Part shown: positions 1-32,000 of the stretch, piece after piece | Layout of the letters: each line of letters starts with the position of its first letter | How positions within the stretch are numbered: the stretch's first letter is position 1 | Origin: Nostoc sp. NIES-4103 | Lineage (GTDB): Bacteria > Cyanobacteriota > Cyanobacteriia > Cyanobacteriales > Nostocaceae | Length of the DNA stretch: 32,000 nucleotides | Assembly: GCA_002368335.1 (NCBI GenBank) | Contig: AP018288.1 | Span: 1,187,343-1,219,342 of the forward strand | Reading direction: 5' to 3' | Position numbers and translations under genes: made by a program | The notes under the pieces: generated by a model | Seen by the model: the letters and a program-made list of their open reading frames with translations, nothing else | Database searches by the model: none | What the model was told of the DNA's origin: nothing

Positions 1-19
1 GCTCAGCACTCAACTAACT

Positions 20-319
20 ATGAGATTTTGGAATTTTTGGTTAAACAGCTTTGTTTTAGCTAGCCAATACAATCCACCTAGGTTTGTAGAGTTATTGATG
101 CTCATGCTAGCCATTGCGATGTTAACAATTGCAACTATTTCACCAGGAGATAGACCTTATTTGGTACTAGGTTTAAGTCTTGTAGTTGGGGCATCGATTT
201 CCATCTTAGTACGAGAAGCGATCGCTCCCTCACCCCAGACGCGAGTCACGCAACTTACGGCATTATTATTGCTTTTTATTAGCTTTTATGGTTTTGCTGA
301 TTTACTTCAAACTCTTTGA
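20..319 (+). CDS. small hydrophobic hypothetical protein (putative membrane protein)
   Basis: 99-aa ATG ORF with several long hydrophobic runs (LLMLMLAIAMLTIATI, LVLGLSLVVGASISILV, LLLLFISFYGFADLL). No family recognised. Confidence 0.4.
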   Translation: MRFWNFWLNSFVLASQYNPPRFVELLMLMLAIAMLTIATISPGDRPYLVLGLSLVVGASISILVREAIAPSPQTRVTQLTALLLLFISFYGFADLLQTL

Positions 320-325
320 TTTTAA

Positions 326-366
326 ATGGGAATGGGTAATGGGTAATGGGGAATGGGTAGTGGGAC
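326..366. repeat. STRR-type heptanucleotide tandem repeat (GGGTAAT/GGGGAAT variants)
   Basis: Direct reading: atgggaatgggtaatgggtaatggggaatgggtagtggga. Confidence 0.85.
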
Positions 367-390
367 AGATGTGATGACTAATAGTAGAAT

Positions 391-545
391 CCAATTACCA
401 ATTCCCCTTCGGGTGACGCTCCTTCGTCGCTAACGCTACGAAGATCGCCAGTCGCTCATGGGGGACTCGGGGCCCCCACGACCGAAGGGAGTGGGGATTG
501 GGGGAGAACCCCCAAGACCGCGCTGGCTCACCAATTACCAATTCC
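391..545. mobile_element. GC-rich structured small dispersed-repeat/MITE-like insert (406-530) bracketed by identical 15-nt direct repeats ccaattaccaattcc
   Basis: ccaattaccaattcc occurs at 391-405 and again at 531-545. The interior is visibly GC-rich and has internal inverted repeats (ccccttcgg...ccgaagggg; cttcgt-cgctaacgct-acgaag). Confidence 0.55.
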
Positions 546-548
546 CAA

Positions 549-1637
549 TTACCATCCTTGCATTTCTACTAATTCCATACACAATTGATTAATTTGCTCC
601 AAATCAGGTTTGGCAGGTAAGGTTGATTCTTCGTAAACAATTTCCATTTGGGCAACTAAATCTTCTGCCATTTTCATCACTTGTTCATAAGTATACTCAC
701 CCTTAAGGATTGCTCTTAAATCTTCAACATCACCAGCTATCCTTCTGTCTACAATTATCTCCCCTTTCTGCAATATTTCTAGTCCACTGCGTAGCAATCT
801 AATGCAGTGCATTCCATGCTTTAGGTCAAAACCGGACTTTCTTTCCATTTCTGCTCTAGCTGGATTTCTATTTTCTTGCCATGACAAATAAGCTTTCCAT
901 TCTCGTAAAGCTATTTGATAGTTTTGACTTTTCTGTAACAGGCGAATAAAATCCTTACGGCTATTAGTTAACTTTTGAGTGTATTCTAAAGTTTCATCAG
1001 GTAAAGTATATTGTTTCAATACACCTTTAAAATCAATATCTGCCGTCAGCAATTTGTATAATTGTTCAGCTGATTCTAAAAACTCAATTCTTCCTCTAAT
1101 TAAGATATAAAGATACTCTAAAAAAGCATTGAGTTCATCTTTAATTAATGGGGCTTCATCTTCTATGCCAAAATCTGACGGTAGTGGTTTCTTTGACGGG
1201 GGATTTAATAACCACTTGCGATGAGTTTCCATTTTTTTGATTTGAGCAAAAGCATAGCCAGAGTAAGTATGTTTAACCTTCTTACTCAAAAATAGCTTTT
1301 TATGACTAATTAACTTTTGACCGACTGAAGTTAAAACAGGATAGTTATGCAACCACAGCAATTCTAAAACATTAGGATTTGCACCAGATAATAATTGCAA
1401 GATTTTCTTGAGTTCATATATAACTGTATCTTTGTTGTTATCAATAAAAGGAAATATTCCAGGTTCATCCCAACCGCTATCTTTTTGTTCTGTATGATCA
1501 AATCCCAAGTAGTACTTCTTGGGTGCAATGAACACTCCTCGAAAATCAAAATCTGAATCAGGACGGTTTAACCCGTAACCGTGGCTACCTGCTAAACCAA
1601 TCAAAATTGTTCTTTGTTCAACTTCTATTCTTTTCAT
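549..1637 (-). CDS. Pol-beta-superfamily nucleotidyltransferase domain protein (COG3541 / PF10127 RlaP-like, from memory)
   Basis: 362-aa ORF. The N-terminal motif [20 protein letters not shown] fits the GS...DxD minimal nucleotidyltransferase signature, followed by a long helical C-terminal region. Confidence 0.7.
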
Positions 1638-1638
1638 T

Positions 1639-1813
1639 TGGGGATTGGGGATTGGGGATTGGGGATTGGGGATTGGGGATTGGGGATTGGGGATTGGGGA
1701 TTGGGAATTGGGGATTGGGAATTGGGAATTGGGGATTGGATTTTACTATTACCCATTACCCATTACCCATTACCCATTACCCATTCCCCATTCCCCATTC
1801 CCTATTCCCTATT
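1639..1813. repeat. Composite STRR array: (GGGGATT)n, then (GGGAATT) variants, then (ACCCATT)n / (CCCCATT)n / (CCCTATT)n
   Basis: Direct reading. The array occupies the entire gap between the kinase stop (1812-1814) and the nucleotidyltransferase start (1635-1637). Confidence 0.95.
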
Positions 1814-4493
1814 AAGTACGTCCAGCAAGATTGGCTACTACAGCGGCTAATTCGGTGGGATCGACTGGCTTGGGAACATGAAGTTGAAAGCCTGCTAATA
1901 AAGCTTGTGTGCGGTCTTCTGCTCTGGCGTAGGCTGTCAGTGCTACTGCTGGAATTCGTCCTCCTTGCTCTTGGGATAGCGCTCTGAGTTTACGAATTAA
2001 AGCGTAGCCGTCTTCTTCTGGCATACCAATATCGCTCACCAGTACATCGGGGTGAAATTGTTCTAAGGCAACTAGTGCCTCAAAAGCAGATGTAACTGCC
2101 ATCACTTGTGCGCCAAACTGTCCCAGTGCTGTGGTGAGCAACTGACGGGTGTCTGATTCATCATCGACTACAAGCACTCGCAAGCCGTTCAGTGTTGGCA
2201 AACTATTAACATTTTTACCGTCATTGCTCGGTGAAAGCTGCTGTGGCTTATTGATGTTAAAAGCCAAAGCTTTCATGGGCAGATTAACTATAAACGTTGC
2301 CCCCTGTCCAATGCCTGGACTTTCAGCCAAGACTGTACCACCATGCAATTCTACTAGGTGGCGGACGATCGCTAACCCTAATCCTAATCCGCCATGCGAT
2401 CGCGTGGTTGAGCTATCGGCTTGGCGGAAGCGCTCAAACACGTAGGGCAAAAATTCCGGGGCAATTCCCTCTCCTGTGTCGCTGACTCGAATTTGCACGC
2501 GGCTGTCGATTCGCTGTAGTTGTACAGTGACTATGCCGCCTTTGGATGTGAATTTAACGGCGTTGGAGAGTAAGTTCCAGACAATTTGTTGCAGGCGGTT
2601 GGCATCGCCCATCACTACCCCGACAGTAGGGTCAAATCTGCTGTCGATGCGAATTTCTCTAGCGTCGGCTGCGGGACGCACAGTCTCAATTGCTGCCTCT
2701 ACAATTGGTATCAGTTCTAAGGGTTGGGTATTCAGGCGGAGTGTACCGCGAATAATCCGTGAGACATCTAGAACATCTTCAATTAGTTGCGCTAGAGATC
2801 TGCTATTGCGATCGATTGTCTCTAGAGCTTTGGTAGTAGTGGCTTGATCAAATGTACGACTTCTCAGCAGCTGCGTCCAGCCTAGCATGGCGTTGAGAGG
2901 GGTACGAAGTTCATGGGAGAGTGTCGCCAAAAACTCATCTTTCATGCGGTTTGCAGCTTCTGCTGAGGCGCGTGCTGCTTGTTCGCGTTTGAGTAGTTCT
3001 TCCCGTTCTGACTCTGAAACCTTGCGATCGGTAATATCAATCATGAATCCATGCAGTTGCTGTGGTTTACCCTCACTTTGCACCACATTTACAATGTCAT
3101 ACAGCCACACAACTCTGCCATCTGCTGCTAACATTCTGTATTCAAATTCGTAATTATCTAGTGTCAGCGCAGATTCTTGGCAATATTTAACTGCCCATTC
3201 CCGATCCTCTGGATGGATGTGTTCCTCCCAGAAATTAGGGGCGTACCACTCTGTTAAGGTATAACCGAGAATTTCCACAGTTTGCGGCCCCACATAGGTA
3301 AAATTCCCTGTGATAGCATCTACTACCCAAGGAATCACACGTACCTTTTCTGTGAGTTGTCTAAAGCGTTCCTCGCTTTGTTTGATGGCTGCTTCCGCTT
3401 CTTTGTAATCTGTAATATCTTTAATTAAGGCAACAAATCCTTCCACTGTTCCTTGTTGATTGAACTGAGGAACATAATTGACATTCATATAGTGAATTTT
3501 GCCATCTTTATGTGGTAATTCGTGTTCATAGGTTACTTGCTCTCCTGACAAAACTCTTTCTATATAAGGGCGAATTATTTCATAAACTGACTTGTCTACA
3601 ATTTCTTTAATCTGCTTGCCATAACTTTCTGAGGCAGAAACCCCATACCATTCTTCGTATTTTTTATTATTAAAACGGTAGCGTTGCTCGGCATCAACAT
3701 AGGAAATAAAAACAGGCACAGCATCGGTAATTAGTCGCAGTTCCTCTTCTCGCTGGCGCAGAGTTTTTTCCATGCGTTGGCGATCGCTCAAGTCAAGGAC
3801 AAAACCGATAACTTGCTCAGGATTATTTTCTAACAAAGCAAAACCTAAGAGGACAAGTACACGAGTGCCATCTTTTTTGATATATTCTTGTTCAAAAGGC
3901 TGACACACCCCTGTAGATTTGAGTTTGGCAATAGAGCGATCGCTTACCTCAAGATATTCTAATGGTGTCATATCACGCCATCGCACTCGCCCTGCTAGCA
4001 AATCCTCTTGGGTGTAACCTACCATTTTCAGAAAAGCATTGTTAGCTTCAGCGATCGCGCCATTCATATCAGCTACAATCATTCCAATAATGTCGGACTC
4101 TACCAAACGTCTAAACCGTGCTTCACTAGCTTGTAGCTTTTGTATATTCACTTCTAGACACTGCTTAGCAGTGCGTAACTCAGAATTCAGCCAGCTGATG
4201 ATGGTTGCCACCACCACAAAGAAGACTAAGCGCAACTTGCTGTCTAAGCTATGAACAGCAGGCGAAAACACTGGTTCTATAAAAAAGTAGTTAACGGCTA
4301 AAGTAGACAAAAAAGTAGCAGACAGTCCTGCTTCCATACCGCCATACCAGGCGCTAACCGCCACAGCAGCAAAGAAAAGTAGAAAAATTGTTGGTGTGAG
4401 TAGTGACTGTAACAATAATGTTAACAGTAAGGCGCTACCAACAGCCAATACTGTCACAGTGTAGAGCCTGAGTCGGGGGTGTCTTCCTTTCAA
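1812..4493 (-). CDS. hybrid sensor histidine kinase / response regulator with N-terminal membrane domain and about three PAS domains
   Basis: 893-aa ORF with a hydrophobic N-terminus and PAS-like segments. H-box is [15 protein letters not shown] and ATPase boxes are [16 protein letters not shown] and [10 protein letters not shown]. The C-terminal receiver shows [14 protein letters not shown]...[13 protein letters not shown]...HVPKPVD. Confidence 0.93.
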
Positions 4494-4660
4494 GTGGCTT
4501 CTCCTTTAGTGCAGCTAGCTGAAGGGATTATTCCCAAAATTGGCTAGACAATGCGATCGCCCAACACCTATTTTGCATCTGGAAAATCCACAGAGAACAA
4601 TTTTTGGCGATGAATCTATCTAAAGAGGTAAGAGGTAGTACCAAAAGGTAGGAGTTAGGT

Positions 4661-4719
4661 GTCAGTTGTCAGTTGTCATTTGTTAGTTGTCATTTGTCAT
4701 TTGTCATTTGTTAGTTGTT
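4661..4719. repeat. STRR heptamer array (TTGTCAG/TTGTCAT/TTGTTAG)
   Basis: Direct reading: gtcagttgtcagttgtcatttgttagttgtcatttgtcatttgtcatttgttagttg. Confidence 0.9.
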
Positions 4720-4720
4720 A

Positions 4721-4772
4721 TTCATTAATCTCCCCTGCTCCCCCGCTCCCCTGCACCCCTGCACCCCATCTC
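4721..4772. repeat. C-rich short tandem repeat (CCCCTGCT/CCCCGCT/CCCCTGCA/CCCCATT variants)
   Basis: Direct reading: tcccctgctcccccgctcccctgcacccctgcaccccatctccccatttccc. Confidence 0.75.
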
Positions 4773-4863
4773 CCCATTTCCCAGGCTTGCTCTGAGGAAT
4801 CATGCACTTTTTGCGTTATTAGTAGTCAAGGGCCTAAGTACTGGGTACTGGGAAAAAATTCCT

Positions 4864-4940
4864 CCAATTCCCAATCCCCAATCCCCAATCCTCAATCCCC
4901 AATCCCCAATCCCCAATCCCCAATCCCCAATCCCCCAATT
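4864..4940. repeat. STRR heptamer array (CCCCAAT)n ending at the helicase start codon
   Basis: Direct reading of about 10 units: ccaattcccaatccccaatccccaatcctcaatccccaatccccaatccccaatccccaatcccccaatt. Confidence 0.95.
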
Positions 4941-4944
4941 GACA

Positions 4945-6498
4945 ATGCCTCGCACCCCTACATTAACGTTTGATCGTGGTACATTAATTTTGCACCCACC
5001 ACCACGCGGCAAAGCTTGGATGGACTATGCTACATGGGATGATCGAGTTGAAAAATTCCGCATTCCTGCTATTAGATACCGCCCATTGGTAGAAGCACTA
5101 AAAGCAGAAGATGTGCATTTCGTTGATGAGGCAAAGCAATTTTATCCTGTGGATTTGGTTGCCGGTTTAGAAATGGAACCCTATCCCCACCAAAGTGAGG
5201 CGTTAGCGGCTTGGAAGTTGGCGGGAAGGTTAGGGGTGGTGGTGCTACCTACGGCTGCGGGAAAGACTTATCTGGCGCAAATGGCAATGCAGGCGACACC
5301 GCGGACTACTTTGATTGTGGTGCCAACGCTGGATTTGATGCATCAGTGGTATGCACACTTGGTGGCGGCGTTTCCTGATGCTGAGGTGGGGTTGCTTGGG
5401 GGTGGTTCGCGGGATAAAACTGCTATTCTAGTTGCAACTTACGATAGTGCCGCAATTCATGCCGAAGCGCTAGGTAATCAATATGGGTTAATTATTTTTG
5501 ACGAATGTCATCATTTGCCGACAGATTTTAATCGGGTAATTGCAGAGTATGCGATCGCGCCTTATCGTTTGGGACTTTCGGCAACGCCTGAACGCACAGA
5601 TGGGAAACACGCAGACTTAAATATCTTAATTGGGCCGGAAGTATATCGTAAACGTGCTGAAGATTTGGCAGGTAAGGCACTTGCAGAACATGAAATTGTG
5701 CAGATTAAAGTTAAACTATCACAAATTGAACGCGAAAGATATAACGAATTAATCCAAACGCGCAACGATTTTTTAAGACAATCAAAGATATCTTTGGGCA
5801 GTATTCAAGGTTGGCAAATGTTCGTGCAAATGAGTGCGCGATCGCAAGCTGGACGCAGGGCTATGTTAGCACACCGCGAAGCGAAAGAAATTGCTTTGGG
5901 GACTGATGGCAAGTTGCGAATTTTAGCTGATTTACTGGCACAACATTATCCAGAACGGGTGTTAATTTTCACTGCTGATAATGCCACCGTTTATAAAATT
6001 TCTCAAGATTTGCTAATTCCGGCAATCACTCATCAAACTCCGGTGAAAGAACGTCATGAAATCTTAACTAAATTTCGGGAAGGTGAATATAATACCTTAG
6101 TTGCTTCCCATGTGTTAAATGAAGGTGTTGATGTGCCTGCTGCTTCTATTGCTATTATTTTATCTGGTACAGGCTCAACTAGAGAATATATTCAACGTTT
6201 GGGGAGAGTTTTACGTAAAGGCAATATTCAGAATAAACAAGCTATTTTATACGAAGTGATAGCAGAAGATACCAGCGAAGAAAATACTTCTGCACGACGG
6301 AGAGGTGAAGAAAGACGAGGAAATTTACAAGTTATTTACGGCAGTGGTAAAGTAACAACGGCTAAAGCTGCCGAACAATTAGAAATAAACTATACAGTCA
6401 ATAATTCGCAAACGAACAACCAGGAAAATGCTACCAACGGAACTACTAAGCCACCGTCTAAACGGCGAAGAAATAATACCAAAAAGACTGAAGATTGA
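4945..6498 (+). CDS. XPB/Ssl2 (ERCC3/Rad25)-like superfamily-2 DNA helicase
   Basis: The N-terminus [11 protein letters not shown] resembles the XPB damage-recognition domain start. Helicase motifs are [18 protein letters not shown] and [14 protein letters not shown], with a C-terminal lobe ([21 protein letters not shown]). ATG at 4945; the track starts 2 codons earlier at TTG 4939. The basic low-complexity tail overlaps the next gene. Confidence 0.85.
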
Positions 6499-7645
6499 CC
6501 AGAGACATATAGATTTAACTAATGAATTAATTGCCTGCTTTCAAGCAGCACAAGGTAAAACTCAGGGTTTTTTGGAAAATCAGCTTTTAGATTTAGAAGG
6601 AGACGCAACAGATTATCGAGTCAAGCGGGGTTTGGCTTATGTTATCAAAAGCAACTTCTGCACCTTTGAAGTCGTGAGTCCTCTAGAACCACAAATATTA
6701 AGAGAAAGGGTGTTTTCGTTGGCGGCAAAATCTGCACCTAGCCGGGAATCAACACAACTGACATTGAGCAAAATTGCTGATGAATTAACCCAGGAATTAG
6801 AACGAGAAATTTTCATCCAGCAAGTGCAAGATGGACTCTACGCCGACTTATCTGAAAATAAGATTTTAACCAACTTTGATGTTCCTACACCAGTAGATAT
6901 CTTAAATCGATATAACTTATCTCAGGTACAGGGAATATTTTATAAAGCAAGTAAGTTAATATTAAACGCTCATCGCAATGTTCCGGGAGAATATAAGTTA
7001 TTGTTCCGCTATTTAAAGTTATTTCAATTAATGGCTTATATTGAAGGAGACGCTGACCACGGGTTTACAATTACCGTTGACGGGCCGACGAGTTTATTTA
7101 ATGCTAGTACACGTTATGGTTTGGCGATCGCTAAATTGATTCCCGCCTTACTTCATGTCACCAAATGGAGTTTAGCCGCCACCTTACAAACCCGTGATGT
7201 CTACACAGATACGTGGAGAACAGGTAGATTTACCCTCAATTCTGAATGCGGTTTAGTATCCCACTACTCCAAAGGGAAACCCTACGATAGTATGCTAGAA
7301 GCATCCTTTGCTGATAAATGGGATGCGTTAAAAACCGACTGGGTATTAGAGCGAGAAGTGGATTTAATTCCCATTCCTGGGAGTGTGATGATTCCTGATT
7401 TCCGGTTAGTTCATCCTGATGGACGCGACTTTTTATTAGAAATTGTCGGTTATTGGCGACCAGAATATTTACAAAAGAAGTTTTCCCAAGTGCGGCGTTC
7501 TGGTTGTGATAATTTGATTTTGGCAATTTCTGAAAGATTGAATTTGGAAAAAGCGGGGGTAAAGTTAGATAATGTGCCAGCAAGAATTATTTGGTTTAAA
7601 GATAAGTTATTACCAAAAGCTGTATTAGCAGTGTTAGGAGAATGA
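6428..7645 (+). CDS. DUF790 family (Bax1-like) endonuclease, partner of the XPB helicase
   Basis: 405-aa ORF overlapping the helicase 3' end by 71 nt. The N-terminus [21 protein letters not shown] and the C-terminal IPDFRLVHPDGRDFLLEIVGYWRPEYL match my recollection of the DUF790 restriction-endonuclease-like core. Gene order copies the archaeal XPB-Bax1 pair. Confidence 0.75.
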   Translation: MLPTELLSHRLNGEEIIPKRLKIDQRHIDLTNELIACFQAAQGKTQGFLENQLLDLEGDATDYRVKRGLAYVIKSNFCTFEVVSPLEPQILRERVFSLAAKSAPSRESTQLTLSKIADELTQELEREIFIQQVQDGLYADLSENKILTNFDVPTPVDILNRYNLSQVQGIFYKASKLILNAHRNVPGEYKLLFRYLKLFQLMAYIEGDADHGFTITVDGPTSLFNASTRYGLAIAKLIPALLHVTKWSLAATLQTRDVYTDTWRTGRFTLNSECGLVSHYSKGKPYDSMLEASFADKWDALKTDWVLEREVDLIPIPGSVMIPDFRLVHPDGRDFLLEIVGYWRPEYLQKKFSQVRRSGCDNLILAISERLNLEKAGVKLDNVPARIIWFKDKLLPKAVLAVLGE

Positions 7646-7646
7646 C

Positions 7647-7883
7647 ATGAAAAGTATAGAAACAATTGCCACTGTGACAAAAGATGGTAAGATGACAGCG
7701 CAATTACCACCGGATATTTCAGAGGGTGAACATCAGGTGGTGATAGTAATTGATGAGAAGCCTTTGGTTGAGAAAGCAAAGAGCAAAGAAAAACGTCCTC
7801 CTCTGAAATTTTCTGCTTATCCTGTAGGATTAGTCTCGGAAAGCTTAACTTTCCGTAAAGAAAACCTTTATGCAAACGACTAA
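7647..7883 (+). CDS. putative type II antitoxin (small, acidic/basic)
   Basis: 78-aa ORF starting 1 nt after the DUF790 stop. Its 3' end overlaps the ATG of a PIN-type toxin remnant, the classic TA layout. Confidence 0.55.
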   Translation: MKSIETIATVTKDGKMTAQLPPDISEGEHQVVIVIDEKPLVEKAKSKEKRPPLKFSAYPVGLVSESLTFRKENLYAND

Positions 7884-7995
7884 TAATTCTATTTTCATCG
7901 ACACCAATATTTTGGTTTATGCAAATTTAGCCTTGTCGCCGTTGTTTTGCTTTTTGTCATACAGACTGGCTTTAGCCAAAAATATCAAGGCGTAA
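7870..7995 (+). pseudogene. truncated PIN-domain (VapC-like) toxin, only 41 codons
   Basis: ATG at 7870 overlaps the upstream stop. It translates as MQTTNNSIFIDTNILVYANLALSPLFCFLSYRLALAKNIKA*. FIDTNILVYA is the first acidic motif of PIN domains, and the remainder of the domain is missing. Confidence 0.6.
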
Positions 7996-8021
7996 GCTTT
8001 TACATTCTAGGTGAAACACCC

Positions 8022-8122
8022 AAACGTGAAAAGGGAAGTTGTTACAGCCTACGCGAAACACGGAAACGTGAAGGCGGAAGTTATTACAGGGAAGGCGGAA
8101 GTTGTTACAGCCTGCGCGAAAC
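8022..8122. repeat. about 2.5 imperfect tandem copies of a ~30-40-nt unit (GAAGGCGGAAGTTGTTACAGCCTGCGCGAAAC)
   Basis: Direct reading. Units lie at about 8022-8061, 8062-8091 and 8092-8122. Confidence 0.7.
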
Positions 8123-8218
8123 TTAAACCGCTTCTAGAATTTGGAATTGGTAGAAGAACAACGCTAAAGTTTCGTGTTATGAAAGCGATCGCACCCGCCA
8201 AAAGCATTAAACTACATC

Positions 8219-8308
8219 AGGACTTACGCAAAAATCACGAAAAAGCTTAATTTATCGAACCGCCAAGGCGCCAAGAACGCCAAGAATTTGTAGAGTGTGC
8301 GTAAGTCC
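8219..8308. mobile_element. MITE-like element with 11-nt terminal inverted repeats GGACTTACGCA / TGCGTAAGTCC
   Basis: IR arms are at 8220-8230 and 8298-8308. The interior contains cgccaaggcgccaagaacgccaagaa. Related solo 12-mers AGGACTCACGCA occur at 11612-11623 and 12551-12562. Confidence 0.5.
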
Positions 8309-8435
8309 CATACATGATGTGTAGCTGAATTCGGCGGGATGTGAGGCTGATTGCTAGATATGTGTGATATCTTTCTGGAATGGACACAGCTATATTTGTA
8401 TTTTGCAGTGCGGTGTCGTATTTCATAACTTAATT

Positions 8436-8870
8436 ATGGAACCTGTAACATTAACAGCAGTTGCAACAGCGATCGCTACTATAGTTTTAACTAAGGCTTT
8501 AGAAAAAACAGGTGAAAAGCTTGGGGAAGCTGCGTTAGCTGAAAGCGGTAAATTAATCGCGCAGCTACGTAGTAAAAATAAAGTGCCTTTGTTAGCTGAG
8601 GCGACACCAGAAAATACACAGCAGCCTTTAGATTATGGCAAAGCAGTACTAGAATTGAAAGCTGTAGCAGATGCAGATCCGGAAATTGCTCAATCTGTGA
8701 GGGATGTGGAAGCCGCAGCAAACGCCGATCCTCAAGTAGCGCCAAAAGTCCAAGGTTTAGCAAATGATATCAATTCGCAACCAGCTGGTGTGATCAATTC
8801 TACAAAGTTGGCTGAGTCTATTAAAAGCGTCTTTCAGGGAAATACTTTCATCGGTACTCAGCATTTCTGA
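8436..8870 (+). CDS. 145-aa N-terminal module of the NLR-like protein, detached by an in-frame TGA (hydrophobic N-terminal helix plus helical region)
   Basis: ATG at 8436 gives MEPVTLTAVATAIATIVLTKAL.... The frame is the same as the NB-ARC ORF, and TGA at 8868-8870 is the only stop between them. Confidence 0.6.
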   Translation: MEPVTLTAVATAIATIVLTKALEKTGEKLGEAALAESGKLIAQLRSKNKVPLLAEATPENTQQPLDYGKAVLELKAVADADPEIAQSVRDVEAAANADPQVAPKVQGLANDINSQPAGVINSTKLAESIKSVFQGNTFIGTQHF

Positions 8871-8945
8871 CTGCATTCGCCTGAAGGGGAACGGGTAAAG
8901 TTAAATCCCTCTACTGAAATACCGCAAAATCTCCCCTTAACTGGG

Positions 8946-11492
8946 GTGGTGGAGTTTGTCGGACGTGAAACGGAACTGCAAAACCTGCACGAGATGTTGC
9001 AGCAAAATGATAGCGTAGCAATTACTGCTATAGCCGGAATGGGTGGACTGGGGAAAACAGAACTTGCTCTACAATATGCAAAGGCTCACCGTGAAACTTA
9101 CAACGGTGGAATTTGCTGGTTGTTTCCCAAAGTTGGGGATGTGGGGATTCAAATTGTCCAGTTTGCCAGAACTCACCTTGATTTAAACGTACCAGATAAT
9201 TTAACAGAAGATTCTAGCCAAAAATTACTTGCCCAAGTGCAATATTGCTTTCGCCTTTGGCGTGAGGGTGATGTGCTGCTAGTGTTGGATGATGTTAGCG
9301 ACTATGAGGAAGTAAAGCCTTATTTACTGTCGTTACCTTCTCGGTTTAAAGTGCTGATGACTACACGTCAGTATTTTGGAGGTATAGCACAATTATCTTT
9401 GGATGTGCTGCAACCAGAGGCGGCGCTGGAGTTATTAAAGTCAATTATTGGGGCGGAACGAATTGAACGAGAGAATGACCTAACCCCCCTACCCCCTTCC
9501 CTGGGAGGGAAGGGGGAGATTTGTTCCCCTCCCCTACAAGGGGAGGGGTTAGGGGAGAGGTCACGCGGGGAAATCGTTGCTTTGCAATTGTGTGAGTGGC
9601 TGGGATATTTGCCTTTGGGTTTGGAATTAGTGGGGCGATATCTGGCGCGGAAGCGGGATTTGTCCCTTACAGAAATGTTGCGGCGATTAAATCAAAAGCG
9701 ATTAGATGAGCGTTCCCTTTCTAAGTCTAAGTCAGAAGCAAACATGACAGCACAACGGGGTGTGTTAGCAGCTTTTGAGTTGAGTTGGCAAGAATTAGAG
9801 GATGCTGATAAAGAGTTGGGCTGTTTGCTGAGTTTATTCGCCGCTGCACCTATACCTTGGGATTTGGTAGAACAATGTTTACCAGAGGAAGACGAGGAAG
9901 AAATCGAAGAAATTAGAGATGAAAAGTTGTTGAATTTGCATTTACTCCAGCGTAAGGGTGAGGGAATTTATCAACTGCATCCACTACTGCGCGAGTTTTT
10001 CCAATATAAGCTTACAGGTTTAGAACGAGCAGAGGAATTTAAGCGATCGCTTTGCGAGGTAATGGTAGCTGTTGCCAAGGAGATTCCTGAAGATCCCATC
10101 CTTGAGCAAATCAACGCTGTTTCCCCTGCAATACCTCACATAGCTGAAGTAGCGAATCATCTCATTCAATACCTCAGCGATGATGATTTAATTTGGCCAT
10201 TCATCGGCAACGCTCGGTTTTACAATGGTCAAGGACTATATGACAAAGCAGCACCTTGGTTTGAGCAGTGTCTAGAAGTTACCAAAAAACGCTTGGGACT
10301 TGAGCATCCATTTGTTGCCACTAGCCTCAACAATCTGGGAGTACTTTACTATTCTCAAGGAAAGTACAGCCAAACCGAACCCCTGTACCTCCAAGCTTTG
10401 GAAATGAAACAACGCCTACTGGGAATTGAGCATCCTTTTTTTGCAGAAAGCCTTAACAATCTGGCGTATCTCTATTACTCTCAAGGAAAGTACAGCCAAG
10501 CCGAACCTCTATATCTCAAAGCTTTGGAAATTAACCAACGCTTACTGGGAATTGAACATCCATCTGTTGCACAAATCTTTAACAATTTAGGGAATCTCTA
10601 CTATTTTCAAGGAAAGTACAGCCAAGCCGAACTCATGTACCTCCAAGCCTTGGAAATGAGGCAACGCATACTAGGAATTGAGCATCCTGATTTAGCCACT
10701 AGCCTCAACAATCTGGCCTTACTCTACGATTCCCAAGGAAGATACAGCCAAGCCGAACCCCTGCTTCTGCAAGCGTTAAAAATGAGGCAACGCCTACTGG
10801 GAATTGAGCATCCTGATTTAGCAAATAGTCTGAACAATCTGGGGTTACTCTACAAATCCCAAGGAAAGTATAGCCAAGCCGAACCCCTAATTCTGGAAGC
10901 GTTAAAAATGAGGCAACGCCTACTGGGAATTGAGCATCCTGATGTTGCACTTAGCCTCAACAATCTAGCGGTACTCTACAAATCCCAAGGAAGATACAGC
11001 GAAGCCGAACCCCTATATCGCCAAGCGCTGGAAATGAACCAAAGCCTACTGGGGCTTGAACATCCTGATGTTGCACTTAGCCTCAACAATCTGGCAGGAC
11101 TCTACCATTCCCAAGAAAACTACAGCCAAGCCGAACCCCTCTATCTCCAAGCGCTGGAAATGAGGCAACGTCTACTGGGACAGGAACATCCATCTGTTGC
11201 AGAAAGCCTCAACAACCTGGCAAATCTCTACAATTCCCAAGAACAGTATAGCCAAGCCGAACCGTTGTATCTCAAAGCTTTGAAAATGAGGCAACGCCTA
11301 CTAGGACAAGAACATCCAGATGTCGCACAAAGTCTCAACAGCCTAGCAACACTCTACCAATCTCAAGAAAAATACAGCGAAGCCGAACCCCTCTACATCC
11401 AAGCTTTAGATATTTGTGAGCGACGCTTAGGACTAAATCACCCCAATACTGTTACTGTGCGTGAAAATTTAGCAGATTTGCGCGATGCCTGA
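8946..11492 (+). CDS. STAND NTPase: NB-ARC domain plus about 11 TPR (TPR_10/12, kinesin-light-chain type) repeats; NLR-like
   Basis: P-loop GMGGLGKTELA, Walker B LLVLDDV, RNBS-B-like MTTR, GLPL-like GYLPLGLELVG, then 42-aa repeats (HPxVAxSLNNLAxLYxSQGxYSxAEPLYxQALEMxQRLLG). GTG at 8946 is the only available start. Confidence 0.9.
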   Translation: MVEFVGRETELQNLHEMLQQNDSVAITAIAGMGGLGKTELALQYAKAHRETYNGGICWLFPKVGDVGIQIVQFARTHLDLNVPDNLTEDSSQKLLAQVQYCFRLWREGDVLLVLDDVSDYEEVKPYLLSLPSRFKVLMTTRQYFGGIAQLSLDVLQPEAALELLKSIIGAERIERENDLTPLPPSLGGKGEICSPPLQGEGLGERSRGEIVALQLCEWLGYLPLGLELVGRYLARKRDLSLTEMLRRLNQKRLDERSLSKSKSEANMTAQRGVLAAFELSWQELEDADKELGCLLSLFAAAPIPWDLVEQCLPEEDEEEIEEIRDEKLLNLHLLQRKGEGIYQLHPLLREFFQYKLTGLERAEEFKRSLCEVMVAVAKEIPEDPILEQINAVSPAIPHIAEVANHLIQYLSDDDLIWPFIGNARFYNGQGLYDKAAPWFEQCLEVTKKRLGLEHPFVATSLNNLGVLYYSQGKYSQTEPLYLQALEMKQRLLGIEHPFFAESLNNLAYLYYSQGKYSQAEPLYLKALEINQRLLGIEHPSVAQIFNNLGNLYYFQGKYSQAELMYLQALEMRQRILGIEHPDLATSLNNLALLYDSQGRYSQAEPLLLQALKMRQRLLGIEHPDLANSLNNLGLLYKSQGKYSQAEPLILEALKMRQRLLGIEHPDVALSLNNLAVLYKSQGRYSEAEPLYRQALEMNQSLLGLEHPDVALSLNNLAGLYHSQENYSQAEPLYLQALEMRQRLLGQEHPSVAESLNNLANLYNSQEQYSQAEPLYLKALKMRQRLLGQEHPDVAQSLNSLATLYQSQEKYSEAEPLYIQALDICERRLGLNHPNTVTVRENLADLRDA
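9476..9570. mobile_element. nested-palindrome small dispersed repeat inserted in frame inside the NB-ARC coding sequence
   Basis: Hairpins are ccccttccct-gg-gagggaagggg and cccctcccct-acaa-ggggagggg, flanked by gacctaacccc...ggggttagg..ggtc. It is translated as LTPLPPSLGGKGEICSPPLQGEGLGERS. The boundaries are approximate. Confidence 0.7.
10230..11480 (+). repeat. 126-nt (42-codon) tandem coding repeats encoding the TPR array
   Basis: Long near-identical stretches recur at a 126-nt period, for example aggcaacgcctactgggaattgagcatcctgat at 10786 and 10912. Confidence 0.85.
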
Positions 11493-11726
11493 CCTGACAA
11501 TAGTAAAAAATCCAGCCAGCAAGAAAGAATACATGTAACTATCAAATTGTCAAGTGCGATCGCTCAAATTCCAAGTTTCAAGTTCTGAACTCGGCGTTTT
11601 GTGTTCTGAATAGGACTCACGCAAAAAAGCTTTCAAACCTTCATTACTCTGTGTTACGGGCAGTCCGGTCTTGGTGTAGAAAAAATCAATTACGATAGTT
11701 TATAGAATTACATTTGCCAATTCTTT

Positions 11727-11945
11727 ATGTTAATTACATACACAGCAAAATATACAAAAATTGATAGCGGATATATGGGACAACTCATTGAATGGCAAGA
11801 AGTCATCACAGAAGGAGAAACTTTAGAAGAATGTAGAGCTATGTTACAAGACGCAACAAGAGAAATGATACTCGCCTATCGTCAACAAAATAAAGAAATT
11901 CCTACAGGTAATTCTTTACTAGAACAAATTCCTGTAGAGGTTTGA
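11727..11945 (+). CDS. hicB: HicB-family antitoxin
   Basis: 72 aa. YTAKYTKIDSGYMGQLIEWQEVITEGETLEECRAMLQDATREMILAY matches the HicB/UPF0150 fold pattern. It overlaps the hicA start. Confidence 0.8.
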   Translation: MLITYTAKYTKIDSGYMGQLIEWQEVITEGETLEECRAMLQDATREMILAYRQQNKEIPTGNSLLEQIPVEV

Positions 11946-12136
11946 GCGTGTCAGTCAAACGAAAAGATATTATTAAATATTTAGAAGAGAATGGATTTTA
12001 TCTGTTAAGAGAAGGAGGAAATCATTCCATTTATACTAATGACGTGAAAACTATTCCCGTCAAACGACATCGTACAATTGATCGCATTACTGCTAATGAA
12101 CTCTGCAAACAGGCAGGTTTGTTGCCTAAATTTTAA
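11942..12136 (+). CDS. hicA: HicA-family mRNA interferase toxin
   Basis: 64 aa. KRKDIIKYLEENGFYLLREGGNHSIYTN...IPVKRHRTIDRITANELCKQAGL is the typical YcfA/HicA pattern. The start is TTG 11942 or GTG 11948. Confidence 0.8.
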   Translation: MSVSVKRKDIIKYLEENGFYLLREGGNHSIYTNDVKTIPVKRHRTIDRITANELCKQAGLLPKF

Positions 12137-12364
12137 TTACTGGTAGTTCATGTTCCAGTTTTAACCCCAACAAAATCCAGTCTTCTAGTGTTGAGCGTAA
12201 CTCATCTTCACACTCGCGCAAAGTCAAGCCAAAAGCTACAACTCCCTGACAAGCAGGAATTCTAAGAAGCAAATGTGCCCTCTTCGAGCTTGTCATAAAC
12301 AGCTTGGGCGATCGCTCGATGAACATAGTCACTCAGAATAAACTGTATAGCCATGAAACTTTAT
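12126..12364 (-). pseudogene. frameshifted HicB-like antitoxin
   Basis: ATG at 12364 gives MAIQFILSDYVHRAIAQAVYDKLEEGTFAS* (stop at 12272-12274). A different frame continues ...RIPACQGVVAFGLTLRECEDELRSTLEDWILLGLKLEHELPVIKI. Together they resemble one HicB-like protein broken near 12275-12290. Confidence 0.6.
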
Positions 12365-12566
12365 ATTTTGCTGCTAGTTTAATCGTAATTGCCAACAAGT
12401 ACAAAGGCGAAGCGCGATCGCCATCAACTCTCAGTTCAGCAATACAAACAACTGAACATTTGTCAAGTAGTTGAAATAATGTTAACGTTTATGCTTAAAA
12501 TTGCTGAAAAGGTCAATTGAGCATGATCAGAGGTTCAGTTGATTATTTGCAGGACTCACGCAAGCC

Positions 12567-12953
12567 ATGCTGACTGATATTATACCTTTTCGTATCGAGA
12601 TAGACGTGATCGCCATCGCCGGAGCGAGTTTGTGGTCATTGGCGTTATATTTGGGTTTTTCTCCAGTCAGTGAATGGGTAATCGAGCAACTAAACCGCTG
12701 GTTTAACTTTGCCGAGCGATCGCTTTATACTAGCCAAACAGAATTTGAAAAGACTCGTCAAGCTAGAGAATCCCAAAACGCCTTTTACGCTTCCCTGTTC
12801 AGCATCGTGCCTTTTTTGGTCATTGGTGCTTTATGTAACTGGGGTGTAGAAATCAGTTTAGGTCGCAGTTGGGCAATTAGCATGGGCATATTAGCTTGTA
12901 TGGGTTGCGGCATTTATGAACTAGGGCGAAGAGATGGACAATCTTCGGATTAA
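12567..12953 (+). CDS. hypothetical membrane protein
   Basis: 128-aa ORF with hydrophobic segments (VIAIAGASLWSLALYLGF, LFSIVPFLVIGALCNWGV, WAISMGILACMGCGIY). Confidence 0.55.
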   Translation: MLTDIIPFRIEIDVIAIAGASLWSLALYLGFSPVSEWVIEQLNRWFNFAERSLYTSQTEFEKTRQARESQNAFYASLFSIVPFLVIGALCNWGVEISLGRSWAISMGILACMGCGIYELGRRDGQSSD

Positions 12954-12984
12954 AAACATTAATACAAAGCGATAGCAATACAAA

Positions 12985-13013
12985 GCGACAGCTTCCATGT
13001 AGTAAGCTGTCGC
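12985..13013. terminator. 10-bp perfect hairpin between convergent genes (no clear T-run)
   Basis: gcgacagctt-ccatgtagt-aagctgtcgc, preceded by the 16-nt direct repeat aatacaaagcga(t/c)agc. Confidence 0.4.
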
Positions 13014-13109
13014 ATCTAATTGAGAGTTCAACCTCTGTCGAGGTTTCCGTTAATGAGATTATTTACGCACTGGTTACCGGAATTCATCCACAACCAATGA
13101 CATAATCTA

Positions 13110-13982
13110 TCACTGATTAGCCTGATGAATTGCTAGGATATTTCCTGTTTTGCCTTTAATAGATTCAAATCTGACCAGCTCACCTGTATTTTGCACCTTG
13201 AAAAATTGATATCCAAGTTGCTTAAGAAAATTGAAAGCTCCATCAGATGACAAATTTAATCTTGTTGTTGCCTGAGAGTTGACCTCAAATATCACTATAG
13301 GTTTCATCCGGCTAAACAGTGAAGTTGCACCCCGAAAGACAAGTTCCTCTGCTCCCTCTACATCTATCTTGATAAAATCCACTCGCTCAATCCCCTCACG
13401 AGCCAACACATTATCGATAGTCGTGATCTGAACCTCTTCAAAACTTATTCCTTCACTTTTATCTGAACCCAAAGAATAACTAGTAGGAGCATTCTCAATA
13501 TGATACAACTGAGCTGTACCTTCTCGTTCGGACAGTGCCGTTTTGAATAACTTCACATTAGTCACTCCATTGATTTCTAGATTATGCTCAAGAGTTTTCA
13601 AAGATTCTACTCCTGGCTCAAAGGAAAGAACTAGTCCAGAATCTCCTACTAATTTGCTAGCTAACAATGTATAAATACCACAGTTAGCTCCTGCATCTAT
13701 GAACACTTGACCTGATGATAGAGTGCGCTCGATATACTCTAATTCAGGCTCATAAGTTTCGCGGAAAACAAAGAGACTAGTATTCCCTGTTCTATAAAAC
13801 CCAGGCGGTAAAAAGAACTTAACATTCCATTTTTTAACTGAAATCGTTTGTGGAATAGAAAGCTGACAAACTATCCACCAATATATTAAACGGTAAGTAA
13901 CTTTCAAAGGGGAGTCTTTAAAAGCTCTATGATTTGTTAAATAATTAACTTTATTCCGTAATTTTTTTGTGTTCATAGTCAA
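13110..13982 (-). CDS. FkbM-family SAM-dependent methyltransferase
   Basis: The SAM-binding motif FIDAGANCGIYTLLAS and VDFIKIDVEGAEELVF are typical of TIGR01444/FkbM. The gene and its upstream region are visibly AT-rich. Confidence 0.8.
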   Translation of the reverse strand: MTMNTKKLRNKVNYLTNHRAFKDSPLKVTYRLIYWWIVCQLSIPQTISVKKWNVKFFLPPGFYRTGNTSLFVFRETYEPELEYIERTLSSGQVFIDAGANCGIYTLLASKLVGDSGLVLSFEPGVESLKTLEHNLEINGVTNVKLFKTALSEREGTAQLYHIENAPTSYSLGSDKSEGISFEEVQITTIDNVLAREGIERVDFIKIDVEGAEELVFRGATSLFSRMKPIVIFEVNSQATTRLNLSSDGAFNFLKQLGYQFFKVQNTGELVRFESIKGKTGNILAIHQANQ

Positions 13983-14291
13983 TAAGGGTAAAAAGTTTTC
14001 ATTTTTATGACTACTTACTGTGTTTGTATTCAGTTGCCGAAATTAGGTGTAACTTTCAGCAAAATTATCTGTCTGAAAAAGCTTGGTGTGTCTAAAATTC
14101 TAGTAATTTCGAGCCTAAGTTGATTTATACAACAGGAGTGTTGCATCAATCAAAAATAGGGTATTCTTAGCAATAGGTCTGAAAAATCTACGCCATTTTT
14201 CTATTTTTTTATTTTTATATTAAGTTTTAGTATAAATCTTTGCTGCATTTTTAATTCACTCAAATAATAAGTTTACACTCATATAAAACTA

Positions 14292-14307
14292 AGTGATTCA
14301 TATCACA
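14292..14307. promoter_or_regulatory. CRP-like palindrome AGTGA-N6-TCACA
   Basis: agtgattcatatcaca has one mismatch to TGTGA-N6-TCACA. It lies in the AT-rich 428-nt gap about 310 nt upstream of the FkbM start. Confidence 0.35.
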
Positions 14308-14410
14308 TATTTAAAGTGAGCTAGATTACTGCATAGTAAATTATTTTATACTATGAAATCAATTTTGTTTTGTCTCGACTGAAAAAATTCAAAGATAAAC
14401 GCTAATCTCC

Positions 14411-15772
14411 CTACTTCCCCATTTCTTCACAAACAATCTGTGCTATTTTCTGGGCTGCGCCGCTTTCGCCACGGACGCTGTGCAGCTTGTTTCGCATATC
14501 GTCTAATTTTTCTGGATGAGCCAAAAAATCTAATACCATTTCTCCCACTTCTTGGGGCTGGAGTTTACCCACAAGTTCCGGCACTATCTCTTCCTGCGCC
14601 CAGATATTCGGCCATGCTAATAAACCTTTGCGTCTCAACACTAGCCAGTTAATCACCTTGGCAAAGTAGGAACCGACCCCTGGTAAATTAGCTAATAACC
14701 CTGGCAAACCATCCCAAGAACGCATGGCGTCAAGTTGTTGCGTCGGGAGCAAAACAATCATGGGCACACCTAAAGCACCGAGTTCAGCCGTGTTTGCCCC
14801 CACTGTAGTCAGACAGATGCAACACTGAGATAATAATCCATAGGCAGGGTTTTCTTGCCATAATTCTACAGATAAGCCCTTCTCTGTTTGCAGCACTGAC
14901 TTCTGTGTGCTTTCCTTTGAGACAATTAAGGAAGCACTATCAAAGCCAAAAGTTTTTACAAAAGGGTTTTTCTGCGGGTCGGCAAAACTAGCTAAAGTTT
15001 GTAAATCCAAAGTTGGGGCGACGGGAATCACAAACTTGGTTTGGGGAATTTTGGCGTGGATGTATTCGGCTATGGCTAAAGTTAATGGCACTCCTTGAGC
15101 TAATTTTGCCGCTTTTGAACCTGGCAAAATGCCGATGATTGGGGACTGGGGACTGGGTACTGGGGACTGGGGACTGGGGACTGGGGACTGGGTACTGGGG
15201 ACTGGGGACTGGGGACTGGGGACTGATGACTGTTGACTGTTGACTGTTGACTGTTGACTGTTGACTGTTGAGTGTTGACTACTAGCTTCTAACATCAAAT
15301 CTCCCACAACTGTGAATTTGTGGGCGTGTTTTTCAGAGACGTTTTTAGCGACTTGTGCTTTCATTACGCCAAAGCGGTCTATCCAGTTATGCCATCTGGC
15401 TTCCCATTCGGCGTAAACGACTGTGCGATATCCCAGTTTTTTACCAATGACTACAGGAAATATTTGATCCCCACCGAGGAAAACCACTACACCGCGACTT
15501 CTCCAATCCCAATTTTCAATAGTCTTACCCCAGAGCAAAAATTTCCAAAAATGCTCAGCAGCTTGAACTCTATCAACTTCCGGGTAAGAACGAGCGATCG
15601 CAGCTTCTTTACCACTAGCATTAGGACAAGGTGACAACACAACAGAAATCCTGACAACAGCACGGTCATCCCCTAATTCTTGCCGCAAAGCCTTTACCAC
15701 AGGACGCACCCAAGTTGTTACCTCTCCAGGCCCATTCGAGAGAATCAGTATATCAAACGGTTGGTTAGTCAT
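14411..15772 (-). CDS. lipid-A-disaccharide synthase (LpxB)-related glycosyltransferase carrying an in-frame heptamer-repeat insert
   Basis: 453-aa ORF. The N-terminus ILILSNGPGEVTTWVRPVVKAL and the overall layout recall the cyanobacterial LpxB-related family. The central low-complexity segment SQHSTVNSQQSTVNSQQSSVPSPQSPVPSTQSPVPSPQSPVPSPQSP is encoded by STRR units. Confidence 0.6.
   Translation of the reverse strand: MTNQPFDILILSNGPGEVTTWVRPVVKALRQELGDDRAVVRISVVLSPCPNASGKEAAIARSYPEVDRVQAAEHFWKFLLWGKTIENWDWRSRGVVVFLGGDQIFPVVIGKKLGYRTVVYAEWEARWHNWIDRFGVMKAQVAKNVSEKHAHKFTVVGDLMLEASSQHSTVNSQQSTVNSQQSSVPSPQSPVPSTQSPVPSPQSPVPSPQSPIIGILPGSKAAKLAQGVPLTLAIAEYIHAKIPQTKFVIPVAPTLDLQTLASFADPQKNPFVKTFGFDSASLIVSKESTQKSVLQTEKGLSVELWQENPAYGLLSQCCICLTTVGANTAELGALGVPMIVLLPTQQLDAMRSWDGLPGLLANLPGVGSYFAKVINWLVLRRKGLLAWPNIWAQEEIVPELVGKLQPQEVGEMVLDFLAHPEKLDDMRNKLHSVRGESGAAQKIAQIVCEEMGK
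15134..15280. repeat. 21 consecutive heptamers (GGGGACT/GGGTACT then GTTGACT) inside the CDS
   Basis: Counted directly: 21 x 7 = 147 nt = 49 codons, so the frame is preserved. Confidence 0.95.
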
Positions 15773-15774
15773 TG

Positions 15775-15906
15775 GTCAATAGTCAATAGTCAATAGTCAA
15801 CAGTCAATAGTTAGTAGTTCCCAGTTCCCAGTCCCCATTGCCCCTTATCCCCAGAGGGCCCCGAGTTCCCCAGTTCCCAGTCCCCAGTCCCCAATCCCCA
15901 ATCCCT
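15775..15906. repeat. STRR arrays (CAATAGT)n then (CCCAGTT/CCCAGTC/CCCCAAT)n
   Basis: Direct reading. The array starts 3 nt upstream of the LpxB-like start codon (15770-15772). Confidence 0.9.
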
Positions 15907-16141
15907 AATATTAAGTTTTCGTTACATAAATTGAAGTAATCACTTTTATAACCTGTCAATATTTATTAATAAATATTTCTTTTTTTATATCGAATTGTGT
16001 CAGATAAGGGATAAAATGCCCTCTGGGCAAGGTTTTTCTGATAAAAAACTCTATATTGCCTAAAGAGAAGAAGTGACCTGTGGCGGCATTAGCCGCTAAG
16101 AACTTCCAGTAGAGAACGCGCATCAAAGGAGCCGAGGAAGC

Positions 16142-19100
16142 ATGTTCACCCACGTCAAGTCCACCATTAGACATATTGCGCCAGATAACTTACGCGGACG
16201 TAATTTAATCAAGGTGGTCTATGTCGTGCTTGAGTCCCAATACCAGAGTGCATTGTCACAAGCGGTTCGCACGATTAACTCGAATAATCCTAATTTGGCG
16301 ATTGAAATTAGCGGTTACTTGATTGAAGAACTCCGCGACCCAGAGAACTATGATGAGTTCAAACGGGACATGGAAAGTGCCAATATTTTCATCGCCTCAC
16401 TTATTTTCATAGAAGACCTAGCTCAAAAAGTAGTTACAGCAGTCGAACCACACCGCGATCGCTTGGATGTTGCCGTAGTATTCCCATCAATGCCAGAGGT
16501 AATGCGCCTAAATAAAATGGGCACTTTTTCCTTAGCACAGTTGGGTCAGTCGAAGAGTGCGATCGCACAATTCATGCGGAAACGCAAAGAAAAATCCGGC
16601 GCGGGATTCCAAGATGGGATGCTAAAGCTGCTGCGAACGCTGCCGCAAGTGCTGAAGTTCCTACCAATGGACAAGGCACAGGACGCACGTAATTTCATGC
16701 TCAGCTTTCAGTATTGGCTGGGGGGTTCTCCAGACAACTTGGAAAACTTCTTGCTGATGCTAGCTGATAAATATGTATTTAAAGGCGTAGAGAAACAAAA
16801 TGTTGCATCTGTTGAATATGAAGCACCAGTAGTTTACCCTGATATGGGGGTTTGGCATCCTTTAGCCCCTAGCATGTTTGAGGATGTCAGAGAGTACCTC
16901 AACTGGTATACTGCCCGCAAGGATATTTCCAAAGATTTGAAAGATCCTTTGGCTCCCTGTGTGGGCTTGGTATTACAACGCACTCACCTAGTTACAGGGG
17001 ATGATGCCCATTATGTAGCGATGGTGCAGGAGTTGGAAGCACTAGGGGCGCGGGTACTGCCTGTATTTGCCGGCGGTTTGGATTTCTCTAAGCCTGTGGA
17101 TGCATACTTCTACGAACCGACCACCAACACCCCGTTAGTAGATGCAGTGGTATCGCTAACTGGTTTTGCTTTGGTAGGGGGCCCCGCTAGACAAGACCAT
17201 CCCAAAGCCATTGAATCACTCAAACGCTTAAACCGTCCTTACATGGTGGCGTTACCCTTAGTCTTCCAAACCACAGAAGAGTGGATGGATAGCGATTTAG
17301 GGTTGCATCCCATTCAAGTGGCTTTGCAAATTGCTATTCCTGAATTGGATGGGGCAATTGAACCGATTATATTATCGGGTAGAGATGGGGCAACCGGGAA
17401 AGCGATCGCTCTCCAAGACCGCATCGAAGCAGTAGCACAACGAGCGTTAAAATGGGCTAACCTCCGCCGGAAGCCGAAGCTCAACAAAAAAGTTGCCATC
17501 ACCGTATTCAGCTTCCCCCCCGATAAAGGTAACGTTGGTACCGCTGCATACCTGGATGTATTCGGTTCCATCTACGAGGTGATGAAAGCCCTCAAAAATA
17601 ACGGCTACGACCTGCCAGAATTGCCAGAATCAGCCGCAGCGTTGATGCAAGAAGTCATCCACGACGCCCAAGCGCAGTACAGCAGCCCTGAACTCAACAT
17701 CGCCTACAAGATGTCAGTTCCAGAGTATGAAGCACTCACCCCTTATTCTCAACGCTTAGAAGAGAACTGGGGCCCACCACCAGGACATCTTAACAGTGAC
17801 GGACAAAACTTACTGATTTACGGCAAACAATTTGGTAACGTCTTCATCGGCGTCCAGCCTACCTTCGGTTACGAAGGCGACCCCATGCGGTTGTTGTTCT
17901 CCCGTTCAGCTAGTCCTCACCACGGCTTTGCTGCTTACTACACTTACTTAGAACAAGTTTGGCAAGCTGACGCAGTGTTGCACTTTGGTACCCACGGTTC
18001 CTTGGAATTCATGCCAGGTAAACAGATGGGTATGTCTGGTGAATGTTATCCCGATAACTTAATTGGCACAATTCCCAATCTGTATTATTACGCAGCCAAT
18101 AATCCCAGCGAAGCGACAATTGCCAAGCGTCGGGGTTATGCCGAAACAATTTCTTACTTAACGCCTCCGGCAGAAAATGCTGGTTTATACAAAGGTTTGA
18201 AAGAACTTAGCGAATTAATCGGTTCTTACCAAACCTTGAAAGATACCGGACGCGGCGTTCCCATCGTTAACACCATCATGGATAAATGCCGGATGGTGAA
18301 CTTGGATAAAGATATCGCCTTGCCAGAAATTGATGCCAAGGATATGACCGCCGACGAGCGGGATAATATTGTCGGCAGCGTCTACCGCAAGTTGATGGAA
18401 ATCGAATCTCGGTTATTGCCTTGTGGTTTGCACGTCATTGGGAAACCGCCGAGTGCTGAGGAAGCCATAGCAACTTTGGTTAACATCGCCAGCTTAGACC
18501 GTACAGAAGAAGAAATTCTCAGCTTACCGAGAATTATCGCCAACAGCTTGGGACGTAACATTGACGAAATTTACCAAAACAGCGACAAAGGCGTTTTAGA
18601 AGATGTCCAGCTATTGCAAGACATCACCTTAGCAACCCGCGAAGCAGTTGGTGCCCTTGTCAAAGAACAAACCGACGCTGAAGGACGGGTTTCTCTGGTT
18701 TCCCGGTTGAATTTCTTCAATATGGGCAAAAAGGAACCTTGGGTGGAAGCACTGCATAAAGCAGGTTATGCCAAAGTGGATAACGCAGCACTCAAACCTT
18801 TGTTTGAGTATTTGGAATTCTGTTTGCAGCAAGTTTGTGCTGACAACGAATTAGGCGCATTACTCCAAGGCTTAGAAGGCGAGTATATCCTACCTGGCCC
18901 TGGTGGCGATCCCATCCGCAACCCGGATGTATTGCCCACAGGTAAGAATATTCATGCCCTTGACCCTCAATCAATTCCGACAACCGCAGCAGTACAATCA
19001 GCCAAAATCGTTGTCGATAGACTTTTGGCACGTAACAAAGCTGAAAACGGCGGTCAATGGCCCGAAACCATCGCCTGTGTGCTTTGGGGAACCGATAACA

Positions 19101-20128
19101 TCAAAACTTACGGGGAATCCCTAGCGCAAATCATGTGGATGGTAGGTGTGCGTCCGGTTCCCGATACCTTGGGAAGGGTGAACAAGTTAGAATTGATACC
19201 CTTAGAAGAGTTGGGTCGCCCTAGAATTGACGTGGTGATTAACTGTTCTGGTGTATTCCGCGACTTGTTCATCAACCAAATGAACCTGCTAGACCAAGCG
19301 GTGAAAATGGCGGCTGAGGCGGATGAACCGTTAGAAATGAACTTTGTCCGCAAACATGCTTTGCAGCAAGCCGAGGAAATGGGAATTAATCTGCGTCAAG
19401 CAGCAACTCGCGTTTTCTCTAACGCTTCCGGTTCCTATTCGTCAAATATCAACTTGGCGGTGGAAAACAGCACTTGGGAAAGCGAAGCCGAGTTGCAGGA
19501 AATGTATCTTAACCGGAAATCCTTCGCCTTCAATTCCGATAACCCAGGTATGATGGATGAGTCCCGGCAGATTTTTGAAAGCACTTTGAAAACTGCTGAT
19601 GCAACTTTCCAAAACTTGGATTCTTCCGAGATTAGCTTGACGGATGTTTCCCACTACTTCGACTCAGACCCCACCAAGCTTGTAGCAAGTCTGCGTGGTG
19701 ATGGTAAAACACCAGCATCTTACATTGCAGACACCACCACAGCCAATGCACAAGTGCGGACATTATCAGAAACCGTCCGCTTAGATGCGCGTACCAAATT
19801 GTTAAATCCCAAATGGTACGAGGGGATGTTGTCTCACGGTTACGAAGGCGTGCGCGAACTCTCCAAACGGTTGGTAAATACAATGGGTTGGAGTGCGACA
19901 GCCGGCGCTGTGGATAACTGGATTTACGAGGATACTAACGAAACGTTCATCAAAGATGAAGCGATGCGGAATCGATTGATGAATCTCAATCCTCATTCTT
20001 TCCGCAAGGTTGTATCAACCTTGTTAGAAGTGAATGGTCGCGGTTATTGGGAAACTAGCGAAAGTAATTTAGAATTGCTGCGCGAGTTGTACCAAGAAGT
20101 TGAAGACCGGATTGAAGGGATAGAGTAG
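16142..20128 (+). CDS. chlH: magnesium chelatase subunit H (protoporphyrin IX Mg-chelatase large subunit)
   Basis: 1328-aa ORF of CobN/ChlH size and sequence character. The N-terminus [31 protein letters not shown] is typical of cyanobacterial ChlH. Confidence 0.95.
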
Positions 20129-20157
20129 GTTATCACTGTTTAGAAAATTAAATAAAA

Positions 20158-20194
20158 ATGTAGAGACTTTATATTTAAAGTCTCTACATTTTTT
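20158..20194 (+). terminator. rho-independent terminator of chlH
   Basis: 13-bp perfect stem atgtagagacttt / aaagtctctacat with loop atattt, followed by ttttt. Confidence 0.85.
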
Positions 20195-20299
20195 ATGTGT
20201 TGTTACAGTTTTGAAGTCGCACTCCTGTAAACCTTAGATATCATGTTTTGATCCATTAACCCATTAACAGAAACTGCGGCTATGGTCGTTCTTACTGAT

Positions 20300-20315
20300 T
20301 GTGATATAAATCACA
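20300..20315. promoter_or_regulatory. perfect CRP-family consensus site TGTGA-N6-TCACA
   Basis: tgtgatataaatcaca, about 100 nt upstream of the AIPR start. Confidence 0.55.
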
Positions 20316-20332
20316 ACTATTTAGCATCATAT

Positions 20333-20348
20333 TGTGGTATAAATCACT
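20333..20348. promoter_or_regulatory. second, imperfect CRP-like site TGTGG-N6-TCACT
   Basis: tgtggtataaatcact is centred 33 nt from the first site. It is part of a 22-nt direct repeat (20298-20319 versus 20331-20352, 2 mismatches). Confidence 0.45.
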
Positions 20349-20412
20349 ACTACTCAGTTATTAACTGATTTCTATAACTAAATCTATATTTTAATACATT
20401 TAGGAAAAATAC

Positions 20413-21225
20413 ATGGCTGGCAATGATAGCATAGTTCTCGATAATATTATCAAGCAAAAAATAAATAAAAGTGACAATACATTACCTGATGATGAATTTT
20501 TTGAACTATTTACATTTGAGCAAATTTTAAAAAAATATGACCTTTCATATGACGAGTTAAGTTATGGAAAAATAGGAGGAGGAGATGATGGAGGAATCGA
20601 TGGATTCTTCATTTTTATTAATAATGATTTTGTTAGTGAAGATATAGAATTAGACAATTTTAAGAAAAGTCCTTATATCCAATTATTTTTAATTCAATCA
20701 AAACGCTCTGATTCTTTTTCTGAAAAAGCCATCGAGAAATGGCTTTCAACTACAATGAATATTTTTGATTTAGAAAAAAATATTGAACAAATACAAAACT
20801 ATTATAATTCTGATTTAATTAATAAAGTGATTTTTTTCCGTGAATTGTATCTCAATCTGGCATCACAACATCCTTCTATTGAAATAACATATGTATACGC
20901 AAGTAAAGGTGACGTATCAGCTATAAATCAAAAGGTACTGAATCAATCTGAAGTATTAAAACAAAATACTGGTAGATACTTTCCTGGAGCCAAGGTTAAC
21001 GTTAACTTTGTTGGCGCACGAGAACTAATTGATTCTTCTCGACTTGAAAAAAGCTATACCTTACAGTTAAAGTTCATTGAGAATGATATTTCTAGAGGTG
21101 AAGATAATTATGTTATTCTAGCCTCTTTAAAAGATTATTATAATTTTGTGACTTACGATAATAAGGAACTACGCACATATATATTTGCTTTTAATGTTCG
21201 AGATTATCACTGGACTTTAGACTAA
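20413..21225 (+). pseudogene. AIPR-family abortive-infection protein, N-terminal ~270 codons only, truncated by IS insertion
   Basis: FELFTFEQILKKYDLSYDELSYGKIGGGDDGGIDGFFIF...IQLFLIQSKRS matches the endonuclease-like N-terminal region of AIPR proteins. The ORF ends ...NVRDYHW and the stop codon (21223-21225) lies inside the IS terminal repeat. The region is very AT-rich. Confidence 0.7.
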
Positions 21226-22730
21226 AACAGAGCGATCGGTAAATAATGGGGCTGCAAAAAGTGAAGGGATGCCTGTAAGAACAAGCACCCCAGTAACGGA
21301 AGATGAAAGAAGCACTACCAACCTTCACGACTCCGTTATGGATGTTTTTGCACAATTGAGAGAATTTCGTCAAGCAGCATACCAATGTTTGTGTAGAGCA
21401 AAGGATGCAACTTTTGAATTGATGGATGCAATATTGCTGACACGCAACGCTTACAGTTTGGCAGATTTATCAATGTGTCCGGTGTTTCGCCGTCAATGGC
21501 CAAGTATCTATGAAGCAATACAGGATACCAGACCGCAGCGCCATAAGTTAATGCGACTGTATATTAAAAACATCCCAAAACAAGAACGTATCATCCTAGC
21601 AGGAGACCATACAGTATGGTCAAGACCAGATGCTCCGACTCTGCGAGAAAGAACATACGAGCATTATACTACTGGTGGAAGAGGTGGTCGTCCCATTACC
21701 CTTGGATACGGATACAGTACCATAGCCTGGATACCCGAAACTGAAGGCAGTTGGGCATTACCACTAAGACATGAGCGAATAACAAGTTGGGAAAATCCCA
21801 TAGATAAAGCCGTTTGGCAGCTAAAACAAGTGTGTCAGGATTTACCATCTCGACCAATCACATTATGGGACATCGAATACGGATGTGCGCCTTTTGTGAA
21901 TAAAACTGCTGACATTAAGGCAGATAAACTGATGCGGTTGCGTTCTAATTTGTGCTTATGGGGAGAACCACCAAAATACTCAGGCAAGGGGAAACCACGA
22001 GTACACGGTGATAAGTTTAAACTTAATGATGACAGTACTTGGTCTGTTCCAGAACAAACTATTGAACTTGAAGATACCAAACTGGGTAGGGTAAGGATTC
22101 GCCTGTGGACGAAAAAGCATTTTCGTCTTTCCCCACACCATCCGATGTCAATTATACTAGTGGAAAGACTACAAAAGGATGGCTCACCACGAGTCAACAA
22201 ACCAATGTGGTTGGCTTTTGTGGGTGAGGAAATGCCATCTCTATGTAAGGTTTGGAAACTGTACCTGCGCCGTTTTGCAGTTGATCATTGGTATCGGTTT
22301 ATTAAACAACGTTTGCATTGGACGCTACCAAAGCTTTCTACTCCCCAACAATGTGACCGATGGAGTGATCTGATGCCACTAATGACCTGGGAGTTATGGC
22401 TGGCTCGTGATATCGTTAGTGACAATCCCCTCCCCTGGCAAAAACAGATGTCTGTGCTTACTCCTGGACGGGTTGCACAAGCTATGCCTGGGATTTTGCT
22501 CAGGGTTTCTACTCCTGCCCAAGCGCCAAAACCACGAGGTAAATCTCCTGGCTGGAAGACCGGACAACACAGACAACGTAGAACTCGCTATCCTATCGTC
22601 AAAAAGCGTACTTCATCCTCACGTAAAGTACAGCCAAAAACCGCCTGATTTTTCATTTTTTGAAATTTTTACTTTGCTTCTTTTACACTCAGCTTAAGTG
22701 AGTCATTTTGTGCTTTTAGTCTAAAGTACA
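21211..22730 (+). mobile_element. insertion sequence (~1.5 kb) with 14-17-bp terminal inverted repeats
   Basis: The left end is tggACTTTAGACTAAAAcag (21211-21230). The reverse complement of the right end (22711-22730) reads tgtACTTTAGACTAAAAgca. It carries a single transposase ORF. No clear target-site duplication was seen. Confidence 0.8.
21269..22648 (+). CDS. DDE-type transposase (IS4/IS701-like; resembles the cyanobacterial putative transposase family)
   Basis: 459-aa ORF with candidate catalytic regions LAGDHTVWSRPDAP, ITLWDIEYGCAPF and RRFAVDHWYRFIKQRLHW, plus a basic C-terminus. An alternative start is M at 21338. Confidence 0.75.
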   Translation: MPVRTSTPVTEDERSTTNLHDSVMDVFAQLREFRQAAYQCLCRAKDATFELMDAILLTRNAYSLADLSMCPVFRRQWPSIYEAIQDTRPQRHKLMRLYIKNIPKQERIILAGDHTVWSRPDAPTLRERTYEHYTTGGRGGRPITLGYGYSTIAWIPETEGSWALPLRHERITSWENPIDKAVWQLKQVCQDLPSRPITLWDIEYGCAPFVNKTADIKADKLMRLRSNLCLWGEPPKYSGKGKPRVHGDKFKLNDDSTWSVPEQTIELEDTKLGRVRIRLWTKKHFRLSPHHPMSIILVERLQKDGSPRVNKPMWLAFVGEEMPSLCKVWKLYLRRFAVDHWYRFIKQRLHWTLPKLSTPQQCDRWSDLMPLMTWELWLARDIVSDNPLPWQKQMSVLTPGRVAQAMPGILLRVSTPAQAPKPRGKSPGWKTGQHRQRRTRYPIVKKRTSSSRKVQPKTA

Positions 22731-22812
22731 GTTTCAAGTATTCTGCGATCGCTTGATGAGTTTGACATCATCAAATATATTTCCAAAGAGCTATGTCTGA
22801 CGAGCAAAAAAG

Positions 22813-23256
22813 TTAAGCTATTAATTGATTTAAAACTAACACTGTTAACCCCGGTAGCGATGGCAAACGTGCATCATTAGTTAAGAAAAATGATGCACCC
22901 GCATGAATAGCAGTAGCAATCTGAATAGCATCTGGGGTTCTCAAGTTGTAATCTGCTCTTAATTGTGCAGCAGTTTCAGCGATGTCTGGAAAAACTTCCA
23001 TAGTCGTTAAACCTTGCGAATTGAACAAAATATCACGATATTGTTGCGCTAATCCTGTGTTTCGTTGCCGCAAAGGATAGACTAATACTTCTGATACAGT
23101 TATAACTGATGTTACAACACTAAACTCACCACGAAACATTGCTTCAAAGAAAGCATCTGTAATATCCAAATAATGAGGATTTTCTTCTATAAAGTAAATC
23201 AGTGGTGCGGTATCCAATCCCACAACTTGAGATTGTAGCGGGACTAACCATTCCAT
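22813..23256 (-). CDS. vapC: PIN-domain ribonuclease toxin VapC
   Basis: Acidic PIN motifs are present: GLDTAPLIYF, VSEVLV, TPDAIQIATA and LTNDARL. It overlaps the upstream antitoxin by 13 nt. Confidence 0.85.
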   Translation of the reverse strand: MEWLVPLQSQVVGLDTAPLIYFIEENPHYLDITDAFFEAMFRGEFSVVTSVITVSEVLVYPLRQRNTGLAQQYRDILFNSQGLTTMEVFPDIAETAAQLRADYNLRTPDAIQIATAIHAGASFFLTNDARLPSLPGLTVLVLNQLIA

Positions 23257-23465
23257 GAATCACGTTCCTCATTGACATATTCTTGAGCATCAATACCATT
23301 CCAAATTTCTTTACCCAACCCACGCAATTCCATAATGCTACGTTTTGGCTTAGATTTGATTGTCATTTGTTGACGAATTAATCTTGATAAGTCTTCAATT
23401 AAGCGTATTTGTTCTTCAGGTGTGAGACTTTGAGCTTGATGTAATACTTCTTGATAACTAGACAT
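23244..23465 (-). CDS. VapB-type antitoxin (small helical)
   Basis: 73-aa ORF immediately upstream of and overlapping vapC. It contains SLTPEEQIRLIEDLSRLIRQQ. Confidence 0.7.
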   Translation of the reverse strand: MSSYQEVLHQAQSLTPEEQIRLIEDLSRLIRQQMTIKSKPKRSIMELRGLGKEIWNGIDAQEYVNEERDSWNG

Positions 23466-23640
23466 AAGATTTATAATTTTAATTTTCTGCTTCTAAATCT
23501 AATATATACAGAAAGGTCTGGTTTGACACTCATACAAACTCCCATTCTCCAGTAGGCTTAATCTCAAGATTAATTTCATAGTCTAACGACAAGCTACTGT
23601 GCGTCTACGCTATTTAGGCATCAAAGCATAAAATCAAAGC

Positions 23641-23859
23641 ATGACCATTGATAAAACGAATATGCTAAAAACGCTTTGGGCTACTGTTCGCCAAGGAAAA
23701 ATAGAACTGCTGGAGTCTGCGGAATTACCGGAAGGAACAAGGGTGTTAGTAACGCTGCTTCCTGATGATGAAACTGAATTTTGGCTTCAAGTTAGTCAAA
23801 CATCATTAGACGCAGTTTGGGATAACGCAGAGGATGATGTCTATGCCCAACTACTTTAA
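23641..23859 (+). CDS. putative antitoxin (swapped-hairpin-like N-terminus, acidic tail)
   Basis: 72 aa: ATVRQGKIELLESAELPEGTRVLVTLLPDDE. Its 3' end overlaps the ATG of a toxin remnant. Confidence 0.55.
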   Translation: MTIDKTNMLKTLWATVRQGKIELLESAELPEGTRVLVTLLPDDETEFWLQVSQTSLDAVWDNAEDDVYAQLL

Positions 23860-23953
23860 AAATGACATTATTTAACCTAAAGGTTATCAAGCCAAAGCCT
23901 ATCAAGTAAAACAAGTCCGTGCAGTAATTCTCAAGTATCAGCTAGGAGGTTAA
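23843..23953 (+). pseudogene. collapsed toxin remnant (MazF/PemK-like N-terminus), internal stop plus internal deletion
   Basis: One frame reads MPNYFKNDII*PKGYQAKAYQVKQVRAVILKYQLGG*. The first 10 codons resemble the start of cyanobacterial PemK/MazF-type toxins (from memory). The total of 36 codons is far too short. Confidence 0.4.
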
Positions 23954-23954
23954 G

Positions 23955-24167
23955 ATGACGCTTCATTATGAAATAATTCTCTACTGGAGTGAAGAAGACC
24001 AAGCATTTATCGCCGAAGTTCCAGAATTACCTGGGTGTGCTGCTGATGGTGAAACTTATATTGAAGCATTACAAAATGTAGAAATAATTATGCAGGAGTG
24101 GATTGAAACTGCTCAAGACAATGGTCGTTCAATTCTTCAACCAAGACGGCGCTTGATGTCTGCCTAA
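23955..24167 (+). CDS. HicB-family (UPF0150) antitoxin, no intact partner
   Basis: YEIILYWSEEDQAFIAEVPELPGCAADGETYIEALQNVEIIMQEWIETA is the typical HicB N-terminal domain. Confidence 0.75.
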   Translation: MTLHYEIILYWSEEDQAFIAEVPELPGCAADGETYIEALQNVEIIMQEWIETAQDNGRSILQPRRRLMSA

Positions 24168-24318
24168 TTAATCATAATACAAAGTGTGTAGATGCAAAGC
24201 TATGAAGCTACGCGTCTTTGCCTACTGTGCAATCATAGGATACGCGATCGCACTTTGGTTAGGTGCGGAATGCAGCGTGAGTTATAGATTGCAGTTTTCA
24301 TTTCATCCAATAGTAGCC

Positions 24319-24350
24319 TGACAGTCAACAGTCATCAGTCAACAGTTATC
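24319..24350. repeat. STRR heptamers (GTCAACA/GTCATCA) spanning the stop codon of the adjacent CDS
   Basis: tgacagtcaacagtcatcagtcaacagttatc. The last codons (..ITVD*) of the minus-strand gene lie within it. Confidence 0.8.
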
Positions 24351-25120
24351 TGTGTACCAATTGATGGACGGTTAAATGCTTCCCAGGCATTGCCACCACG
24401 CAGGAAAACTTCCATCCAGCGGGTATCTTTGCCTTGTGCATCAGTCCAACCACTGCTACCAGGTGCAAAAGCTAACTGTCCAGATTCAACAGCAAAGCTA
24501 CCATCGCTTTTTATCGCTTCGTGTTGCTTTTCAGCAATTTGCAAACGTACAACTTGTTCTTCATGGGCCTTTGTAGCCTCATGTTTAATCGTGGTTTTCA
24601 AGTTGCCGTAACCGTCAATATAAGCAATACAGTTGGGTGGTACGTCGGGTATCTCAGAAGGTGATATTTTATCATCTAGAGCATCCGCTTGACCTAATGC
24701 GATCGCACCCGCTGCCTCTGGAAACAAATCACGAGAACGAAACTGTGAACCTTCTGCCGCAACCGCAGCCCAACGCAACTCCACAGCCAGATCCCGCACA
24801 AACGAGAAAGCATAACCTGCATTCACACCGATAACCCGCACACCCGTTGGTAGGCGTGCATAAGCCAAACGTTCACCTGCATTATCAGCACGCGCCTGTT
24901 CATCATCTTTGCGAGGCGCGACGTTGTGGTAAATAATTGTTCCGGCGGGGGCTTTATTCAAGCCCAACTGGGCGATACAAAAACCTGCCGCTAAGGTTGC
25001 AAAGGGTGGTACAGGTGTGAGTATCGGTTCAGCATCTGGTAGATAAAGTTTCAACTGCTGCACTACTTCTGCAAAGGCGAGGTCGCCAAAGCCGTAATCA
25101 GCAATGATGTGAACTAGCAT
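24335..25120 (-). CDS. divergent DUF62 / SAM hydroxide adenosyltransferase (chlorinase/fluorinase-fold) family protein
   Basis: Colinear matches to DUF62 landmarks: HIIADYGFGDLAFAEV (versus TDFG..D.YVG), FRSRDLFPEAAGAI (versus FHGRDIFGPAGA), IAYIDGYGNLKT (versus YID.FGN) and GQLAFAPGSSGW (versus GELLALPGS). Confidence 0.5.
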   Translation of the reverse strand: MLVHIIADYGFGDLAFAEVVQQLKLYLPDAEPILTPVPPFATLAAGFCIAQLGLNKAPAGTIIYHNVAPRKDDEQARADNAGERLAYARLPTGVRVIGVNAGYAFSFVRDLAVELRWAAVAAEGSQFRSRDLFPEAAGAIALGQADALDDKISPSEIPDVPPNCIAYIDGYGNLKTTIKHEATKAHEEQVVRLQIAEKQHEAIKSDGSFAVESGQLAFAPGSSGWTDAQGKDTRWMEVFLRGGNAWEAFNRPSIGTQITVD

Positions 25121-25368
25121 AAAGTTTTGTCTCCTTTATTCACGAACCTTGTTAGCGATCGCAACAACTTAAAAATTAATCAGTTCAGGATTCCCCAATT
25201 CTGAGTTTAAAAGTAATTAATTTAACAACAGATATTTTTTGAATAATTCCAAGTTAATAGTTACTGTGCGTTATATGCATGTATCAAATGACATAAAGTC
25301 TTTTATCTGTCCTATGCTTTATTGCTCCAGACGTTATGAATTGCGAACGTCCTAATCTTTCTGTATTA

Positions 25369-25522
25369 ACGTGAGTTCGATGAACCTCTCCCCAACCCCT
25401 CTCCGAAGCGGAGAGGGGCAGAAATATTCCCCGTTCTCAACGAAAAAATTAAGGTTTCAAAGCCTCTCTCCCTGTGGGGGAGAGGTTTGGAGAGGGGTTT
25501 TTTATATCCGTCGAACTCACGT
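25369..25522. mobile_element. MITE (~150 bp) with 12-13-bp perfect terminal inverted repeats and a flanking 7-8-bp duplication
   Basis: TIR arms are acgtgagttcga (25369-25380) and tcgaactcacgt (25511-25522). The flanking tgtatta(a) occurs at 25362-25369 and 25523-25530. Internal hairpins are built from cctctcccc/ggggagagg motifs. Confidence 0.8.
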
Positions 25523-25759
25523 TGTATTAATTTTGGCAATGAGCAAACCCTTATGAAATTCTTTGTCTATTTTTTTGTGGTTCATTAATTTAGCTGTAAA
25601 AATAAAGTAAATATACTTTAGATTTAGTTTTAAATTTAACTTTATATTTCCTAAGTAAGATTATTGTTTCTCTCAACAGCTGGATGGAACACTTGCAAAA
25701 CTTGATCACCGTAAAAGAGTGATTTTCTGAAAACAAGTTCTTCATCAAGAGGTCTAAAA

Positions 25760-26881
25760 ATGACAGCTACAAACGGAAAGCACAAAATTCGTTACGCCGT
25801 TGTTGGTTTAGGTTGGTTTGCTCAACAAGCCGCCTTACCTGCATTTACTCATGCCGAAAACTCTCAATTAGTTGCTTTAGTTTCAGATGACCCTACTAAA
25901 CTTGAAGAACTTAGCAAAAAGTACGGTATCGAGCGTACTTACTCCTATGACGAGTACGAGGACTGTCTGACAAGCGGTGAGGTTGATGCAGTTTATATTG
26001 CACTGCCTAATCATCTGCACCGTGATTATACTGTGCGTGCAGCTAATCAGGCAATTCACGTACTGTGTGAAAAGCCAATGGCTGTAACTGAACAAGAATG
26101 TGAGGACATGATTAAAGCCGCCAATGACAACGGCGTGAAATTGATGATTGCTTACCGCTTACACTTAGAACCAGCCAACTTACAAGCGATCGAGATTATA
26201 CGTTCAGGGCAAATTGGTGAACCGCGCATCTTTAACTCGGTTTTCACTCAACAAGTAGAGCAGGGTAACATTCGTTTACGAGATGTTACAGGTGGTGGCA
26301 CGCTTTATGATATCGGCATCTATTGCATTAACGCTGCACGTTATCTATTTCAAGATGAACCAATTGAAGTTTTTGCCATAGCTGCTAATAAGGGAGAACA
26401 ACGCTTCAGCGAAGTAGAAGAAATGGCCAGCGTCATCTTGCGTTTTCCCAATGAGCGAGTAGCAACCTTTACCTGTAGCTTTGGCGCAGCAAGTGTTTCG
26501 ACTTATCAAATTGTAGGTACCAAAGGCGACTTGCGAGTAGATCCTGCCTATCCATGGCAGGGAGAACTCAAGCATTATCTGACAATTAATGGTGAAACCC
26601 AAGAGCGCACTTTTGCAGATCACGATCAGCTAGCAGCCGAATTTGTCTACTTTTCAGACTGTATTCTACAAGATAAAGACCCAGAGCCATCGGGGATAGA
26701 AGGTTTAAACGATGTTCGCATCATTCAGGCGCTTTATGATTCAATTCAAACTGGTCAACCTGTACAAGTACAGACTATTCAACGCCCTCAACAAGCCACA
26801 TCAGCTCAAACCATTGAACGTCCCCCTCTTGAGGAGAAGCCAGAACTAATTCATGCGGCTGAACCTTCTGCTAAGTCGTAA
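25760..26881 (+). CDS. Gfo/Idh/MocA-family NAD(P)-dependent oxidoreductase
   Basis: Rossmann N-terminus IRYAVVGLGWFAQQAALPAF and the EKP motif VLCEKPMAVT. The length is 373 aa. Confidence 0.88.
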   Translation: MTATNGKHKIRYAVVGLGWFAQQAALPAFTHAENSQLVALVSDDPTKLEELSKKYGIERTYSYDEYEDCLTSGEVDAVYIALPNHLHRDYTVRAANQAIHVLCEKPMAVTEQECEDMIKAANDNGVKLMIAYRLHLEPANLQAIEIIRSGQIGEPRIFNSVFTQQVEQGNIRLRDVTGGGTLYDIGIYCINAARYLFQDEPIEVFAIAANKGEQRFSEVEEMASVILRFPNERVATFTCSFGAASVSTYQIVGTKGDLRVDPAYPWQGELKHYLTINGETQERTFADHDQLAAEFVYFSDCILQDKDPEPSGIEGLNDVRIIQALYDSIQTGQPVQVQTIQRPQQATSAQTIERPPLEEKPELIHAAEPSAKS

Positions 26882-26894
26882 TACTAAAAAAGCT

Positions 26895-26916
26895 CCTCTC
26901 CCAAGGGTGGGAGAGG
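26895..26916. terminator. 9-bp GC-rich hairpin between convergent genes
   Basis: cctctccca-aggg-tgggagagg lies 14 nt after the oxidoreductase stop. It uses the same sequence motif as the dispersed palindromic elements and has no strong T-run. Confidence 0.45.
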
Positions 26917-26954
26917 AATTTAGAATCAGGTTAAGGGTTTATGCAAGAAGTCTA

Positions 26955-27275
26955 TTAATTTTTTTTGATTTCACGAGCCATCTTGAGGTAATAGTCCATT
27001 TTGGCTTCAGGACGACGGCGTTTAGTCGTGGGAGTTTCAGCTATATTATCCTGCTTAGTTTCAGCAATCTCTTGAGGCGAAATTCGTTTTATACTTTGCG
27101 CCTCATCAGATTCTAAGAAACTAGTAGAACTGTTGTATCCGAAGATGTTAACGAAAAAGCCAAAGATATTTCTGATAAAATTCGCTAAGATTTTCAAAAA
27201 TATAGTTAAAAAGCCTTCAATACGAATGAAAAAGTTGCGAATAAATTGAGGAAGACGAACCATAGCGACCTCCAT
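26955..27275 (-). CDS. hypothetical small protein (hydrophobic/amphipathic N-terminus, charged C-terminus)
   Basis: 106-aa ORF with FIRNFFIRIEGFLTIFLKILANFIRNIFGFFVNIFG and then a charged tail. It is preferred over the overlapping plus-strand ORF 26853-27116. Confidence 0.45.
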   Translation of the reverse strand: MEVAMVRLPQFIRNFFIRIEGFLTIFLKILANFIRNIFGFFVNIFGYNSSTSFLESDEAQSIKRISPQEIAETKQDNIAETPTTKRRRPEAKMDYYLKMAREIKKN

Positions 27276-27490
27276 GAATACCTATTAATATTGTGTTCTA
27301 ATTTCACAATCCTAGGTTAAGCACTTAAAGATTCTCTATGAACATAGAATATAAAATTTATGATACTTATTGAATAATTATTCAGATCAACTGAGGTACA
27401 GAGTAATTGTAGAAGCAATTACTGAATTGCTTCTACGGTTTTGCTATCAATGCAATAAGGCATTGCTTTTTCTAGCTGAACAGAGAAGTC

Positions 27491-27958
27491 TTACTTAATA
27501 TGGTGTTCCGTCTGATAAATAAACTTTCTAGATATGCCATCAGGGCTGGCTTCTGTGGTCAAATCTGGATGTTCGGGATAAATCGCTTGATCATTGGGGG
27601 TACGGTCTCCTACTTCTAAATAAACGGCAACCACCGATGATTGATTTATTAAATGATGCCCATTTGCTTCACCTGCGGGAAATCCTGCTGCCATTCCTGG
27701 TGTGAGAATTTCTGCTCCTGCATCTGTAACCAAGGTCAGTTCACCCTCCAAAACATAGATGAACTCATCTTGATGAGAATGCCAGTGTCTTAAAGCAGAA
27801 CAGCTTCCTGGCTCTAATGTCACCAGATTGACTCCAAAATTATTTAATCCTGCAAAGTTGCCTAATCGTTGTCGTATTCGTCCTGCAACCATTGGCTTGA
27901 ACTCATCGGGGTAAGCTGTGCCTCTTTCAGTAGGCACTTGTTTAGGGTCGATAATCAT
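27491..27958 (-). CDS. cupin-domain protein
   Basis: Cupin motifs are RHWHSHQDEFIYVLEGEL and GMAAGFPAGEANGHHLIN. The likely start is MIIDPKQVP at 27958; the track ORF extends to 28003. Confidence 0.8.
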   Translation of the reverse strand: MIIDPKQVPTERGTAYPDEFKPMVAGRIRQRLGNFAGLNNFGVNLVTLEPGSCSALRHWHSHQDEFIYVLEGELTLVTDAGAEILTPGMAAGFPAGEANGHHLINQSSVVAVYLEVGDRTPNDQAIYPEHPDLTTEASPDGISRKFIYQTEHHIK

Positions 27959-28106
27959 AAAATTAGTAATATACTTACGCAAAACTACGGCTTGTAGCGA
28001 CAATTCATCAATTGCCGCTACATGAAAATCAGGGTTTTGGCTGGAAACAATTACCCCACCAGCATTTGAGGGGGCGCACGTCTGGCTGTATTCATTCCCT
28101 TGTCGC

Positions 28107-28544
28107 TTATGCCTTGGTGTAGTTATCGATTACCTTGGCAAAGTCTGGCACTGCTTCTTCTACATGTTGCTTGGCTGAACCGCGAAATTTTTCATAGGTT
28201 CCTCGTACAATTTGGCGCTTTACACTCTTGATCCTATTATCAGTAACACTCAGTAGTGCGTCCGCTGTGCGATCGCGACTGGTAATGAGATACTCAACAG
28301 GATCACCTTTGTCTAAGCCTTCATTCCAGATCGGATCAAGCGCCGTCAAACACTGTGGTAAAATCTGCTCAACAACATAGGGGATGTAGCCGGGCTTGAT
28401 TCCCTTGAGGGCAGCGAAAGCAGTTTTCAAGGCGATACCACTGATACCTGACTTTGCAGCTAGCTGCGCTTCGATCATGTTGCAGCAGTCATCAACAACC
28501 TGAGCTTTTTTGTTTGGGTTCGAGAGTCCGTCATTAAGTCCCAT
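28107..28544 (-). CDS. hypothetical protein
   Basis: 145-aa ATG ORF with normal composition. No family recognised. Confidence 0.55.
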   Translation of the reverse strand: MGLNDGLSNPNKKAQVVDDCCNMIEAQLAAKSGISGIALKTAFAALKGIKPGYIPYVVEQILPQCLTALDPIWNEGLDKGDPVEYLITSRDRTADALLSVTDNRIKSVKRQIVRGTYEKFRGSAKQHVEEAVPDFAKVIDNYTKA

Positions 28545-28726
28545 GTCACTCCTCTTTGGTGTCTTTGCACCTAATTTTCACGCTTACTACTTTCTTAGAA
28601 TAAGAAATCACAATAGAAAATGGTAAGCGAATGTGCATTGAAATTGCACGTTTTGTGCTTAAGAGCGTCATATCCTTTGGTTAAAGACTGATCATCAAGA
28701 CTGAAGACTGTGATCATCAGTAGATA

Positions 28727-28777
28727 AAAAGGGAAATTACAGTTAGCTGCGGTCAGCAGCCCTGATTTCCCCTTTTT
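28727..28777. terminator. terminator-like compound hairpin in a divergent intergenic region
   Basis: The structure reads aaaagggaaat...gctgc-ggtca-gcagc...atttccccttttt. T/A runs on both sides make it potentially bidirectional. Confidence 0.35.
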
Positions 28778-29076
28778 GTGCTTTGGTGGTATTTTGCCAG
28801 AGGCGATCGCCTAAGAGAACACTCATCACCACAATTTTTGCTATTTGAGTTCGTAAACTTCACCTTCAAGGTTATCCTTTGATGACAAAATTTAGACCTC
28901 AATTACACAAGCAATTGCAAACTGCTTGATTTATCAGTATTTGCAGTTTTTTCAGCAGAAATTTACCGTAAAACAATTAGAACACAGGCATTTTGGTAGA
29001 ATTTGATAATTTAGTAGTAACAGTAAAACTACTTAAACTAGTGCTTAACAGTCTTGTTCATTTCAAATAAAGTATT

Positions 29077-29934
29077 ATGTCCGAGTTATTTTGTGTCTCA
29101 GGGTGCGAGAATCCTCAACGCAGCGGCGATGTAATTTTTATTCATGGTTTGGCAGGTGATGCATGGGGAACTTGGCATTACCAAGACCGACGCGATCGCA
29201 GCGATCGTGATTTTTGGCTGACTTGGCTCCAAAACGACTTAACACACAAAGGAATTGATGTGGGAGTTTGGACTTTTGGGTACGATGCAGCACGTTTTCA
29301 ATTTAGTGGTTCAGCAATGCCCAGGTTTGACCAAGCCAGCAACTTACTAGAATTTTTACAAGTAAGGGAAATTGGTGAGCGGCCAGTAGTATTCGTTACC
29401 CATAGTATGGGTGGGTTGCTAGTGAAAGAAATGCTTCGCACCGCACAAAATTTCCGAATGCAGACTCTGATCGAGGAGACTAAGGGAATTGTTTTTTTAT
29501 CCACGCCACACACAGGTTCTCATTTAGCAAAATTAATTGATCATTTCAGCATCTTGGTGCGACCTACAGTCAACGTTGAAGAATTGAAGGCGCACGTACC
29601 AGCATTACGTAGCCTCAACGAGTGGTACCGGCAGAATGTTCAGAGTTTGGCAATTGATACCAAGGTATTTTATGAAACCCAGCCGACAGCGGGAATTTTG
29701 GTTGTGGATGAGGATAGTGCAAACCCAGGTATTGTAAATGTTAACCCAGTAGCGATCGCCAAAGACCATAATCAAATTGCCAAACCCAGTTCCAAAGAAG
29801 ATTTAGTCTATCTCAGTGTCAAGCAGTTTATTGAAAAACATATAAAACCGCGACCACAACTGCCTTCTAGTGACACAATTCTTTTACAAAGACCCAATTT
29901 TGTGAAATCTGAAAACCCTCATTATCCCCTCTGA
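29077..29934 (+). CDS. alpha/beta-hydrolase, PGAP1/DUF676/SesB-like putative lipase-esterase
   Basis: SGDVIFIHGLAGDAWGTW (oxyanion region), nucleophile elbow FVTHSMGGLLVKEML, acidic VVDEDSA, and a histidine motif AKDHNQIAKP. Confidence 0.8.
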   Translation: MSELFCVSGCENPQRSGDVIFIHGLAGDAWGTWHYQDRRDRSDRDFWLTWLQNDLTHKGIDVGVWTFGYDAARFQFSGSAMPRFDQASNLLEFLQVREIGERPVVFVTHSMGGLLVKEMLRTAQNFRMQTLIEETKGIVFLSTPHTGSHLAKLIDHFSILVRPTVNVEELKAHVPALRSLNEWYRQNVQSLAIDTKVFYETQPTAGILVVDEDSANPGIVNVNPVAIAKDHNQIAKPSSKEDLVYLSVKQFIEKHIKPRPQLPSSDTILLQRPNFVKSENPHYPL

Positions 29935-30035
29935 ATACCGGTGTTAAAGATTCGGAGGGGATAAATACTTATATTGACTTTCTCATTATTAAAATTTGCA
30001 CAGAACCTGTTGATAAACAACAGGTTAACCTTTAC

Positions 30036-30560
30036 TTGATTGCGAATTTTAATGAACAGCGGCTAAGTATAGATGGTGTTACAATTCAGTTCGGGTTAAA
30101 ACGCGGACAACTGAGGCTGCGTTTGCGAAATGGAAATATACCTATTGAATCTATAGATACGTCTCAATTCCTTAATTTTGAGGTTGATTTCAAGGGAGGA
30201 TCGGAGAATAATATATGTTGGGTTTTTAATTTAAAAACTAAAGAATCTCAAGTTTTAAAAGGTTTACTTAAGAAAACTAGGCTAGGAACTGTATCCAAAG
30301 GTATACAGCAACTAAGTCCACAGGATGTAAACATGGAAAATAACGGAGTCTGTTCTGTGGAGGCAAGTTTTGAAATGGTTTCCATTACAGATGTATTTAT
30401 AACTGAGATTGAGGATGAGCAACCCTATTTCACAAAAAAGGAAATTACAGGATTACTTCAAAAGAAAAAAATGAAAACAGTCATAGGAAGAAAAATTTTT
30501 AAAGAACATTTGCAAACACTATTTGAACCTTGCATACTTCAGGCGGATTTTGATGTATGA
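30036..30560 (+). CDS. hypothetical protein, middle gene of the hydrolase cluster
   Basis: 174-aa ORF with a TTG start. The frame is open from 29913 with no ATG or GTG. The stop overlaps the next gene's start (ATGA at 30557-30560). No family recognised. Confidence 0.5.
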   Translation: MIANFNEQRLSIDGVTIQFGLKRGQLRLRLRNGNIPIESIDTSQFLNFEVDFKGGSENNICWVFNLKTKESQVLKGLLKKTRLGTVSKGIQQLSPQDVNMENNGVCSVEASFEMVSITDVFITEIEDEQPYFTKKEITGLLQKKKMKTVIGRKIFKEHLQTLFEPCILQADFDV

Positions 30561-32000
30561 AAAACCAACTATTTTTACCAGATTTATTGCAAGAGTTAGT
30601 CCAAACTCAAACAAACAAATTCTCTGAAATAGTGCAAATTGCTGGTCTGAACCTCACTGAAGATTTTGTAGGCGTTGACCTCAGTGGTGAAGACCTAAGC
30701 GAAGATAATTTGAGCAAAGCAAACTTGAGTTTTGCCGATTTAAGCGAGACTAATCTAAGATGTACTAACCTCAGCGGTGCTAACCTCAGCGGTGCTAACT
30801 TAAGCGGTGCTAACTTGAGAAACGCCAACTTAAGCGGTGCTAACTTAAGCGATGCAAATCTCACTGATGCTAACCTAAGTGGTGTTGATCTTAAAGGTGC
30901 TATCCTCAGTGACGCCAACCTCAACGGTGCTAACCTCAGAAAAGCAGACTTGACTGATGCTAACCTGAAAAATGCAAATCTAACTGATGCTAATCTCAGC
31001 GAGACTAGTTTAAACAAAACTGCTGATCTAGTTAATATAATTACTAATAAGTCTACACATGTTCAGGAATCAATCAAGAGCAAAGAGCCAAAACAAAAGG
31101 CATTTGAACCACTTTTGGAAACTGACGAAAAAATTGCCCAGGCAACTTCAGACTTGGTTGGGCTAGAAAAAATCTTAGAAGATGTTTGTAGAGAAGTTCA
31201 AGACTTACTAGGCTTTGACTTTGTTGGCATATCATTGGTGATGCCAGAGCAAGATACTATTGAATCAGTATATGGTACTGGGATTGCAAGTAGATGGGTT
31301 GATCAAGCCAAGCATTACGTCAAGGCAGACCCAGATTTAAGAGATATCCAGGCACATATCATTAAAACTTGTGATACTGAAATTATTTCTGGTTGGGACA
31401 AGCGATTTGATCGCTGGGTTTATGAAAGGTTTAATCATGACCGATTGACTCGTATTTTTACGCCCATTTTCTTAGTTTATGATGAGCAAGGAAAAGTAGT
31501 AGAAGATTGGTTTCAATACTATGAATGGGATGAAAATTTTGTAGCAGATAAAGGTGAAGGAAACAATCGGATTATCCGGATGAAGACACTACCTACTGCT
31601 TCTTTGCCTGAAGTTATCGGCACATTGGAAGCAGGATATGAAAATCCCAAAAAACCAATTACAGATGAACAAGCAACCTTACTAGCTCAACTGATTGGAC
31701 GGCGGGCATTAGATATTCGTCGTGGTCGGTTACGTTATGTTTTAGAAACGATTGCAGAGAATGCTAAAAATATTTTTCAAGCTGACTTAACTACTTTGCA
31801 TTTTTTATGGGAACCACATCAAGAACGTTACATTTATGAAGTCTTTGCAGGAGACCTCGGTAATGCAACGTTAGATAAATTTTCACCTCGCAAGAATGGA
31901 TTAGGATGGCAAAGTATTTATGAAAGAAAACTCAAATATATTACATATTCATCTCCAATCACTGAAAATTTAGAAATAGATTTAAATCAGGGAGTATTGG
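30557..32000 (+). CDS. pentapeptide-repeat protein with C-terminal GAF-like domain(s); 3' end lies beyond the window
   Basis: I translated this frame by hand and found no stop from ATG 30557 to the window end (481 codons). It has about 23 A(D/N)LxG-type pentapeptides (VDLSGEDLSEDNLSKANLSFADLSETNLRCTNLSGANLSGANLSGANLRNANLSGANLSDANL...). GAF-like starts follow: LEKILEDVCREVQDLLGFDFVGISLV and LETIAENAKNIFQADLTTLHFLW. It is not in the supplied track because it has no stop. Confidence 0.8.
   Translation, partial: MKNQLFLPDLLQELVQTQTNKFSEIVQIAGLNLTEDFVGVDLSGEDLSEDNLSKANLSFADLSETNLRCTNLSGANLSGANLSGANLRNANLSGANLSDANLTDANLSGVDLKGAILSDANLNGANLRKADLTDANLKNANLTDANLSETSLNKTADLVNIITNKSTHVQESIKSKEPKQKAFEPLLETDEKIAQATSDLVGLEKILEDVCREVQDLLGFDFVGISLVMPEQDTIESVYGTGIASRWVDQAKHYVKADPDLRDIQAHIIKTCDTEIISGWDKRFDRWVYERFNHDRLTRIFTPIFLVYDEQGKVVEDWFQYYEWDENFVADKGEGNNRIIRMKTLPTASLPEVIGTLEAGYENPKKPITDEQATLLAQLIGRRALDIRRGRLRYVLETIAENAKNIFQADLTTLHFLWEPHQERYIYEVFAGDLGNATLDKFSPRKNGLGWQSIYERKLKYITYSSPITENLEIDLNQGVL

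Follow-up and report, generated by a model that had tools for sequence, protein, structure and literature searches.

The gap between a hybrid sensor histidine kinase gene and an RlaP-family nucleotidyltransferase gene in Nostoc sp. NIES-4103 is probably best explained as a pair of abutting heptanucleotide arrays of the STRR type. These arrays would be simple-sequence DNA whose orientation is set by a polarity rule, across which RlaP is reached by read-through and translated from a start that does not depend on a Shine-Dalgarno (SD) sequence, with G-quadruplex (G4) potential as a by-product. Positions given below count from the first letter of the window, the whole 32,000-nt stretch of DNA that was analyzed, unless a relative or a genome coordinate is named.

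Architecture of the kinase-RlaP gap

Both flanking genes are carried by the minus strand. The first encodes a hybrid sensor histidine kinase of 893 aa (1812..4493; Pfam domains DUF4118, three PAS, HisKA, HATPase_c and a receiver domain), and the second an RlaP-family (PF10127) nucleotidyltransferase of 362 aa (549..1637; Pfam E = 6.9e-25). The kinase stop codon TAA occupies 1814-1812 and the RlaP ATG 1637-1635, and the 174 nt between them (1638-1811) are heptamer array throughout except for an 8-nt centre. On the plus strand, 1638-1739 reads (TTGGGGA)14.6 (array A; Tandem Repeats Finder (TRF) score 183, 95% matches, 0% indels), with GGGGATT repeated perfectly nine times at 1640-1702, on the RlaP-start side. 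The 8-nt spacer ATTTTACT follows at 1740-1747 (sense strand AGTAAAAT, containing a weak -10-like TAAAAT), and 1748-1814 holds 9.6 further units (array B; TRF score 92, 95% matches, 0% indels), namely five copies of ATTACCC, two of ATTCCCC and two of ATTCCCT. On the strand sense to both genes, array B starts within the kinase stop codon, sharing two nucleotides with it, and runs as AATAGGG twice, AATGGGG twice and AATGGGT five times, so that nine G-runs lie on the mRNA or non-template strand. Array A reads (AATCCCC/AATTCCC)n up to the RlaP ATG on the same strand, with 14 G-runs in the (GGGGATT)n of its template. The predicted order in the mRNA is stop codon, (AAUAGGG)2 (AAUGGGG)2 (AAUGGGU)5, AGUAAAAU, (AAUCCCC/AAUUCCC)14 and AUG.

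The sequence-only reading had described the gap as array from end to end at 1639-1813, with the downstream ATG 1-3 nt away and a strand bias that flips halfway. The composition stands, save for the 8-nt centre, and so does the flip, with the plus strand G-rich over 1638-1739 and C-rich from 1748. The ends had been placed off by 1-2 nt, and the ATG does abut the array, at a distance of 0-2 nt. The gene ends that define the gap are conserved. The kinase C-terminus and stop position are shared with three other genomes (Amazonocrinis nigriterrae, G001, and the genomes G002 and G013), RlaP aligns over residues 1-362 with the orthologues of 17 relative genomes (16 from other genera, plus the same-genus G002), and the same MKRI... 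start codon is found at all 80 of 80 further orthologous RlaP loci. The arrays are thus truly intergenic.

Mazel et al. reportedly described the STRR sequences of heterocystous cyanobacteria in 1990, in J Bacteriol 172:2755 (as cited in PMC2670836). The STRR1 consensus is CCCCA(A/G)T, and the sense strand of array A, (AATCCCC)n, matches it as a rotation of CCCCAAT. The kinase-RlaP arrays are a typical example of STRR repeats, a class long known in filamentous cyanobacteria. They are head-to-tail tandems of 7 nt, dispersed (142 arrays of the AATCCCC/GGGGATT class in this genome) and mostly non-coding, and what they share with the original STRR sequences extends to the (CCCCAAT)n of array A on the gene sense strand, more than 100 dispersed copies, an intergenic position and a Nostocaceae host. 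The one difference, that the AATGGGN units of array B are related to the three original STRR consensus units and yet lie outside them, touches nothing essential.

Similar arrays occur elsewhere in the window. A second STRR1, (CCCCAAT)10 on the sense strand at 4864-4937, stops some 7 nt short of the likely ATG (4945) of an XPB/ERCC3-like helicase gene; the spacer is divergent and includes (TGTCAGT/TTGTCAT)n and a C-rich 8-mer array as well. Further along, 15140-15280 carries a long (TGGGGAC)12 followed by (GACTGTT)8, and 15766-15905 carries (TAGTCAA)6 and (TCCCCAG)5, on the 5' side of an ORF at 14411; the longest ORF called there traverses the (TGGGGAC)12 + (GACTGTT)8 pair.

Abundance and polarity of heptamer arrays across the genome

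The genome of this member of the Nostocaceae (8.59 Mb, 41% GC, two contigs) contains about 3,100 period-7 arrays, with 3,874 period-7 TRF rows that span 140 kb and comprise 326 unit types. Perfect arrays of at least three units number 1,387 for period 7, as opposed to 9, 2 and 0 for periods 5, 10 and 11. Arrays of period 7 are far above chance, yet the kinase-RlaP pair is not special in its genome. Perfect arrays of period 9 (214) and period 8 (98) are enriched as well, at levels far below that of period 7.

With gene calls that are ORF-based (stops exact, starts approximate and shifted past arrays), 93.5% of array bases fall outside called genes, against a coding fraction of 76%. Among spacers of 40-1000 nt, at least one array is present in 37-42% of those between co-directional or convergent genes and in 31% of those between divergent genes. 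Spacers made up of array to 80% or more are distributed quite differently, at 47 of 2,878 co-directional, 32 of 928 convergent and 1 of 888 divergent spacers. Arrays thus seem to be kept out of the sites where promoters must sit, and the near absence of array-filled spacers between divergent genes indicates that they act like spacer that is transcribed, rather than like promoters.

The orientation of the arrays is strongly constrained. Among G/C-skewed arrays that lie within 30 nt after a stop codon, 369 have a G-rich sense strand and 22 a C-rich one. In the 30 nt that precede a start codon the balance is 170 C-rich to 11 G-rich sense strands; this class of 0-30 nt is somewhat favoured by construction, unlike the after-stop class and the G-then-C order, which are unaffected. 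Where a spacer holds both kinds of array, the G-rich one precedes the C-rich one in 168 cases and follows it in 5, and this is seen in all four classes of gene orientation. The G-rich (more generally, G/T-rich) strand therefore runs 5' to 3' away from the nearest gene, whichever way that gene is oriented, and the mid-gap strand flip at kinase-RlaP follows this genome-wide rule. Units that cannot form a G4 show the same polarity, with ratios of 170:13 for AGGAGTT, 119:14 for CGTAATT, 67:7 for GTCATTT and 65:5 for GTCAGTT. So strong a polarity (about 94%) is unexplained by neutral slippage and implies that selection or some directed mechanism is at work.

Part of this pattern has been seen before. 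Nostoc sp. [quoted passage not shown] 2015, PMC4692102). The arrays described here carry the identical unit GGGGATT, of which nine perfect units are consecutive where Rehm et al. counted runs of at least two, and both positional biases are present at kinase-RlaP; arrays inside operons are likewise a feature of PCC 7120. In contrast to the few paired (inverted) repeats in PCC 7120, paired arrays in G-then-C order are found in 168 spacers of the present genome. The two studies also differ in that G4 formation was measured there on oligonucleotides and is predicted here from the sequence.

The sequence-only reading had centred on G4 potential, and the sequence rule it invoked does hold many times over on the plus strand. 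Counting G-runs of at least three, the gap has 14 on the plus strand and 9 on the minus strand, so that the canonical pattern is satisfied on both strands, in opposite halves. With the two genes encoded by the minus strand, it is the template (antisense) strand that carries the (GGGGATT)14 run; the mRNA reads (AAUCCCC)n at this place, while the sense-strand G-runs belong to the weaker GGG-type units 3' of the kinase stop. A DNA G4 in the (GGGGATT)14 template, an RNA G4 in (GGGUAAU)n, or both, might pause or block RNA polymerase or ribosomes and so set the kinase:RlaP ratio. Apart from the many matches to the canonical pattern, such a switch could draw on the chemistry of the unit, for which a circular dichroism (CD) assay has been in print since 2015: (GGGGATT)4 and (GGGGATT)3GGGG form antiparallel G4 structures, the latter with a T1/2 above 95 °C in 100 mM KCl, and the complementary (AATCCCC)4 adopts an i-motif at pH values up to 6.5 (PMC4692102). 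Potential quadruplex motifs are also abundant, with 2,360 in the genome as compared to 28 in a Markov-1 simulation (∼80-fold). However, heptamers incapable of forming a G4 obey the placement and polarity rules equally, which means that G4 potential is not the shared property and argues against G4 as the explanation of the class. The RlaP-proximal arm in the congener G002 consists of TTACCAA/TTGGTAA, without any G-run, and together with the non-G4 heptamers of this genome it makes G4 unlikely to be the property that matters. Rehm et al. identified no regulatory role and could assign no function to the GGGGA(C/T)T repeats (PMC4692102), and a G4 in duplex DNA has to compete with a fully complementary strand. 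A G4 switch at this locus is accordingly judged quite improbable. What survives of the G4-prone reading is the capability itself, carried by a known class with about 3,100 arrays in the genome and not by a locus-specific device.

A polarity that is independent of gene orientation could also reflect dedicated machinery, with a specific protein that makes, maintains or binds the arrays. One candidate would be an Avd-like four-helix-bundle protein of the PF05635 family, since three of the seven PF05635 genes lie in the loop of exactly complementary G...C arms and a fourth lies between non-complementary G...C arms, set against a baseline of 12% of genes with arrays on both sides. Nevertheless, exact-complement arms also enclose four ordinary genes (Dak2, a hydrolase, RNase III and one unknown), and no PF05635 gene is present at the kinase-RlaP locus. 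Directional growth would predict cleaner units at the gene-proximal end of an array, and the two ends did not differ in unit purity (85 vs 77 arrays, Wilcoxon p = 0.41). The association of PF05635 with arrays is suggestive but not relevant to the kinase-RlaP locus, and a dedicated heptamer system appears to be a very unlikely source of the arrays there. The three loops around PF05635 genes (annotated as 23S rRNA-intervening-sequence/Avd-like; G000:C1:2160168-2160518, 4353251-4353607 and 7516589-7516984) have the arms AGTTAGG...AACTCCT, GTAATTC...AATTACG and TGGGAAT...CCCATTC, and their G...C order is the opposite of the C...gene...G usual for array-flanked genes.

The two strands of the arrays do differ in the predicted folding of their RNA. 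The RNA of the gene-entering strand is predicted to be free of structure for 20 of 26 unit types, that of the gene-leaving strand is predicted to be structured for 20 of 26, and the reverse is never found. The start- and stop-codon content of the main units, compared by inspection, does not separate the two strands. At kinase-RlaP, the polarity rule would leave a G-rich (AAUGGGN)9 tract trailing the kinase mRNA and place a structure-free, SD-free (AAUCCCC)14 leader before the RlaP AUG.

With a G-rich array followed by a C-rich one, the two arms might also pair with each other in a read-through transcript, and the resulting RNA hairpin could terminate or attenuate transcription, protect the 3' end of the kinase mRNA, or couple or uncouple translation. 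Such pairing has a precedent of sorts. The genes hupS and hupL form one transcription unit. An STRR hairpin-forming sequence lies between them in several filamentous cyanobacteria, and STRR hairpins have been proposed to act in transcript stability or translational coupling (PMC2670836). As in the hupS-hupL spacer, the gap between two co-oriented genes is occupied by heptamer repeats with the capacity to form a hairpin. The hupSL operon is conserved and functional, whereas the kinase and RlaP became neighbours recently and within one genus, and the pairing of the arms between them is imperfect. The minimum free energy predicted for 1620-1830 (minus strand) is -68.9 kcal/mol, with a z-score of -2.4 relative to shuffles. 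The genome-wide 168:5 preference for G-then-C order would suit pairing, as would the sub-threshold Rfam matches to hairpin models of the miRNA type; no Rfam model was found at the gathering threshold, and the matches were to miRNA-precursor models only, at 25-40 bits as opposed to gathering scores of 50-135. The arms are nonetheless not complementary, their units differing at two of seven positions, and this is not peculiar to the locus: adjacent G-rich and C-rich arms are exact reverse complements in only 2 of 172 pairs, whereas 21.4 would be expected from re-pairing. Lone arms show the same polarity as paired ones, and the orthologous spacer of G002 folds worse than its shuffles (z = +2.7). 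No intrinsic terminator was detected on either strand in 1400-2100, where the long imperfect stem has no U-tract. These observations weaken a hairpin terminator in particular, and a functional hairpin of any of these kinds is thought unlikely. Exact-complement neighbours are so rare that long, perfect palindromes with a short loop might seem to be avoided or removed.

Proposed expression of RlaP across the arrays

RlaP has a dN/dS of 0.07-0.08 relative to its two congeners within the genus, so it is under purifying selection and must be expressed. The claim that the gap holds neither a conventional promoter nor a ribosome-binding sequence was upheld: a consensus scan of 1400-2100 returned no sigma-70-like promoter, and the 20 nt 5' of the RlaP ATG, CCCCAATCCCCAATCCCCAA, contain no SD-like sequence. 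The latter is unremarkable, because an SD-like 4-mer precedes only ∼25% of ORF-called genes in this genome. Folded by itself, the RlaP leader RNA has a predicted energy of 0 kcal/mol. Arrays next to start codons are known from other systems. In PCC 7120 the recO start codon is overlapped by a heptamer array (bioRxiv 10.1101/2022.06.06.494920), and heptamers of the TAACTGA type lie a few nucleotides before start codons, replacing the SD sequence, in Beggiatoaceae, Cyanobacteria and Bacteroidetes, where they have been proposed to act in translation, with S1, Csp or CsrA as candidate binders (MacGregor 2015, PMC4679880). Array A resembles the TAACTGA repeats in its sense orientation, in abutting the start and in the absence of an SD sequence. 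It differs in its unit, AATCCCC, and in being accompanied by a second array of opposite polarity behind the preceding stop.

RlaP has orthologues in Nostoc, Nodularia, Aulosira and similar genera, and the closest named relative of the strain is A. nigriterrae CENA67 (Nostocaceae). The kinase and RlaP are adjacent only in this genome and in G002, that is, in two of the three species of the genus, so the pair is not a conserved operon. The G002 spacer measures about 250 nt and consists of (GGGGAGT/GGGGAGA)n after the stop, (TTACCAA)16, alternating TTCCCAA/TTACCAA and a 19-nt non-repeat leader. Compared across these spacers, the unit of the RlaP-proximal arm seems to have shifted by single-base steps from TTACCAA through TTCCCAA to TCCCCAA, in which case the G4 potential of that arm would seem to be new in this species. 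Unit turnover within the genus is rapid, as judged at the species level. In A. nigriterrae, which is the nearer relative, the kinase and RlaP occupy separate contigs and differ in their flanks; 3' of the kinase there are a six-unit G-rich array and a GC-rich insert, and 5' of RlaP there are TTACCAA remnants. In another genus the kinase is followed by a plain hairpin, with no array. An exact search of metagenome contigs for the array junction gave no match, and a scan of genome contigs yielded other species only.

The GC-rich insert has a counterpart in the window. Immediately after the RlaP stop (391-545), a TTGGGAA/TTGGTAA array is split by a GC-rich insert of about 125 nt that contains GTAGCGTTAGCGAC, and the related element of A. 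nigriterrae (L002:2345-2480) lies 3' of the short heptamer array that follows the kinase stop. This placement suggests that the insert may be a small mobile element that targets heptamer arrays.

Upstream of RlaP, other Nostocales carry a different sequence. Perfect period-7 runs of three or more units are absent from the 400 nt upstream of the gene at all 80 orthologous loci, and about 55 of these loci (by visual count) share a 48-nt element, CACCTGCTTAACTCATGAGTTAGGATGACTATATTTTAATCAGGTGAT, right before the ATG (e.g., L040:1453-1500). The element comprises a 16-bp perfect palindrome, TTAACTCATGAGTTAA, flanking CACCTG/CAGGTG inverted repeats and, after the palindrome, a -10-like TATATT, and by these features it looks like an operator and promoter for a regulator. 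At some loci a four-codon uORF, ATG-GCT/GCA-ATA-TTT-TAA, is an alternative reading of the element. The element is absent from this genome, where a search for a relocated copy of the palindrome returned only matches with two mismatches at unrelated places.

Promoters in cyanobacteria often lack a -35 box, so the 8-nt centre could supply one through its TAAAAT. RlaP might then be transcribed alone, from the centre or from array B, with an (AAUCCCC)n leader of about 100 nt, and the arrays would serve as an insulator towards the kinase gene. Beyond the position of TAAAAT in the middle of the gap, this alternative is consistent with the lack of a functional link between the kinase and RlaP, with their synteny in two species only, and with a leader that would be fully unstructured if it began there. 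It has to be weighed against the consensus scan, which matched no promoter, against the divergent gaps, which must hold promoters and are array-filled in just 1 of 888 cases, and against the disappearance of the conserved ancestral promoter-like element. An internal promoter is, on balance, hard to favour and is regarded as unlikely.

Given the lack of a promoter match in the gap, the loss of the ancestral element, the purifying selection on RlaP and the single array-filled divergent spacer among 888, we infer that RlaP is reached by read-through, with SD-independent initiation. In this model, the arrays would grow, shrink and switch unit via slipped-strand events and concerted evolution, and RlaP would now be transcribed from the kinase gene across them. 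Its translation would start independently of an SD sequence on the unstructured C/A-rich leader. The formation of G4 and i-motif structures, chemically possible as published for the unit, would be incidental rather than a selected function.

Meaning of the array pair and of its orientation

As a single locus, the kinase-RlaP gap matters little, being a textbook STRR array pair; its wider interest lies in the rule that it follows. The departure of the G/T-rich strand from the gene, the placement of G before C (168:5) and the avoidance of exact complementarity between close arms might together amount to an orientation code, imposed by dedicated machinery or by a general function at the RNA level. 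In the latter case, the arrays might supply a structure-free, SD-free leader to one gene and a structured, GU-rich trailer to the other in a phylum that is Rho-less. Such a code is put forward tentatively and is considered rather unlikely. Were it true, an array would have replaced the ancestral promoter/operator of RlaP and rewired the gene under the transcription of a sensor kinase. The counts reported here yield testable predictions on STRR function and do not amount to a solution. The placement of an array over a promoter/operator-like element that is kept across Nostocales would provide a concrete case in which the expansion of simple-sequence DNA has rewired gene expression.

Follow-up and report, generated by a model that had tools for sequence, protein, structure and literature searches.

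An archaeal-type XPB-Bax1 helicase-nuclease gene pair of the cyanobacterial core genome beside a putative toxin-antitoxin remnant

The 32,000-nt stretch of cyanobacterial DNA analysed here (the window) carries a gene for an XPB-family helicase whose 3′ end overlaps the 5′ end of a Bax1/DUF790 nuclease gene, followed by an antitoxin-like gene, the truncated start of a PIN gene, repetitive sequence, an NLR-like gene and a HicB/HicA gene pair [Table 1]. The arrangement of these elements in the preliminary description, namely short tandem-repeat arrays ahead of the helicase gene, a helicase-DUF790 overlap of 71 nt, an antitoxin-like gene starting 1 nt after the DUF790 stop with a truncated PIN gene next to it, and NLR-like and hicBA genes further downstream, was reproduced throughout, and the exact coordinates of the overlap were recovered.

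Table 1 Features of the XPB-Bax1 locus and its surroundings, in window coordinates
Feature	Position	Strand	Basis
Stack of three short tandem-repeat arrays between divergently oriented genes	4660-4935	.	Tandem Repeats Finder (TRF) and sequence read
(TGTCAGT)n array	4660-4718	.	Tandem Repeats Finder
C-rich 8-mer array	4728-4782	.	Tandem Repeats Finder
(CCAATCC) x10.3 array	4864-4935	.	Tandem Repeats Finder
XPB (Rad25/ERCC3) SF2 helicase, archaeal-type	4945-6498	+	517 aa from ATG; Pfam and A. fulgidus XPB (AfXPB) match
Damage-recognition domain (DRD) of XPB, residues 7-63	4963-5133	+	Pfam PF18458
Conserved motif of the XPB C-terminal extension, GNLQV[IV]YGSGK...	6319-6393	+	Tails of 21 orthologues compared
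Overlap of XPB 3′ end and Bax1 5′ end, 71 nt	6428-6498	+	Coordinates of both ORFs
Bax1/DUF790 nuclease, 405 aa	6428-7645	+	Pfam DUF790 full length; PDB 6p66_B
Bax1 nuclease-domain motifs E291 (DSMLE), D324 (IPDF), E338 (LEIVGYW)	7283-7471	+	6p66_B alignment
Antitoxin-like gene, 78 aa	7647-7883	+	Homologues followed by intact PIN gene in L020, L024, L031
PIN (VapC-like) toxin gene remnant	7855-7995	+	tblastn with three intact PIN proteins
Repeat debris in place of lost PIN body	8011-8308	.	TRF
NB-ARC/TPR (NLR-like) gene	8946-11492		Profile match
HicB/HicA genes	11727-12136		Profile match

The last of the three repeat arrays ends 9 nt upstream of the XPB ATG, and an in-frame TTG lies at 4939, so that the helicase measures 517-519 aa depending on the start chosen. 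No site matching RGTACNNNDGTWCB, which we take to be a LexA-box-like consensus, was present in positions 4494-4945, and its eight matches across the window, against 7.2 expected, are at chance level. A promoter scan returned nothing usable. The accompanying terminator scan found no terminator between the XPB, Bax1 and antitoxin genes; its single terminator-like site lies inside Bax1 and falls below chance.

The XPB-like nature of the helicase, proposed in the preliminary description, is borne out by Pfam matches to XPB_DRD, ResIII, Helicase_C and ERCC3_RAD25_C, by a complete set of helicase motifs, and by alignment of residues 7-454 with XPB of A. fulgidus (2fwr/6p66_A; E=1.7e-100). The DRD profile is covered over all of its 57 positions (1-57; E=8.4e-27). 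The helicase motifs (Walker A, TAAGKT; motif II, DECH; motif III, SAT; motif VI, QRLGRVLR) are invariant across 21 orthologues. At the position of the RED motif, the window protein reads E-R-T-D-G where AfXPB reads E-R-E-D-G, and in all 21 orthologues R and D never vary, with T, S or Q between them. Residues 222-330, the thumb (ThM) region, align collinearly with AfXPB and with essentially no gaps, and at this sequence level the thumb insertion in helicase domain 2 appears to be present. Past the end of that alignment (residue 454) lies the conserved motif of the C-terminal extension, which may recruit a partner. The NCBIfam model repair_heli_XPB scored 197.4 bits on the window protein, below its equivalog cut-off of 610 bits, and NCBIfam dnd_restrict_1 scored 112 bits. 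PADLOC models of PbeA also matched (E=2.3e-53), the match being confined to the helicase core (positions 248-638 of the 672 in the model); these and the mREase_IV and Cas3-type PADLOC matches were rejected as evidence of membership, being generic helicase-core similarity.

The second gene is DUF790, as had been proposed: the Pfam profile matches from position 1 to 387 of 387 with E=7.6e-156 and 519.2 bits, the gathering cut-off being 28.8. The protein also aligns collinearly with the solved structure of Bax1 (6p66_B; E=5.9e-31), and two NCBIfam Bax1 models gave 168.1 and 152.3 bits, both below the 500-bit equivalog cut-off. The active site of A. fulgidus Bax1 (AfBax1) comprises E275, D305 and E318 (PMC7293015). 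In the 6p66_B alignment D324 falls on D305 and E338 on E318, and the motif-I residue E291 aligns one position ahead of E275, inside LEEEF/LEASF; all three residues of the window protein are invariant in 21/21 orthologues. Judging from this alignment, the predicted acidic catalytic residues of Bax1 are intact. The double mutation D133A/E135A in AfBax1 weakens XPB binding 10-fold (PMC7293015). D140, the equivalent of the interface residue D133, is likewise invariant in all 21 orthologues, while the E135 position holds S, A, I, N or F and the next residue, E143, is invariant. DUF790 matched none of the PADLOC models.

The XPB stop codon, TGA, is embedded in the conserved Bax1 codons ATT-GAy (Ile-Asp), which accounts for the 71-nt overlap. 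Only nine of the 21 linked loci have such an overlap, and eleven have gaps of 14-414 nt instead. Over the codons that both genes share, the Bax1 frame is 93% identical and the XPB frame 53%, and the overlapped XPB tail appears, from these values, to be under no selection. The overlap is thus a lineage-specific by-product in which the XPB frame reads on until it meets a TGA inside Bax1 codons. The overlap itself stands as first described, but the translational coupling read from it was overstated.

Downstream of Bax1, the 78-aa ORF is single-copy in the genome and had no match among Pfam or PADLOC families, the only NCBIfam match being a weak one to RelN (E=0.0087). Its antitoxin status was assigned because its homologues adjoin intact PIN genes in three other genomes. 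The PIN genes that follow them there encode 150-154 aa, and one has a Pfam PIN match of 1.7e-5. Searched with these three intact proteins, the window showed PIN homology in the first ~30 codons only of the next ORF (7855-7947; best tblastn E=7e-6; 11/21 identities by BLASTP), beyond which the ORF runs through unrelated sequence to its stop at 7995; no further PIN fragment was found in the window by tblastn. A type II (VapBC-like) system calls for an intact PIN protein beside the antitoxin, and at the window locus there is none. The sequence that takes the place of the PIN body contains a 21-nt unit at 8070-8110, and two genomes of the same genus (L014, L015) have repetitive ORFs at the same position, built of the same repeat family in more copies. 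A homologue of the antitoxin occurs in only 15/41 relatives. It directly adjoins XPB-Bax1 in G000, G001, G002, G006, G014 (two copies), G023 and G032, the last of which belongs to another family and has it upstream of XPB; in G037 it lies 11 kb from XPB, and in G005, G008 and G026 elsewhere in the genome. Where it follows Bax1, it starts 1-22 nt past the stop. The antitoxin gene and the PIN stump are probably what is left of a VapBC-like module long established next to the pair within this family. Decay of a toxin-antitoxin module, as first suggested, is supported; its 'fusion' to the pair amounts to adjacency and no more.

The distribution of the pair was followed in 41 relatives' genomes and in a 301-genome sample of the phylum. 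Among the relatives XPB is single-copy in 41/41 and DUF790 in 40/41, with identities of 64-98% that fall with kinship. Sampling of the same family gave DUF790 in 37/37 genomes, and almost all families of the order have it; across the phylum XPB_DRD occurs in 111 genomes and DUF790 in 112, a difference of one genome. Both genes are absent together from 4/5 genomes of one genus and from every one of the 14 genomes of a family with small genomes, and the control genome of Synechococcus elongatus PCC 7942 had no match to either. The two genes are adjacent in the window and in about 28/40 relatives, yet in 11/15 other families they are unlinked and both retained. Genome-by-genome co-occurrence, including where the genes are unlinked, supports functional coupling of XPB and Bax1. 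Their pairwise identities correlate (r=0.93), mean identity is 81-85%, and the alignments of the pair have 196 invariant columns out of 409 and 244 out of 575. A kinase gene upstream is common to 10/21 loci; downstream, the NLR-like gene adjoins the pair only in the window's own genus and other genes stand there in nearly every other genus, although one other genus (G016) has an intact hicBA pair at a distance of ~4 kb on that side. The pair had no phage match, and none of its 42 plasmid matches was a cyanobacterial record. It is thus a single-copy core component of most large-genome cyanobacteria, probably vertically inherited, and not an accessory antiphage module, and the accessory, defence-island framing of the preliminary description is not supported. 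That description had set its reading against a universally conserved, syntenic core locus; the conservation is essentially there, the synteny only in part.

Both families are present in the gene order of the archaeal pair, so that the XPB-Bax1 helicase-nuclease arrangement named at the outset holds, as does the statement that its role in cyanobacteria is essentially uncharacterised: the literature search found no functional study of XPB/Bax1, DUF790 or COG3372 in cyanobacteria, and none of the pair in bacteria. The two genes probably encode a bacterial complex orthologous to XPB-Bax1 of archaea and belonging to core chromosome maintenance beside UvrABC rather than to mobile immunity. By analogy with archaeal biochemistry, the two proteins would form a physical complex, cleave bubbles or forks and take part in repair. 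XPB, a putative 3′ to 5′ SF2 translocase/helicase with a DRD, would bind Bax1 through the Bax1 N-terminal domain, open or widen a DNA bubble or fork, and place the PD-(D/E)XK-type nuclease domain of Bax1 (E291/D324/E338) for nicking of one strand at the ds/ss junction; the heterodimer would serve chromosome maintenance alongside canonical UvrABC. UvrB is encoded in the window's genome, and in Deinococcus gobiensis the pair sits directly behind a gene of the spore-photoproduct-lyase family. Counting against this explanation are the R-[T/S/Q]-D in place of RED, scores far below the NCBIfam equivalog cut-offs, the lack of a LexA-box-like site in the region upstream of XPB, and the conflict-type neighbours in the window's genus (NLR, HicAB, toxin-antitoxin remnant). 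The label 'repair' is also weakly founded, because deletion of archaeal XPB causes only slight UV sensitivity (PMC7690668). As a tentative extension, XPB-Bax1 could provide most large-genome cyanobacteria with a second, non-redundant pathway of lesion or fork incision beside UvrABC, with R-T-D and the tail motif as cyanobacteria-specific features.

The same catalytic mechanism might act on other substrates outside excision repair, such as stalled or reversed forks, R-loops, interstrand cross-links (in the manner of FAN1/VRR-Nuc) or intermediates between polyploid chromosome copies. The nuclease domain of Bax1 resembles VRR-Nuc/FAN1 and its Cas2-like domain binds forked DNA (PMC7293015), archaeal XPB knock-outs behave as just described, classical nucleotide excision repair is already covered where UvrB is present, and the pair is missing from streamlined small-genome lineages. 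Against this reading, which differs from our preferred one in substrate only, XPB has kept its damage-recognition domain, and the photoproduct-lyase gene beside the D. gobiensis pair is suggestive of UV lesions; on balance we consider it unlikely.

An antiphage system of the Hachiman or Pbe/Dnd-restriction kind, lodged in a defence island with the toxin-antitoxin remnant, the NLR and HicAB, would likewise combine a nuclease with an SF2 helicase, and the PbeA and dnd_restrict_1 scores on the helicase, the NB-ARC/TPR, HicBA and toxin-antitoxin neighbours in the window's genus, and a plasmid pair of Deinococcus wulumuqiensis located near hsdR and another nuclease-helicase can all be cited for it. 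Defence systems, however, are usually patchy and mobile, whereas this pair is single-copy, near-universal in the order, co-occurring when unlinked and highly conserved; the PbeA matches stop at the core, PADLOC yielded no DUF790 and no HamA/HamB match, the NLR neighbour is restricted to one genus amid varying downstream genes, and matches in phages and cyanobacterial plasmids are zero. An antiphage role is accordingly very improbable in our estimation. Still less credence can be given to a single four-gene unit in which, for instance, the antitoxin and PIN genes keep the locus stable or control it. The window's genome has one copy of the antitoxin homologue, the gene adjoins the pair in the seven genomes listed above, and its spacing behind Bax1 is tight, but most relatives do without it or, in three genomes, carry it off-locus, the pair has been unaffected by loss of the toxin in the window's genus, and the linked cases come mostly from one family, for which inherited synteny suffices. 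A toxin-antitoxin and NLR neighbourhood alone does not make a helicase-nuclease pair a defence system. Since the pair is core in most cyanobacteria, lost with genome streamlining and found beside a complete UvrABC system, genetically tractable cyanobacteria could be a good place in which to learn what XPB-Bax1 does, its role in vivo not being settled in archaea either.

Among known systems, Hachiman (HamA and HamB), PbeABCD and Dnd restriction share with the window pair the combination of an SF2 helicase with a nuclease and, for PbeA and dnd_restrict_1, a similar helicase core; the window pair departs from Hachiman and PbeABCD in its families, DUF790 lying outside the PADLOC models, and in being distributed as a core gene and not as a defence gene. 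The XPB of mycobacteria and other actinobacteria (PMC3353954) is also a bacterial XPB-family 3′ to 5′ helicase, but the mycobacterial enzyme has an N-terminal domain like that of eukaryotes, lacks both DRD and thumb, and is not known to have a Bax1 partner, unlike the cyanobacterial protein, which is of the archaeal type and comes with Bax1. DUF790 proteins encoded on Deinococcus megaplasmids are 45-50% identical to the window Bax1 over 99% of its length, and a DEAD/DEAH helicase gene lies directly upstream with a 14-nt overlap; that pair is plasmid-borne and patchy (the D. radiodurans control genome had no match), whereas the window pair is chromosomal and core.

The archaeal XPB-Bax1 references were those of A. 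fulgidus and S. tokodaii (PDB 6p66, 6p4f, 6p4o, 6p4w; Rouillon & White 2010; DuPrez et al. 2020, PMC7293015). The same two families stand in the same order, XPB shows the DRD, the thumb region and both RecA-like domains, and the Bax1 alignment starts at residue 1 and extends across the nuclease domain, with the equivalents of D305/E318, the motif-I E and D133 kept. In contrast to the archaeal systems, the window's host is bacterial and possesses UvrB, the RED motif reads R-T-D, XPB bears a C-terminal extension of 45-95 aa with its conserved motif, and both proteins score below the NCBIfam equivalog cut-offs. The 405-aa window Bax1 aligns to residues 1-347 only of the 468-aa AfBax1, the long C-terminal domain thus being missing, and E135, the second N-terminal active-site residue of AfBax1, is not conserved. 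Balasingham et al. (2012, PMC3353954) reported few if any cyanobacteria with XPB and no known bacterial XPB-Bax1 complex. Pairs of COG3372/DUF790 with a COG1061 helicase have nevertheless been described bioinformatically in cyanobacteria (Kosinski et al. 2005, PMC1189080; Steczkiewicz et al. 2012, PMC3424549), and the window pair is identical to them in kind, with no substantive difference. The XPB-Bax1 pair was thus already known; what the present analysis adds is its near-universality with the co-occurrence counts, the observation that the two genes are often unlinked, and the origin of their overlap.

The upstream ORF of the pair [Table] matched Pfam XPB_DRD (E=8.4e-27, residues 7-63), ResIII, Helicase_C and ERCC3_RAD25_C, and was collinear with Archaeoglobus fulgidus XPB (AfXPB; 2fwr/6p66_A) over residues 7-454 (E=1.7e-100). 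The downstream ORF matched DUF790 along the entire Pfam profile (E=7.6e-156) as well as solved Bax1 chains (6p66_B, E=5.9e-31), and scored 168 and 152 bits against two NCBIfam Bax1 models, under their 500-bit equivalog cut-off. The assignment to an XPB-like helicase and the DUF790/Bax1 family made in the preliminary description was thus upheld. Upon alignment of the window pair with orthologous pairs from 20 related genomes (n=21), the Walker A (TAAGKT), DECH and VI motifs of XPB were found to be invariant (21/21), while the RED motif, R-T-D in the window (5593-5601, residues 217-219), read R-[T/S/Q]-D in all 21 sequences, the middle glutamate being replaced throughout. Compared to archaeal XPB, the cyanobacterial proteins harbor an extra C-terminal tail past the helicase core, in which a conserved motif (GNLQVVYGSGK..., window 6319-6393, residues 459-483), with variable low-complexity sequence on either side, could from its sequence be a candidate partner-binding peptide. 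In Bax1, the motif-I glutamate E291 was invariant across the 21 sequences, as were D324 and E338, which aligned with D305 and E318 at the nuclease active site of A. fulgidus Bax1 (AfBax1; PMC7293015). Also invariant was D140, the counterpart of AfBax1 D133, which belongs to the XPB interface and the second site (D133A/E135A weakens XPB binding 10-fold; PMC7293015). Cyanobacterial Bax1 (405 aa) is devoid of the long C-terminal domain of its archaeal counterpart.

Features of the locus and of related loci
Feature	Position	Strand	Basis or remark
Three tandem-repeat arrays	4660-4935		last ends 9 nt ahead of XPB ATG
XPB helicase ORF	4939/4945-6498	same as Bax1 ORF	Pfam and AfXPB alignment
Bax1/DUF790 ORF	6428-7645	same as XPB ORF	Pfam, NCBIfam, PDB chains
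Antitoxin-like ORF, 78 aa	7647-7883		status from homologues adjoining intact PIN genes
PIN remnant, ~30 N-terminal codons	7855-7947		homology to intact PIN
NB-ARC/TPR gene	8946-11492		profile match
HicB/HicA	11727-12136		profile match
Antitoxin/PIN pairs in other extracted loci	L020 9802-10477; L024 9810-10485; L031 6084-6756		

DUF790 was single-copy in 40 of 41 relatives (24/24 from the same family, 15/16 from other families of the order), the sole relative missing it having a genome 93% complete in 620 contigs. XPB was single-copy in 41/41, its identity dropping smoothly with kinship from 98% within the genus to 64-81% in other families, and pairwise identities of XPB and Bax1 were correlated (r=0.93). 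Within a phylum sample of 301 genomes, DUF790 was present in 112 and XPB_DRD in 111, the genomes being identical bar one. Both genes occurred in 37/37 genomes of the window's family, and both were absent from 4/5 genomes of one genus, from every member (14/14) of a family with small genomes and from nearly all of the 166 genomes in more distant families. The two genes lay on separate contigs or at a distance of over 0.5 Mb in 11 of the 15 other families having both, and were likewise unlinked in 2/24 same-family genomes; both were kept in each case. That unlinked genes are kept jointly and lost jointly argues for a shared function under selection. Fourteen named control genomes yielded matches in three archaea only, with none in Synechococcus elongatus, E. 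coli, B. subtilis or D. radiodurans. No phage record matched the pair, and the 42 matching plasmid records comprised 12 Deinococcus megaplasmids, the remainder being haloarchaeal and none cyanobacterial. Two relatives carried split genes: DUF790 in two overlapping frames (G020:C1:5995193-5996400; profile 1-164 and 159-387) and XPB (G004:C4:2374942-2376484; query residues 1-99 and 89-516). Either split could reflect a frameshift or a sequencing error, and both hint that not every genome requires the pair.

The 71-nt overlap of the two ORFs was reproduced. Among 21 linked loci it was exactly 71 nt in nine and 14 nt in one. Identity over the 23 shared codons was 93% in the Bax1 frame versus 53% in the XPB frame, and the XPB stop TGA falls within the conserved Bax1 codons ATT-GAy. 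Thus, the 71-nt length recurs because the conserved N-terminus of Bax1 forces the first stop in the XPB frame after loss of an earlier one. With AGGA 3 nt upstream of the ATG at the overlap, the translational coupling proposed earlier may occur in the window, but conservation of such coupling in the pair is not seen, 11 of the 21 loci having gaps of 14-414 nt. The short-repeat arrays reported upstream of the helicase were confirmed; the last, a (CCAATCC) x10.3 heptamer array (4864-4935) preceded by two others, ends so near the XPB ATG that scarcely any space is left for a conventional ribosome-binding site.

The preliminary description had put the pair in an accessory context, likened it to known antiphage systems and called it fused to a decayed toxin-antitoxin module. 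The decay was correctly recognized, whereas the fusion amounts to adjacency. The antitoxin-like ORF has no significant family match by itself (Pfam, NCBIfam, PADLOC); in three other genomes, however, homologues of this ORF precede and overlap an intact PIN gene (150-154 aa), one of the three matching Pfam PIN (1.7e-5). No further PIN fragments were found in the window, and repeat debris occupies the place of the lost gene body. The tandem-repeat family at this site (8011-8308), one frame of which reads GKAEVVTAYAKHGNVKAEV, has more copies in two same-genus genomes (L014 9942-10277; L015 9985-10527). The antitoxin/PIN pair occurs once per genome. Single-copy in the window's genome, the antitoxin gene adjoins XPB/Bax1 in seven genomes, which represent five genera, in one case upstream of XPB in another family; this adjacency is probably mostly inherited synteny. 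One relative (G014) carries two tandem antitoxin copies downstream of Bax1. The NLR-like and hicBA neighbors were also recovered. When flanking ORFs were clustered over the 21 loci, an upstream histidine kinase was common to 10, genes downstream varied in almost every genus, and the small ORF and NLR were restricted to the window's own genus, placing the pair on the border of a variable region. The function of the pair can hardly be read from conflict-type neighbors seen in a single genus. PADLOC models did not match DUF790, and an antiphage system based on PADLOC PbeA was dropped, its matches on XPB being limited to the helicase core. The accessory reading is thus unsupported; the distribution is essentially that of the universally conserved core locus to which it had been opposed. 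UvrB is present in the window's genome. The best explanation is that XPB-Bax1 would serve chromosome maintenance beside UvrABC, as a core helicase-nuclease machine inherited vertically and working by a mechanism proposed by analogy with archaeal biochemistry.

Kosinski et al. (2005) described cyanobacterial COG3372/DUF790 genes paired with COG1061 helicases and predicted a PD-(D/E)XK nuclease acting in repair or recombination, "not excluding selfish character" (PMC1189080), and Steczkiewicz et al. (2012) grouped cyanobacterial and Deinococcus sequences together (PMC3424549). According to Balasingham et al. (2012), few if any cyanobacteria have XPB, a statement contradicted by the counts reported here, and no bacterial XPB-Bax1 complex is known (PMC3353954). 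Our literature search yielded no functional studies of cyanobacterial XPB or Bax1. The archaeal complex was defined by Rouillon & White (2010) and DuPrez et al. (2020) (PMC7293015); deletion of XPB in archaea confers only slight UV sensitivity (PMC7690668). On Deinococcus plasmids, the pair lies directly downstream of a spore-photoproduct-lyase family gene in D. gobiensis P1 (L035 3501-7260), and near another nuclease-helicase, a 3'-5' exonuclease and hsdR in D. wulumuqiensis (L034 4617-7230). The DUF790 proteins of the Deinococcus megaplasmids share 45-50% identity with the window's Bax1, and the helicase gene overlaps DUF790 by 14 nt there.

Follow-up and report, generated by a model that had tools for sequence, protein, structure and literature searches.

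Results

Two ORFs share one frame across a single TGA

The window analysed here is a 32,000-nucleotide stretch of DNA from Nostoc sp. NIES-4103 (AP018288.1:1187343-1219342), in which no tRNA genes were found. On its plus strand, a small ORF with an ATG start (ORF-A; 8436-8870, 144 aa) ends at a TGA (8868-8870) and is followed by a GTG ORF of 848 aa (8946-11492). The starts of the two ORFs are 510 nt, or 170 codons, apart and therefore lie in a common frame, and the TGA is the sole stop between ORF-A and the downstream NB-ARC/TPR ORF. The 75 nt between them (8871-8945) contain no stop and form a linker of 25 codons, free of ATG, GTG and TTG, which translates as LHSPEGERVKLNPSTEIPQNLPLTG, carries the pre-P-loop segment PQNLPL(S/T)G at its 3' end and runs into VVEFVGRETEL. 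Read through, the whole locus comprises 1019 codons, both stop codons counted. An earlier note on this DNA had described the shared frame, the single TGA, the open 75 nt, the GTG start and the codon count, and all of these were confirmed.

The downstream ORF, annotated as a gene of its own from an internal GTG valine codon, encodes a putative sensor with an NB-ARC NTPase domain and approximately 10 TPR repeats. Pfam models matched NB-ARC (PF00931, 1.5e-15), TPR_10 (1.3e-135, 10 stretches) and TPR_12 (1.4e-120), in agreement with the order of NB-ARC and then TPRs proposed in the note, which had counted about 11 repeats. An alignment of the sensor with seven homologous readthrough ORFs was collinear, beginning at the codon directly behind the stop. 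Inside its NB-ARC domain lies an in-frame, palindromic (MITE-like) insertion of 96 nt (9477-9572, plus strand), which is missing from seven homologues, is unique to this window and contains two perfect palindromes, CCCCCTTCCCT/AGGGAAGGGGG and CCCCTCCCCT/AGGGGAGGGG; this insertion could impair the sensor of the window. The first of the palindromes also scored as terminator-like.

ORF-A resembles Bell-type effectors

Residues 1-125 of ORF-A (8436-8810, plus strand) correspond to a predicted Bell-type alpha-helical effector domain with a hydrophobic first helix, and the C-terminal tail, AESIKSVFQGNTFIGTQHF (8811-8867, plus strand), resembles amyloid signalling motifs. The N-terminus of the protein, MEPVTLTAVATAIATIVLTKAL, begins with MEPVT and is similar to the MEPIS-type start of Bell domains (bioRxiv 10.1101/2024.11.07.622273). 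An AF2 model (pLDDT 66) was all-alpha, with one helix at residues 6-25 followed by five more, and left tail residues 135-144 disordered (pLDDT below 50). The tail contains the short G/N/Q-rich motif SVFQGNTFIGTQHF, whose core (VFQGxTF) resembles BASS2; Streptomyces BASS2 Bell-side motifs read GPVFQGQTFS.

ORF-A has 219 homologues, the best 120 of which are all 87-199 aa long, and its free-standing family comprises 397 representative clusters, nearly all of 120-160 aa. In an alignment of 28 sequences (A1), the domain was conserved and the tails were variable, with at least four types of tail among family members. ORF-A shares 63% identity with the small protein of locus L062, whose gene pair corresponds to BASS5 Bell/NLR pairs listed by Dyrka et al. 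(Table S2), and a paralogue in L046 has a tail matching the BASS7 motif of the same table. The MEPVT start, the identity with the L062 protein and the BASS7-tailed paralogue support the view, first put forward as a guess in the earlier note, that ORF-A belongs to the Bell-domain proteins and ends in a tail resembling amyloid motifs. ORF-A itself had no match from Pfam, NCBIfam or PADLOC models.

The arrangement is conserved in Nostocales

The arrangement of stop, hairpin (described below) and in-frame linker, hereafter the cassette, was found in approximately 70 of 79 homologous loci, which span a dozen or more genera of Nostocales, including a copy on the chromosome of a PCC 7120-type Anabaena. 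TGA was the stop in all 74 loci with a complete small ORF; in 69 of these the frame remained open for at least 100 codons past the stop. The other five consisted of two canonical two-gene pairs (L062 and L068), two disrupted loci (L038 and L066) and an L026 copy that ends with its sequence stretch. The TGA position was also kept in paralogues within single genomes. In this comparison, the shared frame and TGA are far beyond what chance would give.

The two canonical pairs, which belong to the same Bell family, have TGA-T and no hairpin, and the frame shuts after four codons; their NLR is encoded in a different frame, starts at an ATG of its own and carries the tail motif a second time. These two pairs represent a natural control; cassette loci lack a second motif copy, and cassette and second copy appear as mutually exclusive. 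Cassette-borne tails are of the types FQGN, QGNTF, HNTYN, QQITI and NQTNTF. Five tail strings covering the three commonest of these types were absent from the paired-motif table of Dyrka et al., save for a BASS2-like Streptomyces core; an exception is the second cassette of L046, with a BASS7-type tail, a motif listed in Table S2 as forming canonical pairs.

The sensor has no start of its own

In the window, no canonical start is reached in frame after the TGA until a GTG at codon 25, and across loci 17-129 codons separate the stop from the next ATG, GTG or TTG in frame; in one NACHT group the first NTG is at codon 71, past conserved protein sequence. In all cassette loci the linker frame was open, and linker lengths differed by whole codons only (anchor positions 25, 26, 27, 28 and 46, 48). 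The pN/pS of codons 12-23 was 0.32 in the NACHT loci. In the NB-ARC groups the linker just past the hairpin was also conserved at the nucleotide level (pN/pS 0.72 and 1.57), and there a coding constraint is not separable from nucleotide conservation. The linker peptide TPINWHEICRQLLEPRRRLTSNP is internal in NLRs with their own start, and the segment PQNLPxSGVVEFVGR lies inside NLRs that carry an N-terminal domain or motif themselves (P0290, P0294 and P0282). On these comparisons, the start-less stretch after the stop is taken to be coding.

Further downstream, the sensor ORFs remain open for 500-1200 codons with pN/pS values of 0.49-0.69, indicating purifying selection, in dozens of lineages in which the TGA is retained. 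No second copy of the tail motif was found in the 25-codon linker or the NB-ARC N-terminus, and a junction search of 5.8 billion proteins returned no NLR with the tail of the window at its N-terminus. In the records checked, sensors behind the cassette were called from differing internal GTG or TTG codons, and the annotated sensor starts at most cassette loci are probably arbitrary. At least one metagenomic gene call rendered the TGA as Trp under a wrong genetic code.

A UGA-C stop is followed by a covarying hairpin

The proposed recoding site comprises the UGA and the C at +4 (8868-8871, plus strand). TGAC was found in 71 of the 74 loci and TGAT in the other three, and neither TAA nor TAG ever occurred in intact copies; among 241 long ORFs of the same loci, TGA accounted for 29.5% and TGAC for 2.5% of stops. 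The codon directly after the stop was CTA or CTG in 68 of the 74 loci (CTG 34, CTA 34, CTC 2, CCA 1, TTA 1, TTG 2). UGA is the leakiest stop and UGA with a +4 C the leakiest termination context; readthrough is promoted by +4 C and by UGA-CUA and stimulated by 3' structures (PMC7026636).

A predicted RNA hairpin of 5 bp begins 8 nt past the UGA (8879-8896, plus strand), with a stem formed by 8879-8883 (GCCUG) and 8892-8896 (CGGGU) and a loop, AAGGGGAA, at 8884-8891. The spacer (8871-8878, CUGCAUUC), of which 8872-8878 follow the +4 C, was of identical length in 61 distinct sequences, and in the TCG serine codon that enters the stem the last two bases were invariant and the first nearly so. Alignment A2 contained compensatory changes in several column pairs: 19-37 (CG 50, UA 10), 21-35 (CG 28, UA 23, UG 5) and 22-34 (GC 55, CG 3). 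Pairing was possible in 92% of the cells of the A2 stem, compared with 6-43% when the partners were slid, stem covariation was higher than in all 500 shuffles, and RNAalifold independently gave the same helix. The compensatory changes alter amino acids (Pro..Val to Ser..Thr), and a synonymous CCU/CCC change covaries with Gln/Arg across the stem. Synonymous divergence was low over the hairpin (pS 0.09-0.22, versus 0.26-0.58 in the NTPase). A covariance model matched the hairpin in 89 places, usually once per locus and twice each in L026 and L046.

In the window, this short element folded at -9.1 kcal/mol (z = -1.96). Its form is that of a 5-bp stem with a purine-rich loop of 8-9 nt and without a bulged U, and Rfam gave no match to the region at E <= 10. 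Both RNAalifold and the single-sequence fold suggested a possible outer helix in which AGUUA (8899-8903, plus strand) would pair with UGACU (8868-8872) and hence with the stop codon; its columns barely vary, so that covariation speaks neither for nor against it. A leaky stop context (UGA, +4 C), a conserved 3' RNA structure at a fixed distance and a downstream in-frame ORF under coding constraint without its own initiation site are expected of programmed readthrough, and each was present here.

Sense-codon variants and other effectors

Two relatives have a sense codon at the UGA position. In L080, the only such variant inside the Bell family, a TGG (Trp) lies exactly at the stop position and a frameshift follows further down; L080 may be decaying, or its sequence may have been misassembled. 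L087 encodes an intact 1003-aa protein in which an alpha/beta-hydrolase is joined through TGT (Cys) and the cassette to a NACHT sensor. Because the hairpin is kept intact in this fused variant, it may have a further role besides stimulating readthrough. A scan of 241 million metagenome records, which covered TGB codons only, yielded one real hit, the Cys variant.

The UGA-C-hairpin cassette also ends free-standing alpha/beta-hydrolase effectors of 271 aa, and the frame then runs on into NB-ARC (L092) or another ORF (L093); the L093 stem shows a further compensatory pairing, AUCCG/CGGAU. Sensors of either NB-ARC or NACHT type are linked to alpha/beta-hydrolase effectors by the cassette. These hydrolase versions have no obvious amyloid tail, and the arrangement must therefore do more than supply an amyloid motif.

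Discussion

Programmed readthrough as the favoured explanation

We propose, with a probability of about 75%, that programmed UGA readthrough at this locus yields a short effector together with small amounts of an effector-sensor fusion. Among the readings offered in the earlier note, recoding fits best with the conserved TGA-C, the covarying hairpin at 8 nt and the recurrence of the cassette behind other kinds of effector. The comparative evidence is that UGA-C, frame and hairpin are conserved, that a start and a second motif copy are absent and that the cassette is reused; from it we infer the occurrence and efficiency of readthrough, the inserted amino acid, the amyloid templating and the immune function. 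We found no published description of this arrangement.

According to this proposal, the locus would be one translational unit with a programmed leaky UGA. The majority of ribosomes would stop at 8868-8870 and release the free 144-aa Bell-type membrane effector with its amyloid-like tail, and a minority would decode the UGA, most likely as Trp via a near-cognate tRNA, helped by the weak UGA-C context, the CUG or CUA codon that follows and the small hairpin, which would sit at the ribosomal mRNA entry when the UGA is in the A site. The readthrough product would be a Bell-tail-linker-NB-ARC-TPR fusion of approximately 1018 residues. The only N-terminal signalling module of the sensor, amyloid-like tail included, would then come from the effector gene, and a duplicated motif and an own start would therefore be unnecessary. 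Upon ligand recognition, the fusion may oligomerise through NB-ARC. Surplus free effector would then be recruited and activated by the clustered tails or effector domains, with membrane damage and abortive cell death as the outcome.

A variant of this proposal, which we regard as a long shot, is that the readthrough level itself is sensed. The cassette would then be a guard on translation termination, with the NLR armed by translational stress besides a TPR ligand: termination at the UGA weakened during infection, for instance by opal-suppressor tRNAs of stop-codon-recoded phages, inhibition of RF2 or shifts in the tRNA pool or its modification, would raise the fusion above a threshold and trigger cell death.

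Alternative explanations

Effector and sensor could instead be made as separate proteins, an explanation that we consider unlikely. The sensor would be translated by termination-reinitiation right after the UGA or from an internal GTG or TTG, the two proteins would communicate in another way, and the hairpin would serve mRNA processing or stability, or retain ribosomes, giving a high effector-to-sensor ratio. Bell and NLR genes are usually close neighbours with a gap of at most 10 bp (Dyrka et al., bioRxiv 10.1101/2020.01.06.895854), an intercistronic hairpin could stabilise the upstream cistron, and annotation pipelines do start the sensor at GTG or TTG, at codons that vary by record; TTG directly follows the TGA in two loci, and P0281 was called from such a start. 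However, the non-initiating codons CTA, CTC or CCA follow the UGA in half of the loci, no conserved combination of Shine-Dalgarno sequence and start was found, and the first NTG of the NACHT group mentioned above comes too late to include the conserved protein sequence. In NLRs with N-terminal domains the GTG corresponds to a Val codon inside the gene, and a sensor started there would be without a signalling N-terminus, whereas canonical members of the ORF-A family do have a normal ATG and motif. Under separate translation, nothing would maintain the common frame, or restrict indels to whole codons, in approximately 70 loci. The natural two-gene split with paired amyloid motifs considered in the earlier note fits only in part: the sensor lacks both a start codon and a motif copy.

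If the sensor were normally silent, the junction would be poised, with active fusions arising after mutation of the TGA to a sense codon or recombination at the cassette, and the hairpin would mark a hotspot of shuffling. The joining of one cassette to different tails, effectors and sensors suggests recombination there, and the sense-codon variants L080 and L087 exist; yet such variants are very rare, and untranslated sequence would decay, whereas the sensor ORFs are long, open and under purifying selection, which makes this explanation very unlikely. Bacterial selenoprotein genes are recognised by a UGA with a conserved hairpin close behind it; on this reading the hairpin would be a SelB-bound SECIS, and the Cys codon of L087 would suit selenocysteine at this position. 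However, studies of Sec decoding have not detected the trait in Cyanobacteria (PMC1794560; PMC9312934), yet the cassette occurs throughout Nostocales, the PCC 7120-type chromosome included; the Rfam search was negative, the site is in a linker after an amyloid-like tail without redox context, L080 has Trp, and the scan that found a Cys variant allowed only TGB codons. Selenocysteine is thus highly improbable. A lone in-frame stop between the halves of a plausible gene might also reflect a fresh nonsense mutation in a fused receptor or a sequencing error in this assembly, but the same TGA is present in approximately 70 independent assemblies and in within-genome paralogues, and the 144-aa protein belongs to a conserved free-standing family, leaving these accounts a negligible probability. 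The conservation of TGA, frame and post-stop sequence refutes both a recently inactivated immune receptor and a sequencing error, two readings that the earlier note had entertained. A pseudogenised all-in-one NLR was also considered and rejected, since the stop is kept in approximately 70 loci, the downstream ORFs are intact and the pattern is not lineage-specific.

Implications

If readthrough is true, a large, conserved family of cellular bacterial genes uses programmed readthrough together with a dedicated RNA stimulator. To our knowledge, such recoding is known mainly in viruses and eukaryotes, and in bacteria mostly in phages and selenoproteins; we know of no established precedent for a bacterial readthrough-stimulating hairpin. 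Programmed readthrough would explain how many cyanobacterial NLR-like sensors that seemingly have no N-terminal signalling domain connect to their effectors, as well as the many Bell proteins with "orphan" amyloid-like tails and no partner motif, and it would represent a compact way of fixing the effector-to-sensor ratio and providing identical templating motifs from one mRNA. For annotation, it would mean that sensor genes behind the cassette have been started at arbitrary internal GTG or TTG codons. The copy in the PCC 7120-type Anabaena makes the prediction directly testable, provided that the strain matches PCC 7120 in tractability.

Comparison with known systems

The locus is close in content to the Bell/BASS and NLR pairs (Dyrka et al. 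2020; Bab/Agp in E. coli), with which it shares a small helical effector with an MEP start and a C-terminal tail of approximately 20 aa, a same-strand NB-ARC or NACHT repeat sensor next downstream and its occurrence in filamentous cyanobacteria; L062 and L068, members of the same family, are textbook BASS5-type pairs. The screen that defined BASS demanded a matching motif on the NLR (bioRxiv 10.1101/2020.01.06.895854). At the locus studied here, a collinear adjacent NB-ARC with repeats is present, but the adjacent NLR carries no motif copy unless the readthrough fusion is counted as the NLR; in contrast to the pairs, the sensor has neither a start codon nor an N-terminal copy of the motif and lies in frame behind UGA-C and an RNA hairpin.

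The signals resemble those of known readthrough systems (MuLV gag-pol, viral and eukaryotic UGA-CUA(G), phage Qbeta A1) in the leaky stop with a +4 to +6 context of UGA-C/CUA/CUG (PMC7026636) and, if readthrough occurs as we propose, in the fixed ratio of a short to a C-terminally extended protein from one mRNA. Structured RNA from 8 nt downstream is likewise found in MuLV gag-pol, where a UAG is followed by an 8-nt spacer and a pseudoknot. Unlike these systems, the present one is a chromosomal bacterial gene family with a hairpin of only 5-6 bp, and the predicted extension is a whole NTPase sensor of 870 aa. With bacterial selenoprotein genes the locus shares an in-frame UGA, a conserved hairpin within approximately 10 nt and a Cys-codon relative; it differs in its lineage, reported to be without Sec decoding, in the lack of a SECIS-like loop or bulge, of an Rfam match and of a redox context, and in having a Trp-codon relative too. 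The predicted long isoform, Bell-NB-ARC-TPR, resembles all-in-one NLRs (fungal HeLo/HET-S; bacterial Bell-NLR, Avs2 and bNACHT), and true fused relatives exist (L087; P0261), but here the fusion would be a minor product accompanied by free effector from the same mRNA. The all-in-one and two-component layouts would thereby be combined in a single gene.

Two ORFs in one frame

Re-reading of the window bore out the sequence observation of the earlier note that two ORFs share one frame with a single TGA between them. The small upstream ORF-A (8436-8870; ATG start, 144 aa) ends in a TGA at 8868-8870, and ORF-B (8946-11492; GTG start, 848 aa) continues that frame after 75 nt that are free of stop codons and of ATG, GTG and TTG. 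ORF-B matched NB-ARC (1.5e-15) and ten TPR_10 units in Pfam, and ORF-A, which is identical to BAZ48380.1 (hypothetical protein NIES4103_09880, Nostoc sp. NIES-4103), had no meaningful match in Pfam, NCBIfam or PADLOC. Neither a promoter nor a terminator was found by a scan between the two ORFs, and no tRNA or suppressor tRNA gene was found in the window.

The NB-ARC of the window sensor carries a small MITE-like insertion, 96 nt long and in frame (9477-9572), which seven homologues lack. Two perfect palindromes make up the insertion (CCCCCTTCCCT/AGGGAAGGGGG; CCCCTCCCCT/AGGGGAGGGG), which could affect sensor function or leave it intact. Its first palindrome also scores as intrinsic-terminator-like, and a similar palindrome, CCCTCCCCGCCGGCGGGGAGGGG, occurs in the homologous locus L021. 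Directly downstream of the sensor lie a HicB-like (UPF0150) and HicA toxin pair and, encoded on the other strand, another HicB-like ORF (11727-12332). Just upstream of the small ORF is an XPB/Bax1-like pair (4939-7645), in which the genes of an XPB-type helicase (XPB_DRD, ResIII, Helicase_C) and a DUF790 protein overlap; the gap before ORF-A holds a short tandem repeat (8070-8110) along with a truncated PIN-like ORF.

Conservation of the stop codon and the open frame

A scan for relatives with one genome per species found 380, from which 79 loci were kept, 74 of them with a complete small ORF. The stop of the small ORF was TGA in 74/74 loci (TGAC in 71, TGAT in 3); the background, 241 other long ORFs of the same loci, used TAA in 48.5%, TGA in 29.5% and TAG in 22%, with TGAC at 2.5%. 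In 69 of the 74 loci the frame stayed open for at least 100 and up to 1228 codons past the stop, into a STAND NTPase with an NB-ARC-type pre-P-loop motif (51), a NACHT-type motif (15) or neither (3); Pfam assigned NB-ARC to the window and L092 and NACHT to L065 and L073, taken as examples. The codon right after the stop was CTG in 34, CTA in 34, CTC in 2, TTG in 2, TTA in 1 and CCA in 1 of the 74 loci, and the nearest in-frame ATG, GTG or TTG lay 17-129 codons past the stop. The distance from the stop to an anchor motif (FVGR or YVP) shifted by whole codons only, a first class having 25, 26, 27 or 28 and a second having 46 or 48. Conservation of the TGA, the open frame and this spacing across loci excludes the sequencing error and the recent pseudogene that the earlier note had considered.

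The arrangement also occurs on a PCC 7120-type Anabaena chromosome (L090, CP183817.1 4562765-4572223), at 4501-7215 of that locus, where a 152-aa Bell gene with an HNTYN tail (4501-4959) precedes an NB-ARC/TPR sensor whose start differs by annotation (5029 or 5041). Its junction reads TGA CTA CAG TCG CCC GAA CAG GAA CGG GTA, its start-less linker peptide is LQSPEQERVRLNPEIPQNLPLSGVVK, and a readthrough product would read ...HNTYN-X-LQSPEQER across the UGA, X being W, C, R or G.

In four loci the junction was intact and the sensor disrupted, by a frameshift in NB-ARC (L015), by foreign sequence after 24-30 codons (L038) or by early stops (L066, L075), suggesting that the sensor part turns over frequently. 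A degenerate junction was seen in L081 (628-700), where the Bell gene stops at TAA followed by GTGGAGTCGCCTGAATCGGAACAGACAAAGTTAAC, the frame is shut after about 25 codons and the sensor has apparently gone; a second, stop-free Bell-tail-NACHT fusion (database protein P0261) adjoins it. Another locus, L080, carries a Trp codon (TGG) in place of the stop and encodes LESP next, but because its hairpin has one mismatch and its NACHT part is frameshifted, it may be a decaying or misassembled copy. A further apparent Trp variant, the Bell-NB-ARC fusion P0021, was rejected, since its DNA (L083, ENA ERZ27286106 k141_596624) has TGA, which the gene caller of the public metagenome had read as Trp, presumably under genetic code 4. 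Such miscalls are a trap when sense-codon variants are sought in protein databases.

A covarying hairpin behind the stop

The nucleotides past the TGA are conserved beyond the needs of the peptide, with the consensus TGA CTR NNN TCG YCY G... and an almost invariant TCG Ser codon. They include a 5-bp stem (8879-8883 with 8892-8896 in the window) that begins 8 nt past the UGA. In the junction nucleotide alignment of 61 distinct sequences, compensatory stem pairs were counted (CG 50/UA 10; CG 28/UA 23/UG 5; GC 55/CG 3; GU 51/GC 10), and 92% of stem cells paired, compared with 6-43% when partners were slid by 1-3 columns; covariation exceeded that of all 500 shuffles. Since the compensatory changes alter residues (for example, Pro..Val to Ser..Thr), and silent changes at one Pro codon go together with a Gln/Arg replacement, selection acts on the RNA. 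RNAalifold independently returned the same stem and predicted an outer helix of UGACU with AGUYA spanning the stop codon, for which there is no informative variation, so that covariation speaks neither for nor against it. The pS over the hairpin element was 0.09-0.22, versus 0.26-0.58 in the NTPase. A covariance model located 89 copies of the element, as a rule a single one per locus but two each in L026 and L046. The fold of the window copy is modest (-9.1 kcal/mol, z = -1.96), and Rfam gave nothing relevant around the stop site.

The start-less stretch also appears to be coding. In the NACHT-type loci, codons 12-23, which lie ahead of any NTG codon, had a pN/pS of 0.32, and the start-less peptide TPINWxEICRQLLEPRRRLTSNP is internal sequence in NLRs with their own start. 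In the NB-ARC-type loci, PQNLPxSGVVEFVGR is likewise internal in NLRs with an N-terminal EAD or amyloid motif (database proteins P0282, P0290 and P0294), indicating that the annotated GTG start is an internal Val codon. A fixed-offset dN/dS of the upstream ORF was left out as unreliable because of indels in the tails.

A putative Bell-domain effector family

A search of 5.8 billion proteins yielded 219 homologues of ORF-A, the best 120 of which were all 87-199 aa long, mostly 139-152 aa and from Nostocales; 397 matches were returned by a profile search against 1.84 billion cluster representatives, with all but five of the best 150 shorter than 220 aa. The small ORF is a conserved free-standing gene. 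The N-terminal 125 residues are conserved in the family and start with MEPVTL..TK.LEK.GE, and the tails, some 20 residues at the C-terminus, are of several unrelated G/N/Q-rich types (VFQGNTFxGTxxF, AEKGAMVAQQITIxEQHNTYN, NLNQAQNITINQTNTF and VVxGGTGSIQNQSF); that of ORF-A is KLAESIKSVFQGNTFIGTQHF.

Judged by homology, ORF-A is a Bell-domain effector, because small proteins of the same family in L062 and L068 (63% identity to ORF-A) belong to gene pairs that match known ones. These two have a TGA-T stop and no hairpin, their frame is shut after 4 codons, and their NACHT gene lies in a different frame with its own ATG and an N-terminus, MPEDTGKFAEKIGVVAHNSTVNIHNQNIGV, that repeats the effector tail KLAEKIGQVVVGGTGSIQNQSF. 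This organization matches the BASS5 Bell/NLR pairs, KLADKIGQVVMPGGTGNIQNQ with MPEDSGKFADKIGVFAAPGAQVNIGTQI, in Table S2 of Dyrka et al. (bioRxiv 10.1101/2020.01.06.895854). The start MEPVT of ORF-A also agrees with the MEPIS motif described in Bell and Hell domains (bioRxiv 10.1101/2024.11.07.622273). The AF2 model of ORF-A reached moderate confidence only (pLDDT 66), and neither Foldseek nor a profile search of PDB sequences gave a match below E = 1, so Bell membership rests on sequence homology and the literature.

Five strings from the three commonest tail types next to the conserved junction (FQGN, QGNTF, HNTYN, QQITI and NQTNTF) are absent from the paired-motif table of Dyrka et al., where nothing comes closer than a BASS2-like core from Streptomyces; this absence is expected if the NLR-side copy does not exist. 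A search with the junction as query returned no NLR that begins with the tail of the window protein. In every locus examined for this, a second motif copy with a separate start and the UGA-C-hairpin junction were mutually exclusive. None of BAZ48380, RCJ37669 and RCJ33357 turned up in the supplements to Dyrka et al.; the L030 protein is RCJ37669.1 rather than the RCJ33357.1 of their figure.

The cassette with other effectors and sensors

The cassette, that is, the in-frame UGA-C stop and its hairpin, also ends proteins outside the Bell family. In L092 (4814-4858; ...ACT TGA CTA GAG TCG CCT GAA GAG GAA CGG GCA AAG...) and L093 (1118-1162; TGA CTA GAG TCA TCC GAA GGG GAT CGG ATA AAG) it ends a free-standing 271-aa alpha/beta-hydrolase effector (DUF676/PGAP1-like), in frame with NB-ARC/TPR in the former and, in the latter, with a 333-aa ORF that has a TAT-signal-like start and no Pfam match; the L093 stem, AUCCG/CGGAU, is a further compensatory variant. 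When metagenomes were scanned for cassettes bearing a TGB codon, chance accounted for four of five matches, and one, L087, was real. This fused version (2438-2488, minus strand; TGT for TGA) encodes an intact 1003-aa alpha/beta-hydrolase-Cys(TGT)-LESPEKDRAKSNP-NACHT protein with the hairpin intact, and the closest relatives of its hydrolase domain are free-standing 271-aa proteins ending exactly at the junction. The Tolypothrix locus L046 has a second cassette in its flank (1356-1406), at the end of a 125-aa Bell protein and in frame with an NB-ARC broken off after 103 codons; the tail of this Bell protein, ENWQGINVKGGTNTISGNTFNF, corresponds to BASS7 in Table S2 of Dyrka et al. Within the Bell family, one tail type occurs with differing sensor classes and one sensor class with differing tail types. 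The cassette is modular.

Proposed readthrough and its alternatives

Against reading the UGA as selenocysteine stand the reported lack of the Sec trait in Cyanobacteria (PMC1794560, PMC9312934) and the occurrence of the cassette in a PCC 7120-type genome. We also disfavour initiation of the sensor independently of the effector: CTA, CTC and CCA are found after the stop, no start is conserved across loci, the frame is strictly conserved, and the canonical family members L062 and L068 are organized otherwise, with their own ATG. A sensor kept silent and poised is disfavoured as well, given that the sensor ORFs are intact and under selection.

The most economical reading is that termination at the UGA would release the free Bell effector and rare readthrough would produce a Bell-tail-linker-NB-ARC-TPR fusion, the sole sensor form with a signalling N-terminus. 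Oligomerization of this fusion would nucleate tails or effector domains and so recruit free effector. The hydrolase versions of the cassette imply a logic that would reach beyond amyloid templating: what all versions would have in common is free effector in excess together with a little effector-sensor fusion. Lying 8 nt from the codon in the A site, the hairpin would be placed at the mRNA entry channel. We take Trp to be the likely residue inserted at the UGA, and the system presumably acts in abortive infection. Our literature search, whose coverage was incomplete, turned up no earlier account of readthrough, recoding or suppressor tRNAs in cyanobacteria, in bacterial NLR systems (Bell/NLR or other), in Bell proteins or in anti-phage systems. 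Programmed readthrough is characterized by UGA, a +4 C, CUA or CUG as the next codon and a downstream structure (PMC7026636), and the cassette likewise combines UGA, a +4 C and a CUA or CUG next codon with a structure 8 nt downstream.

Follow-up and report, generated by a model that had tools for sequence, protein, structure and literature searches.

A conserved hydrolase, ORF2 and histidine kinase gene triad of Nostocaceae with a candidate recoding junction

Three closely spaced genes lie at the 3′ end of the window, the 32,000-nt stretch of Nostoc sp. NIES-4103 DNA analysed here: a hydrolase gene, an ORF of no recognised family (ORF2) and a pentapeptide-repeat/GAF gene (gene 3). The locus raises the question of whether these genes form a unit, where ORF2 begins and how its reading frame is reached from that of the hydrolase. 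The features on which the answer depends are as follows.

29077–29934, + strand: hydrolase ORF, 285 aa; alpha/beta-hydrolase (SesB/PGAP1/DUF676-like), predicted effector module
29913–29919, + strand: candidate −1 slippery site A_AAC_CCU (frame 0 GAA AAC CCT)
29913–30560, + strand: probable true reading frame of ORF2, 215 codons, −1 relative to the hydrolase; predicted beta-sandwich adaptor domain partnering pentapeptide proteins
29922–29964, + strand: predicted RNA hairpin; 5′ arm 29922–29936, loop 29937–29949, 3′ arm 29950–29964
30036–30038, + strand: annotated TTG start; more likely an internal hydrophobic codon
30036–30560, + strand: ORF2 as annotated, 174 aa, TTG start
30557–32000, + strand: 5′ part of gene 3 within the window; the whole gene encodes 1101 aa and ends at window-equivalent 33862

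The triad and its components

The three ORFs are real and arranged as in the original prediction: 101 nt separate the hydrolase ORF from the annotated ORF2, whose frame is open from 29913, and the ORF2 stop overlaps the gene 3 start in ATGA. Hydrolase, ORF2 and gene 3 form a conserved unit. Co-occurrence of the three families across genomes, which had been proposed as a check, holds: the triad is kept together in 10 distinct Nostocaceae loci from three genera and in at least two flanking contexts, with a patchy distribution (6 of the 389 family genomes searched). The AT-richness ascribed to the cluster applies to ORF2 (GC 0.341) and gene 3 (0.373) and not to the hydrolase (0.436, against 0.419 for the window), and the orphan terminator-like hairpin reported upstream of the cluster is present at 28727–28777 (−29.6 kcal/mol, z = −4.1).

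The hydrolase contains the THSMGG elbow and, as DHNQIAKP, the DHxxIxKP histidine motif recognised in the original prediction. An alignment of 28 hydrolase homologues shows no variation at H109, S110, G112 or G113 and very little at H231, the histidine of DHNQIAKP; a VVDEDS block, which would supply the acidic residue, is conserved as well. Two Pfam profiles barely pass their cut-offs, PGAP1 with 24.9 bits (cut-off 24.3) and DUF676 with 21.7 bits (cut-off 20.3). By profile match, GxSxG elbow and catalytic histidine, the protein belongs to the PGAP1/DUF676/SesB-like class, with a predicted esterase or lipase activity. It was also correctly identified as the type of effector module found on NLR/STAND proteins: among the matches listed, the module is N-terminal on NACHT/NB-ARC, AAA_35, TIR and TPR proteins in cyanobacteria, and those heading NACHT, NB-ARC, TIR and AAA_35 proteins are 55–70% identical. 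The GxSxG elbow and the DH motif are thus shared with the SesB-like/PGAP1/DUF676 lipase N-domains of fungal and bacterial NLR/STAND proteins and with hydrolase-type Lamassu LmuA. Unlike those systems, the triad has no NTPase or SMC partner, and its enzyme is linked across a frame change to a non-NTPase adaptor. Within the triad, PADLOC matched the hydrolase alone (DUF626_VIII, 3.4e-23; LmuA, 6e-9) and neither ORF2 nor the kinase; the partner genes of the DUF626_VIII and LmuA systems are absent from the locus, and no complete system was found. A nearby PD-(D/E)xK gene is unrelated to the triad. The hydrolase is broken in one of the 10 loci, L034.

Gene 3 had been described as a combination of about 23 pentapeptide repeats with GAF-like domains, and its output domain was to be sought beyond position 32000. 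The complete 1101-aa product consists of an N-terminal helix, ~24 uninterrupted pentapeptide repeats, GAF-like domains, a DHp region and a HATPase_c domain (5.5e-16, residues 983–1091; AtoS-like match, 869–1093). Since gene 3 ends in HATPase_c, preceded by a DHp helix with a candidate histidine (candidate H-box FFHQLNN), its product is by sequence a sensor histidine kinase. No receiver-domain gene was found among the ORFs to ~11 kb downstream or within 2 kb upstream of the triad. Foldseek matches show a right-handed quadrilateral beta-helix common with the cyanobacterial proteins HetL, Np275/276, Rfr23/32 and Alr5209, and NCBIfam returns partial HetL/Alr5209-like scores. In contrast to HetL-type proteins, gene 3 has a specific helix at its N-terminus (..F.E..QIAGLNL.EDF.G.DLSG), found together with the ORF2-like domain, and it runs on into GAF domains and a kinase core.

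The ORF2 domain is modelled as an unannotated beta-sandwich of ~190 aa with one helix; the AlphaFold models contain 11–12 strands and a single C-terminal helix. No Pfam family, TRADD_N and PF13820 included, matched the domain, and a BFVD structure search with it returned nothing. The best Foldseek matches in the PDB are hemolysin/leukocidin structures; with TM ≤0.37 and rmsd ≥8 Å, a pore-forming-toxin fold was rejected, and the likeness is treated as generic beta-sandwich similarity. Clustering at 50% identity gives 67 representative clusters for the ORF2-like family, which occupies 69 genomic loci. Its partner is largely constant: 44 of 56 family ORFs lie directly upstream of, or are fused to, a helix-plus-pentapeptide protein, most with an overlap of 8 nt, and the model of a natural adaptor–pentapeptide fusion has a pLDDT of 91 and a pTM of 0.88. 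Elsewhere, the domain is fused to EAD1, CHAT, HTH or NLR modules, including a caspase-NB-ARC-TPR protein. The proposal that the middle ORF is an adaptor is supported by these fusions and by the pentapeptide partner, and binding to the kinase is predicted. The analysis defines an unannotated beta-sandwich family with a constant helix-plus-pentapeptide partner. For some of the many orphan pentapeptide-repeat proteins of cyanobacteria, this is a first concrete hypothesis about an interaction.

The logic of this architecture resembles that of the EAD-coupled/bacterial TRADD-N conflict systems (Kaur, Burroughs, Iyer, Aravind; PMC7159879, PMC8195603). Both combine a constant small adaptor with N-terminal modules (caspase/CHAT, alpha/beta-hydrolase, EAD1, HTH) that differ among close relatives, both have pentapeptide repeats at the C-terminus or next door, and both are biased towards cyanobacteria; the resemblance is one of logic only. 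TRADD-N is defined as an RRM-like beta-alpha-beta-beta-alpha-beta fold of ~90 aa with a conserved small-Ser turn (PMC8195603), whereas the constant domain here is a predicted ~190-aa beta-sandwich with one helix. A TRADD-N identity of ORF2, with which the architecture agrees, was rejected on fold and profiles, with no match to 1F3V. The partner also differs, being a GAF histidine kinase, and the operon contains no STAND or MoxR-vWA core. The swapping of CHAT, hydrolase, EAD1, HTH and NLR modules onto one adaptor extends the 'effector-associated' architecture of Kaur et al.

The start of ORF2 and the hydrolase–ORF2 junction

The TTG at 30036, originally taken as the only start of ORF2, is probably not its N-terminus. 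Across the 10 loci this codon reads TTG, TTA, GTG, ATG, ATC or ATA; it is a canonical start (TTG, GTG or ATG) in six and TTA, ATC or ATA in four, and no canonical start codon is conserved among the 10 loci for the ORF2 N-terminus. The 123-nt upstream extension is open and free of indels in all loci, with 2–7 stops in the other frames. Family homology begins at residues 13–39 of the 29913 frame, and the family profile matches from 29949. The AlphaFold model puts strands 1 and 2 before the TTG or spanning it; the codon itself falls inside beta-strand 2, so that a TTG start would lose strand 1. Taken together, the homology, the model and the open frame indicate that ORF2 is mis-started and that its N-terminus lies ~100 nt upstream, at the hydrolase stop. 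This placement corrects a gene start that is wrong or inconsistent in every public record of the ORF2 family. The coding status of the middle ORF, for which conservation had been named as the check, is upheld by an open frame in all 10 loci and by a dN/dS of 0.3–0.5 between loci; between close strains, dN/dS exceeds 1.

In-frame CHAT–ORF2 fusions exist in Scytonema. Their linker, which reads TILLQRPNSNKTDNSSLVCQNIGDLNSEEN..., aligns without gaps to G000 frame 0 TILLQRPNFVKSENP and then to frame −1 SLSPLNTGVKDSEGIN..., and at the DNA level the in-frame Scytonema genes differ from G000 by 1 nt, exactly at AAACCCT. By homology to these fusions, the last ~19 hydrolase codons (TILLQRPNFVKSENPHYPL) are part of the ORF2-module linker. 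On this alignment, hydrolase and ORF2 are two halves of an ancestrally single gene, and the hydrolase, far from standing alone as first described, is one such half, parted from the other by a conserved −1 frame change and a hairpin. Among the best 120 of 510 matches to the conceptual hydrolase–ORF2 fusion, none spans both halves.

At the frame change, the heptamer A_AAC_CCU is intact in seven of the 10 loci and reads A_GAC_CCU in three, and the tetramer C_CCU is present in all. Each of the four loci without ATG, GTG or TTG at the 'LYx' codon retains the complete heptamer, and in each of the three where the heptamer is broken this codon is GTG or ATG. The downstream hairpin has 15 pairs and a predicted energy of −22 kcal/mol (z-score of the region, −6.4); its 5′ arm contains CTG 29931–33 and the hydrolase TGA 29932–34, and its 3′ arm contains GGAGGGG. 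The GC-rich core, which begins 6 nt past the slip motif, is invariant in the loci, and the changes seen elsewhere in the stem are one G.U to A-U and one compensatory U-A to A-U. Synonymous sites in the hairpin are invariant while dS between loci reaches about 0.7–0.96, and dS of the linker is depressed. By this comparison selection acts on the hairpin. The in-frame Scytonema homologues do not have it, and a scan of metagenomes with the hairpin pattern gave 0 matches. A second hairpin around the TTG (29985–30055) was discarded; it is strong in G000, and L036, L038 and L041 do not conserve the two arms.

Readings of the frame change

As the best explanation we tentatively favour, at slightly below an even chance, programmed −1 frameshifting that would yield a 494-aa hydrolase–adaptor fusion. 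A minority of ribosomes would slip by −1 on A_AAC_CCU (minimally C_CCU) at 29913–29919, stimulated by the hairpin 2–6 nt downstream, and the products would be mostly free 285-aa hydrolase together with some 494-aa fusion, which would read ...FVKSENPSLSPLNTGVK... across the junction. The adaptor domain would dock on the GAF histidine kinase encoded downstream, at its N-terminal helix and pentapeptide beta-helix, and the kinase start would be coupled through ATGA to the adaptor stop. Through fusion, docking and coupling, the enzyme would be tethered in a fixed ratio to a ligand-sensing kinase. The frameshift itself, the adaptor–kinase docking, the kinase's ligand and the hydrolase as a toxic payload are what we infer in this scheme.

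Consistent with such a shift, E. coli ribosomes slip −1 on C_CCU and on most X_XXC_CCN motifs if helped by a stimulator (PMC4066793). The −1 frame is coding from the slip site, single-frame homologues exist, and the GC-rich core of the conserved 15-bp stem, 6 nt past the motif, falls within the 5–9 nt spacing expected of a stimulatory structure. Against it, three of the 10 loci have a broken heptamer, CCU ranks as only a moderate slip codon for the A site under the rules for E. coli, which may not be those of Nostoc, and codon-position bias is weak over the 71 nt 3′ of the hairpin (13/15/17 changes). The heptamer also weighs less than it appears to, because any indel in a run of A and C would by itself leave a sequence that looks slippery. 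A covalent link to the effector is not required, since most members of the ORF2 family are free-standing.

The layout of the candidate cassette recalls dnaX and the IS3/IS911 orfAB cassettes: a candidate X_XXY_YYZ motif in phase, then a short spacer and a stable stem-loop, with the frame-0 stop only a few codons on and, by prediction, two products per mRNA. It differs in that the motif, of the weaker A_AAC_CCU/C_CCU type, is incompletely conserved, in that an upstream Shine–Dalgarno stimulator is missing, and in that the host is a cellular effector–adaptor gene with a predicted shift. To our knowledge, few chromosomal genes of bacteria other than dnaX, insertion-sequence and phage genes have a confirmed −1 frameshift, and we are aware of no description of one in a cyanobacterial signalling or immune-like gene. 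It is possible, though we would put it below even chances, that a cellular, non-mobile Nostoc operon sets the ratio of free effector to fusion by −1 frameshifting and that the fusion plugs into the pentapeptide N-terminus of the kinase through an undescribed beta-sandwich. The candidate recoding cassette is compact (60 nt) and directly testable.

A close rival, possible although well short of an even chance, is termination–reinitiation without fusion, in which ribosomes would restart at CUG 29931–33 overlapping UGA 29932–34 (GUG in L038) and make a separate 209-aa adaptor. The hairpin would then block independent initiation, so that the adaptor and, via ATGA, the kinase would be made only in step with the hydrolase. 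Every one of the 10 loci has the NUGA overlap. In L038, three substitutions shifted stop and start jointly to GTGA, and a compensatory change retained the hairpin; for this lineage at least, the GTGA overlap is a sign of reinitiation. The N-terminus so predicted is as long as in free-standing members of the family, the model makes the change from AAC to GAC neutral, and a split NLR of Moorena has an ATGA junction. However, CUG is a very weak bacterial initiator and has no Shine–Dalgarno sequence upstream, a 15-bp hairpin is not usually required for coupling by overlap and is a hallmark of −1 frameshift sites, and the CUG is constrained in any case by the Leu-stop codons of the hydrolase and by the stem.

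It is improbable that the ordinary annotation is right, with three independent genes, ORF2 read from TTG 30036 and the upstream open frame a relic. Gene callers choose this start, and TTG, GTG or ATG occupies the codon in six loci, but four loci have TTA, ATC or ATA, family and profile homology reach at least 87 nt upstream of the TTG, and the upstream frame lacks stops and indels in every locus against 2–7 stops in the other frames. A decaying pseudogene, in which a frameshift mutation killed a hydrolase–adaptor fusion and ORF2 is no longer expressed, is very improbable: it would fit the one-base frame break relative to intact homologues and the broken hydrolase of L034, but ORF2 is open in 10 loci at dS up to about 0.9 with a dN/dS of 0.3–0.5, a new hairpin arose and is kept at the break, and the kinase start is still coupled to the ORF2 stop.

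Three further routes across the junction were rejected. UGA readthrough would meet a TAA in frame 0 ten codons on. A bypass like that of T4 gene 60 (CUC-UGA, 50-nt gap) would have its landing CUC at 29982 in G000 and G002 only, the codon being CTG, CTA, GTG or CCC elsewhere. Starts after the hairpin with GGAGG as Shine–Dalgarno sequence are confined to ATA (2-nt spacing) or ATT (14-nt spacing, not conserved).

Defence or ordinary signalling

A defence role is a plausible hypothesis. Of the conflict system first proposed, the conserved triad and the adaptor-like middle ORF are supported, and the conflict or defence role itself is not. Among the neighbours of 115 genes around the wider ORF2-like family, mostly housekeeping types were found and no defence-island context. 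The module may instead be a regulatory signalling unit of ordinary physiology, a reading to which we give a considerable chance, if below one half; the kinase would then work with a docked partner, and the hydrolase, instead of being a toxic effector, would have a signalling metabolite or lipid as its target. In keeping with this, the wider ORF2-like/pentapeptide pair has as neighbours response regulators with DUF3685, aminopeptidase P, DUF4332 and ABC transporters, PADLOC finds no complete system at the locus, and GAF histidine kinases are common signalling proteins. Ordinary signalling is harder to reconcile with the 55–70% identical hydrolase module at the head of NACHT, NB-ARC, TIR and AAA_35 proteins among the matches listed, with the fusion of the adaptor domain to EAD1, CHAT and a caspase-NB-ARC-TPR protein, with the patchy distribution of the triad (6 of 389 family genomes searched) in two different genomic contexts, and with the dN/dS above 1 between close strains.

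The three genes and their genomic setting

The three ORFs of the triad lie where the original prediction placed them, and random adjacency fails as an explanation because 10 distinct loci keep all three genes.

Features of the triad (window positions; residue numbers for gene 3)
28727–28777: strong compound hairpin (−29.6 kcal/mol, z = −4.1) with A- and T-runs on either side, in a 530-nt divergent intergenic region
29077–29934, +: hydrolase ORF, 285 aa
29913–29919, +: heptamer A_AAC_CCU (frame 0 GAA AAC CCT)
29922–29936 pairing with 29950–29964, +: 15-bp stem beginning 2 nt past the heptamer; its 11-bp GC-rich core begins 6 nt past it
30036–30560, +: ORF2 as annotated, 174 aa, TTG start, frame open from 29913
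30557, +: start of gene 3, ATGA overlap with the ORF2 stop
Gene 3, N-terminal part: helix, then ~24 uninterrupted pentapeptide repeats
Gene 3, ~203–376: weak GAF-like region
Gene 3, ~575–710 and 728–866: GAF domains
Gene 3, C-terminal part: DHp-like segment and HATPase_c (983–1091)

Close ORF2 homologues are confined to Nostocaceae, and each is flanked by a 276–287-aa hydrolase and a 949–1119-aa pentapeptide-GAF kinase. Beyond the host genome (G000; cyanobacterial, 8.59 Mb), the triad occurs in the syntenic Nostoc sp. UHCC 0702 (G002), in five Nostoc assemblies whose surroundings differ markedly (upstream lies a giant phytase-like gene, downstream COP23 and Uma2), in single contigs from JGI and from Logan, and in one more genus; it was found in 6 of the 389 family genomes searched. 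The proposed AT-richness of the cluster holds modestly for ORF2 (GC 0.341) and gene 3 (0.373) but not for the hydrolase (0.436). The orphan hairpin upstream is real; it resembles a bidirectional terminator without a gene to terminate and could be the end of a small RNA, and the window has no Rfam matches. Two genes downstream of the kinase, directly before psbA, lies a very AT-rich (GC 0.30) PD-(D/E)xK gene (L009:7902–8552, window-equivalent 34902–35552) that matches the PADLOC Cas-associated PD_DExK model at 5e-52.

The hydrolase carries both predicted motifs, the THSMGG elbow and the DHxxIxKP histidine motif (as DHNQIAKP). It narrowly exceeds the Pfam PGAP1 and DUF676 cut-offs and matches the PADLOC models DUF626_VIII (3.4e-23) and LmuA (6e-9); across 28 homologues, H109, S110, G112 and G113 are invariant and H231 nearly so. 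In one Nostoc sp. locus (L034:5098–5953, GCA_036917615.1) the hydrolase is disrupted, being called as 153- and 126-aa fragments, with ORF2 and the kinase intact.

Sequence extended past the window end gives gene 3 a full length of 1101 aa, bearing out its pentapeptide repeats and GAF domains and supplying the C-terminal output. This domain content marks its product as a sensor histidine kinase of the soluble kind; nearby genes include no response regulator. A 136-aa antisense ORF (30607–31017, −; LRLAS.. repeats) mirrors the repeat-coding region and is not a gene.

The junction between hydrolase and ORF2

In Scytonema hofmannii PCC 7110 (G022), two uninterrupted genes each encode a CHAT protease domain with the ORF2 domain behind it. 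The linker in these genes, ...GKTILLQRPNSNKTDNSSLVCQNIGDLNSEENDSNIKFLLMKI..., gives a gap-free alignment with TILLQRPNFVKSENP, the tail of the G000 hydrolase in frame 0, continued by SLSPLNTGVKDSEGINTYIDFLIIKI in frame −1. At the DNA level ctgaaaa-ccctcatta of G000 stands opposite ctgataattcctcatta of G022, a one-base difference exactly at AAACCCT. These alignments indicate that the hydrolase and ORF2 were one ancestral gene and that the last ~19 codons of the hydrolase, originally described as stand-alone, are part of the adaptor module. No in-frame hydrolase-ORF2 fusion occurs among the top 120 of 510 matches to the conceptual 494-aa product joining the two frames, and the same hydrolase module (55–70% identical) heads NACHT, NB-ARC, AAA_35, TIR and TPR proteins.

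For expression across this junction we tentatively favour −1 frameshifting, at a little below an even chance. Of the 10 loci, 7 have the intact heptamer and 3 have A_GAC_CCU in its place; the C_CCU tetramer is invariant. In E. coli, C_CCU is among six tetramers giving a −1 shift with a stimulator, and the three heptamers below threshold include A_AAC_CCA, not A_AAC_CCU (PMC4066793). The stem is unchanged in all loci save one G.U to A-U and one compensatory U-A to A-U change, despite dS between loci of up to 0.7–0.96; the in-frame Scytonema genes are unable to form it.

Reinitiation at the CUG/GUG overlapping the hydrolase UGA has a smaller though appreciable probability. The stem contains this UGA and CUG, with GGAGGGG in its 3′ arm, and in one locus (L038) three adjacent base changes, with a compensating stem change, create a GTGA stop-start overlap, which argues for reinitiation, and against frameshifting, in that lineage.

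A plain TTG start at 30036 is improbable. As annotated, ORF2 has the features first described (174 aa from a TTG, frame open from 29913, ATGA overlap). The TTG is replaced by TTA in G002, by ATC in L038 and by ATA in L041 and L118; elsewhere the codon is GTG or ATG. Each of the four loci lacking a canonical codon here retains the heptamer, and GTG or ATG stands here in every one of the three whose heptamer is broken, a pattern that is only suggestive of a link, the loci being related. Over the 123 nt of 29913–30035, the ORF2 frame has no stop or indel in any locus, whereas the other two frames contain 2–7 stops, and conservation equals that of flanking coding DNA. Matches of 67 relatives (phmmer, 1.84 billion representatives) start at residues 13–39 of the extended frame, in which the TTG is residue 42, and the family profile match begins at 29949. 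The suggested structure prediction (AlphaFold, pLDDT 75.5, pTM 0.73) places β-strand 1 (residues 24–32) upstream of the TTG and strand 2 (37–46) across it. A dN/dS of 0.3–0.5 between distant pairs points to translation of the extended ORF2. ORF2 is mis-started at the TTG.

Readthrough of the hydrolase UGA is excluded, as frame 0 reaches TAA ten codons on, and so is T4 gene-60-type bypass, whose geometry (last hydrolase codon CUC, UGA, hairpin, in-frame CUC exactly 50 nt on; 29929–29984) is limited to G000 and G002 and not conserved in other loci. Elsewhere in the window, an in-frame TGA (8868–8870) separates a 168-aa ORF from an NB-ARC ORF, with no significant RNA structure at 8850–8960 (fold z = 0.43); this junction is a parallel lead only.

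The ORF2 domain family and its partners

As originally noted, ORF2 belongs to no recognisable family: it matches no Pfam, NCBIfam or PADLOC model, and has no structural neighbour with TM > 0.4. Scanning of species genomes gave 69 family loci in filamentous and unicellular cyanobacteria, with 56 family ORFs. An overlapping downstream helix-pentapeptide gene follows 30/56 (overlap mostly 8 nt), a downstream gene keeping the helix without repeats 5/56 (Microcystis), and a pentapeptide gene lies within 300 nt of another 5/56. Four of the 56 are natural fusions, one of which was modelled with pLDDT 91.4 and pTM 0.88. The domain is also attached to EAD1 (hhalign probability 99.1%), to CHAT and, in L027, to an HTH. 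This is the architectural logic of the TRADD-N/EAD systems of Kaur et al.; membership in TRADD-N itself was rejected because that domain is a ~90-aa RRM-like fold (PMC8195603).

The ORF2 adaptor would dock on the helix-pentapeptide N-terminus of the kinase, where it would bring the hydrolase or regulate it. Several features suggest a conflict role, part of the effector-sensor architecture first proposed: effector-type modules occur fused to this adaptor, the module is patchily distributed and mobile between genomic contexts, and dN/dS exceeds 1 between close strains. Among the closely related L036, L039 and L040 it is 0.96–1.56 for ORF2 and 0.45–0.71 for the hydrolase, which could reflect diversifying selection or simply noise, given how few substitutions there are. 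Against this role, PADLOC finds no complete known defence system at the triad, and the genes around members of the wider family are for the most part of housekeeping types.

In Moorena, the ORF2 domain appears to form the C-terminal end of a caspase-NB-ARC-TPR protein encoded in two pieces (L052:1731–4729, L053:1608–4729). One piece is a caspase-NB-ARC ORF and the other a TPR-plus-ORF2-like ORF, with an ATGA overlap; parts of the NB-ARC module seem to lie on each, and together they resemble a split NLR-like protein with an ORF2-type adaptor domain at its end. In Microcystis (L095–L101), the ORF2-like gene is followed by one that retains the conserved N-terminal helix, with an unrelated ~230-aa region replacing the pentapeptide repeats; the constant element for docking may be the helix and not the repeats.
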